In this document: piece after piece, positions 1 through 9,119 of the stretch
How positions within the stretch are numbered: position 1 is the stretch's first letter
How the letters are laid out: every line of letters begins with the position of its first letter
Virus record (IMG/VR): IMGVR_UViG_2698536443_000014
Coordinates: 1-9,119 of that record
DNA from: a virus
Taxonomy: Duplodnaviria > Heunggongvirae > Uroviricota > Caudoviricetes
DNA: 9,119 nucleotides
Direction: 5' to 3' (one strand)
The notes under the pieces: generated by a model
Databases searched by the model: none
The model's input: the letters and a program-made list of their open reading frames with translations, nothing else
What the model was told of the DNA's origin: nothing
Program-made: the position numbers and the translations under genes

Positions 1-157
1 CCAGACCCGCCATAACCAGCTGGGTCAGTATTAACTGGCAGCGTTCGCGTGAAAGGTAAGTATTCTGCGCAATCTCCCCGACTGTCGCCGGTTCGGTGAC
101 GCTCAATTCATTAAACACCACTCTGGCGGTTTCGGTCATATCTTGCTGTTTTAGCAT
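1..157 (-). CDS. Partial CDS (5' end only; continues past window start), hypothetical protein with helix-turn-helix-like N-terminus
   Basis: Reverse-strand ATG at 157..155 opens a frame that stays open to position 1 (MLKQQDMTETARVVFNELSVTEPATVGEIAQNTYLSRERCQLILTQLVMAGL...). Not in the supplied ORF track because it has no stop in the window. The GEIAQ...SRERCQLIL segment has an HTH-like pattern. Identity unknown. Confidence 0.35.
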   Translation of the reverse strand, partial: MLKQQDMTETARVVFNELSVTEPATVGEIAQNTYLSRERCQLILTQLVMAGL

Positions 158-276
158 GTCTTTTTCCCTTCTGGTTAACATGACATACCAATAACTCTTG
201 TCTAAAAAGCCAGCAAGATAAAAAGTCAGTATTCACGACCACCAGCGTGTTTACTGTACTGCACCAAGTTTACAGG

Positions 277-304
277 TACAAAAAACCCGCTCAGTGGCGG
301 GTTT
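277..304 (-). terminator. Rho-independent terminator downstream of the 434..1051 gene
   Basis: Perfect 8-bp stem (283-290 AAACCCGC / 297-304 GCGGGTTT) with a 6-nt loop. On the minus-strand transcript the hairpin is followed by a U-run (UUUUUUGU, partly within the stem). It lies about 130 nt after the stop codon at 434. Confidence 0.55.
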
Positions 305-433
305 AAGTTGTGTGGCGAAGTAACCACTCTTAACACACTAATAGCATTTTTGTTATAACACAAGTAGCTCATTCAGTATTTTTAGAATCTTGACTTTCTT
401 AAGCACGGCGAACTCTGAATACCAAACATAAAA

Positions 434-1051
434 TCAATTATCTTCCAGGCCGGATGCTATCAACGAAAGCCTCTCAAAAAACGCTGTAGCAGCCTTGTCC
501 AAAGTTGAATAAGTACTGTATTCTCCGTGTTCGGGACCAACCACTACCCATGGTCGTCTTTTTGGGATTCGGGACTTCTCAGAAATCACTGTTCCAGATA
601 TACCAATATCAATTGTTACACCTGTTATTATTTTCTCTTCATCTCTTTCCCTGAACTCAATTGCCATAAATGCCGTTTTTTTTCGTTTCCCGTTTTTAAA
701 AAAATCAAATAAAGCAAAGCGATGCTCATTAAAATCAACACCCCATCGTCCTTCAGGATAAAGGGCATGAAAGTTGTCATTTACGCTCTGCATCGTCTCA
801 TAAGCTTTAACTTCTAAATCTCCATAGTGCATAGATACCGCGCAGGAGTCACTGGGTAACTGTATTTTCCCAAGATTGAAAACCTTTACTGCTCCAGAAC
901 TATGGCATCTTGCCCGCAATTTATCCCCATTTATACTAATCGGAGAAATATTCCTTAATGTTCCGGGCTGGCTCCCTCCTAAGTAAACGACTGTTAAAGA
1001 TTGCTTATTTTCAATTGCATCAACTAATACATGCTCTACATTTTTATCCAT
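434..1051 (-). CDS. Hypothetical protein, AT-rich accessory (moron-like) gene immediately downstream of Q; function unknown
   Basis: The ORF track gives 434..1078. I prefer the internal ATG at 1051 (MDKNVEHV...) because it is preceded by GGGAGA at about 5-nt spacing, whereas the ATG at 1078 has no Shine-Dalgarno sequence. Stop TGA at 436..434. The gene is visibly more AT-rich than flanking genes. I recognise no family signature in the protein. Confidence 0.6.
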   Translation of the reverse strand: MDKNVEHVLVDAIENKQSLTVVYLGGSQPGTLRNISPISINGDKLRARCHSSGAVKVFNLGKIQLPSDSCAVSMHYGDLEVKAYETMQSVNDNFHALYPEGRWGVDFNEHRFALFDFFKNGKRKKTAFMAIEFRERDEEKIITGVTIDIGISGTVISEKSRIPKRRPWVVVGPEHGEYSTYSTLDKAATAFFERLSLIASGLEDN

Positions 1052-1126
1052 AATAATCTCCCAATGAACAGGTATCATCAGGAGGTTATAATAAAATATG
1101 ATTATTTACTTTGATTGAATTTATTA

Positions 1127-1498
1127 CTATATGTAACAATCAATTTCTAAAGATACCCCCAACATTGCCAGACAACCGTCAATAAACCCTTCAGCTTTCT
1201 GCAGTCTGATAACAACCTGATTAAGTGATATCCCCAGTTTTACCCCCAACACCCGTAATGTAACCCCATACACATAATACATTTCCAGTAATTCGTATTG
1301 ATACGGTTCCTTTTTCTTAAGAACTGTCATCGCAGAGCTAATGATCAGGCCATCGTCATCGCTACATTGCGGGCGGGATTTTACTTTCGAAGGAATTAAT
1401 CCCTTAAAACCTGCAGCAACAGATGACCATTCCACATCCTCGTGATTATTTGCCACCCATGCCCCCCAACGTTCAAGAACCATTTGAATATCACGCAT
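1127..1498 (-). CDS. Late-gene antitermination protein Q (phage 82 / QuuD-QuuQ type)
   Basis: Protein MRDIQMVLERWGAWVANNHEDVEWSSVAAGFKGLIPSKVKSRPQCSDDD... matches from memory the N-terminus of Q82-type antiterminators of E. coli lambdoid prophages. Start taken at the ATG at 1498, preceded by GGAGAAAG; the track's TTG at 1513 is less likely. Stop TAG at 1129..1127. Confidence 0.85.
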   Translation of the reverse strand: MRDIQMVLERWGAWVANNHEDVEWSSVAAGFKGLIPSKVKSRPQCSDDDGLIISSAMTVLKKKEPYQYELLEMYYVYGVTLRVLGVKLGISLNQVVIRLQKAEGFIDGCLAMLGVSLEIDCYI

Positions 1499-1515
1499 CA
1501 ACTTTCTCCACAAAA

Positions 1516-2511
1516 TCAGGCCAGCACGCCTATTGCCAGCGCACGATCGATAAAACGAAATATCAGCTCCAGCTGGGAGCCATACTTCTCTTCAAATGCC
1601 ACGGTATCCGCATGCAGCTCGTCGTGATGCTTTCTGCACAAAGGCAGCACGAAGAGGTCATGCGCTTTTGTACCCATTCCCCCCTGACCGTGGCCTATCA
1701 GGTGGTGGGGATCATCAGCAGGCTTTCCACAACATGCACACGGCTGCGTCTTAACCCAGCGCGTGTACTTTTCGTTAACCCAGCGGCGACGTTTTGGGCG
1801 TAACATAAAAGACTCCGGCGACTCCGGATCCACTTTCAGCGCCAGCACCTTTTTCGCTTTATTCTGGATGATGCTGGTGGCCGGAACCGAAGGCACAAGG
1901 TCACTCTCCCGGGTGACAGACGGCACAACAGGCTTCGGTAATCTCAGTGCCTTACGGGCTGCACTTTCCGGTAAGGCATCCGCCAGATCATTACGAACCA
2001 GCCACCAGCACAGTTCCGGCATTGTCACAACGTGACTGTCATCAAAACCGAGATCCCGACGCACAACAGACAACACCCAGCGGGCACAGTTATCCGTTGC
2101 CATTGATTCCAGCCGTTCCGTGAACTGATCGCGCAGCTGGTTATCGCAGTGCCAGCACAGACGGATTGCGCCCGGCGCGTGTCGCATTGTGGTCATGTTC
2201 TCGCTGTGCCAGTCGGAATGAGGCCACTGGCAACCTTTTTCACGAAGTAACCAGCTTTCAAGACATTCCACGCCACCAGCACGACGGATCACTGCCTCAT
2301 TGCGGAACACGGCCCGAACGGCAGGATCATCCGCCAGCGGTTGTGATGCTGCCGGAACGGCACCACTGGCAAAAGATGAATAACGTTCCGGCTCAGGCTC
2401 CAGCAGGACACGCCCCTGCATAAACAGGGGCATCAGCTCTGAACCGGGTCTGAACAATACGATCCCCATACGCGGGGCAATTTCAGGGGTCAGTAGTGCT
2501 CTCACAGTCAC
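1516..2511 (-). CDS. DUF968-family (YdfU-like) phage protein with C-terminal Cys/His HNH-like motif
   Basis: 331-aa ORF. The C-terminal segment (CACCGKPADDPHHLIGHGQGGMGTKAHDLFVLPLCRKHHDELH) is a typical CxxC...HH...H motif of YdfU/DUF968 proteins that sit upstream of Q in lambdoid prophages. The start is uncertain: the track uses GTG at 2511, one base after the upstream gene's TGA, with weak ribosome-binding context. Confidence 0.65.
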   Translation of the reverse strand: MTVRALLTPEIAPRMGIVLFRPGSELMPLFMQGRVLLEPEPERYSSFASGAVPAASQPLADDPAVRAVFRNEAVIRRAGGVECLESWLLREKGCQWPHSDWHSENMTTMRHAPGAIRLCWHCDNQLRDQFTERLESMATDNCARWVLSVVRRDLGFDDSHVVTMPELCWWLVRNDLADALPESAARKALRLPKPVVPSVTRESDLVPSVPATSIIQNKAKKVLALKVDPESPESFMLRPKRRRWVNEKYTRWVKTQPCACCGKPADDPHHLIGHGQGGMGTKAHDLFVLPLCRKHHDELHADTVAFEEKYGSQLELIFRFIDRALAIGVLA

Positions 2512-2512
2512 C

Positions 2513-3322
2513 TCAATGAACGGTATCGAGCAGCTTTAACAGCTCAGGAAATCGGGATTCGAAGAAATGCGGCTGCGTCTCGCGCGGATTTGCAGGACTG
2601 GTGATGTTCTTGCCGAACATGCAGCCTTTCGCGGTCAGCGACCAGAATTTTTTGATGTTGTTAATCGCGGTACGGCTGTATCGTTCGCGTTGTTCAACGA
2701 TCCCCAGCTTCACCATCTGGTGATATGCCTGATTAGCCGTCAGGCGGATACCATACTGCTTCAGCAGTGCACTCAGTGACAGCGTGGGGCGGCTTGAGCC
2801 ATCAGGCGCGTCAGCAGGAGCATCAATGGCATAGCGCGGTGCCAGATTCGGTAAGCCAACAGCCTCCTGGAGTTTCTGACAGGCCCCAAGCACTGAAGAG
2901 TTAGACAGGTTTAACTCCCTGCGCATAAAGTCCAGCAGAATCACTCCAGCCTGCATCTTGTCAGCAGCCTGCCCGGATAATTTTTCCGGTGCGCTGGTTA
3001 CCATATCGAAAGTACGGATCACCTTCAGATGGAATGACGGGCTGATCCACATTGCATAGGCATACACCAGTTCTTTGCAGACATACGTCCCCTGGTTATT
3101 TCCGCCATTAATGACGCTAACTGGTTGATTTTGTTCCAGAGGCGGAATTCCACCCTCGGTGAAAAGTTGTTCAATCAATTCACAGGTTTGCTTATTGGAG
3201 AGCCAGTATTTCGGGCGTTTTTTTTGTTCTCCCCCGGCTGCCCTGTGCAGATCGTTCAGGCTGTAACGCCCATAAGCATCACGACGAACTTCAATACCAT
3301 CAATGACCATCAGATTATTCAT
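2513..3322 (-). CDS. KilA-N domain protein (antirepressor/Bro-like family)
   Basis: N-terminus (VIDGIEVRRDAYGRYSLNDLHRAAGG...RPKYWLSNKQTCELIEQL...GTYVCKELVYAYAMWISPSFHLKVI) matches the KilA-N DNA-binding domain signature. Strong Shine-Dalgarno (AAGAGGAGAAA) upstream of ATG 3322. Stop TGA at 2515..2513. Confidence 0.8.
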   Translation of the reverse strand: MNNLMVIDGIEVRRDAYGRYSLNDLHRAAGGEQKKRPKYWLSNKQTCELIEQLFTEGGIPPLEQNQPVSVINGGNNQGTYVCKELVYAYAMWISPSFHLKVIRTFDMVTSAPEKLSGQAADKMQAGVILLDFMRRELNLSNSSVLGACQKLQEAVGLPNLAPRYAIDAPADAPDGSSRPTLSLSALLKQYGIRLTANQAYHQMVKLGIVEQRERYSRTAINNIKKFWSLTAKGCMFGKNITSPANPRETQPHFFESRFPELLKLLDTVH

Positions 3323-3341
3323 ACTTCGTTTCTCCTCTTAA

Positions 3342-3731
3342 TCAGGCGGCTGCACCCGCCGTTTTCTCGTACTTACTGATAGTGATCTCGACCTTCCCTC
3401 CCGGGATAACCGATCCCCACTCAACCAGCATTCTTTTCACCTGACTGTCGTCTTCCCACACACCCGCGTGGGTCAGGGCGTCAAACAGCGCCTTGTTATA
3501 GTTGTCCAGATCGCGGATCCGGTTATCCGGAGGAAACAACACGATCTCCACTGAAGCAGGTGCCGACGTTGGTTTCGGCAGACGACGTAACTGCTCAATG
3601 ATGGCGGCACACGCCGCGCTCTGGAATTTTCGTCCCGCCGTGCTTATCAGGCTCTTACCAGCAAACGCCCCTTTGTTGGGGTGTCGCCAGTACGTGTTCA
3701 CGCTGGGCGGAAACGGCAGAATCAGCTTCAT
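3342..3731 (-). CDS. rusA: Holliday junction resolvase RusA (crossover junction endodeoxyribonuclease)
   Basis: 129-aa protein (MKLILPFPPSVNTYWRH...DNRIRDLDNYNKALFDALTHAGVWEDDSQV...) carries the RusA family signature, including the catalytic-region D-x-D-N motif. Start ATG 3731 overlaps the upstream stop (ATGA). Confidence 0.85.
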   Translation of the reverse strand: MKLILPFPPSVNTYWRHPNKGAFAGKSLISTAGRKFQSAACAAIIEQLRRLPKPTSAPASVEIVLFPPDNRIRDLDNYNKALFDALTHAGVWEDDSQVKRMLVEWGSVIPGGKVEITISKYEKTAGAAA

Positions 3732-4054
3732 ACTTTCAGGCCCCTCTCATGTAACCAGTGGGCTGCACGCAGCCTGGCGTTTTCCTCACCGGCAAGCAGT
3801 GAGCGGATAATCCCGACCGCCTCGCTGTCGTCGTCCTTCACCGCGGTATGAAGCGTGATGCCCCGGGCCACGCCACGCTTTATCGTGATGACGCCTTTTT
3901 TCTCCAGTGCGCGAAGATGCTCCACTGCTGCATTCACTGAACGGTATCCCAGCATGGTTGCCACCTCCTGATTGGTTGGCGGAAAGCCACGCTCTTTCTG
4001 GTAAGAAATCAGCATATCCAGCACCTGCTGCTGGCATTGAGTTAACGTCGTCAT
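3728..4054 (-). CDS. LexA N-terminal DNA-binding-domain-like protein lacking the S24 peptidase domain
   Basis: MTTLTQCQQQVLDMLISYQKERGFPPTNQEVATMLGYRSVNAAVEHLRALEKKGVITI resembles the LexA winged-helix DNA-binding domain (MKALTARQQEVF...[36 protein letters not shown]). The ORF is only 108 aa, so there is no autoprotease domain. ATGA overlaps at both ends. Confidence 0.65.
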   Translation of the reverse strand: MTTLTQCQQQVLDMLISYQKERGFPPTNQEVATMLGYRSVNAAVEHLRALEKKGVITIKRGVARGITLHTAVKDDDSEAVGIIRSLLAGEENARLRAAHWLHERGLKV

Positions 4055-4704
4055 GCCGCCATCTCCCTGACAAGTTTTTCTGCCTGCTGGCGAACCTGCG
4101 CCAGAAAGGCCTCACCACATGCCTCAAGTTCATCGCGCCCGATGTAGCTGATTGCCGGTCCCTTCCAGGTCTTGTCGAAAACAGCAATAGCACCAGCGAA
4201 GAACGCTCCTGTCGGCACCTGCTTCTCGTCTTTCGGGATAAACCAGACAGGCAGTTCAAAACCAATACGCCCGCGAATAAAAGCAATATGATCTGCATCT
4301 TCCGGCCACCACACTTCGCTGGTGGCAGCTTTGATCAGGAAAACATAGCGCCCGCCTTTATCACGCATGGCACTGGCATGCTTCATGATGTAACGCATGC
4401 CGGTGATGTATTGCCCCTCATGCTGACTGGCGCGGCTGTATGGGGGATTTCCAAAGGCAGCACCTTTAAGCTCCGCAAGACGTTCTGACCAGTCATGCGC
4501 CAGCGCGTTGTCTTCCGCCGTGTAATACGCGGCGCATTTGGCGTTATCACCGTCAGTAAACAGATCCAGAACAAACGGGCCAAACAGGGTGTTAATTCCC
4601 CAGAAAATGTTGTCCGGTGTGCGCCACTGATCGCCCACTTCCTTCAGTTCATGGGCTGGTTTGTTTCGCAGTTCCACCAGCGCCCGGCAATATTTATTAC
4701 TCAT
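4051..4704 (-). CDS. Phage N6-adenine DNA methyltransferase (Dam-like, NPPY motif)
   Basis: Contains the FGNPPY catalytic motif and upstream DLFTD-type motif typical of phage Dam-family methyltransferases. Start taken at ATG 4704..4702 (MSNKYCR...), which forms a TAATG overlap with the upstream stop; the track's 4737 start is a GTG extension. Confidence 0.8.
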   Translation of the reverse strand: MSNKYCRALVELRNKPAHELKEVGDQWRTPDNIFWGINTLFGPFVLDLFTDGDNAKCAAYYTAEDNALAHDWSERLAELKGAAFGNPPYSRASQHEGQYITGMRYIMKHASAMRDKGGRYVFLIKAATSEVWWPEDADHIAFIRGRIGFELPVWFIPKDEKQVPTGAFFAGAIAVFDKTWKGPAISYIGRDELEACGEAFLAQVRQQAEKLVREMAA

Positions 4705-5192
4705 TAAGCCCCCACGTAATTCCCTGACAGATACCACTCTTCACCTGATGCAGCGCGCTTGCTGCTTTTCCGTAAGCACCGCTCACGACGTGCCAGAAAA
4801 TTGTTTCGTTCTGGCTGGGAGTGGCTTTCACGGAATGCCGCCATCCACACGGTTGCAGCACGACGAAATAAGCCCCTGGACTCCAGTTCTTCCGCCTGGC
4901 GGGCCAGGCACAAAATCACCCGCGGGTCGTTAGTGCCGACATAGAAATTGCGCACAGGTCTGGTTTCACGAACTGGTTGCCGTTCCGCCTCCGGCGATAT
5001 CTTTGTCTGGCGCGGGAAATGTCTGCGTGCATCCCCTTCACAACGGTGAGCCACACGCCCACTCTGACGTAACTTGCTTGCTGACTGCAGAACGCGCTGC
5101 CGTGAGTAACCTGTAAAAGCATCCGCAATGTCTCCGGAAGTACACCCCGGATGGGCTTCAATGAATTTCTGAACGTCATTCAAAAGACTCAT
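4704..5192 (-). CDS. Hypothetical protein with C-terminal PerC/ANR-like motif
   Basis: 162 aa from ATG 5192 (Shine-Dalgarno AGGGGG; the track's GTG at 5198 is 2 codons upstream). The C-terminal segment LARQAEELESRGLFRRAATVWMAAFRE...RRERC resembles, from memory, the conserved core of PerC/ANR-family small regulators. The N-terminal half is unassigned. Confidence 0.5.
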   Translation of the reverse strand: MSLLNDVQKFIEAHPGCTSGDIADAFTGYSRQRVLQSASKLRQSGRVAHRCEGDARRHFPRQTKISPEAERQPVRETRPVRNFYVGTNDPRVILCLARQAEELESRGLFRRAATVWMAAFRESHSQPERNNFLARRERCLRKSSKRAASGEEWYLSGNYVGA

Positions 5193-5194
5193 GC

Positions 5195-6136
5195 TCACCC
5201 CCTGAATCCTGCCGGGATCTGGCTGTAGTCCACGTTGTCGTAACTGGCTTTGAAGTACGGGTCCTCGCGTTTTTCGGTGTACGTGCTGACGGACGGCGAT
5301 AAGCGCAGGGAAAGCTCATCCCATTTTTCCCGCAGCTTCGACGGGCTGAGCACGTTACGGCACCAGAACGGATCGCGACTGACGCGGCTGTACATCTCGC
5401 AGATTTGTTTATGAGTATGACCATCCTGCACACACATCAGGCGAATTTCGTTTGCCCAGGCTGTCCAGTTCGGTTCTTTGGGACGAACCACCTCGCCGTC
5501 ACATTCGGCAGCCTGCTCGTACAGGGCAATGATTTTTTTCCAGAGCCACTGTGCGCAGGTCAAATCATCCTGCGTCCCCCACTGGCGCTTTTTAGGGCTG
5601 AATACAACCGCATCAGGATGGCGAGTTAAAAAATCCTGTTCATCCGTCTGCGTGTCCGGTTGCGAAGCGTCCGGACGAGAAGGTTTTTTATCTGACGGAT
5701 CATGTTTTGATTTTACTGACGGATCCCCGCCAGATTCTGACGGGTGAAAACCCGCTTTTTTACCAGATTTCGACGCATCAAATTTTGACGGGTCAGATTT
5801 TGATGCGTCAGATTTTGACGGGTCAGAATCTGACAGTTGAGAAAATGCCGCTGCCTGAAGCTTCGCAACGTTAAGCTGATAAACATTCGACGCATTGCGG
5901 TTACCCTGGCGACGCGCCTTACGCGTTAACCAGCCTTCTGCTTCCAGCCGTGCGATAGCCGTTCTGACGGTACTCATCCCCGCGCCAATCTGGCGGGCAA
6001 TGGTTTCAATTGATGGCCAGCACACACCTTCGTCATTACTGAAATCAGCCAGGCGGGCCATAATTGCCACGCTGGATAACTTCATGCCTGACGCAGCGCA
6101 ACCATCCCATACATAGCCGGTTAATTTAGTGCTCAT
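5195..6136 (-). CDS. Phage replication initiation protein (N-terminal HTH domain, repeat-rich linker, DnaT-like C-terminal region)
   Basis: The N-terminus (LSSVAIMARLADFSNDEGVCWPSIETIARQIGAGMSTVRTAIARLEAEGWL) is a winged-HTH typical of prophage replication initiators. The central linker is encoded by tandem repeats. The C-terminal region resembles the DnaT-like domain of prophage replication proteins, called from memory. It occupies the O-gene position after cro/cII. Confidence 0.7.
   Translation of the reverse strand: MSTKLTGYVWDGCAASGMKLSSVAIMARLADFSNDEGVCWPSIETIARQIGAGMSTVRTAIARLEAEGWLTRKARRQGNRNASNVYQLNVAKLQAAAFSQLSDSDPSKSDASKSDPSKFDASKSGKKAGFHPSESGGDPSVKSKHDPSDKKPSRPDASQPDTQTDEQDFLTRHPDAVVFSPKKRQWGTQDDLTCAQWLWKKIIALYEQAAECDGEVVRPKEPNWTAWANEIRLMCVQDGHTHKQICEMYSRVSRDPFWCRNVLSPSKLREKWDELSLRLSPSVSTYTEKREDPYFKASYDNVDYSQIPAGFRG
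5690..5836. repeat. Iteron-like direct repeats (candidate replication origin) inside the initiator gene
   Basis: About five tandem copies of a 14-15-bp unit (TCAGATTTTGACGGG, TCAGATTTTGATGCG, TCAAATTTTGACGGG, CCAGATTTCGACGCA, TCAGAATCTGACAG) between about 5762 and 5836, plus degenerate copies with the TCTGACGG core at 5691, 5715 and 5735. In the protein frame they encode S-D-x-S-K repeats. Confidence 0.5.
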
Positions 6137-6145
6137 GACCGACCT

Positions 6146-6484
6146 CTATTTCCCTGAATTTACGACGAAACTGTTCGAGCGGACTGAAGCATTCATGCTC
6201 ATAACCTTCGCGGAGGTAGATAACCCGTTGTGTTTCCGGCTCCCAACGAATGACTCTGACGGGCACTCCGTAGTGATCTTTGAACCAGCGGTTAACTTGT
6301 CGCAAAGGACTGTCTCCTTCTGCCGGTTGAAATCACCCACAGCCCACTCTGCAAAGCTGTGGGTTACAATTTCCCTGTCACCTGGTACATTCACTGCATA
6401 GCAATATTCCACCTTCGCTTTTCCACCCGGAACAGGAAGCGCAATCAGTTGCGAGCGACGGTAGTGTGTTGTTAAACTGTTCAT
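6146..6484 (-). CDS. Hypothetical protein (C-terminal half doubtful; possible frameshift or overlapping gene)
   Basis: Start ATG 6484 overlaps the stop of the upstream CII-like gene (ATGA), which supports a real gene start. The N-terminal ~50 aa look protein-like, but the C-terminal half is Ser/Thr-rich and low-complexity, while an alternative frame over 6126..6305 looks far more protein-like (see findings). Confidence 0.4.
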
Positions 6485-7065
6485 GCGTTAGTTTCTCCAC
6501 AACCAGAAGCAATCGACGCCACGACGCCCGGAGCTGCACACTCGCGGGCGTTACTCTTTTCCGGCGCACAAAAAACACGAAATAACAGTGTTAAATGCTC
6601 CTGCCACTTCGCCATTACTTGGTAGCTGTTCTCTTCGATTTGCTCACGCTCAGCCTGGTCAATAACTCCATCAGCAGTTGCCTTGCGTAAGTACTGGGAA
6701 TGCTTGCCAATCCATTCTATTGACTCCATCAGCCGCTGATTAATGTCACCATTGTCAATGTCATCAATGACCACCAGCGGCACAAACACCCCATTACTAC
6801 GACGGGCTATTGCATCTGTTACATGCCTGGTACCACTGGCATCCTGTAAAACCATGGCCCACTCAAGTGGAAAAATTTGATCCCCACCGCTACGCAGTCT
6901 GTTATGCAATTGATCTTTTGCTGGGGTGATATCATCAGATTTATACAAACCAAGAATTTCTGCTGCTTCCTCATAGCCATGAGGTAAATCAGCAATCGTT
7001 CTTCGTATTGCTGCCACCAGCCATGCTGGTTGTTTATCAACTTTCCATTCAGGTTCTTTACCCAC
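6481..7065 (-). CDS. CII-like early regulatory protein (CP76/YdaT-type position and size), putative
   Basis: 194-aa ORF immediately downstream of Cro, GTG start at 7065 preceded by TGAGGA at about 6-nt spacing. The position is that of lambda cII or of the YdaT/CP76-type CII equivalents of E. coli cryptic prophages. The family call is by context and memory only. Confidence 0.45.
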
Positions 7066-7092
7066 GGTTAATTCCTCATTTCTGTGGTGTTT

Positions 7093-7290
7093 TTATGCCG
7101 CAGCACTGTTAGTCTTTTGATATAAAGACACGTCAACTTTCAGTTTCCCGTTAGTAATTTTTTCTAACTGGTACGCTCGGCCTTCAGGAATAATCTCAGG
7201 CCACTCTGAAACAGACGGATGCTTAATACCTAGGGCTTCGGCGGTTTTACAAACTCCGCCGAAATAATTAATCACGTCGGATTTCCGCAT
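7093..7290 (-). CDS. cro: Cro-like repressor (P22 Cro type)
   Basis: MRKSDVINYFGGVCKTAEALGIKHPSVSEWPEIIPEGRAYQLEKITNGKLKVDVSLYQ aligns along its length with P22 Cro as I recall it (MYKKDVIDHFGTQRAVAKALGISDAAVSQWKEVIPEKDAYRLEIVTAGALKYQ). It is divergent from the repressor gene across the operator region, with Shine-Dalgarno GGGAGA. Confidence 0.8.
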   Translation of the reverse strand: MRKSDVINYFGGVCKTAEALGIKHPSVSEWPEIIPEGRAYQLEKITNGKLKVDVSLYQKTNSAAA

Positions 7291-7321
7291 TTCTGTCTCC
7301 CGTTAAATTACGTTAAGCAGA

Positions 7322-7387
7322 AATGTAGGATATCCAACATGCTAATGTCAAGAATCCTACATGGGCATGTGGTAGGATTGCCTACAT
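7322..7387. promoter_or_regulatory. Right operator region (OR) with pR-like promoter (minus strand) overlapping the presumptive pRM
   Basis: 18-bp near-palindrome ATGTAGGATATCCAACAT at 7323..7340. Further half-site copies ATCCTACAT at 7354..7362 and GTAGGATTGCCTACAT at 7372..7387. On the minus strand: -35 TTGACA (complement of 7346..7351), 17-bp spacer, -10 CTACAT/TACATT (complement of about 7322..7328), directed toward cro. Confidence 0.6.
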
Positions 7388-8039
7388 GATGAACATGAGT
7401 GATCGTATTCGCCAAAGGCGAAAAGAACTGAACCTGACACAACAAGCACTGGCTGATTTGACTGGTGTGAACCGTGTCACGGTTACTGGATGGGAAAAGG
7501 ACGACTACCAACCAAATGGAGCCAACCTTCAAGCCCTAGCCAACGCACTTAAATGCGATCCTCTGTGGCTTGTTAGCGGAAAAGGCTCGCCTGAACCAAA
7601 GATAAATCTAAAACCTGAAATATTCGCAGTTAAAAAAGTCCCCCTAATCTCGTGGGTTCAGGCGGGTTCATGGACAATGACGGAGCCTGGTGTCAGGAAA
7701 GAAGATGCTGAAGAGTGGGTTTATACTACCGCCCTTGTATCAGAAATGGCATTTGCACTACGGGTCCGTGGTGATTCAATGACCAATCCCCTCGGCTCAC
7801 CATCGATACCAGAAGGTTCTATCGTTATCGTAGAGCCAGATATTATTGATACAGAGTGTATTAACGGAAAAATCGTTGTTGCCCATATCAATGGTGGGCA
7901 AGAAGCGACACTCAAAAAATTTGTTGAGGACTGGCCGAACAGGTATCTCGTCCCACTAAATCCTAACTATAAAACTATTGAATGCGGTGAGAACTGTAGA
8001 ATAGTTGGTCTTGTCAAACAAGTAATAATGGATTTTTGA
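7386..8039 (+). CDS. cI: CI-like prophage repressor (HTH-XRE N-terminal domain, S24 LexA-like peptidase C-terminal domain)
   Basis: N-terminal HTH (IRQRRKELNLTQQALADLTGVNRVTVTGWE). C-terminal S24 autopeptidase signature with GDSM serine motif and a downstream lysine (LRVRGDSMTNPL...EATLKKF). Starts at the edge of the operator region, consistent with a short-leader pRM transcript. Confidence 0.85.
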   Translation: MMNMSDRIRQRRKELNLTQQALADLTGVNRVTVTGWEKDDYQPNGANLQALANALKCDPLWLVSGKGSPEPKINLKPEIFAVKKVPLISWVQAGSWTMTEPGVRKEDAEEWVYTTALVSEMAFALRVRGDSMTNPLGSPSIPEGSIVIVEPDIIDTECINGKIVVAHINGGQEATLKKFVEDWPNRYLVPLNPNYKTIECGENCRIVGLVKQVIMDF

Positions 8040-8060
8040 CACATCTTCCTCACTATCGCA

Positions 8061-8085
8061 AAACCGGGGTATCCCCGGTTTTTTT
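8061..8085 (+). terminator. Rho-independent terminator after the repressor gene
   Basis: Stem ACCGGGG (8063-8069) / CCCCGGT (8073-8079) with a 3-nt loop, followed by a T7 run (8079-8085), 22 nt after the repressor stop codon. Confidence 0.6.
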
Positions 8086-8101
8086 ATGAGCCTATCTTTT
8101 T

Positions 8102-8155
8102 ATGTAGGATAACCAACATAAACTCTTGACACTCGCATGTTGGATATCCTACATT
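8102..8155 (+). promoter_or_regulatory. Left operator region (OL) with pL-like promoter
   Basis: ATGTAGGATAACCAACAT (8102..8119) and ATGTTGGATATCCTACAT (8137..8154, the exact reverse complement of the OR site at 7323..7340) flank and overlap -35 TTGACA (8126..8131), a 17-18-bp spacer and -10 CTACAT/TACATT (8149..8155). Spacer and -10 are almost identical to the pR-like promoter. Confidence 0.55.
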
Positions 8156-8313
8156 TGTTTTTAGAGTTGTGGTGAATGCGCAGGCTGATGCGCGAAAGAC
8201 ATTGCAGCTATTGCGGAAAAGAGCTGTTCGGCGGGGCAATTAAACGCCCGTGAGAGTCTGAAATAACCGCAAGCCGGAGATCAGCATCGGTCACCACAGC
8301 AGCCACTGCTTTG

Positions 8314-8360
8314 GCGGTACCAGTTTGTACACTTGCTTCCGGCTGGTACCGCTCTTTTTA
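8314..8360 (+). terminator. Long hairpin plus T-run in the pL leader (terminator-like; boxA-like CGCTCTTTTTA overlaps its 3' side)
   Basis: Perfect 10-bp stem GCGGTACCAG (8314-8323) / CTGGTACCGC (8343-8352) with a 19-nt loop, followed by TCTTTTTA. CGCTCTTTTTA at 8350..8360 resembles the boxA consensus (CGCTCTTTA). The long loop makes efficient termination uncertain. Confidence 0.4.
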
Positions 8361-8482
8361 CAAAACAGAGAAGAGCATCACCGGACGACGGGCTCATAAC
8401 CCAATCCACCCGGGCGGCTGCCACCGCAGGTGTTCTTCTCTGTTTTGTGGAGAAACTAATATCTTGTGCAGAGGAAAATAGA

Positions 8483-9029
8483 ATGAAATTACCAAAATTT
8501 CGTAACGCAATTGTGTACCGAGCAACATTACCTAGTATACAGGCTATTGAAGGTCATCTTCTCGAACTCCCTTATTCTGAAATCGGGGAAACAGAATTTT
8601 CACGGTCCTCTTTTGTAGAGAATCCTGTCACTGGTGAACTGGTAACTCCGATATCTGGTGGGTACGCAATGGTAATCCGTCATGATCAGAAAATAATTCC
8701 CCGACATGTCGTCATGAAAGAAGCTAATTCTCGAATCCGAACAATCGAAAATATGTCCGGGAATAAATTAAAGCGTGCCGAACGACTGGCCATTATTGAT
8801 AACGTACGAGTAGATCTATGCAAACAGGCATTTGTTAAGTCTACGCTGATTCTTGCATTGTACAGCACTGATGAGAAATTATTGGTAATCAACACAACCA
8901 ATAAAATAATAGCCGGTATGGTATGCGCAATGCTGATTAAGGTTGTCGGTTCAGTGAAAACAGAAACAATCAACATCAGTGATATCAAGAATGGACTGAC
9001 TACACGCCTGAATAACTACATCAATGGTG
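8483..9029 (+). pseudogene. RdgC-family recombination-associated protein gene, 3'-truncated by IS1 insertion
   Basis: ATG 8483 with Shine-Dalgarno GAGGAAAA; the track's 8333 start is a TTG extension through the leader. N-terminus MKLPKFRNAIVYRA matches the RdgC N-terminus (MLWFKNLMVYRL as recalled), with further colinear similarity over about 180 aa. The frame ends at a TAA (9032..9034) supplied by the IS1 terminus; full RdgC is about 300 aa. The gene is AT-rich. Confidence 0.6.
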
Positions 9030-9119
9030 GGTAATGACTCCAACTTACTGATAGTGTTTTATGTTCAGATAATGCCCGATGACCTTGTCATGCAGCTCCA
9101 CCGATTTTGAGAACGACAG
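9030..9119 (-). mobile_element. IS1 insertion sequence, terminal 90 bp (right inverted repeat end; element continues beyond window)
   Basis: 9030..9119 (GGTAATGACTCCAACTTACTGATAGTGTTTTATGTTCAGATAATGCCCGATGACCTTGTCATGCAGCTCCACCGATTTTGAGAACGACAG) matches the reverse complement of the IS1 right end, including the terminal inverted repeat GGTAATGACTCCAACTTATTGAT, with about 2 mismatches. Compared from memory. Confidence 0.85.
9045..9119 (-). CDS. insB: IS1 transposase InsB, 3' end (partial; start lies beyond window end)
   Basis: The minus-strand frame reads ...LSFSKSVELHDKVIGHYLNIKHYQ followed by a stop (TAA, complement of 9045..9047), which matches the InsB C-terminus as I recall it. Confidence 0.75.
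   Translation of the reverse strand: MSFSKSVELHDKVIGHYLNIKHYQ

Follow-up and report, generated by a model that had tools for sequence, protein, structure and literature searches.

Results

Genes at the Locus

The window, a 9,119-nt stretch of a Caudoviricetes record (IMG/VR IMGVR_UViG_2698536443_000014), carries on its minus strand, from ~7290 down to 1, the early-right operon of a lambdoid prophage. The order of products along this strand is Cro, a CII/CP76-like protein, an O-like replication protein with candidate iterons, a PerC-like protein, a Dam methylase, a protein consisting only of a LexA DNA-binding domain, RusA, KilA-N, DUF968/YdfU, and the antiterminator Q. The gene that is the subject of this analysis follows Q, and the genes needed for the argument are these:

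8483–9034, plus strand: half-length RdgC-like protein, matching positions 3–167 of 298 of Pfam RdgC
7386–8036, plus strand: CI-type HTH-S24 repressor
7096–7290, minus strand: Cro
3731–4054, minus strand: 108-aa LexA DNA-binding-domain-only protein, without the S24 protease part
1127–1513, minus strand: antiterminator Q (PF06530, Pfam E 1.5e-47), with an allele-specific C-terminal part (~1127–1340)
434–1051, minus strand: CDS of the 205-aa WYL-domain protein, stop codon 434–436 (ORF list, PHROG 8498, PGAP, dN/dS)
1–157, minus strand: small winged-helix (TrmB-like) protein, first gene beyond the terminator and truncated at the window end (PHROG 331, E 1e-29)

Several of the surrounding genes deserve comment. 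The RdgC-like gene lies just downstream of the CI repressor gene, a position of lysogen-expressed accessory genes, and RdgC proteins interfere with RecA. Related phages also conserve the 108-aa protein, which their annotation calls LexA-like; it could be an uncleavable LexA mimic in the early operon. Inside the O-like gene, a 15-nt unit is repeated 4.3 times (5764–5827), encoding a peptide repeat of the PSKSDASKSD type; these repeats are probably origin iterons. The product of 1–157 gave weak TrmB/MarR Pfam matches and is annotated as a TrmB family regulator in phiP27; its gene, which heads the late operon, is found conserved across thousands of E. coli prophages.

On the minus strand, the ORF list allows either 434–1078 (214 aa) or 434–1051 (205 aa). 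The first-pass annotation carried both forms of this ORF, which does exist, and the true form is the 205-aa protein starting at ATG 1051. That start was chosen because a Shine-Dalgarno sequence (GGGAG) lies 6 nt 5′ of the ATG, the PGAP/RefSeq CDS is 618 nt long (strain MS7163), PHROG 8498 covers residues 1–205 of 205 (PHROGs search, E 3e-126), and a diverged E. coli allele has a GTG start at the equivalent position. The 214-aa start at 1078 was rejected: it has no Shine-Dalgarno sequence, and the upstream ATG of the variant allele is out of frame. Comparison with this allele, 70% identical in amino acid sequence, gave a dN/dS of 0.23, so the gene is translated and under purifying selection.

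A Hairpin over the Start Codon

Folding of the segment that separates Q from the WYL gene in both alleles gave one further feature:

1047–1095, minus strand: RNA hairpin in which the Shine-Dalgarno sequence (1058–1062) and start codon (1049–1051) are paired

The hairpin has a minimum free energy of −16.1 kcal/mol (z −3.6), and the equivalent structure in the diverged allele (78% nucleotide identity) is stronger (−21.6 kcal/mol, z −5.4), although both of its arms differ in sequence. The segment 1058–1084 was flagged by the terminator scan as a terminator-like hairpin between Q and the WYL gene, so the initial statement that no terminator lies there needs qualification. However, this hairpin covers the ribosome-binding site and start codon and is better read as a translational operator. 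The predicted structure suggests that expression of the WYL gene is probably kept low or gated.

A WYL Domain in the N-Terminal Third

The 205-aa protein was divided into two domains, each encoded by a separate part of the gene:

857–1051, minus strand: N-terminal WYL (Sm-like β-barrel) domain, residues 1–65, pI 9.4
437–793, minus strand: C-terminal α/β domain, residues 87–205

The first-pass annotation could match this protein to no family. That view must be abandoned, since the first third of the chain forms a WYL domain, and some copies already bear the name "WYL domain-containing protein" in RefSeq. Searched as a single sequence, the protein scored 16.5 bits against Pfam WYL (PF13280; cut-off 21.8), and 41 of 89 homologues matched the same family at E ≤ 0.01 (best 4.6e-6). 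Searched against the PDB, a profile of the WYL-protein family matched DriD, BrxR, and CapW-like proteins in their WYL domains, with E values from 1e-4 to 6e-3. Two weak matches to WYL models (E 0.0014 and 0.0066), listed as CRISPR-Cas associated signaling, came from PADLOC. The NCBIfam library returned nothing useful for the 205-aa protein, a Foldseek search of BFVD gave no match at E ≤ 1e-3, and the PHROGs matches were to families of "unknown function" only. Relatives were sought among 1.84 billion representative proteins and fell into 490 clusters at 50% identity (E ≤ 1e-3), nearly all of 185–215 aa and matching over their full length.

The AlphaFold2 model (mean pLDDT 85.7) consists of a helix and five-stranded barrel (residues 1–65), a poorly ordered linker, and a second domain (87–205). 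An Sm-like five-stranded β-barrel preceded by a helix, as in WYL domains, is thus present. In the 89-sequence alignment, Y23, G26, R33, A47, and K56 are invariant, and the near-invariant positions include G25, P29, G30, P37, and F58; all fall within the first 60 residues, inside the WYL domain. The HMM alignment placed Y23, S27, and R33 on DriD Y168, S172, and R178, which hydrogen-bond the ssDNA backbone (PMC9186387). The ligand-contact residues (these three in DriD; S and R in CapW), with roles described in PMC9186387 and PMC11662680, are therefore retained, and two of them, Y23 and R33, are among the invariant residues. By strand register, the segment K44-L45-R46-A47-R48 would resemble the RWHVR motif of CapW and K56-x-F58 would occupy the position of DriD R204-x-W206 (PMC9186387, PMC11662680). 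The W-Y-L triad itself is absent, its strand being K44-L45-R46-A47-R48, but the triad is also degenerate in DriD (NYL) and CapW (WHV) (PMC9186387, PMC11662680), and W-Y-L is therefore not strictly defining. DriD R176 corresponds to T31, and this difference and the degenerate triad both count against an ssDNA-binding reading. Collectively, the alignments and predicted fold firmly support assignment as a WYL-domain protein with conserved ssDNA-contact residues.

The Remainder of the Protein Carries No Known Output Domain

In the AlphaFold2 model, the C-terminal domain is built from a helix, three strands, a long basic loop, two strands, and a helix, and the inter-domain geometry is uncertain (pTM 0.61). 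The domain makes up more than half of the protein and is a novel partner domain for WYL. Pfam searches with the protein and its homologues matched no HTH family. The WYL domain begins at residue 1–3, and an HTH could not be accommodated because the interval from the Q stop codon to the WYL-gene start codon is just 75 nt long. The ferredoxin-like, dimerizing WCX domain found at the C terminus of other WYL proteins is lacking in the 205-aa protein, as are an effector domain and, across the 89-sequence alignment, any conserved catalytic motif. With neither an HTH nor a WCX domain, the role of a classical WYL transcription factor is impossible.

The WYL Gene Is Inherited with Q and the Probable Late Promoter

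The first-pass annotation had judged the gene by eye to be more AT-rich than its surroundings and took this as a sign of horizontal acquisition. The estimate was right, with a G+C content of 39.7% (GC3 32%) against 51–57% in the next seven genes upstream. Low G+C is not peculiar to this gene, however: Q has 42%, the spacer between Q and the WYL gene 24%, and the immunity region (cI, cro, and the rdgC-like gene) 40–47%. Composition therefore marks a block, not the WYL gene alone.

Among 5,426 complete E. coli genomes, 74 carry the WYL gene, 52 with at least 99% identity and 22 with the variant at ~78% nucleotide identity, and in every one of these genomes Q precedes it. The number of genomes with the allele-specific C-terminal part of Q is likewise 74; the next-best Q matches cover the N-terminal third only. 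The exact 205-aa protein is indexed in 6,004 blocks of public assemblies. In 10 of 10 distinct contexts that were read, the order was Q, a 75-nt gap, the WYL gene, and then the same 65–67-aa protein, with outer modules that vary. Homology breakpoints with other phages lie at ~335–352 and ~1340–1450 and coincide with the limits of the low-GC tract, and thus the Q specificity region, the WYL gene, and the promoter are exchanged as a unit. Acquisition of the gene on its own gives way to transfer of one module, which encloses the gene and promoter together with the C-terminal part of Q. The comparisons firmly support joint inheritance of the WYL gene with Q and what is probably its late promoter.

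The expectation of a variable cassette next to Q was borne out by the presence of the gene in only 74 of the 5,426 genomes and by the state of the Q-to-pR′ slot elsewhere. The slot is empty in phage 1720a-02 and holds fillings of intermediate length in other genomes. In PhiR40_1 it contains an unrelated 148-aa antisense ORF with a lipoprotein-like N terminus (2804–3250 of the PhiR40_1 locus), so the slot accepts different cargo. The variant allele was located in the Stx2a prophage of E. coli OkiPb01681 (6982–7599 of that locus), where the order is Q, the WYL gene, a small ORF, a methylase, tRNAs, and stx2AB. A search of INPHARED phages yielded no close relative of the 205-aa protein and two distant matches only, although PHROG 8498 exists, and the plasmid search gave one match, in a P2-like element of Enterobacter soli.

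Candidate Late Promoter, Leader, and Terminator

Downstream of the WYL gene, the non-coding DNA holds the following:

347–363, minus strand: candidate pR′/Q-binding region, the 17-mer TTGTGTTATAACAAAAA (allele conservation and position)
352–360, minus strand: putative extended −10, TGTTATAAC, within this 17-mer
335–340, minus strand: putative −10-like hexamer TAGTGT, abutting the conserved leader, 11 nt after the extended −10
280–327, minus strand: leader hairpin (312–327) and intrinsic terminator (stem 283–304, U-run to 280) (fold, conservation)

The first-pass annotation had placed a terminator at 277–304 and assigned it to the gene. The hairpin (283–304) and its U-run were indeed found by folding, having been missed by the consensus terminator scan, but they do not belong to the gene. 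The segment 277–352 occurs at 90–95% identity in ~900 of the 5,426 complete E. coli genomes, only 51 of which have most of the WYL gene region. The element recurs in phages 1720a-02, PhiR40_1, and SfV, each of which has a different Q ahead of it and no WYL gene. The shared leader/terminator element reads GTTAAGAGTGGTTACTTCGCCAC...AAACCCGCC....GCGGGTTTTTT, and a terminator is annotated there in SfV. A terminator private to the WYL gene was rejected on this recurrence, and the comparisons firmly support reading 280–327 as a backbone tR′-like element that is not gene-specific. Rfam gave only sub-threshold matches, which overlap the terminator on the opposite strand; the one to the sRNA STnc130 (176–312, plus strand) reached 30 bits, with a gathering score of 55 and E 0.04, and probably reflects the terminator hairpin.

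The 17-mer is identical in the two alleles and the adjoining non-coding DNA has diverged. It lies directly upstream of the shared leader, where other phages carry promoter-like hexamers. At the position of TAGTGT, hexamers of the form TAnnnT are also seen in the variant allele (TAATCT), PhiR40_1 (TATGCT), and 1720a-02 (TATGTT), and TAGTGT may be an alternative −10 or may serve for sigma-dependent pausing. In Q-dependent late promoters (lambda, 82, and 21), a −10-like pause element usually follows the promoter. In 1720a-02, homology begins 20 nt after the Q stop codon, which places the late promoter there directly before the leader. Conservation and position together suggest the order Q, WYL gene, pR′, leader hairpin (312–327), and tR′ (283–304). 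The promoter scan returned no site at the proposed pR′ and none on the coding strand upstream of the WYL gene. A comparative paper on pR′ does not resolve this Q type (PMC6266700).

Co-transcription with Q by read-through, as first suggested, is the most likely arrangement, because there is no sigma-70-like site upstream of the gene and the spacer differs by an 11-nt indel between the alleles. The stx and bor morons are downstream of pR′/tR′ and Q-dependent. The WYL gene is upstream of the probable pR′ and therefore does not sit where stx and other Q-dependent morons do, so the proposed analogy with these genes is not supported. Nor does the gene have the separate transcription signals of an autonomous moron: no promoter of its own was detectable upstream, and the terminator is shared backbone.

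Genomic Settings of Homologues

A search for loci was seeded with a 15-sequence alignment, and 28 dereplicated loci were scored for their neighbors. The two genes upstream most often encode HTH_3 (5 loci) or Cro/CI-type domains, the two genes downstream most often include an integrase (4 loci), and toxin-antitoxin and transposase genes are frequent around the homologues. No conserved partner gene was found across the 28 loci, and the WYL-protein family therefore works as a single gene.

In a prophage of Marinobacter, a lambdoid one from a metagenome, and a P2-like one of Oceanospirillaceae, the homologue is found 16–22 nt after a gene divergent from cro; this upstream gene encodes an HTH-S24 repressor in two of the three, and an integrase directly follows the homologue in one. 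In P2-like prophages of Serratia and Enterobacter, a BRCT-fused homologue lies between a C-type repressor plus a 209-aa membrane protein and the integrase. A longer relative in Pseudoalteromonas phage PY3 is located between the integrase and a LexA-type repressor. One homologue belongs to an integrase-bounded island with AAA_15/RloB, Abi_C, and HicB genes, and others have ordinary chromosomal neighbors. On a Planctomycete contig, the homologue is translationally coupled to ligA, with a 4-nt overlap at the end of that gene. The family favors regulatory modules of temperate elements, usually right after a DNA-binding regulator. Five lineages other than this one have the homologue in the lysogenic operon, directly after a CI-like repressor or before an integrase, which points to a role in the lysogen and not in lytic growth.

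Discussion

A gene in the Q-to-pR′ slot thus encodes a WYL domain joined to a novel C-terminal domain. We tentatively favor its product as a non-enzymatic, two-domain ssDNA-binding protein, expressed from the last of the delayed-early genes, that blunts ssDNA-triggered host responses; we would give this reading as a whole somewhat less than an even chance. The WYL domain would bind a short piece of single-stranded nucleic acid, with ssDNA the most likely, through the same pocket as in DriD, CapW, and BrxR, and the C-terminal domain would supply the output, by self-association or contact with another protein. The assignment of ssDNA as the ligand is suggested by the conserved contact residues, and the binding of RNA or c-di-GMP by some WYL domains (PMC11880434, PMC6789036) counts against it.

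As the last gene of the pR delayed-early operon, the WYL gene would be read through from Q, upstream of pR′ and the terminator, a place in the expression program that its position suggests. Its translation would be throttled by the hairpin that buries the ribosome-binding site and start codon. Operon position and hairpin would together lead to production of the protein after induction, when replication and RecBCD action generate ssDNA. The protein may then bind the ssDNA signal and blunt or re-route the host responses that it triggers, either defense operons controlled by WYL repressors such as CapW and BrxR or RecA/SOS. In E. coli, a decoy of this kind has a target, since ssDNA relieves repression by CapW and CapW also reacts when a lambda prophage is induced (PMC11662680). 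The RdgC-like and LexA DNA-binding-domain-only genes of the same prophage suggest an investment in the ssDNA/RecA axis. A role as ssDNA decoy or modulator is nevertheless speculative, and the idea of a stoichiometric sponge is open to doubt on quantitative grounds, given that ssDNA would be abundant.

The protein could instead be a ligand-sensing subunit that binds the adjacent regulator (Q, or a CI-like protein elsewhere) and makes antitermination or repression responsive to ssDNA, in effect an HTH-WYL protein split over two genes. Linkage speaks for this, as the WYL gene follows Q in 74 E. coli genomes and in 10 mosaic contexts, and homologues follow a CI-like repressor with gaps of 16–45 nt in Marinobacter, Serratia/Enterobacter, Oceanospirillaceae, and a metagenomic lambdoid prophage. 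Upstream neighbors in the 28 dereplicated loci are also most commonly HTH_3, Cro, CI, or Arc-type genes, and more than 90% of WYL proteins have an HTH in the same chain (PMC6789036). The linkage with Q may be trivial, however, because anything between Q and its cognate promoter is co-inherited, and many homologues have no adjoining regulator; we regard a split regulator as unlikely. Equally doubtful is a wider proposal, in which HTH-less WYL proteins would be widespread phage ssDNA sensors that act on CI or Q to give RecA-independent, ssDNA-gated induction or late transcription, or serve as decoys against CapW/BrxR-type repressors. Literature searches for the WYL-protein family, its accessions, and phage HTH-less WYL proteins found nothing.

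The location next to Q had earlier prompted the suggestion of a defense gene. The protein would then be a sensor that the prophage supplies for anti-phage defense or superinfection exclusion, recognizing incoming nucleic acid through its WYL domain and using its C-terminal domain to trigger growth arrest or block the invader. WYL domains are common in defense loci (PMC11662680). Homologues beside cI in lysogenic operons, the one in the island with AAA_15/RloB, Abi_C, and HicB, and the BRCT-fused version after a membrane protein in P2-like prophages all fit this picture. A place beside cI in a lysogenic operon is the classic position of rexAB-type genes. Against it, the protein has neither an effector domain nor a conserved catalytic residue, PADLOC-DB 2.0 returned weak WYL matches with no defense effector and no system partner, and the 28 loci share no conserved partner gene. 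In this prophage the gene also lies within a repressed lytic operon with no detectable promoter of its own, and a defense function is distinctly unlikely here.

An Sm/Hfq-like protein that binds RNA in phage transcripts, such as the conserved pR′ leader, is improbable: the best matches in sequence and structure are the ssDNA-binding DriD, CapW, and BrxR, with contact residues conserved, and the leader is present in ~900 genomes, few of which have the WYL gene. A spurious ORF or decaying remnant, for which the lack of functional annotation is the argument, can be set aside almost entirely given the dN/dS of 0.23, full-length homologues in hundreds of clusters across phyla, and a confident structure prediction.

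Recent work has identified WYL domains as the ssDNA sensors through which bacteria turn on CBASS and BREX defense operons and non-SOS damage responses. A phage WYL protein without DNA-binding or enzymatic output could read or mask this host signal. The gene is common (~6,000 assembly blocks, ~490 clusters) and adjoins master regulators of lysogeny and late transcription; one allele is flanked by Q and the probable late promoter of stx2a, where any effect on late transcription bears on toxin output. If the protein modulates induction, late transcription, or the host alarm, it would represent a new layer of prophage control, possibly extending to toxin expression, and if it were an ssDNA-gated switch, Shiga toxin output would be included in the Stx2a prophage with the variant allele. 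Even a protein with no measurable effect would leave a corrected annotation of the Q-pR′ interval, namely Q, a cargo slot, pR′, and tR′.

The gene resembles the lambdoid morons (stx, bor, and lom) as a variable accessory gene near Q, with one allele in an Stx2a prophage, and differs from them in its position upstream of the probable pR′/tR′ and its inheritance as a block with the Q specificity region. PsiB and RdgC, which modulate the ssDNA/RecA axis, have no sequence relationship to the 205-aa protein, and their fold match is at the same level as that of frataxin and other generic α/β sandwiches. Among accessory WYL proteins and domains that do not serve as transcription factors, WYL1 of Cas13d systems and the WYL domain of bacterial PIF1 helicases have as partner an RHH or helicase domain of known activity, whereas here the partner domain is novel. 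DriD, PafBC, CapW, and BrxR all share the wHTH-WYL-WCX arrangement, and the 205-aa protein has WYL with neither flanking domain. Despite its WYL domain, it therefore stands outside these regulators and represents a new domain architecture. The gene is common in E. coli prophages, and its novelty is the HTH-less, WCX-less arrangement of a known domain.

Follow-up and report, generated by a model that had tools for sequence, protein, structure and literature searches.

A LexA-type DNA-binding domain without a protease, encoded between dam and rusA in lambdoid prophages of Escherichia coli

The best described relative of the protein considered here is the N-terminal domain of E. coli LexA (PF01726; PDB 1LEA and 3JSO), whose DNA-contacting residues are given as S39, N41, A42, E44 and E45 in PMC3091678, while N41 and E45 are described as base contacts and R28 as a backbone contact in a preprint (bioRxiv 10.1101/2020.07.14.201889). 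The same preprint presents LexA S119A as non-cleavable and ClpXP as removing the natural LexA cleavage fragments, and the lexA3 allele is known to block SOS-dependent induction of Gifsy prophages (PMC3121763). Small phage proteins that act on the LexA/RecA circuit form a second group of comparable systems, namely gp7 of phage GIL01, which binds LexA itself (PMC4551915), AriS of a Listeria phage, which regulates the SOS response (PMC9043618), and the DinI homologues of prophages. Additionally, Gifsy prophages possess a LexA-controlled dinI-antirepressor operon, and a LexA box adjoins dinI at a position downstream of their replication genes (PMC3121763).

The subject of this study is a 108-aa protein that consists of a LexA-type DNA-binding domain without the remainder of LexA, for which the label LexD was coined in the present analysis. 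It resembles E. coli LexA in its winged helix-turn-helix (wHTH) fold, in ~50% identity over residues 1–69 and in the possession of S39, N41, A42, E45 and the RGI sequence, while it differs in the absence of the S24 protease/dimerisation domain (and thus of Ser119 and Lys156), in the presence of Val at E44 and Asn at R28, and in an extra two-helix tail of ~35 aa. The Ind- repressor LexA3, LexA S119A and the N-terminal cleavage fragment may be viewed as functional analogues of the role proposed below, as they represent LexA DNA binding that RecA* cannot remove; LexA3 and S119A, unlike LexD, retain the LexA dimerisation domain and the exact recognition surface, whereas the cleavage fragment differs from LexD in that the latter ends in GLKV and not in a cleavage-exposed C-terminus. 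Compared by description, gp7, AriS and the DinI homologues act from protein to protein, whereas the proposed mode of action of LexD is direct DNA binding; as far as their titles and abstracts go, neither gp7 nor AriS is presented as a homologue of a LexA domain.

The DNA under study (the window, i.e. the whole stretch of 9,119 nt that was analysed) is the immunity-to-Q segment of a lambdoid E. coli prophage, and its lexD gene is one more copy of an annotated prophage family. The 1.5-kb stretch containing dam, lexD and rusA is found at 96–98% identity in 41 phage records with at least 80% coverage, among them SfV (orf42), SfII (SfII_44), mEp460 (mEp460_046, 'LexA DNA binding domain protein') and Stx2a, Stx2c and Stx2k phages; the protein is 100% identical in phages vB_EcoM-689R6, 1720a-02 and Stx2a_1447, and 98–99% identical in SfIV and cdtI. 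The annotated genes of SfV, SfII, mEp460, cdtI and the Stx2a/Stx2c phages, with 95–100% protein identity and the shared order Dam/LexD/RusA/KilA-N/DUF968/Q, show no substantive difference from that of the window. Protein-database clusters with thousands of E. coli members are named 'LexA family transcriptional regulator' (NCBI), and some records misname the protein 'SOS-response repressor and protease LexA' or 'RecA-mediated autopeptidases'. In a survey of Stx phages (PMC8136144) the protein appears as pham 237 (pfam01726) in 15 phages, unaccompanied by functional work; full-text searches of the literature brought up no functional or experimental study of the gene, and a paper on STM14_3218-3220 of Gifsy-1 (PMC9879122), considered as a source, proved to be unrelated. 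The 327-bp gene was detected in 2233 of 5426 complete E. coli genomes (41%), with a maximum of four copies per genome. The initial annotation of this DNA had described the gene correctly as regards a LexA-type domain, a missing protease and an overlapped operon, while its treatment as an unusual discovery does not hold for a gene that is very common and already annotated. The present analysis adds the distinction between LexA contacts that are kept and those that are always lost, a description of the tail, the cassette-like presence or absence of the gene, and its two expression contexts.

Table 1. Features of the window discussed in the text (positions are those of the window).
Feature	Position	Strand	Details and basis
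Antiterminator Q	1127-1513	-	
DUF968/HNH protein	1516-2511	-	
KilA-N protein	2513-3322	-	
RusA-family Holliday-junction resolvase	3342..3731	-	129 aa; Pfam PF05866 56.7 bits; PHROG 34
LexD stop/RusA start overlap	3728..3731	-	ATGA; sequence
LexD gene	3728..4054	-	108 aa; ATG 4054-4052, TGA 3730-3728; ORF list
LexD linker and two-helix tail	3731..3847	-	residues 70-108; AF2, family consensus
LexD wHTH	3848..4054	-	residues 1-69; AF2 secondary structure, Foldseek, pN/pS
LexD recognition helix	3899..3937	-	residues 40-52, VNAAVEHLRALEK; LexA alignment
LexD S39 codon	3938-3940	-	just ahead of recognition helix
Dam stop/LexD start overlap	4051..4054	-	ATGA; sequence
Dam-type N6-adenine methyltransferase	4051..4704	-	217 aa; Pfam PF05869 155.7 bits; TIGR01712 256 bits (cut-off 97)
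PerC-like TAA/Dam ATG overlap	4706-4702	-	TAATG; sequence
PerC/YfdN-like protein	4704..5198	-	upstream member of overlapped string; Pfam PerC 34.5 bits; PHROG 1324
O-like replication initiator	5195-6136	-	
DUF4222 gene	between cII-like and O-like genes	-	
cII-like gene	6481-7065	-	
P22-type cro	7093-7290	-	
pR-like promoter	7322..7351	-	upstream of cro, overlaps operator palindrome 7323-7340; promoter scan, 10/12 matches (TTGACA / TACATT)
CI-type prophage repressor	7386..8039	+	Pfam HTH_3 + Peptidase_S24
RdgC-like gene	8333-9034	+	domain/profile annotation

The arrangement of the gene in the window is summarised in Table 1. Reading of the reverse strand across the two junctions (...GAGATGGCGGCATGACGACG... 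and ...CTGAAAGTATGAAGCTG...) indicates that the dam stop and lexD start codons share one ATGA and that the lexD stop and rusA start codons share another; these overlaps, and the TAATG that joins the PerC-like gene to dam, had been put forward as signs of a tightly overlapped operon and are all present. The dam start was placed at ATG 4704-4702, as it is in the mEp460 and SfII records, the frame in the ORF list running to GTG 4737. The promoter scan identified pR as the sole good sigma-70-like promoter on the reverse strand of the window, and no promoter-like site comparable to pR was detected on this strand near 3700-5200. Transcription of lexD therefore probably starts at pR and, judging from this layout, lexD would be a delayed-early gene of the pR operon.

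LexD belongs to the PF01726 domain family and to PHROG 362, as indicated by its profile matches: the Pfam LexA_DNA_bind model (PF01726) aligns over its entire length (positions 1-65 of 65) with residues 1-65 (E 2.9e-19; 69 bits, cut-off 23.7), while PHROG 362 covers residues 1-108 with its positions 1-106 of 106 (E 1.4e-59; 199.9 bits). E. coli LexA was matched in a phmmer search of PDB sequences (E about 1e-15). A single-chain AlphaFold2 (AF2) model, for which a 17-sequence family alignment served as input, reached a mean pLDDT of 83.2 and displays helices at residues 6-22, 28-35 and 40-52 followed by a beta-hairpin wing at 56-68. The best Foldseek matches of this model were the LexA structures 3jso, 1lea and 1jhh, with an rmsd of 1.0-1.3 Å across 67-70 residues and 48-51% identity, and superposition on residues 1-69 of E. 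coli LexA gave 1.0 Å at 50% identity. The likeness to the N-terminal winged helix of LexA that the initial annotation had perceived, and for which it had proposed structure prediction as a check, is consequently confirmed by profile, model and structural comparison.

No Peptidase_S24 domain (PF00717) was matched in LexD by a Pfam scan that did match the CI repressor of the window, the sole carrier of this domain among the 16 window ORFs scanned, and the protein ends at residue 108. Since the S24 autoprotease is absent, LexA-style self-cleavage is impossible, so that the initial annotation was right on both counts. In agreement with this, the LexA equivalog model TIGR00498 scored 70.8 bits, below its cut-off of 110.95, and aligned through its positions 1-91 of 203 only. 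LexD is hence not a LexA, since it lacks the protease domain and a usable cleavage site and falls short of the equivalog score. With regard to the cleavage site, the phmmer alignment places LLAGE of LexD (A88-G89) opposite the cleavage-site sequence VAAGE of LexA; at this position distant members of the family carry VERES, LTRKE or IDDQP, the similarity thus being confined to close relatives. Cleavage in trans by way of LLAGE was ruled out because the motif is lost in distant members and lies inside a predicted helix, and the similarity is at most a vestige. Membership of a defence system was likewise discarded, the marginal CARF-HTH match returned by PADLOC (18 bits) being taken as generic HTH similarity.

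To place LexD among its relatives, an exhaustive HMMER search was performed, which yielded 4563 matches at E <= 0.001. Most of the matches listed span the DNA-binding domain only and many are ~200 aa long, the size of LexA; the full architecture (DNA-binding domain, linker and tail; 105–135 aa) was recovered in about ten clusters at 50% identity. The window protein has the features by which the family was defined, i.e. a length of ~105–135 aa, a LexA DNA-binding domain, a short linker and a conserved two-helix tail. Family alignments comprised 17 members from several enterobacterial genera, at identities down to 39%. The window protein keeps four of the five helix-3 contact residues of LexA (S39, N41, A42 and E45) as well as the wing residues R64-G65-I66, with Val in place of E44 and Asn in place of R28. 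Across the family, S39 is conserved in 17/17 members, N41 in 16/17, E45 in 13/17 and the wing RGI in 17/17, and position 42 is always small (A/S/T/G). Conversely, E44 and R28 of LexA occur in 0/17 members, position 44 being V, A, F, L, T or Y. Four members carry I, L, G or D in place of E45 and one carries Y in place of N41, the enterobacterial SOS box of their hosts being unchanged.

The consistent absence of E44 and R28 points to an altered specificity or to a contact that is weaker. It also bears on the possibility that LexD is a sequence-specific regulator with an operator of its own that is not an SOS box, in which case the LexA-like fold would reflect ancestry only and LexD would control phage genes, governing for instance when the nin region, Q or the late genes are expressed, or functions in superinfection. 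We regard this explanation as doubtful: it accords with the absence of E44 and R28 throughout the family and with the differences between lineages at recognition-helix positions 42-45, but the retention of S39, N41, E45 and the wing of LexA counts against it. The generic designation of PHROG 362, annotated only as 'transcriptional repressor', is also consistent with it. The recognition helix is most variable in the N-terminally extended proteins of lineages L005, L008, L011 and L012, where E45 is replaced by I or L and N41 by Y, the box upstream of these genes being canonical.

Beyond the DNA-binding domain, the AF2 model contains a low-confidence linker (residues 71-75) and two helices (75-88 and 93-103) that have no counterpart in LexA. 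Residues 69-108 alone (window 3728-3850) gave no Pfam match; the 17-member alignments yield the tail consensus EAVxxIRALLAxEENARxRAxxWLxxRG, in which A97 and L101 are invariant. Repressors of the BlaI/MecI type are among the weaker Foldseek matches of the model and, as these combine a wHTH with C-terminal helices in the same architecture, the tail may serve as a dimerisation or partner-binding element. The isolated N-terminal domain of LexA is reported (Kim and Little 1992) to bind weakly, which counts against a LexA-like repressor role of LexD. A predicted tail of this kind would impose a dimer geometry unlike that of LexA, which would again suit an operator peculiar to LexD.

To evaluate whether the gene is maintained, polymorphism was assessed in 43 distinct alleles from IMG/VR loci, which gave a pN/pS of 0.025 for residues 1–69 and 0.40 for the tail. 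The former value indicates that DNA binding is maintained and that the gene is not decaying. Dispensability was examined in 80 IMG/VR loci that encode a 97–98% identical RusA, of which ten (L014, L018, L044, L048, L062, L071, L078, L079, L082 and L090) precisely lack lexD, the dam stop codon meeting the rusA start codon through the same ATGA (...GGTGGCATGAAGCTG... versus ...GGCGGCATGA[324 bp]...GTATGAAGCTG... where the gene is present). This precise absence at a shared ATGA shows that lexD is present or absent in the manner of a 324-bp cassette with an ATGA junction at either end, and its absence from 10/80 loci that the gene is dispensable for the phage. Such dispensability, together with the truncated LexA-like sequence and an alignment with LexA that continues as far as LLAGE facing VAAGE, might be taken to mean that lexD is a decaying, functionless remnant of a captured lexA. 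This notion is hardly credible, since the evidence of selection and of conservation already contradicts it: apart from the low pN/pS of the DNA-binding domain, an uninterrupted frame, 95–100% identical, is found in 2222 E. coli genomes, and a full-length family with a conserved tail extends down to 39% identity in several enterobacterial genera. LexD is very probably a functional, RecA-insensitive, sequence-specific DNA-binding protein that is made early in lytic growth.

The genomic context of the family was sampled from contigs encoding homologues and from annotated phage records, L010 being excluded as its sequence was too short to judge. Among homologues of 39–51% identity, RusA is encoded directly downstream, usually with a 4-nt overlap, in L001, L002-L004, L006-L007, L008 and mEp390, and one small gene beyond lexD in L005, L009 and L012. 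L011 and Klebsiella phage ST846-OXA48phi9.1 present the order LexD, a 67-aa gene, DUF968 and Q, without RusA, while RusA lies upstream of the homologue in Edwardsiella EPP-1 and the Proteus homologue precedes NinG, also a junction nuclease. DUF968 is located downstream in most lineages examined. The upstream neighbour is variable (Dam, C5 or D12 methyltransferases, a replication protein or small ORFs), a DNA methyltransferase occupying this position in L001, L006/L007, L008, L009 and the window. The window gene thus fits the position typical of the family, i.e. in the lambdoid nin region, ahead of a junction nuclease and/or DUF968 and before Q.

The recurrence of these neighbours, whether RusA (L001-L009, L012 and mEp390), NinG, DUF968 or a methyltransferase, would be expected if LexD were a DNA-binding accessory or targeting factor for the adjoining RusA, DUF968 HNH protein or DNA methyltransferase and not a transcription factor. 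However, RusA and Dam occur without LexD in 10/80 loci, LexD occurs without RusA in L011 and ST846-OXA48phi9.1, and RusA is found on the other side of the gene in EPP-1, while RusA is known to act as a homodimer without partners. Synteny is moreover weak evidence, because lambdoid phages keep gene order by descent. A role as a recombination accessory is consequently quite improbable, and an obligatory pairing of LexD with RusA is ruled out by the loci in which either occurs without the other.

As regards the DNA targets of LexD, no exact CTGT-N8-ACAG was present in the window, a weighted 20-mer scan for SOS boxes likewise returned none, and the five one-mismatch matches obtained (3.0 expected) are at chance level, since 33 of 200 shuffled sequences had at least five. 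The statement in the initial annotation that the window holds no obvious SOS box is thereby upheld, and SOS boxes inside the window were ruled out as targets. No other candidate operator was found among the inverted and tandem repeats of the window, which are CI/Cro operators (7323-7340 and 8102-8154) and O-gene iterons only; this also counts against an operator peculiar to LexD. The weighted scan employed a script of our own, and the threshold of 18 that was applied to SfII and to the 80 loci corresponds to 0.26 matches per genome in shuffled mEp460. In mEp460, near-perfect boxes were located at four sites, of which two precede a dinI-like gene, a third falls within the repressor gene and the fourth coincides with the beginning of a late DNA methylase, and perfect ones were located inside cI of SfII and inside the S24 repressor gene of L001; examples of these phage sequences are TACTGTTTTTATATACAGTA (SfII cI) and TACTGTAAAAATAAACAGTG (late methylase). 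Such boxes in mEp460, SfII and similar relatives are possible targets of an uncleavable LexA mimic.

Comparison of the 80 RusA loci with their 10-kb flanks revealed strong SOS boxes, situated inside cI genes and before late methylases, in 41/70 loci with LexD and in 5/10 without it. These similar frequencies give no sign that LexD and phage SOS boxes go together, and an association of the two was accordingly rejected, a result that is compatible with a non-SOS operator. In the distant subfamily, a near-consensus SOS box heads the operon in L005 (4560), L008 (4561), L011 (513) and L012 (3242) and is followed by dinI in some cases, a conserved 75-82-aa protein and LexD, the layout matching that of the Gifsy dinI-antirepressor operons; this likeness is one of position, the 75-82-aa protein being at most a putative counterpart of the GfoA/GftA-type antirepressors. 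In contrast to the Gifsy operons, lexD of the window is situated in a pR operon without such a box. Judged from this arrangement, LexD of these four lineages would be directly SOS-inducible. In the Gifsy-like phage SPN3UB the SOS box and the operon recur, but a different gene occupies the slot of lexD.

It is plausible from sequence comparison that LexD is an uncleavable mimic of LexA. The idea fits with the retention of most contact residues and with the manufacture of LexD, in both expression contexts, at a time when the LexA of the host is gone. The absence of an SOS box from the window, the lack of association with such boxes in the loci compared, the loss of E44 and R28, the replacement of E45 or N41 in some lineages, the SPN3UB operon without LexD and the dispensability of the gene argue against it. 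That LexD binds SOS-box-like operators and acts there as an uncleavable repressor is, on balance, a genuine though tentative possibility. A stronger version, in which LexD is a phage SOS super-repressor that RecA cannot inactivate, appears unlikely; its synthesis would then await prophage induction or, in Gifsy-like prophages, proceed from an SOS-box promoter, and the protein would re-occupy LexA operators while host LexA is being destroyed, thereby shutting down SOS functions of the host and, in co-resident prophages, the antirepressors, dinI genes and methylases that LexA controls.

The mechanism that we propose for LexD as an uncleavable repressor may be outlined as follows. LexD would be an accessory delayed-early lambdoid protein, made from the pR transcript only after inactivation of CI, and its synthesis would proceed by translational coupling in the string PerC-like/Dam/LexD/RusA. 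It would descend from the N-terminal domain of LexA, of which it appears to have kept a working winged-helix DNA-binding surface, the two-helix tail substituting for the protease/dimerisation domain and most likely enabling dimerisation. Its targets may be operators that resemble LexA boxes and contain CTGT-type half-sites, perhaps differing from them in spacing or at one base. Because RecA* could not dislodge it, such a repressor may re-repress some LexA-controlled host or prophage promoters during the depletion of LexA.

As it stands, lexD is an annotated, common and dispensable accessory gene of lambdoid prophages. Given its prevalence in E. coli, Shigella and Stx phages, a demonstration that the protein binds SOS operators would raise its importance, as it is the SOS response that underlies mutagenesis, persistence, prophage induction and the release of Shiga toxin. 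In that event a second LexA-like repressor, insensitive to damage, would be present in four of every ten complete E. coli genomes, the carriers including Stx2a/Stx2c phages and serotype-converting phages of Shigella, and induction dynamics, crosstalk between prophages and toxin output could be altered. Should LexD prove to be a super-repressor, an induced phage would control the damage response of its host and suppress its competitors, which, with the gene present in 41% of complete E. coli genomes, would make it a widespread layer of SOS control that has gone unrecognised.

Perfect or near-perfect 20-bp LexA boxes were identified inside prophage repressor genes of the CI type (S24) in relatives of the window prophage (Table), where they lie in the coding sequence, some 165-230 nt away from the start codon, and read TACTGTTTTTATATACAGTA, TACTGTTTTTACATACAGTA or TACTGTTTATAAATACAGTA. 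These internal boxes were seen alike in prophages with and without LexD (the LexA-DNA-binding-domain-only protein), and the window's own cI carries no internal LexA box. To our knowledge, no role has been described for LexA boxes in this position; they could mark a promoter under SOS control, either internal or antisense, or act as a roadblock. Furthermore, a second conserved SOS box, (T/C)ACTGTAAAAATAAACAGTG, was located at or just 5' of the point where a DNA methylase gene downstream of Q begins, which suggests that this late-region methyltransferase is under LexA control.

The distant LexD homologues (L005, L008, L011 and L012) are embedded in a Gifsy-like operon, in which an SOS box is followed by an optional dinI or 95-aa 'RecA_C'-like ORF, a 75-82-aa protein, LexD, a 66-67-aa protein, RusA and/or DUF968 and, where the contig reaches, Q. 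Both small proteins are conserved: the downstream one begins MKKGWFQHDNL..., and the upstream one, which carries the motif PDTGYA..RC....VVA...SFP...RA.MYR, may be a candidate GfoA/GftA-type antirepressor. Additionally, the intergenic DNA directly 5' of LexD (CCTGAACAACCAGC.ACCTGCTGCGCC) is unusually conserved among L005, L008 and L012.

Many database proteins of 140-350 aa carry a pair of LexA-type DNA-binding domains on a single polypeptide (P0132, P0133, P0148, P0152, P0153, P0156, P0160 and P0164). Such a double-domain chain is an alternative route to a two-headed LexA-like binder that dispenses with the S24 dimerisation domain.

Two names in phage records, those of Dam and LexD, are likely to be annotation errors. 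Several RefSeq phage records label the Dam-type methyltransferase 'phosphoadenosine phosphosulfate reductase', and PHROG 33262, the top match for the window's Dam, bears the same name. LexD is labelled 'SOS-response repressor and protease LexA' or 'RecA-mediated autopeptidases' despite its absent protease domain. One or both of these names occur in the records NC_003444.1, NC_021857.1, NC_019716.1, NC_049941.1, PP925833.1, KF030445.1, LR595862.1, AB285204.1 and LR595868.1.

Table. Coordinates of LexA boxes, operons, repeats and additional genes
Feature	Locus	Position	Strand	Remarks
LexA box within CI-type repressor gene	L100 (SfII)	29167-29186
LexA box within CI-type repressor gene	L093 (mEp460)	31970-31989
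LexA box within CI-type repressor gene	L001	836-855
LexA boxes within CI-type repressor genes	L101-L180 (RusA loci)	about -3200 to -5600		relative to RusA
SOS box at DNA methylase start	L093 (mEp460)	41021-41040
SOS box at DNA methylase start	L008	7739-7758
SOS box at DNA methylase start	L101-L180	about +3400 to +5200		from RusA
Gifsy-like SOS-box operon, distant LexD homologue	L005	4560-5608
Gifsy-like SOS-box operon, distant LexD homologue	L008	4561-5357
Gifsy-like SOS-box operon, distant LexD homologue	L011	513-1718
Gifsy-like SOS-box operon, distant LexD homologue	L012	3242-4602
15-bp repeats	window	5764-5834
18-bp palindrome ATGT(A/T)GGATATCC(A/T)ACAT	window	7323-7340, 8102-8119, 8137-8154
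PerC/MarR-like protein ('YfdN')	window	4704-5198	-	occupies slot after O-like gene
214-aa ORF	window	434-1078	-	downstream of Q; WYL-domain match sub-threshold, 16.3 bits
RdgC-like ORF	window	8333-9034	+	Pfam PF04381, 79 bits; downstream of cI

Within the window, the part of the O-like gene that encodes its low-complexity 'DPSKSDASKS' segment contains about four copies of the 15-bp repeat CAGATTTTGACGGGT, which include palindromic GTCAGATTTTGAC elements and are most likely origin iterons. One copy of the 18-bp palindrome separates cro from cI and two more lie downstream of cI; these copies presumably represent the operators OR and OL for this type of immunity. The O-like gene is not followed by a helicase-loader gene (lambda P or DnaC type); its stop codon is overlapped by 4 nt by the GTG start of the PerC/MarR-like gene. 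The 214-aa ORF, for which PADLOC returned no match, is a possible moron. Finally, E. coli RdgC is a RecA antagonist, and thus the RdgC-like ORF may constitute a second early gene of this prophage acting on the RecA/SOS system.

What the first reader, a model, noticed from the sequence alone, without database searches (positions are those of the whole stretch)
5690..5836. Iteron-like tandem repeats (candidate origin) embedded in the replication initiator gene and encoding an S-D-x-S-K repeat linker
About five good and three degenerate copies of a 14-15-bp unit lie inside the 5195..6136 CDS between the N-terminal HTH domain and the C-terminal domain. This mirrors lambda, where the origin iterons lie within the O gene linker. 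The same DNA encodes a low-complexity S-D-P/A-S-K repeat, so one sequence is under both DNA-level and protein-level constraint. Copy number here could vary between related prophages and set replicon specificity.
Basis: partly seen in the sequence, partly recalled or inferred. Interest (0 to 1): 0.5.

Follow-up and report, generated by a model that had tools for sequence, protein, structure and literature searches.

The report
Phage replication origin inside initiator gene
The repeats are real and are most likely the binding sites that form the replication origin of a very common lambda-like prophage; this layout has been textbook knowledge for phage lambda since about 1980, but this version has not been described as an origin in the papers I could search.

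Summary
Window 5691-5842 holds eight copies of a 14-bp imperfect palindrome, TYTGAY-NN-RTCARA. Five abut at a 15-bp period (5769-5842). Three more lie 33, 21 and 24 bp further on. All sit in codons 99-149 of a 313-aa O-like initiator gene (5195-6136, minus strand). They lie between an HTH_36 winged-helix domain and a C-terminal domain homologous to that of lambda O.

Comparison of 78 distinct relatives across Enterobacterales shows selection on the DNA rather than on the protein. In the array, amino-acid identity is lower than in the N-domain, yet synonymous codons are kept far more often (84% against 43%). The motif is about 650-fold enriched in this linker. In phiP27-type relatives the same 14-mer occurs in two reading frames. 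The array always travels with its N-domain, across at least three C-domain types, and copy number changes in 15-bp steps.

The best reading is a lambda-type origin iteron array. This is a new member of a known kind, not shown by experiment. One unexpected link emerged. A truncated copy in E. coli K-12 (CPS-53 yfdO) is the strongest published in vitro target of the host regulator SrsR.

The parts
5195..6136 (-). O-like replication initiator gene (313 aa); it contains the whole array
   Evidence: ORF. phrog_391 'replication initiation O-like', E 2.8e-135. 98-99% identical to the genes annotated as O or primosomal protein in phages SfII, SfIV and Kati.
5843..6136 (-). N-terminal winged-helix DNA-binding domain (aa 1-98; Pfam HTH_36 match at aa 23-70)
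   Evidence: Pfam HTH_36 E 4.3e-11, with weaker GntR, MarR and DnaD_N matches. A single-sequence AlphaFold model gives helices plus a beta hairpin at 70-88, but at low confidence.
5769..5842 (.). Proximal iteron group: five abutting 14-bp palindromes at a 15-bp period (5829-5842, 5814-5827, 5799-5812, 5784-5797, 5769-5782). This is the part whose copy number varies. It equals the four SrsR boxes footprinted in the K-12 copy.
   Evidence: Copy-number variation. SrsR footprint: PMC9181523, with the K-12 sequence.
5736..5749 (.). Iteron 6 (gene strand TTTCACCCGTCAGA), 33 bp from iteron 5
   Evidence: Lies in the block that is conserved at synonymous sites across 71 relatives.
5715..5728 (.). Iteron 7 (GGGGATCCGTCAGT; degenerate left half), 21 bp from iteron 6
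   Evidence: Nearly invariant, third codon positions included, in 71 relatives.
5691..5704 (.). Iteron 8 (CATGATCCGTCAGA), 24 bp from iteron 7
5677..5716 (.). Least stable 40-bp stretch of the O gene (70% A+T, A-rich on the sense strand). It overlaps iteron 8 and the 7-8 spacer. Candidate unwinding region, but weak.
   Evidence: Nearest-neighbour stability scan. In relatives, the 45 nt after site 7 average 61% A+T against 48% for the whole gene.
5306..5641 (-). C-terminal domain homologous to the C-terminal domain of lambda O (aa 166-277)
   Evidence: tblastn gives 38% identity to lambda O over aa 166-277. BLASTP E 4e-25; window aa 182-277 align to lambda O aa 185-270.
5198..5224 (-). Extreme C-terminal tail SQIPAGFRG, 8 of 9 residues identical to the C-terminal tail of host DnaT
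   Evidence: The tail is kept in most family members whatever the C-domain type.

Best explanation
The segment 5691-5842 is the iteron array of the replication origin of an SfII/SfIV/CPS-53-type lambdoid prophage. It is embedded in the linker codons of the phage's own O-like initiator gene.

Proposed mechanism:
1. The initiator's N-terminal winged-helix (HTH_36) domain binds, probably as dimers, to the eight 14-bp palindromes TYTGAY-NN-RTCARA.
2. The resulting nucleoprotein complex (like the lambda O-some) distorts the DNA and opens the neighbouring A-rich, least stable stretch at the gene-distal end (about 5677-5716).
3. The lambda-O-like C-domain and a DnaT-like C-terminal tail bring in the host DnaB helicase, most likely through host DnaC. 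This phage type carries no P, DnaC or DnaB gene.
4. As in lambda, the origin lies in the pR transcript, so transcription passes through it.

Shown here: the array and its symmetry, selection on the DNA itself, its fixed coupling to the N-domain type, and its lambda-like position.

Inferred: that the initiator binds these sites, that the fragment acts as an origin, where the DNA opens, and how the helicase is recruited.
For: 1. The array is real and clustered.

2. Each unit has dyad symmetry. In a matrix of 390 family sites, position 1 T pairs with 14 A, 3 T with 12 A, 4 G with 11 C, and 5 A with 10 T.

3. The DNA itself is under selection.
- Across 76 relatives compared with the window, the N-domain has 82% amino-acid identity but the same codon for the same residue in only 43% of cases. 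The array has 70% amino-acid identity but 84% same-codon. The rest of the gene has 33% and 47%.
- Serine codons in the linker are TCA plus TCT in 85% of cases, against 26% elsewhere in the same genes. AGY codons are 5% against 45%. Lys AAA is 93% against 64%.
- Third codon positions in the block TTTGACCCGTCAGAATCTGGnGGGGATCCGTCAGTA carry about 1.8-2 bits. At conserved residues of the N-domain they average 0.65 bits.
- The base just after the 14-mer, which is not part of the matrix, is never G: AAA 260 against AAG 0, and GAA 118 against GAG 0.

4. The amino acids tolerated at each position share bases, not chemistry: K/E/D/N are all RAW codons, and S/F/T/P/I/Y are mostly NYT.

5. The same DNA motif occurs in different reading frames. 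TTTGACCCTTCAGA encodes FDPSD and, 32 bp later, (V/R)LTLQN in phiP27 and Stx2_KH16-043. The distinct iterons of mEp460_4F5 and of a Vibrio phage also occur in two frames.

6. Matrix hits run at 26.4 per kb in the linkers against 0.04 per kb in the rest of the 3.3-kb loci.

7. The array stays with the N-domain.
- The same N-domain plus array is joined to at least three C-domain types.
- mEp460_4F5 has a 97%-identical C-domain but a different N-domain, and four different repeats at the same place.
- More distant HTH_36 relatives have altered motifs: phiP27 TCTGAACCTTCARA, Kp4866-6 TTTGAnnnnTCAAA, and 24B GGGGCAGGAGCTGCCC x3.

8. The geometry matches lambda. Lambda's annotated iterons lie at gene nt 349-433; these lie at nt 295-446. 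The C-domain is homologous to that of lambda O.

9. Isolated phages carry this module (SfII, SfIV, Kati, PhiR29 and others), so it does support replication.
Against: - No binding or origin assay exists for this initiator type in the literature I could search.
- There is no strong AT-rich unwinding element. The best 40-mer is 70% A+T and ranks only 431st of 9080 positions in the window.
- No helicase-loader gene lies beside the initiator, so the lambda mechanism cannot be copied step by step.
- The 15-bp spacing puts neighbouring sites on nearly opposite faces of the helix, unlike lambda's spacing of about two turns.
- The only protein experimentally shown to bind this sequence is a host LysR regulator, SrsR, on the K-12 copy.
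- Within the close family, nearly all sites are in one frame (452 of 454). The frame argument therefore rests on a few more distant relatives.
Confidence: 0.8

Rival explanations
1. The array is a binding-site cluster for the host LysR-type regulator SrsR (YgfI). On this view it works as a transcriptional control region for the genes downstream (the PerC-like gene, dam and others) and not as an origin.
For: In E. coli K-12 the truncated copy of this gene (CPS-53 yfdO) keeps the array almost unchanged. Kobayashi et al. 2022 (PMC9181523) found the 'yfdO/yfdP spacer' to be the highest SrsR peak in genomic SELEX. They reported several gel-shift complexes and a 66-bp DNase I footprint holding four TCAGATTTTGa boxes. 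These boxes are iterons 1-5 read in the other register. They also reported SrsR-dependent yfdONMLK mRNA levels.
Against: - The three distal sites (5691-5749) lack SrsR boxes, yet they are the part most conserved at synonymous sites across genera from Escherichia to Providencia.
- The motif changes together with the phage N-domain type, which a host factor would not explain.
- In intact phages the array is inside a coding region. It looks intergenic in K-12 only because the gene is truncated and annotated from an internal TTG.
- No sigma-70-like promoter was found in 5400-6200.
- SrsR binding and initiator binding are not mutually exclusive.
Confidence: 0.1
2. The array is only a low-complexity, slippage-prone protein linker (S-D-x-S-K repeats) with no function at the DNA level. 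On this view the similarity between copies comes from recent duplication.
For: The region encodes a serine-, aspartate- and lysine-rich stretch with no predicted secondary structure (aa 102-165), although the model is of low confidence. Copy number changes in exact 15-bp (5-aa) steps among near-identical Klebsiella phages, as slippage would produce. Nearly all sites are in one frame.
Against: - Synonymous codons are kept across genera whose synonymous sites are saturated elsewhere in the same gene: 84% against 43% same-codon, with lower amino-acid identity in the array.
- K, E, D and N interchange at one position, and S, F, T, P, I and Y at another. This makes sense for bases, not for residues.
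- The units are palindromes.
- The identical 14-mer occurs in two frames in phiP27-type genes.
Confidence: 0.04
3. The sites do bind the initiator, but they serve copy-number control, autoregulation or incompatibility (titration or handcuffing). The place where replication actually starts lies elsewhere in the phage.
For: The unwinding element next to the array is weak. Plasmid iteron systems use extra iterons for control (general knowledge of iteron plasmids). In Stx phages only four of the six iterons are bound strongly (PMC7466680).
Against: - No other cluster of the motif exists in the window or in 3.3-kb flanks of 78 relatives (0.04 hits per kb outside the linker).
- The position is the same as the proven origin in lambda.
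- By the cited literature the same layout is reported for P22 and proposed for phage L.
Confidence: 0.05

Closest known systems
Phage lambda origin (ori-lambda) inside gene O
   Same: Multiple initiator-binding repeats with dyad symmetry lie in the middle of the initiator gene, between the DNA-binding N-domain and the C-domain, followed in the gene direction by an A-rich stretch. They lie in the pR transcript. The C-domain is homologous (38% identity over aa 166-277). The position in the gene is nearly the same: nt 349-433 in lambda against 295-446 here.
   Different: The N-domain is HTH_36 and does not match Pfam Phage_rep_O. There are eight 14-bp sites, five of them abutting at 15 bp, instead of four sites of about 18 bp at 20-24 bp. 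The AT-rich region is far weaker. No P gene follows.
Stx phages 933W and P27: six iterons in gene O
   Same: Extra iterons lengthen the encoded O protein (13 more residues), so iteron number and protein length change together (PMC7466680). Here, 15-bp steps add 5 residues each.
   Different: Those are lambda-type O proteins with lambda-type iterons, and their binding and plasmid replication have been tested. This type is untested.
P22 gene 18 and phage L gene 18 origins
   Same: Distantly related initiators each carry their own repeats inside the coding region. P22 has four repeats of about 20 bp. Phage L has six imprecise 11-bp repeats, proposed as its origin from sequence alone (bioRxiv 10.1101/2020.10.05.325894).
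   Different: The repeat sequences differ, and those phages encode a DnaB-type helicase (gene 12) next to the initiator.
SrsR (YgfI) box array at yfdO/yfdP in E. coli K-12 CPS-53
   Same: It is the same DNA. The K-12 relic differs from the window's array by a few bases. The four published boxes TCAaATTTTGa, TCAGATTTTGa (twice) and TCAGAgTcTGa correspond to window 5779-5838.
   Different: It was published as an intergenic regulatory site for a host regulator. Its origin as the linker of a truncated phage initiator gene was not noted in the sections I read.
Iteron plasmids (RepA, RepE, pi, TrfA type)
   Same: A winged-helix initiator binds repeated sites to open a nearby AT-rich region (PMC4980987, abstract, and general knowledge).
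   Different: Plasmid iterons are direct repeats of about 17-22 bp, usually in helical phase and outside the rep gene. Here the sites are palindromes inside the gene.

Membership tests
Lambdoid origin embedded in the initiator (O) gene | Cluster of at least four similar repeats in the central part of the initiator coding region | tested here: met
   Eight sites in codons 99-149 of a 313-codon gene.
Lambdoid origin embedded in the initiator (O) gene | Each repeat has internal dyad symmetry (dimer binding site) | tested here: met
   TYTGAY-NN-RTCARA; the matrix from 390 sites is symmetric.
Lambdoid origin embedded in the initiator (O) gene | Repeat sequence is specific to the type of N-terminal DNA-binding domain, not to the C-domain | tested here: met
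   The same N-domain plus array occurs with three C-domain types. The same C-domain with another N-domain carries other repeats.
Lambdoid origin embedded in the initiator (O) gene | Conservation at the DNA level beyond what the protein requires | tested here: met
   Same-codon rate 84% in the array against 43% in the N-domain. The motif occurs in two frames in relatives.
Lambdoid origin embedded in the initiator (O) gene | AT-rich unwinding region directly after the repeats | tested here: inconclusive
   The least stable 40-mer of the gene is at the distal end (5677-5716), but it is only 70% A+T and overlaps site 8. The lambda stretch is clearly richer.
Lambdoid origin embedded in the initiator (O) gene | The initiator binds the repeats, and the fragment gives initiator-dependent replication | not testable with these tools
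   No experiment found for this type.
Lambda O/P replication module | N-terminal domain of the Phage_rep_O family | tested here: not met
   Pfam finds HTH_36 and no Phage_rep_O match at E <= 0.01. BLASTP against lambda O shows real similarity only from about aa 180 onward.
Lambda O/P replication module | C-terminal domain homologous to that of lambda O | tested here: met
   38% identity over aa 166-277; E 4e-25.
Lambda O/P replication module | A P-type (or DnaC/DnaB-type) helicase-loading gene directly downstream | tested here: not met
   The next genes are a PerC/MarR-like gene, dam, a LexA-DBD gene and rusA. Klebsiella, Citrobacter and E. coli relatives have a methylase or PAPS reductase next.
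SrsR (YgfI) binding-site array | Several TCAGATTTTGC-like boxes | tested here: met
   The window plus strand 5779-5838 reads TCAAATTTTGA, TCAGATTTTGA, TCAGATTTTGA and TCAGAATCTGA. Binding was shown only for the K-12 copy.
Iteron plasmid origin | Direct, non-palindromic repeats outside the rep gene | tested here: not met
   The sites are palindromes inside the gene.

The most novel reading that the evidence does not exclude
The array is a dual-use site. It would be both the origin iterons of a prophage type present in about 39% of complete E. coli genomes and the highest-affinity genomic target of the host stationary-phase regulator SrsR (YgfI).

SrsR would then act on phage replication or induction, either as host control of the origin or as a phage sensor of host state. 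The published top site of the SrsR regulon would be a fossil origin.

A second element is that the initiator's DnaT-like C-terminal tail lets these phages load host DnaB without any phage-encoded loader.
Probability: 0.2. Interest if true: 0.6.

Novelty: new member of a known kind. Interest (0 to 1): 0.4.

Why it matters
- **How common it is.** A match to this N-domain-plus-array segment occurs in 2107 of 5426 complete E. coli genomes (at least 80% of it in 1576), in serotype-converting Shigella phages, and in prophages across Enterobacterales. Naming its origin therefore gives a usable annotation for many genomes. It also gives a handle for building or curing such replicons.
- **A clean example of dual coding.** The protein sequence in the array drifts while the synonymous bases are held fixed.
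- **A published result reinterpreted.** The strongest in vitro target of the E. coli regulator SrsR is the leftover linker of a truncated phage initiator gene, not an ordinary intergenic promoter region.
- **An open question raised.** These phages have a lambda-type O C-domain but no P-like partner, so how they recruit the helicase is unknown.

Tried and rejected
- **AT-rich element on the 5836-5900 side.** That side is 45-52% A+T in 60-bp windows, and the stability scan puts the minimum at 5677-5716 instead.
- **A ninth site at 5886-5895.** TTCGACGCAT is an exact copy of part of site 5. It lies in the conserved GNRNASNVY codons of the N-domain, where the third positions vary among relatives. 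I treat it as chance.
- **Structure prediction.** The single-sequence model has mean pLDDT 45.7. Only its secondary-structure outline is usable, so no fold search was run.
- **Rfam.** No RNA family matches in the window.
- **Promoter scan of 5400-6200.** None found.
- **Antisense terminator-like hairpin at 5741-5754.** It is absent from the Klebsiella homologue, so I do not count it as part of the element.
- **Literature search for the motif as text.** It returned only unrelated primer sequences.
- **Searches for an origin statement for SfII, SfIV or SfV.** The SfIV genome paper lists a replication module but names no origin. SfV orf39 is a different gene that shares only the last 76 bp.
- **Compensatory change between positions 6 and 9 of the palindrome.** In phiP27-type sites it looked suggestive by eye (TCTGAA-CC-TTCARA), but the sites are mixed, so I make no claim.
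- **The plus-strand and alternative-frame ORFs across the array** (5707-5874 plus strand, 5713-5895 minus strand). These are by-products of the repeat.
Full report
**1. Setting**

The window is the immunity and replication region of a lambdoid prophage. On the plus strand lies a cI-type repressor (7386-8039). On the minus strand lie:
- a P22-Cro-type gene (7093-7290)
- a CII-like gene (6481-7065)
- a DUF4222 gene (6126-6305)
- a 313-aa gene (5195-6136)
- a PerC/MarR-like gene (4704-5198)
- dam (4051-4737)
- further genes that the SfII record annotates as a LexA DNA-binding-domain protein, RusA and a KilA-N protein

The 313-aa gene is 98-99% identical to the genes annotated as replication protein O or primosomal protein in Shigella phages SfII and SfIV and E. 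coli phages Kati, PhiR29 and others. It matches phrog_391, 'replication initiation O-like', at E 2.8e-135.

Its domains are as follows.
- Residues 23-70 match Pfam HTH_36.
- Residues 166-277 are 38% identical to the C-terminal domain of lambda O (BLASTP E 4e-25).
- A single-sequence structure model is of low confidence (mean pLDDT 45.7). Its outline is a winged helix up to about residue 100, no secondary structure from 102 to 165, then helices.

**2. The observation**

Tandem Repeats Finder reports 5764-5827 with period 15 (4.3 copies, 81% matches). It also reports period 30 (2.1 copies, 88% matches). The repeat finder extends the family to 5693-5838 and shows many inverted-repeat pairs.

The unit on the gene strand is TCTGACnnGTCAAAA. 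This is a 14-bp imperfect palindrome, TYTGAY-NN-RTCARA, plus one base.

The degenerate pattern with up to two mismatches occurs 12 times in the window, against 4.3 +/- 2.1 in shuffles (none of 200 reaches 12). Seven of the 12 lie in 5691-5842.

Reading the gene strand gives eight sites:
- Five abut at 15 bp: 5829-5842, 5814-5827, 5799-5812, 5784-5797 and 5769-5782.
- Three follow at 33, 21 and 24 bp: 5736-5749, 5715-5728 and 5691-5704.

All eight are in one frame. They encode SQLSD, SDPSK, SDASK, SDPSK, FDASK, FHPSE, then the DPSV and DPSD cores of sites 7 and 8. The array ends about 6 bp beyond the stated coordinate.

**3. Is the constraint on the DNA or on the protein?**

I collected relatives of the N-domain from phage records and from one genome per species. 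This gave 79 genes with 78 distinct linkers, from Escherichia, Klebsiella and Citrobacter out to Yersinia, Pantoea, Proteus and Providencia.

Four results point to the DNA.

*Codon use.*
- Serine codons in the linker are 51% TCA and 34% TCT. In the rest of the same genes they are 16% and 10%.
- AGC plus AGT fall from 45% to 5%.
- Lys AAA rises from 64% to 93%.

*Third codon positions.*
- At conserved residues of the N-domain they are close to saturated: 0.65 bits on average, and about 0.1-0.4 bits at four-fold sites.
- In the block TTTGACCCGTCAGAATCTGGnGGGGATCCGTCAGTA they are almost invariant across 71 genes.

*Pairwise against the window.*

| Segment | Amino-acid identity | Same codon for same residue |
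|---|---|---|
| N-domain (aa 1-98) | 82% | 43% |
| Array (aa 99-150) | 70% | 84% |
| Rest (aa 151-313) | 33% | 47% |

The array shows less protein conservation but more synonymous conservation, the reverse of what a protein-level constraint gives. It is also not what recent transfer of the segment would give.

*Residues tolerated at each codon slot share bases rather than chemistry.*
- Slot 5 is K 260, E 118, D 37 and N 34, all RAW codons. AAG and GAG never occur, although that third base is outside the search matrix.
- Slot 1 is S, F, T, P, I or Y, and its codons are mostly NYT (TCT 266, TTT 111, ACT 16, CCT 13 of 452).

**4. The same motif in other frames**

In phiP27 and Stx2_KH16-043 the N-domain is about 60-64% identical. 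There the identical 14-mer TTTGACCCTTCAGA occurs twice, 32 bp apart. One copy encodes FDPSD and the other (V/R)LTLQN.

Two other initiators show the same thing with their own repeats: mEp460_4F5 (ATCRGGTCAAARYG, four copies) and a Vibrio phage (GGTCAAAWT, three copies). Both have copies in two frames.

Within the close family, 452 of 454 sites share one frame. This argument therefore rests on the more distant members.

**5. Location and coupling**

A matrix built from 390 family sites finds 26.4 hits per kb in the linkers and 0.04 per kb in the remaining roughly 3 kb of each locus, on both strands. There are 3 to 10 sites per gene, with spacings of 15 bp (297 cases), 33 bp (64) and 45 bp (12).

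The N-domain and the array stay together, while the C-terminal part is exchanged. I saw three C-terminal types:
- a lambda-O-like C-domain
- an 'ITDQA...GSRYQ' type
- a phiP27 type, which is followed by DnaC and a helicase

Conversely, mEp460_4F5 has a C-domain 97% identical to the window's but an unrelated N-domain, with different repeats at the same place.

More distant HTH_36 initiators have altered palindromes:
- TCTGAACCTTCARA in phiP27
- TTTGAnnnnTCAAA in Klebsiella phage Kp4866-6
- GGGGCAGGAGCTGCCC, three copies, in Stx phage 24B

Adjacent DNA is of course linked. Even so, the recombination joints fall after the array rather than before it. That is what a binding domain and its own sites would require.

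**6. Copy number**

Near-identical Klebsiella and E. coli phage genes carry four, five, six and seven tandem units, differing in exact 15-bp steps (KpF5 < phage 1 LV-2017 < ST101-KPC2phi6.3 < vB_EcoS-733R5).

In a spread sample of E. coli genomes, one of 30 full-length matches is 15 bp shorter. I found nothing to suggest that number rather than sequence sets specificity.

The parallel in Stx phages is documented. Six iterons instead of four add 13 residues to the O protein (PMC7466680).

**7. Comparison with lambda**

In the lambda record the four annotated iterons lie at nt 349-433 of gene O, followed by an A-rich stretch. Here the sites lie at nt 295-446.

The least stable 40-bp stretch of the gene is 5677-5716 (70% A+T, A-rich on the sense strand). 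It sits at the gene-distal end of the array, on the same side as in lambda. It ranks only 431st of 9080 positions in the window, and it overlaps site 8. In relatives, the 45 nt after site 7 average 61% A+T against 48% for the whole gene.

I therefore rate the unwinding element as inconclusive.

The general rule that lambdoid initiator genes each carry their own repeats is stated for lambda, P22 and phage L in the phage L genome paper. The kind of element is thus well known.

**8. An unexpected link to published work**

A match to the N-domain-plus-array segment occurs in 2107 of 5426 complete E. coli genomes; 1576 carry at least 80% of it.

In K-12 the match begins at nt 234 of the gene. It lies in the CPS-53 (KpLE1) cryptic prophage, next to yfdP, and is annotated as a pseudogene missing its N-terminus. 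It is followed by yfdN (PerC family) and yfdM (methylase fragment). This is yfdO. The array there differs from the window's by a few bases.

Kobayashi et al. 2022 (PMC9181523) reported the following:
- The 'yfdO/yfdP spacer' is the highest genomic-SELEX peak of the LysR-type regulator SrsR (YgfI).
- It forms several gel-shift complexes.
- DNase I footprinting shows a 66-bp protected region with four boxes: TCAaATTTTGa, TCAGATTTTGa (twice) and TCAGAgTcTGa.

These boxes are iterons 1-5 read in the other register (GTCA-N5-TGAC). The Results passages and the Discussion that I read treat the site as a promoter region and do not mention its phage-origin nature.

This gives a real rival, or an additional function. 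I rank it below initiator binding for two reasons:
- The three distal sites lack SrsR boxes, yet they are the best conserved part.
- The motif changes with the phage N-domain type.

**9. How the helicase might be recruited (inference)**

No P, DnaC or DnaB-type gene follows the initiator. This holds in the window, in SfII, and in the Klebsiella, Citrobacter and E. coli relatives.

The last nine residues of the protein, SQIPAGFRG, match the last nine of E. coli DnaT, SQIPPGFRG, at 8 of 9 positions. A ...P-x-G-F-R-[GST] tail is kept in most family members whatever the C-domain type. It is absent in the phiP27 type, which has its own DnaC and helicase.

A DnaT C-terminal motif in HTH_36 O-like proteins has been noted before, for the DopC protein (PMC5509034). 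DnaT acts in loading DnaB-DnaC during replication restart (PMC13220808). The tail may therefore be how these phages do without a loader. This is a lead, not a result.

**10. Verdict**

The repeats are real, and the DNA itself is under selection. They are best explained as the iteron array of a lambda-type origin embedded in its initiator gene (confidence about 0.8).

What is known: the kind of element. Not described as an origin in the literature I could search: this particular iteron family, despite being very widespread. Not shown: initiator binding, origin activity, the point of unwinding, and helicase recruitment.

Noticed in passing
window 5198-5224 (aa 305-313 of the O-like protein): The extreme C-terminus SQIPAGFRG matches the extreme C-terminus of E. 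coli DnaT (SQIPPGFRG) at 8 of 9 residues. A P-x-G-F-R-[GST] tail is kept in most relatives whatever their C-domain type. It is missing in phiP27-type genes, which are followed by DnaC and a helicase.
   Followed up: partly
window 2513-5198; also L001, L002, L005-L009: No P, DnaC or DnaB-like helicase or loader gene lies next to the initiator in this phage type. The downstream genes are a PerC/MarR-like gene, dam, a LexA-DBD gene, rusA and a KilA-N gene. Yet the initiator has a lambda-O-like C-domain, which in lambda binds P.
   Followed up: partly
L097 3502-4209 (E. coli K-12 CPS-53, yfdO): K-12 carries a copy of this gene truncated at nt 234 that keeps the whole array. Published work (PMC9181523) identifies this array as the top in vitro binding site of the host regulator SrsR (YgfI) and treats it as an intergenic promoter region.
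   Followed up: partly
window 5741-5754 (+ strand): A terminator-like hairpin, CGGGTGAAAACCCG followed by TTTTTT, lies antisense to the O gene in the gap between the two groups of sites. It is not present in the Klebsiella homologue.
   Followed up: partly
window 6126-6484 (- strand): Two overlapping same-strand ORFs in different frames both have family support: 6126-6305 (DUF4222, E 8.6e-19) and 6146-6484 (phrog_1170, E 7.6e-70). A 63-residue family covers only the first half of the longer ORF. SfII annotates the longer one and RefSeq annotates the DUF4222 one.
   Followed up: no
L016 nt 295-355 of gene O (Stx phage 24B); L015: A more distant HTH_36-type O gene carries three copies of a different palindrome, GGGGCAGGAGCTGCCC, encoding GAGAA repeats at the same linker position. 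A Salmonella relative (SI8) has one copy.
   Followed up: partly
window 4704-5198: The gene after O (K-12 yfdN homologue) combines a MarR-like N-terminal match with a PerC/ANR-like C-terminal match. Its start overlaps the O stop codon. It is absent from the Klebsiella relatives that have the same O type.
   Followed up: no

Follow-up and report, generated by a model that had tools for sequence, protein, structure and literature searches.

Genes and reading frames at the ymfM locus

The window, a stretch of 9,119 nucleotides from a virus of the class Caudoviricetes (IMG/VR record IMGVR_UViG_2698536443_000014), carries the genes considered here on its minus strand. A YmfL-family, CII-like regulator (6481..7065; E = 8.4e-54 to the NCBIfam profile NF041471 phage_reg_YmfL and 1.3e-6 to Pfam Phage_CP76) is followed by ymfM (6146..6484, 112 aa; referred to below as frame A), a DUF4222-family gene (6126..6305, 59 aa; frame B), and an O-like replication initiator gene with an N-terminal HTH_36 domain (5195..6136; Pfam HTH_36, E = 4.3e-11), which phage records label either "DNA replication protein O" or "primosomal protein." There are 15-nt iterons at 5764-5838, within the span of the replication gene, and no internal promoter was found between cro and that gene. 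The locus is best explained as the early-right (PR-type) operon of an e14/SfII-like lambdoid prophage in E. coli.

The TGA of the upstream gene shares bases with the frame A start codon (ATG 6484..6482) in an ATGA junction, and there is an in-frame TAA two codons further upstream (6490..6488). This start, which the original prediction considered credible because of the coupling, holds up, and the ORF runs to a TAG at 6148..6146. Frame B is in the −1 (or +2) register relative to frame A. As first described, it has a TTG start at 6305..6303, preceded at a 7-nt spacing by the Shine-Dalgarno-like sequence GAAGGAGA (6320..6313, within frame A coding sequence), and a TAA stop at 6128..6126. The two frames share 160 nt (6146..6305), which on the frame B side cover residues 1-53 and the opening base of codon 54, and on the frame A side the tail, approximately residues 60-112; the conserved N-terminal domain of frame A, approximately residues 1-55 (6320..6484), is outside the overlap. 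Frame B extends 20 nt beyond the frame A stop, and its last 11 nt are the first 11 nt of the replication gene (ATGAGCACTAA). The TAA does not itself overlap the replication gene ATG, as had been proposed: the ATG is at 6136..6134, and it is the genes that overlap, by 11 nt.

In the frame A stop region (6143..6149), the TAG draws on a rare ATA codon (Ile53 of frame B) and on the G that opens Glu54. It is fused to GAGG (6146..6143), which is the replication gene's Shine-Dalgarno-like element. That gene is in the same frame as frame A and begins 9 nt past the frame A stop. At both the ymfL/ymfM (ATGA) and the frame A/replication gene junctions, then, an upstream stop lies within a few nucleotides of a downstream start, as in a coupled chain. 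No stable RNA structure sequestering the replication gene ribosome-binding site is predicted (z = +1.7), and predicted structure around the frame B and replication gene starts is not significant. A small GAAGGA/UCCUUU hairpin, without statistical support, joins the frame B Shine-Dalgarno element and TTG in the predicted fold.

Frame A is identical to E. coli K-12 YmfM (b1148) at 111 of 112 residues, its phrog_1170 match (E = 7.6e-70) spans residues 1-112, and its neighbors, ymfL and the replication gene, are those of K-12 ymfM; by full-length identity and position it is a member of this family. Its N-terminal domain has five invariant residues (M1, Q12, P17, G20, Y29) and a dN/dS of 0.30-0.51, and is found elsewhere as a stand-alone protein of about 60 aa (in 59-78 aa forms). 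The AlphaFold2 model has a mean pLDDT of 76-88 per 10-residue block over residues 11-60. The first ~55 residues are best explained as a small, fast-evolving folded domain. The remainder is of a different character: serine plus threonine content is 29% in residues 61-112, compared to 12% in residues 1-60, bearing out the original description of a Ser/Thr-rich C-terminal half; pLDDT is below 50 at residues 66-97 and 102-106, with disorder predicted; and the apparent dN/dS is 1.3-9.7.

Frame B was described in the original prediction as the more protein-like of the two, and the quoted 59-aa translation does match Pfam PF13973 (DUF4222) over profile positions 3-52 of 53, with a score of 67.3 bits (gathering cut-off 27; E = 8.6e-19); coverage begins at residue 2. 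It is annotated by PGAP in RefSeq E. coli as WP_001250269.1, and about half of complete E. coli genomes show a match. The 139 DUF4222 homologs collected are stand-alone proteins of 43-102 aa, mostly 59-86. AlphaFold2 predicts a small beta-barrel (pLDDT 84). A fold search of the PDB with this model returned only generic SH3/KOW/Tudor-like small barrels, none at E < 0.001, and the DUF4222 profile had no match among PDB sequences. The best explanation for gene B is an RgdR-like protein with a predicted SH3/KOW-like small beta-barrel fold.

Comparative analysis of the overlap

The comparison set comprised 122 related loci from at least 15 genera, with 61 distinct sequences in 24 lineages (below 88% identity). 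The frame B start falls at one aligned position in all of them, as TTG in 87 loci, ATG in 34 (all non-E. coli, from other genera), and GTG in one, with purine-rich GGAG or GAGG elements upstream in most lineages. The frame B peptide is the best-conserved sequence of the region: dN/dS is 0.04-0.10, with synonymous sites close to saturation, and within the overlap there are 0.081, 0.043, and 0.332 substitutions per first, second, and third frame B codon position, most of which fall on second codon positions of frame A. By these measures, frame B is evidently maintained for its amino acid sequence.

Frame A is conserved in another way. No constraint on its tail residues was found within the overlap. 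Neither was extra synonymous constraint seen in frame B outside sites where a stop could arise; identity at 4-fold degenerate sites is 0.555, not above the 0.639 of the non-overlapped replication gene. What is retained is the absence of stops: across the DUF4222 gene there are none in frame A in 122 of 122 loci, compared to between one and seven in the third frame. Mean nucleotide identity among the 24 lineages is 72%, and only 0.37 at 4-fold sites that carry no stop risk. By exact dynamic programming conditioned on the frame B protein and on local codon usage, the chance of an open frame A is 0.015-0.13 per lineage (median 0.058), or log10 P = −32 summed across the 24 lineages.

The codons responsible can be identified. 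Where the base after a frame B GTN or CTN codon is A or G, that codon has T as its third base in 61 cases, C in 39, and A or G in none; stop-making bases are therefore at 0/100, compared to 28% overall in 141 neighboring ORFs (Fisher p = 1.1e-14), and to 58% in those ORFs where the next base is A. At Val4 (6294..6296; GTT followed by AAC), GTA or GTG would create TAA or TGA in frame A; the 61 distinct sequences have GTT, CTC, CTT, or ATT only, where ~60% stop-making codons would be expected. Two further sites are in Val16-Arg17-Val18 (6252..6260; GTC AGA GTC, followed by ATT). Val16 is GTC in all 34 sequences whose next codon begins with A, and GTG or GTA solely where it begins with C; Val18 is GTC, GTT, or ATT only. 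Val28 (6222..6224; GTT followed by ATC) is GTT in 59 sequences and GTC in one, but never GTA or GTG (52% expected). At Leu43 (6177..6179; CTC followed by GAA), where CTA or TTA would create TAG, there are 42 sequences with CTC and 16 with CTT, and CTG or TTG appears solely where the next codon begins with T; the harmless CTG, which would give Trp in frame A, is likewise avoided. Covariation with the next codon is seen at Val14 as well as Val16. Codon choice at the stop-risk sites shows direct selection for an open frame A.

DUF4222 genes that are not overlapped provide a comparison. Seven of eight such lineages have stops in the +1 frame: two to five in L126 and L131-L135, and seven in rgdR. 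The exception (L127-L130) has a +1 frame open up to nt 169, so openness in a single lineage can be due to chance. In L135 the genes are in tandem: an N-domain gene has its stop just ahead of the ATG of frame B, whose own stop overlaps the replication gene ATG; other phages have the N-domain and DUF4222 genes either in tandem or with another gene between them, and N-domain-only genes are also found in other loci.

The position of the frame A stop is also conserved, about 10 nt upstream of the replication gene ATG in 120 of 122 loci. Of the 122 loci, 109 have the ORF end at +160 (with the stop codon from +157), and 11 have it between +163 and +169. The frame B codon at the stop column is xTA in 56 of 61 sequences, and ATA in 40, although ATA makes up only 8% of Ile codons in neighboring genes. 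In 22 of 24 lineages, the arrangement is TAGAGG or TAAAGGA, then 3-9 nt, then ATG; the stop follows the ribosome-binding site of the replication gene, not the end of frame B.

Purifying selection is found, then, in both frames of the shared segment. On these alignments both frames are maintained by selection, frame A in the overlap only for the absence of stops and the position of its own: its openness alone is conserved, and its residues are not. The original prediction was to have fallen if homologs showed an uninterrupted frame A with a conserved C-terminus and no conservation of the frame B peptide. Frame A is indeed uninterrupted to a conserved stop, but its C-terminal residues are not conserved, and the frame B peptide is. 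Frame A ORFs of 277-278 aa in phage SfV and an Stx2 phage (Pfam Phage_ASH) were dropped as independent proof of translation because they cross the isrK and C4 antisense RNA genes; they may be spurious.

Alternative explanations and a proposed mechanism

Two possibilities were originally raised without ranking: two genes overlapping out of frame by about 160 bp, or a single gene of ~115 aa with a frameshift. The first is supported by the conserved DUF4222 start, the open frame A in every locus, and the codons at the stop-risk sites; the second is refuted. In its simplest form, the single gene would combine the frame A N-terminus and the frame B C-terminus, and would have been broken by an indel near 6305..6335, by sequencing error or as a pseudogene. 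Rare fused proteins of this sort do exist in databases (P0085, of 102 aa, P0166, P0178, and P0191), but they are singletons on single contigs, with differing junctions, as is typical of deletions or assembly indels; apart from these chimeras there are two ORFs everywhere, and all 122 loci, representing at least 15 genera, have them in an identical arrangement. DUF4222 proteins moreover stand alone, with the domain starting at residue 2, and five lineages (L005, L028, L029, L038, L123) have a stop in frame B at 0-6 nt ahead of the frame B ATG. The comparative data thus reject sequencing error and pseudogene readings, the probability of which is close to nil. The frames could also be joined by a programmed −1 ribosomal frameshift, as in dnaX and the lambda G/GT tail chaperone, to yield an N-domain::DUF4222 fusion. 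Frame B does have the −1 register relative to frame A, and in the window it is free of stops over the 27 nt preceding the TTG. However, an X XXY YYZ heptamer is absent from the permissive interval in 23 of 24 lineages, including this one, and a scan of the 24 found no conserved slippery site at the frame junction; the fold of 6350..6270 (−21.4 kcal/mol, z = −0.52 relative to shuffled sequences) gives no indication of a stimulatory structure; and frame B has its own conserved ATG, TTG, or GTG start and Shine-Dalgarno element, with an in-frame stop directly upstream in the five lineages just listed. A frameshift would have no need of 52 further open frame A codons, yet these stay open, and in other phages the genes are in tandem or separated by another. 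Lacking a slippery site, a stimulatory RNA structure, or a recurrent fused homolog, a programmed frameshift is rejected as very improbable.

Given two genes, the open frame A tail might still have no function of its own, with ymfM functionally ending after the N-domain, DUF4222 as the only functional product of the overlap, and the tail a chance or inherited by-product. Its unconstrained, predictedly disordered residues would fit, as would the ~60-aa N-domain proteins elsewhere and the complete omission of ymfM by PGAP. This is nonetheless improbable: openness persists despite near-saturated synonymous sites, with 0/100 stop-making bases compared to 28% (p = 1e-14) and covariation at Val16 and Val14; the conserved stop position is built from rare xTA codons; and stand-alone DUF4222 genes gather stops in the same frame. 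A less doubtful possibility, though still a tentative one, is that dual coding is real but the tail is needed within YmfM, as a disordered linker, interaction segment, or degradation signal, and not for ribosome delivery. Expression of the full 112-aa ORF causes filamentation (bioRxiv 10.1101/2020.11.19.390815). Disordered regions can vary in sequence yet retain their length and composition, the tail is Ser/Thr/Ala/Gly-rich in all lineages, and avoidance of the harmless CTG at Leu43 could be read in the same way. However, what the tail is composed of follows largely from the conserved frame B protein; frame B shows no added synonymous constraint beyond the stop-risk sites; N-domain proteins without a tail exist; and it is the replication gene ribosome-binding site, not the frame B end, that the frame A stop tracks.

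The full explanation preferred here, very probably correct, is that two genuine, independently initiated genes share ~160 nt in different frames; that this would be true dual coding rather than frameshifting can be said with somewhat greater confidence still. Translation of ymfM would start at the ATG overlapping the ymfL stop; past the N-domain, the ribosome, in the +1 register with respect to gene B, would read through the entire DUF4222 domain and end at the TAG 9 nt before the replication gene ATG. Gene B would have an initiation event of its own at TTG 6305, served by its own Shine-Dalgarno element within gene A, and would end 8 nt into the replication gene. The frame A tail may then be an overprinted, disordered extension that keeps ymfL/ymfM ribosomes on the message up to the replication gene ribosome-binding site, with hand-over by translational coupling (termination plus reinitiation), while the TTG start and the frame A traffic might hold DUF4222 output low in the E. 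coli lineage. Whether the frame is kept open for coupling, as opposed to some function of the tail peptide, is roughly an even question. Frame B also terminates near the replication gene ATG here and could couple alone, and the tail may matter as a disordered peptide of freely varying sequence. The literature searched yielded no ribosome profiling or proteomics showing translation of either frame, and nothing linking ymfM to ribosome profiling, an overlapping ORF, or DUF4222.

Implications and comparison with known systems

The DUF4222 gene inside ymfM has so far been overlooked: K-12 and most phage records annotate ymfM only, PGAP annotates the DUF4222 gene only, and none of the annotation records inspected has both. 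The dual-coding interpretation settles this conflict, which affects thousands of genomes. It also means that the experimentally studied ymfM/sfiC locus would encode two proteins, and therefore that the assignment of filamentation needs frame-specific mutants. Published work on ymfM filamentation assumed a single gene (bioRxiv 10.1101/2020.11.19.390815). It relied on clones and deletions of the whole ORF, from which the acting product cannot be told. If the pBAD-ymfM clone is exactly the annotated ORF, it includes the DUF4222 Shine-Dalgarno element, TTG, and 53 of 59 codons (the whole folded domain); ymfM deletions take out both genes, and expression-library screen data on ymfM do not resolve the frames. 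It is conceivable, if on balance unlikely, that the SOS-inducible division block ascribed to YmfM (SfiC) is wholly or partly due to the embedded DUF4222 protein, in which case the ymfM tail would be only a translated bridge to the replication gene. Apart from its products, the locus is a clean natural case in which 24 deeply diverged lineages have all kept a frame open while the residues it encodes drift freely, pointing to translation itself, or a disordered tail, as the object of selection, and not a folded product.

The closest known counterpart is K-12 e14 ymfM (b1148), annotated as "cell division inhibitor YmfM" (SfiC), which is the frame A ortholog, likewise of 112 aa and with a single substitution. 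Embedded in it is an identical DUF4222 ORF, whose TTG and Shine-Dalgarno element are also the same; the K-12 annotation lists ymfM only, whereas the locus is here interpreted as dual-coding.

The characterized relative of frame B is RgdR (ECs1581), a DUF4222 protein that is encoded by the O157:H7 prophage CP-933C/Sp7 and regulates motility and type III secretion (Flockhart et al., 2012, PMC3378721). Regulators of the RgdR type activate LEE1/type III secretion and repress motility. Both are in the same Pfam family (82 bits for RgdR, 67 for frame B), with 41% BLASTP identity over 49 residues (E = 3e-11) in an alignment that begins only at RgdR residue 24. An RGD tripeptide at RgdR residues 20-22 is reported to be important for activity (PMC3378721, PMC10877973); by Pfam coordinates, frame B has V-N-R at the corresponding residues (4-6). 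Each of the two is a small prophage protein whose gene lies directly before a replication gene, the rgdR stop overlapping the primase start, but RgdR is longer (99 aa, with N- and C-terminal extensions) and rgdR is not overlapped, with the seven +1-frame stops noted above. E. coli prophages of a very common type thus have a relative of this virulence regulator in their early operon.

Out-of-frame overlaps are known from other phages, among them lambda Rz/Rz1, phiX174 D/E and A/B, and the MS2 lysis gene. As in Rz/Rz1-type pairs, a small gene has its own start in another frame of a larger gene, and both frames are maintained. Unlike these, frame B is not fully embedded, passing the frame A stop by 20 nt; the two products are not known to act together; and in the overlapped part of the longer gene it is the open frame that is conserved, and not the sequence.

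Termination followed by reinitiation couples translation in tightly packed operons, for example at ATGA junctions. The present locus has similar features in the ymfL/ymfM ATGA and in the ymfM stop, placed on the Shine-Dalgarno element of the replication gene 9 nt before its ATG. It would differ from the usual coupled operon in that the candidate coupling ORF here crosses the whole of a second gene.

Two reading frames ahead of the replication gene

The early-right operon of this lambdoid, e14/SfII-like prophage lies on the minus strand of 5195–7290. In operon order it comprises cro (7290..7093), a YmfL-family CII-like gene (ymfL, 7065..6481; NCBIfam NF041471, E = 8.4e-54), a region with two open frames, and an O-like replication gene (6136..5195; HTH_36); there is a PR-like promoter match at 7351..7322, and none inside the operon. 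Of 5426 complete E. coli genomes, 2679 have a match to the 601-nt region, and Escherichia phage Kati is 100% identical over bases 6100–6500.

Re-reading of the sequence bore out everything the original prediction had said of the two frames. Frame A runs from an ATG at 6484 that overlaps the ymfL stop (ATGA) to a TAG at 6148..6146 (112 aa); frame B, in the −1 register to it, runs from a TTG at 6305..6303 to a TAA at 6128..6126 (59 aa), with a Shine-Dalgarno-like GAAGGAGA (6320..6313) 7 nt before the TTG. Frame B and the replication gene share 11 nt, the end of the one and the beginning of the other (ATGAGCACTAA). As described, the tail of frame A is Ser/Thr-rich (29% Ser+Thr; residues 1–60 have 12%). 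In sequences of the e14 lineage, the GAAGGA of the frame B Shine-Dalgarno can pair with UCCUUU, including the first U of UUG (6303–6320). The predicted fold contains this 6-bp hairpin, without statistical support; it might damp DUF4222 initiation further unless opened by frame A ribosomes.

Frame A has a single residue changed relative to b1148 of the E. coli K-12 e14 prophage (“cell division inhibitor YmfM”), and the frame B ORF is identical in K-12, where it is unannotated. Frame A has no Pfam match; frame B matches the full DUF4222 domain (E = 8.6e-19). Residues 1–55 of frame A form a conserved small domain (invariant M1, Q12, P17, G20, and Y29; dN/dS 0.30–0.51), with mean AlphaFold2 pLDDT of 76–88 per 10-residue block over residues 11–60. 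This N-domain also occurs alone, at 59–78 aa, in phage phiNP, Entomohabitans, and several metagenomic proteins.

The N-domain and DUF4222 genes are separable modules. The commonest arrangement is the overlapped form seen here; a tandem form (locus L135) has the N-domain gene ending just ahead of the DUF4222 ATG and the DUF4222 stop overlapping the replication ATG; the two are separated by an antirepressor gene in the L126 lineage; and some other lineages are without DUF4222. Of the two ORFs, the 112-aa ymfM is the only one annotated in K-12 MG1655 (L009, 3323–3700) and phage Kati, and DUF4222 the only one in PGAP genomes (59 aa) and Pantoea phage AH07; none of the records inspected (including loci L009, L001, and L140) has both. 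In SfV (L122, 1577–1765) and Stx2a phage Stx2_14040 (L123, 1358–1546), isrK and C4 antisense RNA genes lie immediately 3′ of the DUF4222 gene (Rfam, 62–82 bits). Annotated 277–278-aa “regulatory protein” ORFs and a Pfam Phage_ASH match span them; these ORFs, and perhaps part of the Phage_ASH family, may be translated RNA genes.

Selection on frame B and on the openness of frame A

Frame B is a real gene. PGAP calls exactly this 180-nt ORF in RefSeq E. coli (“DUF4222 domain-containing protein,” WP_001250269.1), omitting frame A, and all 139 homologues found by database search (43–102 aa, mostly 59–86) are stand-alone proteins. The start falls at the same aligned codon in 122 related loci (TTG in 87, ATG in 34, GTG in one), with TTG in the E. 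coli/Shigella e14 lineage and ATG in other genera. Against diverged relatives dN/dS is 0.04–0.10, with synonymous sites near saturation. The AlphaFold2 model, a small beta-barrel plus a short helix, is confident (pLDDT 84), and its resemblance to KOW, Tudor, and SH3 domains is only generic.

In none of the 122 loci (61 distinct sequences, spanning Escherichia to Pantoea and Mixta) does a stop interrupt frame A between its start and about +157 of the frame B start; every sequence has one to seven stops in the third frame. The chance of an open frame A, computed exactly for each frame B protein with codon usage taken from 141 neighbouring ORFs, is 0.015–0.13 per sequence (median 0.058). Grouped at <88% nucleotide identity, the 61 sequences form 24 lineages, with an identity of 0.37, close to saturation, at fourfold sites where no frame A stop could arise; over these lineages the summed log10 probability is −32. 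Frame B GTN and CTN codons preceding A or G end in T (61) or C (39), never in A or G; in neighbouring genes the same contexts give a +1-frame stop in 28%, or 58% if the next base is A (stop-making third bases, overlap vs. neighbours, Fisher p = 1.1e-14). At harmless positions Val freely uses GTG, and Val16 is GTG or GTA only where the next codon starts with C. Non-overlapped DUF4222 genes (eight lineages, including rgdR) have zero to seven stops in this frame, at least two in seven of the eight. Comparison across these loci thus shows frame A to be kept open by selection.

The position of the frame A stop is also shown to be under selection. Of the 122 loci, 109 have the ORF end at +160 (stop codon from +157) and 11 have it between +163 and +169, whether frame B ends at +180 or as far as +261. 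The frame B codon forming the stop is xTA in 56 of the 61 sequences and ATA in 40, although ATA makes up only 8% of nearby Ile codons. The stop is fused to the replication gene Shine-Dalgarno (TAGAGG or TAAAGGA), 3, 6, or 9 nt from the replication ATG and always in its frame (6134–6148 here, and 22 lineage representatives), so that ymfM and the replication gene are one frame split by a single stop codon. Read-through seems unlikely, because many lineages use TAA.

One gene or two, and the place of the ymfM tail

The original prediction left open whether two genes overlap out of frame or one gene carries a frameshift. The former is what we find: two independently started genes, a conserved DUF4222 gene whose sequence is shown to be under selection and a frame A held open across it. 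Frame-switching proteins do exist in the databases (P0085, P0166, P0178, P0191, P0115, P0010), as a few singletons or from few contigs, with differing junctions, and therefore most likely reflect indels or assembly errors in the dual-coding stretch. A single frameshifted gene is rejected on this and on the junction itself: 23 of 24 lineages have no X XXY YYZ heptamer there, no significant RNA structure was found, and in five lineages a frame B stop lies 0–6 nt upstream of the frame B ATG.

The tail residues of frame A are not conserved. Differences per frame B codon position in the overlap are 0.081/0.043/0.332, so most changes fall on frame A second positions; frame B fourfold identity (0.555) is not above that of the non-overlapped replication gene in the same loci (0.639); the tail in its own frame has an apparent dN/dS of 1.3–9.7; and residues 66–97 and 102–106 are predicted to be unstructured (pLDDT <50). 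Most likely, we infer, the tail is an overprinted bridge handing ribosomes to the replication gene. The operon would be a chain of coupled ORFs, with ATGA at ymfL/ymfM and then the ymfM stop atop the replication gene ribosome-binding site, and DUF4222 output would be low, from its own weak TTG start. In both arrangements examined, the replication start has an ORF ending within ~10 nt of it, ymfM in the overlapped and DUF4222 in the tandem form. The main rival is that YmfM itself requires the disordered tail. At Leu43 of frame B (6177–6179; homologous column 46), CTG, which would mean TGG (Trp) and no stop in frame A, is avoided before GAA/GAG (CTC 42, CTT 16), whereas 61% of such contexts in neighbouring genes end in G; the bias may be a chance effect confined to this column, or the tail may be mildly constrained.

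Comparison with known genes

The ymfM filamentation study used the whole ORF in pBAD24 and whole-gene deletions, and mentions no frame-specific mutants (bioRxiv 10.1101/2020.11.19.390815); later work likewise used whole-ORF clones or whole-gene deletions. If exactly the annotated ORF, the pBAD24 clone would hold the DUF4222 Shine-Dalgarno, TTG, and codons 1–53, the whole folded domain, so the phenotype is not yet assignable to one product. No paper found in our literature search mentions the overlap. The overlap touches a studied K-12 gene, and in it selection maintains the open frame A but not the peptide which that frame encodes. The region is real, conserved dual coding, of a kind already known among out-of-frame overlapping phage genes.

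The sole studied DUF4222 member, RgdR (ECs1581), is prophage-encoded and regulates type III secretion and motility (PMC3378721, PMC10877973). It is 41% identical to frame B (E = 3e-11), which lacks its RGD motif. In E. coli O157:H7 Sakai (L141, 8305–8604), rgdR is directly upstream of its element's primase (replication) gene, its stop overlapping the primase start; a place directly ahead of the replication gene seems to recur among DUF4222 genes. Within the replication gene here, a direct repeat of 15-nt period (CAGATTTTGACGGGT-like; five copies at 5764–5838, also 5716–5745), translated as PSKSDASKSDPSKFDASKSG, resembles origin iterons of the kind that lambda carries within its initiator gene O.

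Follow-up and report, generated by a model that had tools for sequence, protein, structure and literature searches.

A probable lambdoid lysis/lysogeny switch of P22/phage 21 architecture with its own operator word in an Escherichia coli prophage

Copies of one 18-bp palindrome bracket a repressor-like gene in a stretch of viral DNA of 9,119 nucleotides (the window; positions are counted from its first letter). This locus raises the question of whether the palindromes are the operators of an immunity region, which proteins read them, and whether the region is unusually compact, as an earlier note on the same DNA had proposed. We consider it highly probable that positions 7093-8160 constitute the lysis/lysogeny switch of a lambdoid E. 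coli prophage, built on the P22/phage 21 immC architecture and using an operator word of its own. The immunity module described in the earlier note, a cI-type gene bracketed by OR and OL, is supported by protein homology, by islands of conservation at the sites in four other genera and by covariation between recognition helices and half-sites.

Genes, operators and promoters of the module

The open reading frame at 7386..8039 (+) encodes a cI-type immunity repressor of 217 aa with matches to the Pfam families HTH_3 (E 1e-15) and Peptidase_S24 (E 4e-25); its RefSeq name is "LexA family protein" (WP_000981537.1). The recognition helix, VNRVTVTGW, corresponds to residues 28-36 of the N-terminal HTH, and the C-terminal S24 domain keeps Ala93-Gly94, Ser131 and Lys177. 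Matches in the PDB include lambda cI (3bdn, E 7e-25) and the N-terminal domain of P22 c2 (2r1j/3jxb, E 6e-14), and in the alignment to 3bdn the segments VQAG, GDSM and TLKKF of the repressor lie opposite VQAG, GNSM and TFKK of lambda. Judged by this homology, the repressor is a P22 c2-like HTH domain joined to a lambda cI-like self-cleaving S24 domain. On the opposite strand, cro (7093..7290, -) encodes a protein of 65 aa belonging to the P22 Cro fold family (Pfam P22_Cro, E 8e-22; PDB 1rzs, P22 Cro, E 7e-12). The second gene of the pR operon, at 6481..7065 (-), encodes a YmfL-family cII-like regulator (Pfam Phage_CP76, E 1e-6; 56% identity to e14 YmfL), which RefSeq names "YmfL family putative regulatory protein". 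A search for literature on YmfL and the operator returned nothing relevant.

The cro and cI genes are divergent and a multi-site operator lies between them. A motif search of the window found every operator coordinate of the earlier note to be correct: the exact palindrome ATGTAGGATATCCAACAT at 7323-7340 on the + strand (OR1), its exact reverse complement ATGTTGGATATCCTACAT at 8137-8154 (OL1), and a copy with one mismatch, ATGTAGGATAACCAACAT, at 8102-8119 (OL2). With up to three mismatches allowed, the palindrome had no match in 200 dinucleotide-preserving shuffles. Two further stretches, 7354-7362 and 7372-7387, had been described as half-site copies; their positions hold, but both are parts of full 18-bp sites. 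The 9-mer ATCCTACAT, exact at 7354-7362, is the good right half of OR2 (7345..7362, ATGTCAAGAATCCTACAT), a weak site whose left half overlaps the pR -35 hexamer, and 7372-7387 is the core of OR3 (7370..7387, TGGTAGGATTGCCTACAT). OR is therefore a classical tripartite operator, and its three 18-bp sites fill the 95-bp gap between cro and cI.

The sites were ranked with a position weight matrix built from the sites of relatives only. Its top five hits in the 9.1-kb window were OR1 (29.5 bits), OL1 (29.4), OL2 (26.8), OR3 (22.3) and OR2 (11.2), followed by a sixth-ranked site at 1.2 bits. In shuffled windows, the best matrix score was 6.8 bits on average and reached 13.3 at the 95th percentile, so that the score of OR2 falls inside the shuffled-sequence range and is not significant alone; the support for this site is its position between OR1 and OR3. 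No third OL site was found with the same matrix in the whole window, leaving two sites downstream of cI. The centre of OR2 lies 22 bp from that of OR1 and 25 bp from that of OR3, and the OL1 and OL2 centres are 35 bp apart. The central 4 bp differ among the sites (ATAT, ATAA, ATTG, AGAA) and, by analogy with P22, probably grade affinity. A literature search found no paper containing the operator strings.

The five sites overlap two near-identical sigma-70 promoters. A promoter scan returned TTGACA-18 bp-TACATT on both strands, each with 10/12 consensus positions, confirming the near-identical pR-like and pL-like promoters that had been noticed around the repressor gene. Of these, pR (7322..7351, -; -35 at 7351-7346, -10 at 7327-7322) points toward cro and is predicted to drive cro, ymfL and the early-right operon as far as Q. 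OR1 overlaps its -10 hexamer and spacer, and OR2 its -35. The second promoter, pL (8126..8155, +; -35 at 8126-8131, -10 at 8150-8155), points away from cI into the early-left operon, with OL2 upstream of its -35 and OL1 overlapping its spacer and -10. For pRM, the consensus scan yields no + strand promoter within OR, and the two candidates are both weak: a -10 hexamer TAGGAT at 7373-7378, from which a leaderless mRNA would start at 7386, or a TACATG at 7383-7388. Because OR3 reaches across the ribosome-binding region of cI into its start codon, it is the presumed autoregulatory site.

A predicted intrinsic terminator of cI occupies 8060..8085 (+), with a GC stem at 8064-8069/8073-8078 and a U-run at 8079-8085 (folding energy -15.2 kcal/mol, z = -3.96). 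It was missed by a simple terminator scan and is clear by folding. A perfect hairpin with a T-run, different in each case, occurs at the same place in every relative; the hairpins of two relatives were read directly off the sequence and not from folding.

These elements suggest the following course of events. In a lysogen, by analogy with lambda and P22, repressor dimers would occupy OR1/OR2 and OL1/OL2 and so exclude RNA polymerase from pR and pL, whose -10, spacer and -35 elements coincide in part with these sites. Transcription of cI would come from a weak pRM, OR3 would cover the cI translation start, and the terminator at 8060-8085 would keep cI transcripts out of pL. SOS-activated RecA would then bring about self-cleavage of the repressor at Ala93-Gly94, upon which pR and pL would fire and Cro, binding to the same sites, would shut off cI.

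Conservation, specificity and alternative readings

In Enterobacter, Pantoea, Erwinia and Providencia relatives (repressor identity 65-90%), the sites and the hexamers stand out as islands of identity in diverged DNA. The OR1 sequence is identical in these relatives, the pR and pL hexamers are invariant, and OR3 is invariant or nearly so across all relatives, including mEp390 with its repressor identity of 60%. Within the Pantoea clade, pi is 0.42 at the third codon positions of cI and 0 at the outer operator positions; the diversity profile of OL2 in this clade is 0000000 3333 0000000, with variation confined to the central 4 bases and none in the 7+7 around them. The P22 repressor contacts its operator at positions 2-7 and 12-17 and makes no contact at 8-11 (PMC4267663). 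The operators described here share this P22-type feature, being symmetric 18-bp sites with constant outer positions and a variable centre at 8-11.

The half-site covaries with the recognition helices of both proteins across three clades. A half-site ATGTAGG goes with the cI helix GVNRVTVTGWE and the Cro helix HPSVSEW; ATGTAAC, in Serratia and Morganella, with GVSRVSVTKWE and HPAVCRW; and AATTAAG, in the P22/21 clade, with GVSNVAISQWE and DAAVSQW. This pattern agrees with the claim of the earlier note that the operator word sets immunity specificity, and we propose that cI, through its helix VNRVTVTGW, and Cro, through HPSVSEW, recognise the operator at the outer positions ATGTAGG/CCTACAT.

The same covariation bears on the notion that the palindromes are bound by another regulator, either the LexA-DNA-binding-domain protein encoded at 3728-4054 or host LexA, and belong to some other SOS control. 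The window does encode this second LexA-like DNA-binding protein, of 108 aa, but the half-site changes together with the helices of cI and Cro, the arrangement of the sites is that of the characterised P22/21 switch and, on direct reading, they are unlike the E. coli LexA box, CTGT-N8-ACAG. We therefore regard binding by another regulator as very improbable. Just as improbable is the proposal that the ~35-bp inverted repeats formed by pR/OR1 and pL/OL1 are mainly recombination substrates of a swappable or invertible cassette, their operator role being secondary. The two promoter-operator blocks are indeed near-identical, inverted and 814 bp apart, and from 8163 on, directly outside the repeat and just beyond the pL -10, the DNA is homologous to phages with a different immunity type, so that the module boundaries coincide with the repeats. 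However, the orientation of cI relative to cro and ymfL was the same in all 43 loci with enough flank, with no inversion of the cI segment between the repeats seen among them, and the repeats are conserved at the expected repressor and polymerase contacts and variable in the linkers, which is the pattern of a protein-binding constraint and not of recombination homology.

Natural variation in the module concentrates in the linkers beside the operators, and this is its sole unexpected element. Among 55 near-identical regions, the linker from OR1 to the pR -35/OR2 (7341..7344) has nine haplotypes, with per-site pi up to 0.475, and the linkers from OR2 to OR3 (7363..7366) and from the pL -35 to OL1 (8132..8136) have eight haplotypes each. 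The three neighbouring sites 8133-8135 show seven of the eight haplotypes that they could form. Each of the 11 linker sites counted is polymorphic, several of them with three alleles, against about 5% of the third codon positions of cI; the variation at 7341..7344 and 7363..7366 is also seen in complete genomes. It is possible, though we advance this only tentatively, that these linkers of 3-5 nt beside operators and -35 hexamers are sites of recurrent mutation in almost clonal regions. If the recurrence reflected repeated selection, populations would be tuning the strength of pR, pL and pRM or the cooperativity of the repressor, and hence spontaneous induction, with specificity untouched. If it reflected a hot spot caused by permanently bound repressor, it would parallel, in bacteria, the raised mutation rates at occupied eukaryotic transcription-factor sites.

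Compactness, context and distribution

The immunity region had also been called unusually compact. The interval between cI and OL holds no rex, sieB or other gene, as had been noted: the cI stop ends at 8039, OL2 starts about 62-63 bp and OL1 ends 115 bp past it, and the interval contains no gene-like ORF of at least 20 aa, the terminator hairpin being its only feature. In lambda, rexA and rexB lie between cI and OL, and a distance of about 62 bp from the cI stop to OL2 could suggest that this module is a compacted derivative which has lost rex- or sieB-like genes. The comparison refutes both the gene loss, to which we assign next to no probability, and the claim of unusual compactness. Measured from the cI stop to the pL -35, the interval is 86 bp here, against 39 bp in e14, 43 in Morganella, 74 in mEp390, 77 in Pantoea, 79 in Enterobacter, 89 in phage 21 and 93 in Providencia; the window thus stands near the long end of a range of 39-93 bp. 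The direct order of cI stop, terminator, OL and pL is common to every relative examined, including phage 21 and e14. To our knowledge, rexAB between cI and OL is a lambda peculiarity and not the norm for the P22/21-like group.

Downstream of pL, no plausible ORF for an N-like gene was found in 8156-8482, and a terminator lies in the pL transcript's path at about 8313-8347. A putL-type antiterminator as in HK022 was considered for this structured, N-less leader and rejected, as it has no sequence similarity to the pL-nun interval of HK022 (local alignment score 16, against 18.4 +/- 2.5 for shuffles). A search of Rfam (4227 families, E ≤ 1) gave no match in the immunity region or the pL leader; elsewhere it returned three sub-threshold chance matches, including Termite-leu, which is the cI terminator on the wrong strand. 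IS1 interrupts the early-left operon of the prophage in the window; the element that retains the switch may thus be defective.

Of 5426 complete E. coli genomes, 140 contain the region at an identity of at least 99%; it also occurs in Stx phages, where its repressor is annotated just as "LexA family"; carriers of the immunity group include Stx1 and some Stx2c phages. A search of IMG/VR with the OR1 sequence gathered 98 stretches with exact OR1, a set in which the invariance of OR1 is partly by construction because it was retrieved with OR1 as the query. A cI homologue starts 63-64 nt downstream of 87 operator occurrences, and the OR1-OL1 spacing is 814 bp in most contigs with two matches. The Stx1 phage Lys8385Vzw carries the same region, and its description lists cI, Cro and cII as absent (PMC7946995), a gap in annotation that is filled by the genes and five operators named here. 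The immunity group is thus common in E. coli, and its helix and operator word are common to Enterobacter, Pantoea, Erwinia and Providencia prophages and mEp390. This is a switch of the textbook type which adds no new biological principle, and its named sites may be of use in studying how Stx phages are induced and in predicting cross-immunity.

Comparison with known switches

The comparison with known lambdoid immunity groups that the earlier note had called for yields the P22/21 architecture with a different operator word. Over 95% of its length, the repressor shows 44-46% identity to those of phage 21 and P22 (c2); structures of the P22 c2 N-terminal domain match its own, and Cro shares the P22 Cro fold. 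Spacing also agrees closely, the OR centres being 23/25 bp apart in phage 21 and 22/25 bp here, with 35 bp between OL1 and OL2 in both. As here, phage 21 has the pL -35 between OL2 and OL1, a terminator after the repressor gene and a cI start that adjoins OR3, and the P22/21 operators are 18 bp long with the outer 7+7 positions kept and the central 4 variable (PMC4267663). The half-site, in contrast, is AATTAAG in P22/21 and ATGTAGG here, and the recognition helices are VSNVAISQW versus VNRVTVTGW in cI and DAAVSQW versus HPSVSEW in Cro; the module should therefore be heteroimmune to P22/21. On these sequence comparisons, it is of the P22/21 architectural type and outside the P22/21 immunity group. 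P22 has six operators in total (PMC4267663), three of them in OL, whereas two OL sites are recognisable here. P22/21 also have an N/gene-24 antiterminator after pL, with none here, and their second pR gene is c1/cII in place of the YmfL/CP76-like gene.

Lambda shares the tripartite OR between divergent cI and cro and the position of OL/pL downstream of cI, and the C-terminal domain of its cI is homologous to that of the repressor (E 1e-22), with the Ala-Gly, Ser and Lys kept. The module differs in having neither rexAB between cI and OL nor an N gene, in a Cro of a different fold family and in operators of a different sequence, which are 17 bp in lambda and 18 bp here. The Stx phage 933W, a lambdoid switch said to have only two OL operators, has an S24 cI repressor too, but repressors of the 933W type are just ~34-36% identical. 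The 933W repressor is reported to bind adjacent sites without cooperativity (PMC3317979).

The e14 element of E. coli K-12 (ymfK-ymfT-ymfL) has the same order of repressor, divergent small regulator and YmfL (56% identical), as well as a compact run of cI stop, terminator and pL. It was rejected as the closest relative, as only YmfL is close: YmfT is unrelated to Cro here, YmfK resembles the repressor in the S24 domain only, and the operator word differs, being of the TGTACC...GGTACA type. In mEp390, whose immunity region is uncharacterised, the cro-cI gap is shorter (66 bp) and cro and the downstream genes differ, but the repressors share 60% identity and their recognition helix, the half-sites GTAGGAT/GTAAGAT are nearly the same, OR3 is identical and there are likewise two OL sites.

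Operators, promoters and genes of the switch

The coordinates given in the earlier note were confirmed: 7323-7340 carries the palindrome ATGTAGGATATCCAACAT, 8137-8154 carries it as an exact reverse complement, and the copy at 8102-8119 departs from it at one position. Searches with up to three mismatches gave zero matches in 200 dinucleotide-preserving shuffles. Of the two half-sites reported with it, the first, at 7354-7362, matches the 9-mer ATCCTACAT exactly, while 7372-7387 had to be redrawn as the core of a longer site, TGGTAGGATTGCCTACAT, at 7370-7387. The whole window was scanned with an operator weight matrix trained solely on sites from relatives in other genera; five operators ranked first and the sixth match scored 1.2 bits. 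Three lie in the gap between cro and the repressor gene cI: OR1 (7323-7340, 29.5 bits), covering the spacer and -10 of pR, the promoter towards cro; OR2 (7345-7362, 11.2 bits), overlapping the pR -35; and OR3 (7370-7387, 22.3 bits), overlapping the Shine-Dalgarno-like AGGA and start codon of cI. Past the cI stop are OL2 (8102-8119, 26.8 bits), just upstream of the -35 of pL, the promoter leading away from cI into the early-left operon, and OL1 (8137-8154, 29.4 bits), covering the pL spacer and -10. OR2 was accepted through its position alone because its score lies below the 95th percentile of shuffled-window maxima (13.3 bits).

The paired promoters that had been proposed were recovered by a consensus scan as TTGACA-18 bp-TACATT at 8126-8155 (+) and 7351-7322 (-), with 10/12 consensus positions each; the two promoter-operator blocks read TTGACAttagcATGTTGGATATCCTACATTT and TTGACActcgcATGTTGGATATCCTACATTT. 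The same type of scan gave no placement for pRM, the cI maintenance promoter. Folding identified a strong hairpin with a U-run at 8060-8085 (-15.2 kcal/mol, z = -3.96), which is predicted to stop the cI transcript upstream of OL.

The repressor gene (7386-8039, +) encodes a 217-aa product with HTH_3 and Peptidase_S24 domains, pL running rightwards in the window. The C-terminal half resembles lambda cI (3bdn, E 7e-25) and retains both the cleavage site (Ala-Gly) and the catalytic Ser and Lys; the N-terminal domain resembles that of P22 c2 (2r1j/3jxb, E 6e-14). On the opposite strand, 7290-7093 (-) encodes a 65-aa protein of the P22_Cro family (E 8e-22; PDB 1rzs, E 7e-12). The genes past cro, in order YmfL/CP76 cII-like, DUF4222, HTH replication-initiator-like, PerC-like, Dam-type methylase, LexA-DNA-binding-domain protein, RusA, KilA-N, DUF968 and Q, make up a lambdoid prophage's early-right operon.

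Two features of this operon were observed in passing. Between the methylase and RusA genes, 3728-4054 (-) encodes a 108-aa protein consisting of a LexA DNA-binding domain only, without an S24 domain, which might be a competitor of host LexA or a non-cleavable regulator. Within the replication-initiator-like gene (5195-6136, -), four tandem 15-bp repeats (CAGATTTTGACGGGT-like) at 5764-5827 look like iterons belonging to an origin that lies within its initiator gene, as in lambda O; an Rfam microRNA match at the same position was rejected as a spurious product of the tandem repeats.

The mechanism proposed here draws on established knowledge of lambda and P22, the anatomy alone being observed in the window. 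Repressor dimers on OR1/OR2 and OL1/OL2 would block pR and pL, and OR3 would mediate negative autoregulation of cI. Given the lambda-like C-terminal domain, pairwise cooperativity, possibly with OR-OL looping over 814 bp, is plausible. RecA-stimulated self-cleavage at Ala93-Gly94 would derepress pR and pL, after which Cro would occupy the same operator sites.

Conservation and operator specificity

Repressors at 65-90% identity were found in Enterobacter, Pantoea, Erwinia and Providencia, where the flanking non-coding DNA has diverged but the operators and the -35/-10 hexamers are kept and every element stays in its place; every locus has a perfect terminator hairpin, each with its own sequence. 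In the Pantoea-type clade, pi was 0.42 at cI third codon positions vs 0 at the seven outer positions in each half of an operator, and the central four positions of OL2 were variable. Such a pattern is expected from P22 repressor, whose contacts fall on positions 2-7 and 12-17 and on none of 8-11 (PMC4267663). The Erwinia tracheiphila repressor gene (locus L008, 2501-3150) has a frameshift within the C-terminal third, with the OR and OL operators intact.

The recognition helix GVNRVTVTGWE is invariant down to about 59% repressor identity, mEp390 type included, and all examined loci with this helix have GTAGG-type half-sites. In the next clade, at 52-55% identity, the cI helix is GVSRVSVTKWE, HPAVCRW replaces HPSVSEW as the Cro helix, and the operator is ATGTAAC-N4-GTTACAT in an unchanged layout. 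Phage 21/P22 have GVSNVAISQWE, DAAVSQW and AATTAAG-N4-CTTAAAT, respectively. Changes in the operator word thus go together with changes in both DNA-binding proteins, which supports the suggestion that it defines immunity specificity.

Distribution and variation of the module

Copies with at least 99% identity to the region are carried by 140 of 5426 complete E. coli genomes, by Stx1 phage Lys8385Vzw and by some Stx2c phages, under the annotations 'LexA family protein', 'Cro/CI family' and 'YmfL family'. An exact match to OR1 is present in 98 IMG/VR stretches, with a cI homologue starting 63-64 nt downstream in 87 occurrences, and the OR1-OL1 spacing is 814 bp in most of these contigs. Lys8385Vzw has been described as being without CI, Cro, CII, CIII and N (PMC7946995), yet the cI, Cro and cII listed as absent lie in the very same region, which this phage carries: MT225100 holds the cI/cro/ymfL module at 6094-7040 with 99.4% identity, labelled 'LexA family transcriptional repressor', 'hypothetical protein' and 'DNA-binding protein'. 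The module is thus poorly annotated. It is a real, well-formed and ordinary immunity switch, common in E. coli and present in some Stx phages.

Among 43 copies sharing at least 99% cI protein identity (31 haplotypes over 6520-8162, OR1 being invariant by ascertainment), variation was unexpectedly clustered in the short linkers flanking the operators. Segregation is seen at all 11 sites counted there (7341-7343, 7363-7366 and 8133-8136), several of which have three alleles, vs 11/218 cI third positions, 34/466 third positions of three genes and about 11/136 other non-coding sites (Fisher p = 1.6e-12 and 6e-11). The 12-13 linker nucleotides yield 23 haplotypes and the other ~870 nt yield 22; in ten RefSeq/GenBank records (Lys8385Vzw and nine complete E. 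coli genomes), 7000-8165 has 11 variable sites, 7 of them in linkers. The 7 of 8 possible haplotypes present at 8133-8135 cannot come from recombination between adjacent bases and so imply recurrent mutation or repeated selection. The linkers may be a mutational hot spot, or they may reflect selection that has acted repeatedly on promoter strength or cooperativity.

The sole coding site with linker-like behaviour is 7646, a synonymous position in cI (Ser87 codon TCG), which is tri-allelic (C/A/T; pi ~0.43) among otherwise identical cI genes. The window copy departs from almost all others at 7343, 7997 and 8135, T7343 and T7997 being unique and G8135 a minority allele.

The pL leader and comparison with phage 21 and P22

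The pL transcript starts with a ~320-nt leader (8163-8482), in which no plausible ORF was found. It folds strongly (-123 kcal/mol, z = -4.0), with an intrinsic terminator-like hairpin and U-run at ~8313-8347, followed by a ~100-nt hairpin (~8343-8462) in which phages of E. coli, Shigella, Salmonella and Klebsiella show four compensatory pairs. No Rfam family matches the leader, nor is it similar to HK022 putL; in SfV, ST64B and mEp460 it lies upstream of yfdP-like genes. Of 5426 complete E. coli genomes, 140 contain the whole of a 1.5-kb query (7000-8500) and 2638 match parts of it, mostly the leader. A mosaic junction is seen at 8163, where homology to phages with other immunity types (mEp460, Stx2a_1447 and others) begins directly past the pL -10; relatives sharing the operators have a different, lambda-like leader there (CATCAACAGC...). 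The first pL-operon gene, of the RdgC family (8483-9034), is cut after ~183 of ~300 codons by an IS1 end (9030-9119) and has its stop codon within the IS1 terminal repeat, so the early-left operon of the prophage is interrupted.

The repressor ORF ends at 8039 with no credible ORF before OL, as had been noted, but the description of the immunity region as unusually compact does not hold. The distance from repressor stop to pL -35 is 86 bp, vs 39-93 bp in seven relatives or known systems (e14, 39; Morganella, 43; mEp390, 74; Pantoea, 77; Enterobacter, 79; phage 21 immunity, 89; Providencia, 93); the region had seemed compact because lambda, with rexAB, served as the reference.

The module differs from the P22/21 type in its operator word, in having only two recognisable OL sites, in a second gene of YmfL type rather than c1/cII type, and in having no N-like gene after pL. 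Its dimensions are close to those of phage 21: OR centre spacings are 22 and 25 bp vs 23 and 25 bp, OL1-OL2 centre spacing is 35 bp in both, the -35 to OL1 gap is 5 vs 4 nt, the cI ATG lies at +16 vs +18 nt from the start of OR3, and both have a terminator after the repressor gene. On these spacings and the terminator, the module thus belongs to the P22/21 architectural type.

Follow-up and report, generated by a model that had tools for sequence, protein, structure and literature searches.

A conserved three-way-junction RNA fused to an intrinsic terminator in the early-left leader of lambdoid prophages

What occupies the roughly 320 nt between the early-left promoter of a lambdoid prophage and its first gene, a stretch in which the initial annotation had found neither a convincing open reading frame (ORF) nor an N-type antiterminator gene? 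The window, i.e. the whole 9,119-nt stretch of DNA analysed here, covers the immunity and early region of such a prophage from pR to Q. Besides the cro-like and Q genes, its minus strand carries a CII-like gene, replication genes and genes of the Dam, RusA, KilA-N and DUF968 types (Table 1). The pL-like promoter that had been proposed is borne out by its hexamers and by the operators that flank it. Its hexamers are those of the divergent pR-like promoter at 7351-7322, and from their spacing the pL start site is predicted at about 8162-8163. An RdgC-like gene opens the operon; an IS1 end truncates it at 9031-9034. No N-type gene stands at the head of the early-left operon wherever we checked; 8156-8482 holds no N-family arginine-rich protein just downstream of pL, and no ORF in it is conserved among homologues. 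Both absences had therefore been read correctly. Positions 8156-8482 are the untranslated leader of the pL operon, an RNA and not a protein-coding stretch, which is built of three modules: a 5' domain, an intrinsic terminator that we call T0, and a three-way-junction RNA.

Table 1. Coordinates of the features discussed, numbered from the first nucleotide of the window.
Feature	Position	Strand	Description
Q antiterminator gene	1127-1513	-	
cro-like gene	7093-7290	-	
Third operator copy	7323-7340		beside pR
cI-type repressor gene	7386-8039	+	Pfam Peptidase_S24 and HTH_3
Terminator 3' of the cI-type repressor gene	8064-8085	+	CCGGGG-tat-CCCCGG, then T7; A-run on the 5' side; from sequence
Two 18-bp operator copies, ATGTAGGATAnCCAACAT	8102-8119 and 8137-8154	.	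bracket the pL -35 element
pL-type sigma-70 promoter	8126-8155	+	TTGACA-18-TACATT, 10/12 matches
5' leader domain	8166-8300	+	long-range closing stem GUUGUGGUGA (8166-8175) with UCACCACAGC (8291-8300); MFE fold
25-codon ATG frame, MRRLMRERHCSYCGKELFGGAIKRP	8176-8253	+	not conserved
Intrinsic terminator T0	8314-8361	+	stem 8314-8325 with 8341-8352 (10 Watson-Crick and 2 G-U pairs), then UCUUUUUAC at 8353-8361
Conserved three-way-junction RNA	8355-8457	+	103 nt; sole copy in the window; 111.6 bits against a model built from 30 homologues, this sequence included
P1 extension into the T0 U-tract	8355-8359 with 8449-8453	+	25 bp in all
P1 5' arm	8360-8379	+	pairs with 8429-8448, 20 bp
P2 invariant arm	8381-8413	+	outer helix CCGGAC/ACCCGG, GA/UC, bulges C, AA and C, apical GGG-CUCAUAA-CCC
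P2 tip, GGGCUCAUAACCC	8390-8402	+	identical to the E. coli initiator-tRNA anticodon stem-loop, metZ positions 30-42
P3 variable hairpin	8414-8427	+	GCGG-CUGCCA-CCGC; 13-38 nt in homologues
P1 3' arm	8429-8453	+	
Conserved 3' tail, GUGGAGAAACUAA	8447-8459	+	its GGAGA can pair with the U-tract
Weak 3-bp hairpin	8463-8474	+	loop GUGCAG
RdgC-like gene, first of the early-left operon	8483-9034	+	ATG 8483; SD GAGGA 8471-8475

The central hairpin of the leader had already been noticed as a perfect 10-bp stem with a 19-nt loop followed by UCUUUUUA, and both the sequence and the fold agree with that description. Its strands are GCGGTACCAG (8314-8323) and CTGGTACCGC (8343-8352), two G-U pairs bring the stem to 12 bp with a ΔG of about -19 kcal/mol, and the U-tract TCTTTTTAC follows on the 3' side. 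T0 thus combines the GC-rich hairpin and the U-run by which an intrinsic terminator is recognised. It was omitted from our consensus terminator scan because its loop, 15-19 nt, exceeds the limit of 8 set in that scan. A GC-rich hairpin with 5-7 U lies directly 5' of the junction element in 27 of the 30 diverged homologues examined. The stems of these representatives differ in sequence yet stay paired (GGCGGUACCAG, GCGGCAUC, GCGGCGCCAG, GUCGGCGUC, UGCCCAUC and others), with at least eight different versions related by compensatory change, and the distance from the end of the U-run to the invariant motif of the junction RNA is fixed at 27 nt in nearly all pL-leader homologues. Since a hairpin of differing sequence and a U-run have been kept at the same place in so many of them, T0 is more than a chance hairpin.

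Three explanations of the leader had been offered originally, and the first of them, a short pL RNA that ends at the T0 hairpin, stays plausible, because T0 is kept by compensatory changes and because a short terminated RNA is found in the leader of prophage ST64B. This leader is transcribed in Salmonella D23580 and contains the 74-nt RNA STnc1310, which was detected and induced together with the genes downstream when the prophage was induced; these genes rise on peroxide and NO shock (PMC7067206). By the coordinates mapped here, the STnc1310 stretch ends at another terminator-like hairpin of the same ST64B leader.

Fused to the U-tract of T0 is a structure that the initial annotation had missed, describing only the hairpin on its 5' side. 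A 25-bp stem, P1 (8355-8379 with 8429-8453), encloses the two hairpins P2 and P3, and the segment 8292-8459 folds with -75.3 kcal/mol (z = -7.0 against shuffles). Five pairs of P1 have changed on both sides. With a duplex of at least about 20 bp flanking the enclosed RNA, P1 is long enough for an RNase III processing stem, at which cleavage is putative. The pL version of the junction RNA ends in a conserved, Shine-Dalgarno (SD)-like tail, GGAGAAAC, and homology with most other phages stops at 8459. Shortly beyond, at the site of the weak hairpin at 8463-8474, relatives have stronger hairpins of 5-7 bp with UUGCA, UGGCA or GUGCAGA loops.

The initial annotation had proposed to fold the leader and to look for covariance across homologous leaders. 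We ran this check, and it shows a conserved structure with compensatory changes. In an alignment of 30 diverged pL-leader versions, that of the window among them (A1; model of 20 bp in P1, 10 bp in P2 and 4 bp in P3), 94.9% of cells are paired, a figure that drops to 36-50% once the 3' partners are slid. Both sides have changed in nine pairs; at one P1 pair, C-G has become G-C in 13 sequences. A second alignment (A2) extends the P2 arm across all three genomic architectures described below and gives 92.8% paired against 23-58% in controls. Six outer P2 pairs are fully replaced there at fixed geometry (CCGGGC/ACCCGG, CCUGAU/AUCAGG, CUGUCU/GGGCAG, CUACCU/GGGUAG and CCAAUC/GAUUGG). In covariation tests, which use related sequences and alignments partly anchored on the invariant motif, A1 scored 0.167 versus 0.089 in shuffles, with none of 500 shuffles reaching 0.167, and A2 scored 0.315 versus 0.138. 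The RNA strand is the plus strand, as indicated by 54 G-U pairs, the U-run and a pairing of 94.9% versus 90.5% on the minus strand. Judged by sequence comparison, the region is under strong structural selection at more than 150 prophage and genome loci.

The same homologues speak on protein coding. The junction element measures 103, 104, 105, 106, 107, 108, 123, 128, 130, 131 or 132 nt, with indels that are not divisible by 3; some members have stops in all six frames, and across homologues of 8355-8457 no reading frame survives on either strand. Because lengths vary and stops break the frames, the minus-strand 47-aa ORF at 8281-8424 (gp36 in mEp460) and the plus-strand ORF at 8311-8481 (56 aa, not conserved) are spurious. 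A short (A/G)UG-GAG-AAA frame starting in the 3' tail is not conserved either. Further upstream, the 25-codon frame is replaced in relatives by frames of 6, 7, 12, 15, 17, 35 or 46 codons. It weakly resembles the N-terminus of a ClpX-type zinc-finger protein at the same position in an E. coli Nissle prophage and may be a remnant of such a gene. This frame lies in the 5' leader domain, whose interior is variable and includes the hairpin GCGCAGGCUGAUGCGC. The closing-stem sequences of the domain are found again at many other loci, ST64B among them, one variant (GCCCA/UGGGC) being compensatory, and the part of the leader upstream of T0 is its least conserved part.

A nut site fares no better. A boxA-like string had been reported at the 3' side of the T0 hairpin; the string CGCTCTTTTTA is indeed present (8350-8360), but it is not conserved, and homologues read CGCCCTTTTTA, CGACCTTTTTA and GCACTTTTTT. 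At the RNA level, a CGCUCUUUA-like boxA is likewise absent from homologues, in which CGCCCUUUUUA, CGACCUUUUUA and GCACUUUUUU take its place and the U-run alone is kept. On this comparison, the resemblance amounts to the U-run and the last bases of the T0 stem only. The absence of a convincing boxB, also reported originally, holds: the 25-bp P1 starts directly after the U-run, and the sole small hairpin, at 8463-8474, lies 100 nt from the boxA-like string, with 3 bp and a GUGCAG loop. That the leader is a decayed nut region that has lost its N gene, as had been suggested, or else a coding stretch (the minus-strand 47-aa ORF or the 25-codon plus-strand ORF) appears highly improbable. The boxA-like string and the hypothetical proteins that database records annotate over the region would fit such an origin. 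Against it stand the unconserved boxA likeness, the lack of boxB and of an N gene, the indels and stops that break every frame, the unconserved small ORF and a region that is under structural selection, not decaying.

How widespread is this RNA? Of 5426 complete E. coli genomes, 2477 (46%) carry the block of T0 and junction RNA (147 nt, 8313-8459) over at least 80% of its length, in up to five copies per genome; it is annotated as nothing or as 'hypothetical protein'. BLAST reveals nested extents of similarity that share their right end: 8040-8459 recurs in many E. coli prophages at about 99% identity, whereas mEp460 and some Stx2a phages share 8163-8459, cdtI, 2H10, Ayreon and Stx2c phages share 8292-8459, and SfV, SfII and SfIV share 8312-8459. 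Matches at 80-86% identity are found in Salmonella ST64B, Citrobacter phiNP and Klebsiella phages. An 18-nt pattern of the core recovers at least 120 viral contigs with 85 distinct versions. In data with one genome per species it finds about 25 genomes, labelled Enterobacterales except for one labelled Chryseobacterium; the other roughly 70 matches look like chance, many of them lying inside apparent coding sequence. An Acidobacteriaceae genome has one look-alike of the core, within a region that resembles a prophage. A single copy is present in the window (pR to Q) and in each of the complete mEp460 and GZ7 genomes, with no second copy in the pR operon or the late region of any of the three. 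The CPS-53 prophage of E. coli K-12, which carries yfdP and yfdQ, was considered as a further locus and is without the element; the spacer there consists of origin iterons.

The loci fall into three architectures. The first, to which the window belongs (class A, about 125 loci), has the order terminator, long P1, core and tail GUGGAGAAAC. It is always located 3' of a cI-type repressor gene, of many immunity types (27-100% identity), and 5' of YfdP/YfdQ-like or RdgC-like genes. With repressors and downstream genes both varying, the module is therefore independent of both neighbours, and within it T0 and the junction RNA move as a unit. The second architecture (class B, 14 loci in Klebsiella and Raoultella phages) is flanked by Q on one side and by the lysis genes on the other, and its outer stem measures 6 bp. 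Its core begins a few nucleotides past the end of a tRNA-Arg gene (another tRNA in some members), and all 10 distinct sequences stand directly after tRNA genes and have an RCCA end, a feature confined to this Klebsiella-phage architecture. The third (class C), with short outer stems of other sequence and again a terminator in front, comprises some viral contigs as well as prophages of Raoultella and Pantoea. It lies downstream of Q wherever the flanks are readable, and the terminator of the Pantoea and Raoultella members sits between the Q gene and the element, the place expected of a late-promoter terminator.

What these architectures share is the core, and the tip of its P2 arm is an exact copy of the anticodon hairpin of the initiator tRNA (Table 1). 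The identity to the tRNA-fMet arm reaches 14 nt when the preceding C is counted and is limited to the 13-nt apical hairpin. Across A2, loop position 37 varies and positions 32-36 and 38 are invariant, as are the bulges (C, AA, C) and all but one of the three G-C pairs; since the members of A2 were collected with a pattern that fixes the bases of the P2 tip, invariance there is partly seeded. Scans in which the anticodon triplet was freed returned UAU, AAU, CCU or CGU instead of CAU in 8 contigs, compared with at least 120 stretches in the CAU scan, and they contained rare variants at loop positions 34 and 35 and none at position 36. On these scans, the CAU triplet is strongly preferred, not obligatory. 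The likeness does not extend to a whole tRNA: ARAGORN finds no tRNA in the window or at this site in the late-leader loci, the Rfam tRNA model has no match in the window, and an acceptor stem with discriminator base and CCA is absent there, where the 20-25-bp P1 and the tail GUGGAGAAAC are found. Pairing of the CAU loop with downstream start codons or with the tail was also considered; judged by eye, it is inconsistent among members and sterically unlikely.

Could T0 be the only working part? The leader would then yield a pL small RNA of about 195 nt, and the rest would be a passive structured spacer or the remnant of decayed tRNA genes carried along at a recombination boundary. We regard this as quite unlikely. 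It would accommodate the conservation of T0 and the short terminated RNA STnc1310 in the ST64B leader, the homology blocks that end at 8459, at a 15-mer recurring elsewhere in the window, and an unrelated genome in which a truncated tRNA-fMet gene has the same 18-mer. However, selection on the junction RNA itself is shown by covariation, and by loop and bulge nucleotides that do not vary, across genera and three architectures, and the body of the small RNA, upstream of T0, is the least conserved part of the leader.

We hypothesise that T0 probably gates the operon and that the core, as a mimic of tRNA, is probably cut out of the leader. T0 would stop read-in transcription and part of the transcription from pL about 195 nt from its start, giving a short RNA. 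Transcripts that continue past T0 would fold the 25-bp P1 and absorb the U-tract into it. P1 could then serve as a processing stem, most likely for RNase III, whose cleavage would set free a small and stable RNA resembling a tRNA, the P2-P3 core, and leave the downstream mRNA with a new 5' end. In the Klebsiella-phage version, tRNA-processing enzymes would release the core instead. Once released, the core may imitate the tRNA-fMet anticodon arm, or serve as its decoy, towards a host factor that reads this arm. The complete chain, from attenuation at T0 through a P1 processing stem in the read-through RNA to an anticodon-arm mimic acting in trans, is a tentative preference that falls short of an even chance. 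Excision is favoured because one invariant core is framed in two unrelated ways, by a long duplex in one case and by a tRNA cluster and RCCA end in the other. A role tied to a single transcription unit is disfavoured, as both operon and timing differ between the architectures. Several observations count against a mimic. The pL version has no CCA end and is recognised neither by ARAGORN nor by the Rfam tRNA model, identity to tRNA-fMet is confined to the apical hairpin, and a few lineages are without CAU. Furthermore, the candidate put-like RNA of relatives, a possible bypass of T0, is absent here.

The fusion of T0 with P1 and the conserved GGAGAAAC tail could equally fit a purely cis role, which is almost as likely as an excised mimic and which we would give a sizeable minority chance. 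The leader element would then act on processing, stability or translation with no functional free RNA: P1 would be an RNase III site that sets the stability or translation of the first gene in read-through transcripts, and P2 a binding site in cis for a protein or the ribosome. The 20-25-bp P1 forms only after read-through and includes the U-tract of T0, the SD-like tail and the hairpin just 5' of the first gene are conserved, and the element is always immediately 5' of the first gene of the operon. All of this would be expected of a cis element. Less easily explained are the versions of the same core with outer stems of 5-7 bp, which RNase III could not use. These short-stem versions also have no GGAG tail, and the core occurs in a tRNA cluster with an RCCA end. 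Moreover, the genes downstream vary (YfdP-like, RdgC-like, holin), whereas the P2 core is invariant.

The nascent junction might instead bind RNA polymerase, make it resistant to terminators further on and so replace N as a processive antiterminator, put-like in function and not in sequence. HK022 put binds the zinc-binding domain of the RNA polymerase beta' subunit and suppresses pausing and termination. Like put, the junction RNA has a defined structure and belongs to the early leader of a lambdoid phage without an N-type antiterminator, and a put-like or RNA-based mechanism has been suggested for relatives by Casjens and colleagues, who describe a related phage without a reported N (PMC12315714). 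The absence of an N-type gene at the head of the operon here, the position of the element at the head of long lytic operons, early-left or late, and invariant single-stranded nucleotides suited to a binding surface would agree with such a function. Even so, we consider it unlikely. The element lies downstream of the only strong terminator of the leader, and in two relatives the remainder of the early-left operon showed no strong intrinsic terminator. Each phage has a single copy, with none in the pR operon, and the same core is also seen in late leaders under the control of Q and, with a CCA end, as a tRNA-like unit.

Similarity to put is not seen either. The leader and HK022 putL give a local alignment score of 21, compared with 22.7 ± 3.5 for shuffles and 50 for putL against putR, and the core model has no match in the early region of HK022. 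HK022 put is a V of two stem-loops of about 74 nt (PMC9378689), a fold that differs from that of the junction RNA, and it is present once per early operon upstream of terminators, whereas the junction RNA lies about 190 nt from the start, downstream of T0. The suggestion in the initial annotation of an HK022 put-type element is thus not supported by sequence, position or copy number. We did find a separate 65-nt RNA that resembles put right after pL in ST64B, phiNP and the E. coli Nissle prophage. In a five-sequence alignment it shares CGAACRG and the invariant GGAUGA with putL and putR, and it may be the put relative suspected by Casjens and colleagues; it is absent from the window.

Comparison with other known systems reveals familiar parts in an unfamiliar combination. 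Like the lambda nutL/N-leader RNase III site, the element is placed between pL and the first gene and has a long duplex as a possible RNase III substrate. As with the sib retroregulator, its full duplex can arise only once transcription has passed a terminator that the duplex itself incorporates. Unlike both, it has no N, no conserved boxA and no boxB, its duplex encloses an invariant three-way junction, and cleavage is putative. The RNAs that we take to be the closest tRNA mimics are the anticodon-arm mimic of the thrS operator, viral tRNA-like structures and the tRNA-like domain of tmRNA. With these, the junction RNA shares a faithful tRNA part in a non-tRNA RNA, including the G-C pairs typical of initiator tRNA, and, in one architecture, an acceptor-like stem and RCCA among tRNA genes. 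It differs in that it has no cloverleaf, D arm or T loop and, in the pL version, no CCA. Lambda 6S, StxS from pR' and STnc1310 likewise pair a promoter with an intrinsic terminator within about 200 nt and gate a lytic operon, but they end at the terminator, whereas the conserved object described here starts at one.

Rfam 15 has no match at gathering score in the window or on the homologous leaders of five other phages, and at E values up to 10 only chance-level matches appear in 8000-8600. One of them, to 'Termite-leu' (E = 0.033), is just the cI terminator and the operator palindrome. The phi80 M3 RNA, a known RNase P substrate, was considered as a homologue and rejected, being an oop homologue from a phage that has N. 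The multicopy prophage sRNA HnrS is a different RNA and lies in late genes. An RfaH ops-like reading of the GGCGGTA in the T0 stem was also discarded: it matches what we take to be the ops consensus at 7/12 positions only, and the T0 stem sequence covaries. An exact-sequence literature search returned no paper that prints the core sequence. We therefore regard the RNA as an undescribed family whose proposed parts are each of a familiar kind: a terminator that attenuates, a stem for processing and a mimic of tRNA.

A bolder extension of the mimic model concerns its target. VapC/MvpT-type PIN toxins of Shigella and Salmonella cleave the anticodon arm of tRNA-fMet. These toxins, the 30S P site or MetRS would be candidate targets if prophages encoded a dedicated decoy of the initiator-tRNA anticodon arm. 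RNase III would cut such a decoy from the pL leaders, tRNA-processing enzymes would do so in late leaders, and the decoy would neutralise or hijack the host factor that reads tRNA-fMet. We put this forward as a rather unlikely but specific possibility.

The lambdoid phages that lack N include SfV, ST64B, phiNP, mEp460, LLS and several Stx2 phages, for which earlier work has speculated on a put-like RNA. The conserved non-coding parts of their leaders are now defined and are neither nut nor put; our analysis supplies exact coordinates, a fold supported by covariation and two covariance models. Among structured RNAs that lack annotation in E. coli, the module is one of the commonest; records often list it wrongly as a hypothetical protein, and Shiga-toxin phages carry it too. 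It is unusual for a phage leader to reproduce the initiator-tRNA anticodon hairpin exactly, and this offers a directly testable clue to a host target. If the decoy model were true, nearly half of E. coli genomes would carry an RNA-based anti-defence or takeover device.

Directly 3′ of the early-left promoter pL, ST64B, phiNP and the prophage of E. coli Nissle carry a conserved RNA of ~65 nt that is absent in the window. It contains compensatory changes and shares with putL and putR, the antiterminator RNAs of HK022, both a 5′ CGAAC(R)G and an invariant 3′ GGAUGA. In phages without N, this RNA may serve as an antiterminator of the put family. The Nissle prophage additionally encodes a 121-aa protein, which RefSeq names ClpX C4 zinc finger and which scores 26.2 bits against the corresponding Pfam model, just below the cut-off of 27. 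The 25-codon ORF of the window (8176–8253) weakly resembles the N-terminus of this protein (CSYCGKELFGGAIK versus CSFCGATEL-GAIK) and may be a gene remnant.

Coordinates of the compared features
Feature	Locus	Position	Setting
~65-nt conserved RNA	L004 (ST64B)	2433–2500	
~65-nt conserved RNA	L006 (phiNP)	1833–1900	
~65-nt conserved RNA	L238 (E. coli Nissle prophage)	1155–1222	
121-aa protein gene	L238	1254–1619	between pL and terminator-plus-element module
Further non-coding block	L185 (Raoultella prophage)	2640–2720	late-operon leader
Further non-coding block	L006	2370–2450	pL leader
UCCUAA P3 loop	several homologues, e.g. L080, L036, L005		
UCCUAA/CUCCUAA loop comparison	L234	310–384	
15-mer TTGTGGAGAAACTAA	window	8445–8459	
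15-mer TTGTGGAGAAACTAA, second copy	window	6488–6502	minus strand
30-nt repeat, four overlapping copies, 15-nt spacing	window	5764–5838	within replication gene 5195–6136 (minus strand)

Further resemblances to tRNA were found outside the window. The loop of the RNA element's stem P3 reads UCCUAA in 7 of the 43 P3 types, matching the anticodon loop CUCCUAA of tRNA-Arg(CCU) (argW); the P3 of the window itself is without this loop. In a Gammaproteobacteria MAG (L212, ~3693–3710), the core's 18-mer GGGCTCATAACCCAATCC is recreated in a tRNA-fMet-like gene through the absence of both the variable region and the 5′ T-arm half. A tRNA origin of the core may be hinted at by this, coincidence being the alternative.

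Two sets of Rfam matches were set aside. Those to C4 antisense RNA and isrK in the ST64B antirepressor region (L004:188–376, minus strand) have no relation to the leader. The 'Termite-leu' match at window 8045–8127 (minus strand; 21.7 bits, below the gathering score of 51) was rejected as merely the cI terminator together with an operator palindrome.

The RdgC-like gene, whose Pfam match spans only positions 3–167 of the 298 in the RdgC model, is cut off by an IS1 end (9031–9119) with 100% identity to IS1 copies of E. coli genomes. The 30-nt repeats in the replication gene look like origin iterons. In CPS-53, a prophage of K-12 from which both the immunity region and the RNA element have been deleted, the yfdO–yfdP spacer is filled with these repeats.

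The Raoultella prophage and phiNP have in common a further non-coding block, GGCGGYYAAUACCAAAACWGAGCGGCRGGAAGUAAG ... UGUCACAACC. The leaders that hold it, 600–1000 nt long, are mosaics with several conserved RNA domains each. In the window, the 15-mer closes the RNA element, and homology to other phages breaks off at precisely this point. The second copy of the 15-mer lies 3 nt ahead of the ATG of gene 6146–6484. The 15-mer looks like an SD-like module-boundary sequence and may aid mosaic recombination.

Follow-up and report, generated by a model that had tools for sequence, protein, structure and literature searches.

IS1 interruption of a phage rdgC gene and a conserved structured leader RNA in the predicted early-left operon of a lambdoid prophage

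Introduction

What does an insertion sequence at the very end of a short prophage contig signify: decay of the prophage, a rearrangement, or simple transposition into one of its genes, and how might that gene have been expressed? The question is raised by a 9119-nucleotide stretch of phage DNA, hereafter referred to as the window, which is the whole of the draft contig CYFN01000098.1 (assembly GCA_001283445.1, annotated as Escherichia coli). Near its right end lies a gene for an RdgC-like protein that runs directly into IS1 sequence. A ring-shaped dimeric structure, non-specific DNA binding, and RecA inhibition are known only for the RdgC proteins of E. coli, Pseudomonas aeruginosa, and Neisseria (PMC1885664, PMC2965237). 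In lambdoid phages, RdgC has been described as lying just to the left of cI, and its occurrence there has been linked to the homology between RexA and RdgC (PMC12315714). RexA is indeed a structural homologue of RdgC (PMC11077077). On this basis a RexA-like role has been proposed for lambdoid RdgC, with the suggestion that its gene, in the manner of rexA, may be part of the cI transcript (PMC12315714).

Results

Structure of the junction

The features at the right end of the window are as follows.

9030..9119, minus strand: IRR end of IS1; the terminal inverted repeat begins at 9030 (GGTAATGACTCCAACTTACTGAT) and the element runs past the end of the contig
9119..9045, minus strand: 3' end of insB, 24 codons and the stop codon (translation compared with K-12 InsB)
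8483..9029, plus strand: native phage part of rdgC, codons 1-182 and the first base of codon 183
8483..9034, plus strand: chimeric 183-codon open reading frame, the last codon (GGG) and the stop codon TAA (9032-9034) being completed by IS1

The segment from 9030 to 9119 can be aligned gap-free with the IRR end of IS1A from K-12 (L002:197-286), at 88 identities in 90 positions, and in this alignment the terminal inverted repeat, GGTAATGACTCCAACTTAYTGAT..., is present at the end of the element. Translation of the minus strand gives LSFSKSVELHDKVIGHYLNIKHYQ followed by a stop codon, and in each of these 24 residues it agrees with the C-terminal end of K-12 InsB; both nucleotide differences, at 9048 and 9084, are thus synonymous. 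The insB reading frame terminates just inside the IRR, as is the case for the IS1 family. A full IS1 element is approximately 768 bp in length, carries insA, a frameshift site, and an IRL, and generates a target-site duplication of 8-9 bp; the family assignment made here rests on 90 nucleotides of the right end, for the contig stops 90 nucleotides into the element. IS1-like matches to this tail are found in thousands of E. coli records, with a median of 10 matching places per genome. Given the 88 of 90 identities and a breakpoint that coincides with the IS1 terminus to the base, chance can be dismissed as the source of the match. The first-pass annotation had read the last 90 bp as the right end of IS1 with its terminal inverted repeat and the C-terminal InsB frame on the minus strand, and had called for an alignment to an IS1 reference; on each of these points its reading stands, as does the insertion itself.

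The interrupted frame begins with an ATG at position 8483, which is preceded by AGAGGAAAATAGA, and remains open to the TAA at 9032..9034. Codon 183 is composed of a G from rdgC and a GG from IS1, and specifies glycine (GGG) as opposed to the alanine (GCA) of the intact allele. The stop codon is IS1 sequence. In 20 complete E. coli genomes there is a prophage segment, 98.6-99.4% identical and carrying an annotated rdgC, that matches the window from 8260 to 9029 and no further. The intact allele, as found in strain SCU-482, is 918 nucleotides in length and encodes 305 residues, and the window product is identical to its N-terminus at 181 of 183 positions. The DNA homology to intact alleles breaks exactly after 9029, and the IS1 terminus follows at the next base. 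Both the assertion that IS1 cuts the frame at about codon 183 of some 300 and the assertion that it supplies the stop codon are thus borne out.

The protein cluster at 90% identity to which the product belongs has 186 members, and the commonest form among those listed is 305 residues long (461 contigs). The other short members that were examined are N-terminal or contig-edge partials, and the exact 183-residue product occurs on two contigs only. A natural family of about 183 residues, which had been named as an observation that would overturn the truncation, was not seen; the only 183-residue member ends in IS1 sequence. The junction between rdgC and IS1 was found neither in 5,426 complete E. 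coli genomes nor in phage records, and an exact search of the GTDB representative genomes, a collection that lacks the source assembly, gave no match. Because the junction is absent from the complete E. coli and GTDB representative genomes and the product is present on two contigs only, the insertion is a recent, strain-specific event. A match to phage SfIV that extends to position 9119 proved to be an unrelated IS1 near Q rather than the rdgC junction.

Two observations concern how such fragments are recorded. The 183-residue frame is present at NCBI as WP_261289479.1, which is named RdgC with no indication of the truncation in the name. Additionally, a 72-residue frame outside of the window (protein P0016, MELSGCGVTF...) is identical to the C-terminus of this RdgC. 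It is called as a gene of its own on three further E. coli contigs, the largest of which reaches 84 kb, and therefore rdgC is disrupted in other strains as well. Some caution is warranted in that an IS-terminated, truncated reading frame can find its way into reference protein sets in the guise of a complete one.

Domain content of the truncated protein

The window product matches the Pfam RdgC profile PF04381 with an E-value of 2.3e-22 and a score of 80.1 bits (cut-off 25 bits), residues 6-166 covering profile positions 3-167 of 298. The profile search that the first-pass annotation had proposed thus returns a match well above the cut-off that spans part of the profile, and the NCBIfam RdgC models show the same partial coverage. 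The intact 305-residue allele covers positions 3-278 of the 298. RdgC homologues were located in 196 phage records, in 166 of which at least 80% of the 305-residue query is covered, and the full-length relatives, among those listed, have 302-318 residues.

In the P. aeruginosa structure of RdgC, the centre domain is formed by residues 1-73 and 121-167, the tip domain by 74-120, and the base domain by 168-306 (PMC1885664). [quoted passage not shown] The intact phage protein aligns over residues 6-259 with E. coli RdgC (2OWL; E=2.3e-9), and this alignment places residue 182 approximately 15 residues into the base domain. The window product does not display the full architecture of centre, tip, and base domains in some 300 residues. 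It keeps the centre and tip domains and lacks essentially the whole base domain (~168-305), and with it dimer interface B. Ring closure and normal function would presumably be lost.

Immunity region and placement of rdgC

The region upstream of rdgC contains the following features.

7386..8039, plus strand: gene for a cI-like repressor of 217 residues with HTH_3 and Peptidase_S24 domains (Pfam, gene call)
8059..8086, no strand assigned: hairpin AAAACCGGGGTATCCCCGGTTTTTTT, terminator-like on both strands with A and T runs at its flanks, directly 3' of the cI stop codon (read from the sequence)
8102..8154, no strand assigned: putative oL, two 18-bp operator palindromes ATGTAGGATATCCAACAT at 8102-8119 and 8137-8154 (motif count against shuffles)
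8126..8155, plus strand: pL-like promoter, TTGACA-18-TACATT (mirror of the pR-like promoter)
7351..7322, minus strand: pR-like promoter (mirror image of pL)

The palindrome ATGTAGGATATCCAACAT occurs at three sites in the window (7323, 8102, and 8137), with none expected on the basis of 200 shuffles. These sites lie over the -10 region of pR (7323-7340), over the -10 region of pL, and just upstream of pL. The first gene 3' of pL is rdgC. Since the terminator-like hairpin, the operators, and pL are all positioned between cI and rdgC, expression of the latter should be early-lytic and repressed in lysogens. By this prediction a repressor-controlled early-left (pL) operon begins with rdgC; the mirrored promoters, the three operators, and the order cI-pL-rdgC agree with the first-pass annotation, which had assigned an RdgC homologue to that position. 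Co-transcription with cI, the RexA-like arrangement, is not what the window displays, for the predicted terminator, oL, and pL intervene. The predicted pL placement would thus refine, or contradict, the suggestion that the gene lies in the cI transcript (PMC12315714). The layout argues for an early-lytic role of RdgC, which might be, for example, the damping of RecA after induction, and it argues against a RexA-like function in the lysogen.

A structured leader RNA downstream of pL

Between pL and the rdgC start codon lies a leader with the following elements.

8314..8359, plus strand: leader hairpin 1, a 12-bp GC-rich stem followed by UCUUUUU, terminator-like (folding, comparison of relatives)
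8360..8448, plus strand: leader hairpin 2, in which 8360-8379 and 8429-8448 pair to form a covarying outer stem of 20 bp (covariation)
8380-8413, plus strand: apical core of hairpin 2, nearly invariant (comparison of relatives)
8449-8456, plus strand: conserved GGAGAAAC after hairpin 2 (comparison of relatives)

The stretch from pL to the start codon is strongly structured, with a minimum free energy of -77.6 kcal/mol (z=-5.5). The leader itself, of approximately 140 nucleotides (8314..8460), is also present in the related sequences L003, L007-L010, and L012-L131. Its invariant core, ACGGGCTCATNNCCCAATCC, is found in at least 120 IMG/VR viral contigs, which belong to N-less lambdoid phages, and there are 93 distinct versions of the element among the matches listed. 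All matches listed have the same order of hairpin 1, hairpin 2, GUGGAGAAAC, and a small hairpin that adjoins the Shine-Dalgarno sequence. The stem of hairpin 1 is wholly different in sequence between lineages, and a stem with a run of five to seven U residues is always kept. Hairpin 2 forms a three-way junction in which the second inner hairpin is hypervariable.

Covariation was assessed with 41 distinct sequences anchored on the core, the hypervariable part being replaced by a linker. This set replaced an earlier MAFFT/RNAalifold pass with eight sequences, in which the covariation was weak and the distant sequences were misaligned. Across the 41 sequences the proposed pairs of hairpin 2 are formed in 95.6% of cases as compared to 43-53% when the 3' partners are slid, and eight pairs are changed on both sides as compared to 0-3. 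The covariation score is 0.171 as opposed to 0.03-0.07 for the slid pairings and was reached in 0 of 500 shuffles; note that the structure was derived from the same sequences and that the alignment was anchored on the core. Stem position 9 flips from G-C to C-G (26 versus 15 sequences), position 4 from A-U to C-G, and position 15 from A-U to G-C. Pairs between U and G are frequent, which points to an RNA of the pL-sense strand. A DNA palindrome or a minus-strand RNA is disfavoured for hairpin 2, given that its many U·G and G·U pairs would become mismatched on the opposite strand.

The leader is single-copy, no second copy having been found within the window, and in the K-12 prophage CPS-53 the element is lost. 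There is no match to it in Rfam, which has no put model and is thus uninformative on put. A search of the HK022 genome with nhmmer gave a best E-value of 1.8, at an unrelated site, and there is no similarity to the putL sequence; identity with HK022 put was rejected on the basis of sequence. A boxA/nut-like reading of CGCUCUUUUUACAA, which follows hairpin 1, was dropped as its position is not conserved in the Klebsiella relative.

The first-gene slot among relatives

Most relatives match the window to ~8459 and then diverge into another first gene. In the 98 leader-bearing IMG/VR contigs among the matches listed, the first gene is YfdP-like in 70, canonical RdgC in 11 (Pfam E=1.5e-115), YfdR-like in nine, and window-type RdgC in five. 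RdgC, in two lineages, is thus first in the pL operon in 16 of these 98 contigs. In the Klebsiella phage ST101-KPC2phi6.3 and the Yersinia phage YeP3, an RdgC homologue (67% and 47% identity, respectively) is the first sizeable gene after cI. The view that RdgC in this position is in itself notable does not hold up, for the arrangement recurs in the 16 of 98 contigs among the matches listed and in the Klebsiella and Yersinia phages, and it is already in print (PMC12315714). The slot is not occupied by an N antiterminator gene with nutL; it holds rdgC in the window and yfdP, yfdR, or rdgC in relatives. Phage LLS, a member of the same group, has no N (PMC12315714).

As a separate observation, the mosaic boundary is sharp; it is located at ~8456-8460, just upstream of the Shine-Dalgarno sequence, and the same leader is joined there to alternative first genes.

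State of the prophage and ends of the contig

The first-pass annotation had taken the insertion as a sign of a decaying or cryptic prophage, and the remainder of the window lends this no support. The other 13 complete reading frames adjoin or overlap one another, as the genes of an intact operon do, and those for Q, DUF968, KilA-N, RusA, Dam, PerC, and the O-like protein are equal in length to their counterparts in the intact relative L001. No signs of decay were seen in the rest of the window. Phage HK022 (L011, 26601..27657) carries IS903 inside its early-left (pL) operon, and in phage SfIV (L003, 3821..4324) an IS1 transposase gene adjoins Q. SfIV is reported to carry both IS1 and ISEhe3 (PMC3851460). 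Viable lambdoid phages thus bear IS elements at comparable positions, a precedent that cautions against taking an IS as the mark of a cryptic prophage. A cryptic state is possible, but it is not indicated.

The window stops 90 nucleotides inside IS1 because the short-read assembler broke at the repeat. The right contig end is an assembly break at a multicopy repeat, non-biological in nature, and since the window is a complete contig ending in a repeat there is no basis for reading its end as a biological breakpoint. The left end (1-440) is prophage sequence with up to eight matching places per E. coli genome. Both ends lie in sequence that occurs in multiple places and are therefore repeat-induced breaks; indeed, short contigs are expected because several lambdoid prophages have sequence in common. 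An IS at a contig end should accordingly be treated with caution, being uninformative on prophage decay. Isolated phages, including vB_EcoM-720R4 and SKA5, are 97-98% identical to the window across long stretches.

Other features of the window

The segment 8166..8301, corresponding to the first ~136 nucleotides of the pL transcript, has a counterpart of 97% identity in P1-family phages (P1, RCS47, and JL22). The P1-family counterpart follows shortly after tRNA-Asn/tRNA-Thr, in overlap with the 3' end of plp. The segment contains arginine-rich reading frames of 24-25 residues, and neither a tRNA nor a significant fold was found within it. On the minus strand at 3728..4054, between RusA and Dam, there is a 108-residue reading frame with the LexA DNA-binding domain (PF01726) and no peptidase. 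The relative L001, although otherwise colinear, lacks this frame, which could encode a non-cleavable, LexA-like regulator. Finally, 176..312 on the plus strand gives a weak match, below threshold, to the Rfam model of the enterobacterial sRNA STnc130 (30 bits versus a gathering score of 55, E=0.24), which is probably due to chance.

Discussion

The junction is very probably the product of a transposition of IS1 into a phage rdgC, the first gene of the predicted pL operon of an N-less lambdoid prophage in E. coli, which would leave a 183-residue product devoid of the base domain in a window that ends at a repeat break. Assignment of the prophage to the mosaic group of SfV, SfII, ST64B, and mEp460 forms part of this best explanation. 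The interruption of rdgC falls after nucleotide 547 of 918, with insA/insB oriented against pL transcription. A simple insertion would predict, on the far side of the element, ...GTAAGTTGGCAGCATCACC (the IRL end), then TCAATGGTG (the duplicated target, or 8/9 bases), and then CAGCCAATGCATTTGAAGG (the rest of rdgC). The expected 9-bp target duplication would be a copy of 9021..9029 (TCAATGGTG), so that the predicted continuation reads GTAAGTTGGCAGCATCACC, TCAATGGTG, and CAGCCAATGCATTTGAAGGATTC in succession. IS1 prefers AT-rich targets, and rdgC, with a GC content of 40% in the part retained as compared to 49.6% for positions 1..8482 of the window, fits this preference. IS1 is also strongly polar in either orientation, as is evident from the gal and lac insertions. 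For this reason the insertion would be expected to lower pL-driven expression of the genes downstream, which in intact relatives run from yfdR to xis-int, unless the phage has processive antitermination.

Three other accounts of the junction were considered. IS1 might mark a rearrangement. Through IS1-mediated deletion of neighbouring DNA, or through recombination of one IS1 copy with another, the 3' portion of rdgC and the remainder of the early-left arm would then have been lost or moved elsewhere, with a truncated, cryptic prophage as the outcome. The many IS1 copies of an E. coli genome (a median of 10 matching places) would provide substrates for such an event, the contig is just 9.1 kb in length, the far side was not recovered, and the edge-partial C-terminal products that were guessed are absent from the protein collection. 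Those look-ups, however, hinge on a guessed exact sequence and are hence uninformative, and short contigs are to be expected from sequence common to several lambdoid prophages, the left end alone having up to eight places per genome. Simple transposition is, moreover, the commonest outcome, and the remaining window shows no decay. We regard a rearrangement as unlikely. An assembly artefact, that is, a chimeric contig end that joins rdgC and IS1 reads, is brought to mind by the location of the junction at the extreme end of a contig assembled from short reads. The break coincides to the base, however, with the start of the IS1 terminal repeat, which transposition predicts and random chimerism does not, and the same 183-residue product is present on a second contig or sample; such an artefact is therefore highly improbable.

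It could also be imagined that the 183-residue protein is a natural short isoform of RdgC, the centre and tip having been selected for a function of their own, inasmuch as the fragment keeps the centre domain and the tip-domain interface A. Yet IS1 furnishes its stop codon as well as part of its last codon, the full-length relatives listed all have 302-318 residues, and the protein is found on two contigs only. A natural isoform is effectively refuted. With transposition as the preferred reading, the truncation of rdgC is an ordinary kind of mutation, and by itself the event carries small weight, being a textbook-type knockout of an accessory phage gene in one strain.

Of greater worth is the surrounding context, namely the pL control of lambdoid rdgC and the leader. 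What is new here is the leader RNA, which is conserved, covarying, and undescribed. With yfdP, yfdR, and two lineages of rdgC as interchangeable first genes behind it, the leader may be a cis-acting control device of the early-left operon, working through antitermination, through processing by RNase III, or through control of translation, with RdgC as an early-lytic rather than a RexA-like protein; we consider this reading evenly poised between right and wrong. The leader of the lambda N gene is subject to RNase III processing and translational control. By analogy, processing by RNase III or control of translation would be at least as likely for the present leader as an action of the put type.

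Comparison with known systems

The insertion resembles those of IS903 in HK022, of IS1 and ISEhe3 in SfIV, and of IS1 in gal and lac in that an IS is located inside a transcription unit, the phage cases lying within phage genomes. It differs in its target, which here is rdgC, at a site not found in the 5,426 complete E. coli genomes. In HK022, put-mediated antitermination can read through the IS.

With respect to the bacterial proteins (E. coli 2OWL and P. aeruginosa RdgC), the phage gene gives the same profile matches and has a similar length of ~305 residues. Bacterial RdgC is a ring-shaped, DNA-binding, RecA-inhibiting dimer. Window-type RdgC constitutes a divergent phage lineage, with a full-length score of 108 bits as compared to 386 bits for canonical-type phage RdgC, and it scores under the NCBIfam curated cut-offs. 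HrdC of phage P1 is also a phage-encoded member of the RdgC family, but the identity is only 22% and the genomic context is different.

Lambda RexA is likewise a DNA-binding protein with the RdgC fold, and its gene immediately adjoins that of the repressor in the same orientation. It belongs, however, to the cI transcript, which places it upstream of pL, and its expression takes place in lysogens, whereas the phage rdgC described here sits behind pL. In addition, rexA has a rexB partner and rdgC has none.

The leader and HK022 put are both cis-encoded, structured RNAs downstream of pL in lambdoid phages without N. They differ in length (~140 versus ~70 nucleotides), in position (150-290 nucleotides downstream of pL versus +1), and in pairing (a near-perfect 20-bp stem versus bulged stems). 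The put elements of HK022 are paired, as putL and putR, whereas the leader is without a putR-like partner, and the terminator-like hairpin ahead of its conserved hairpin fits poorly with an action of the put type. A put-like RNA has been postulated for phage LLS (PMC12315714). That phage carries the leader, which is thus a concrete candidate for the put-like device postulated in the N-less LLS, and which could open the control of early transcription in N-less lambdoid phages to direct tests.
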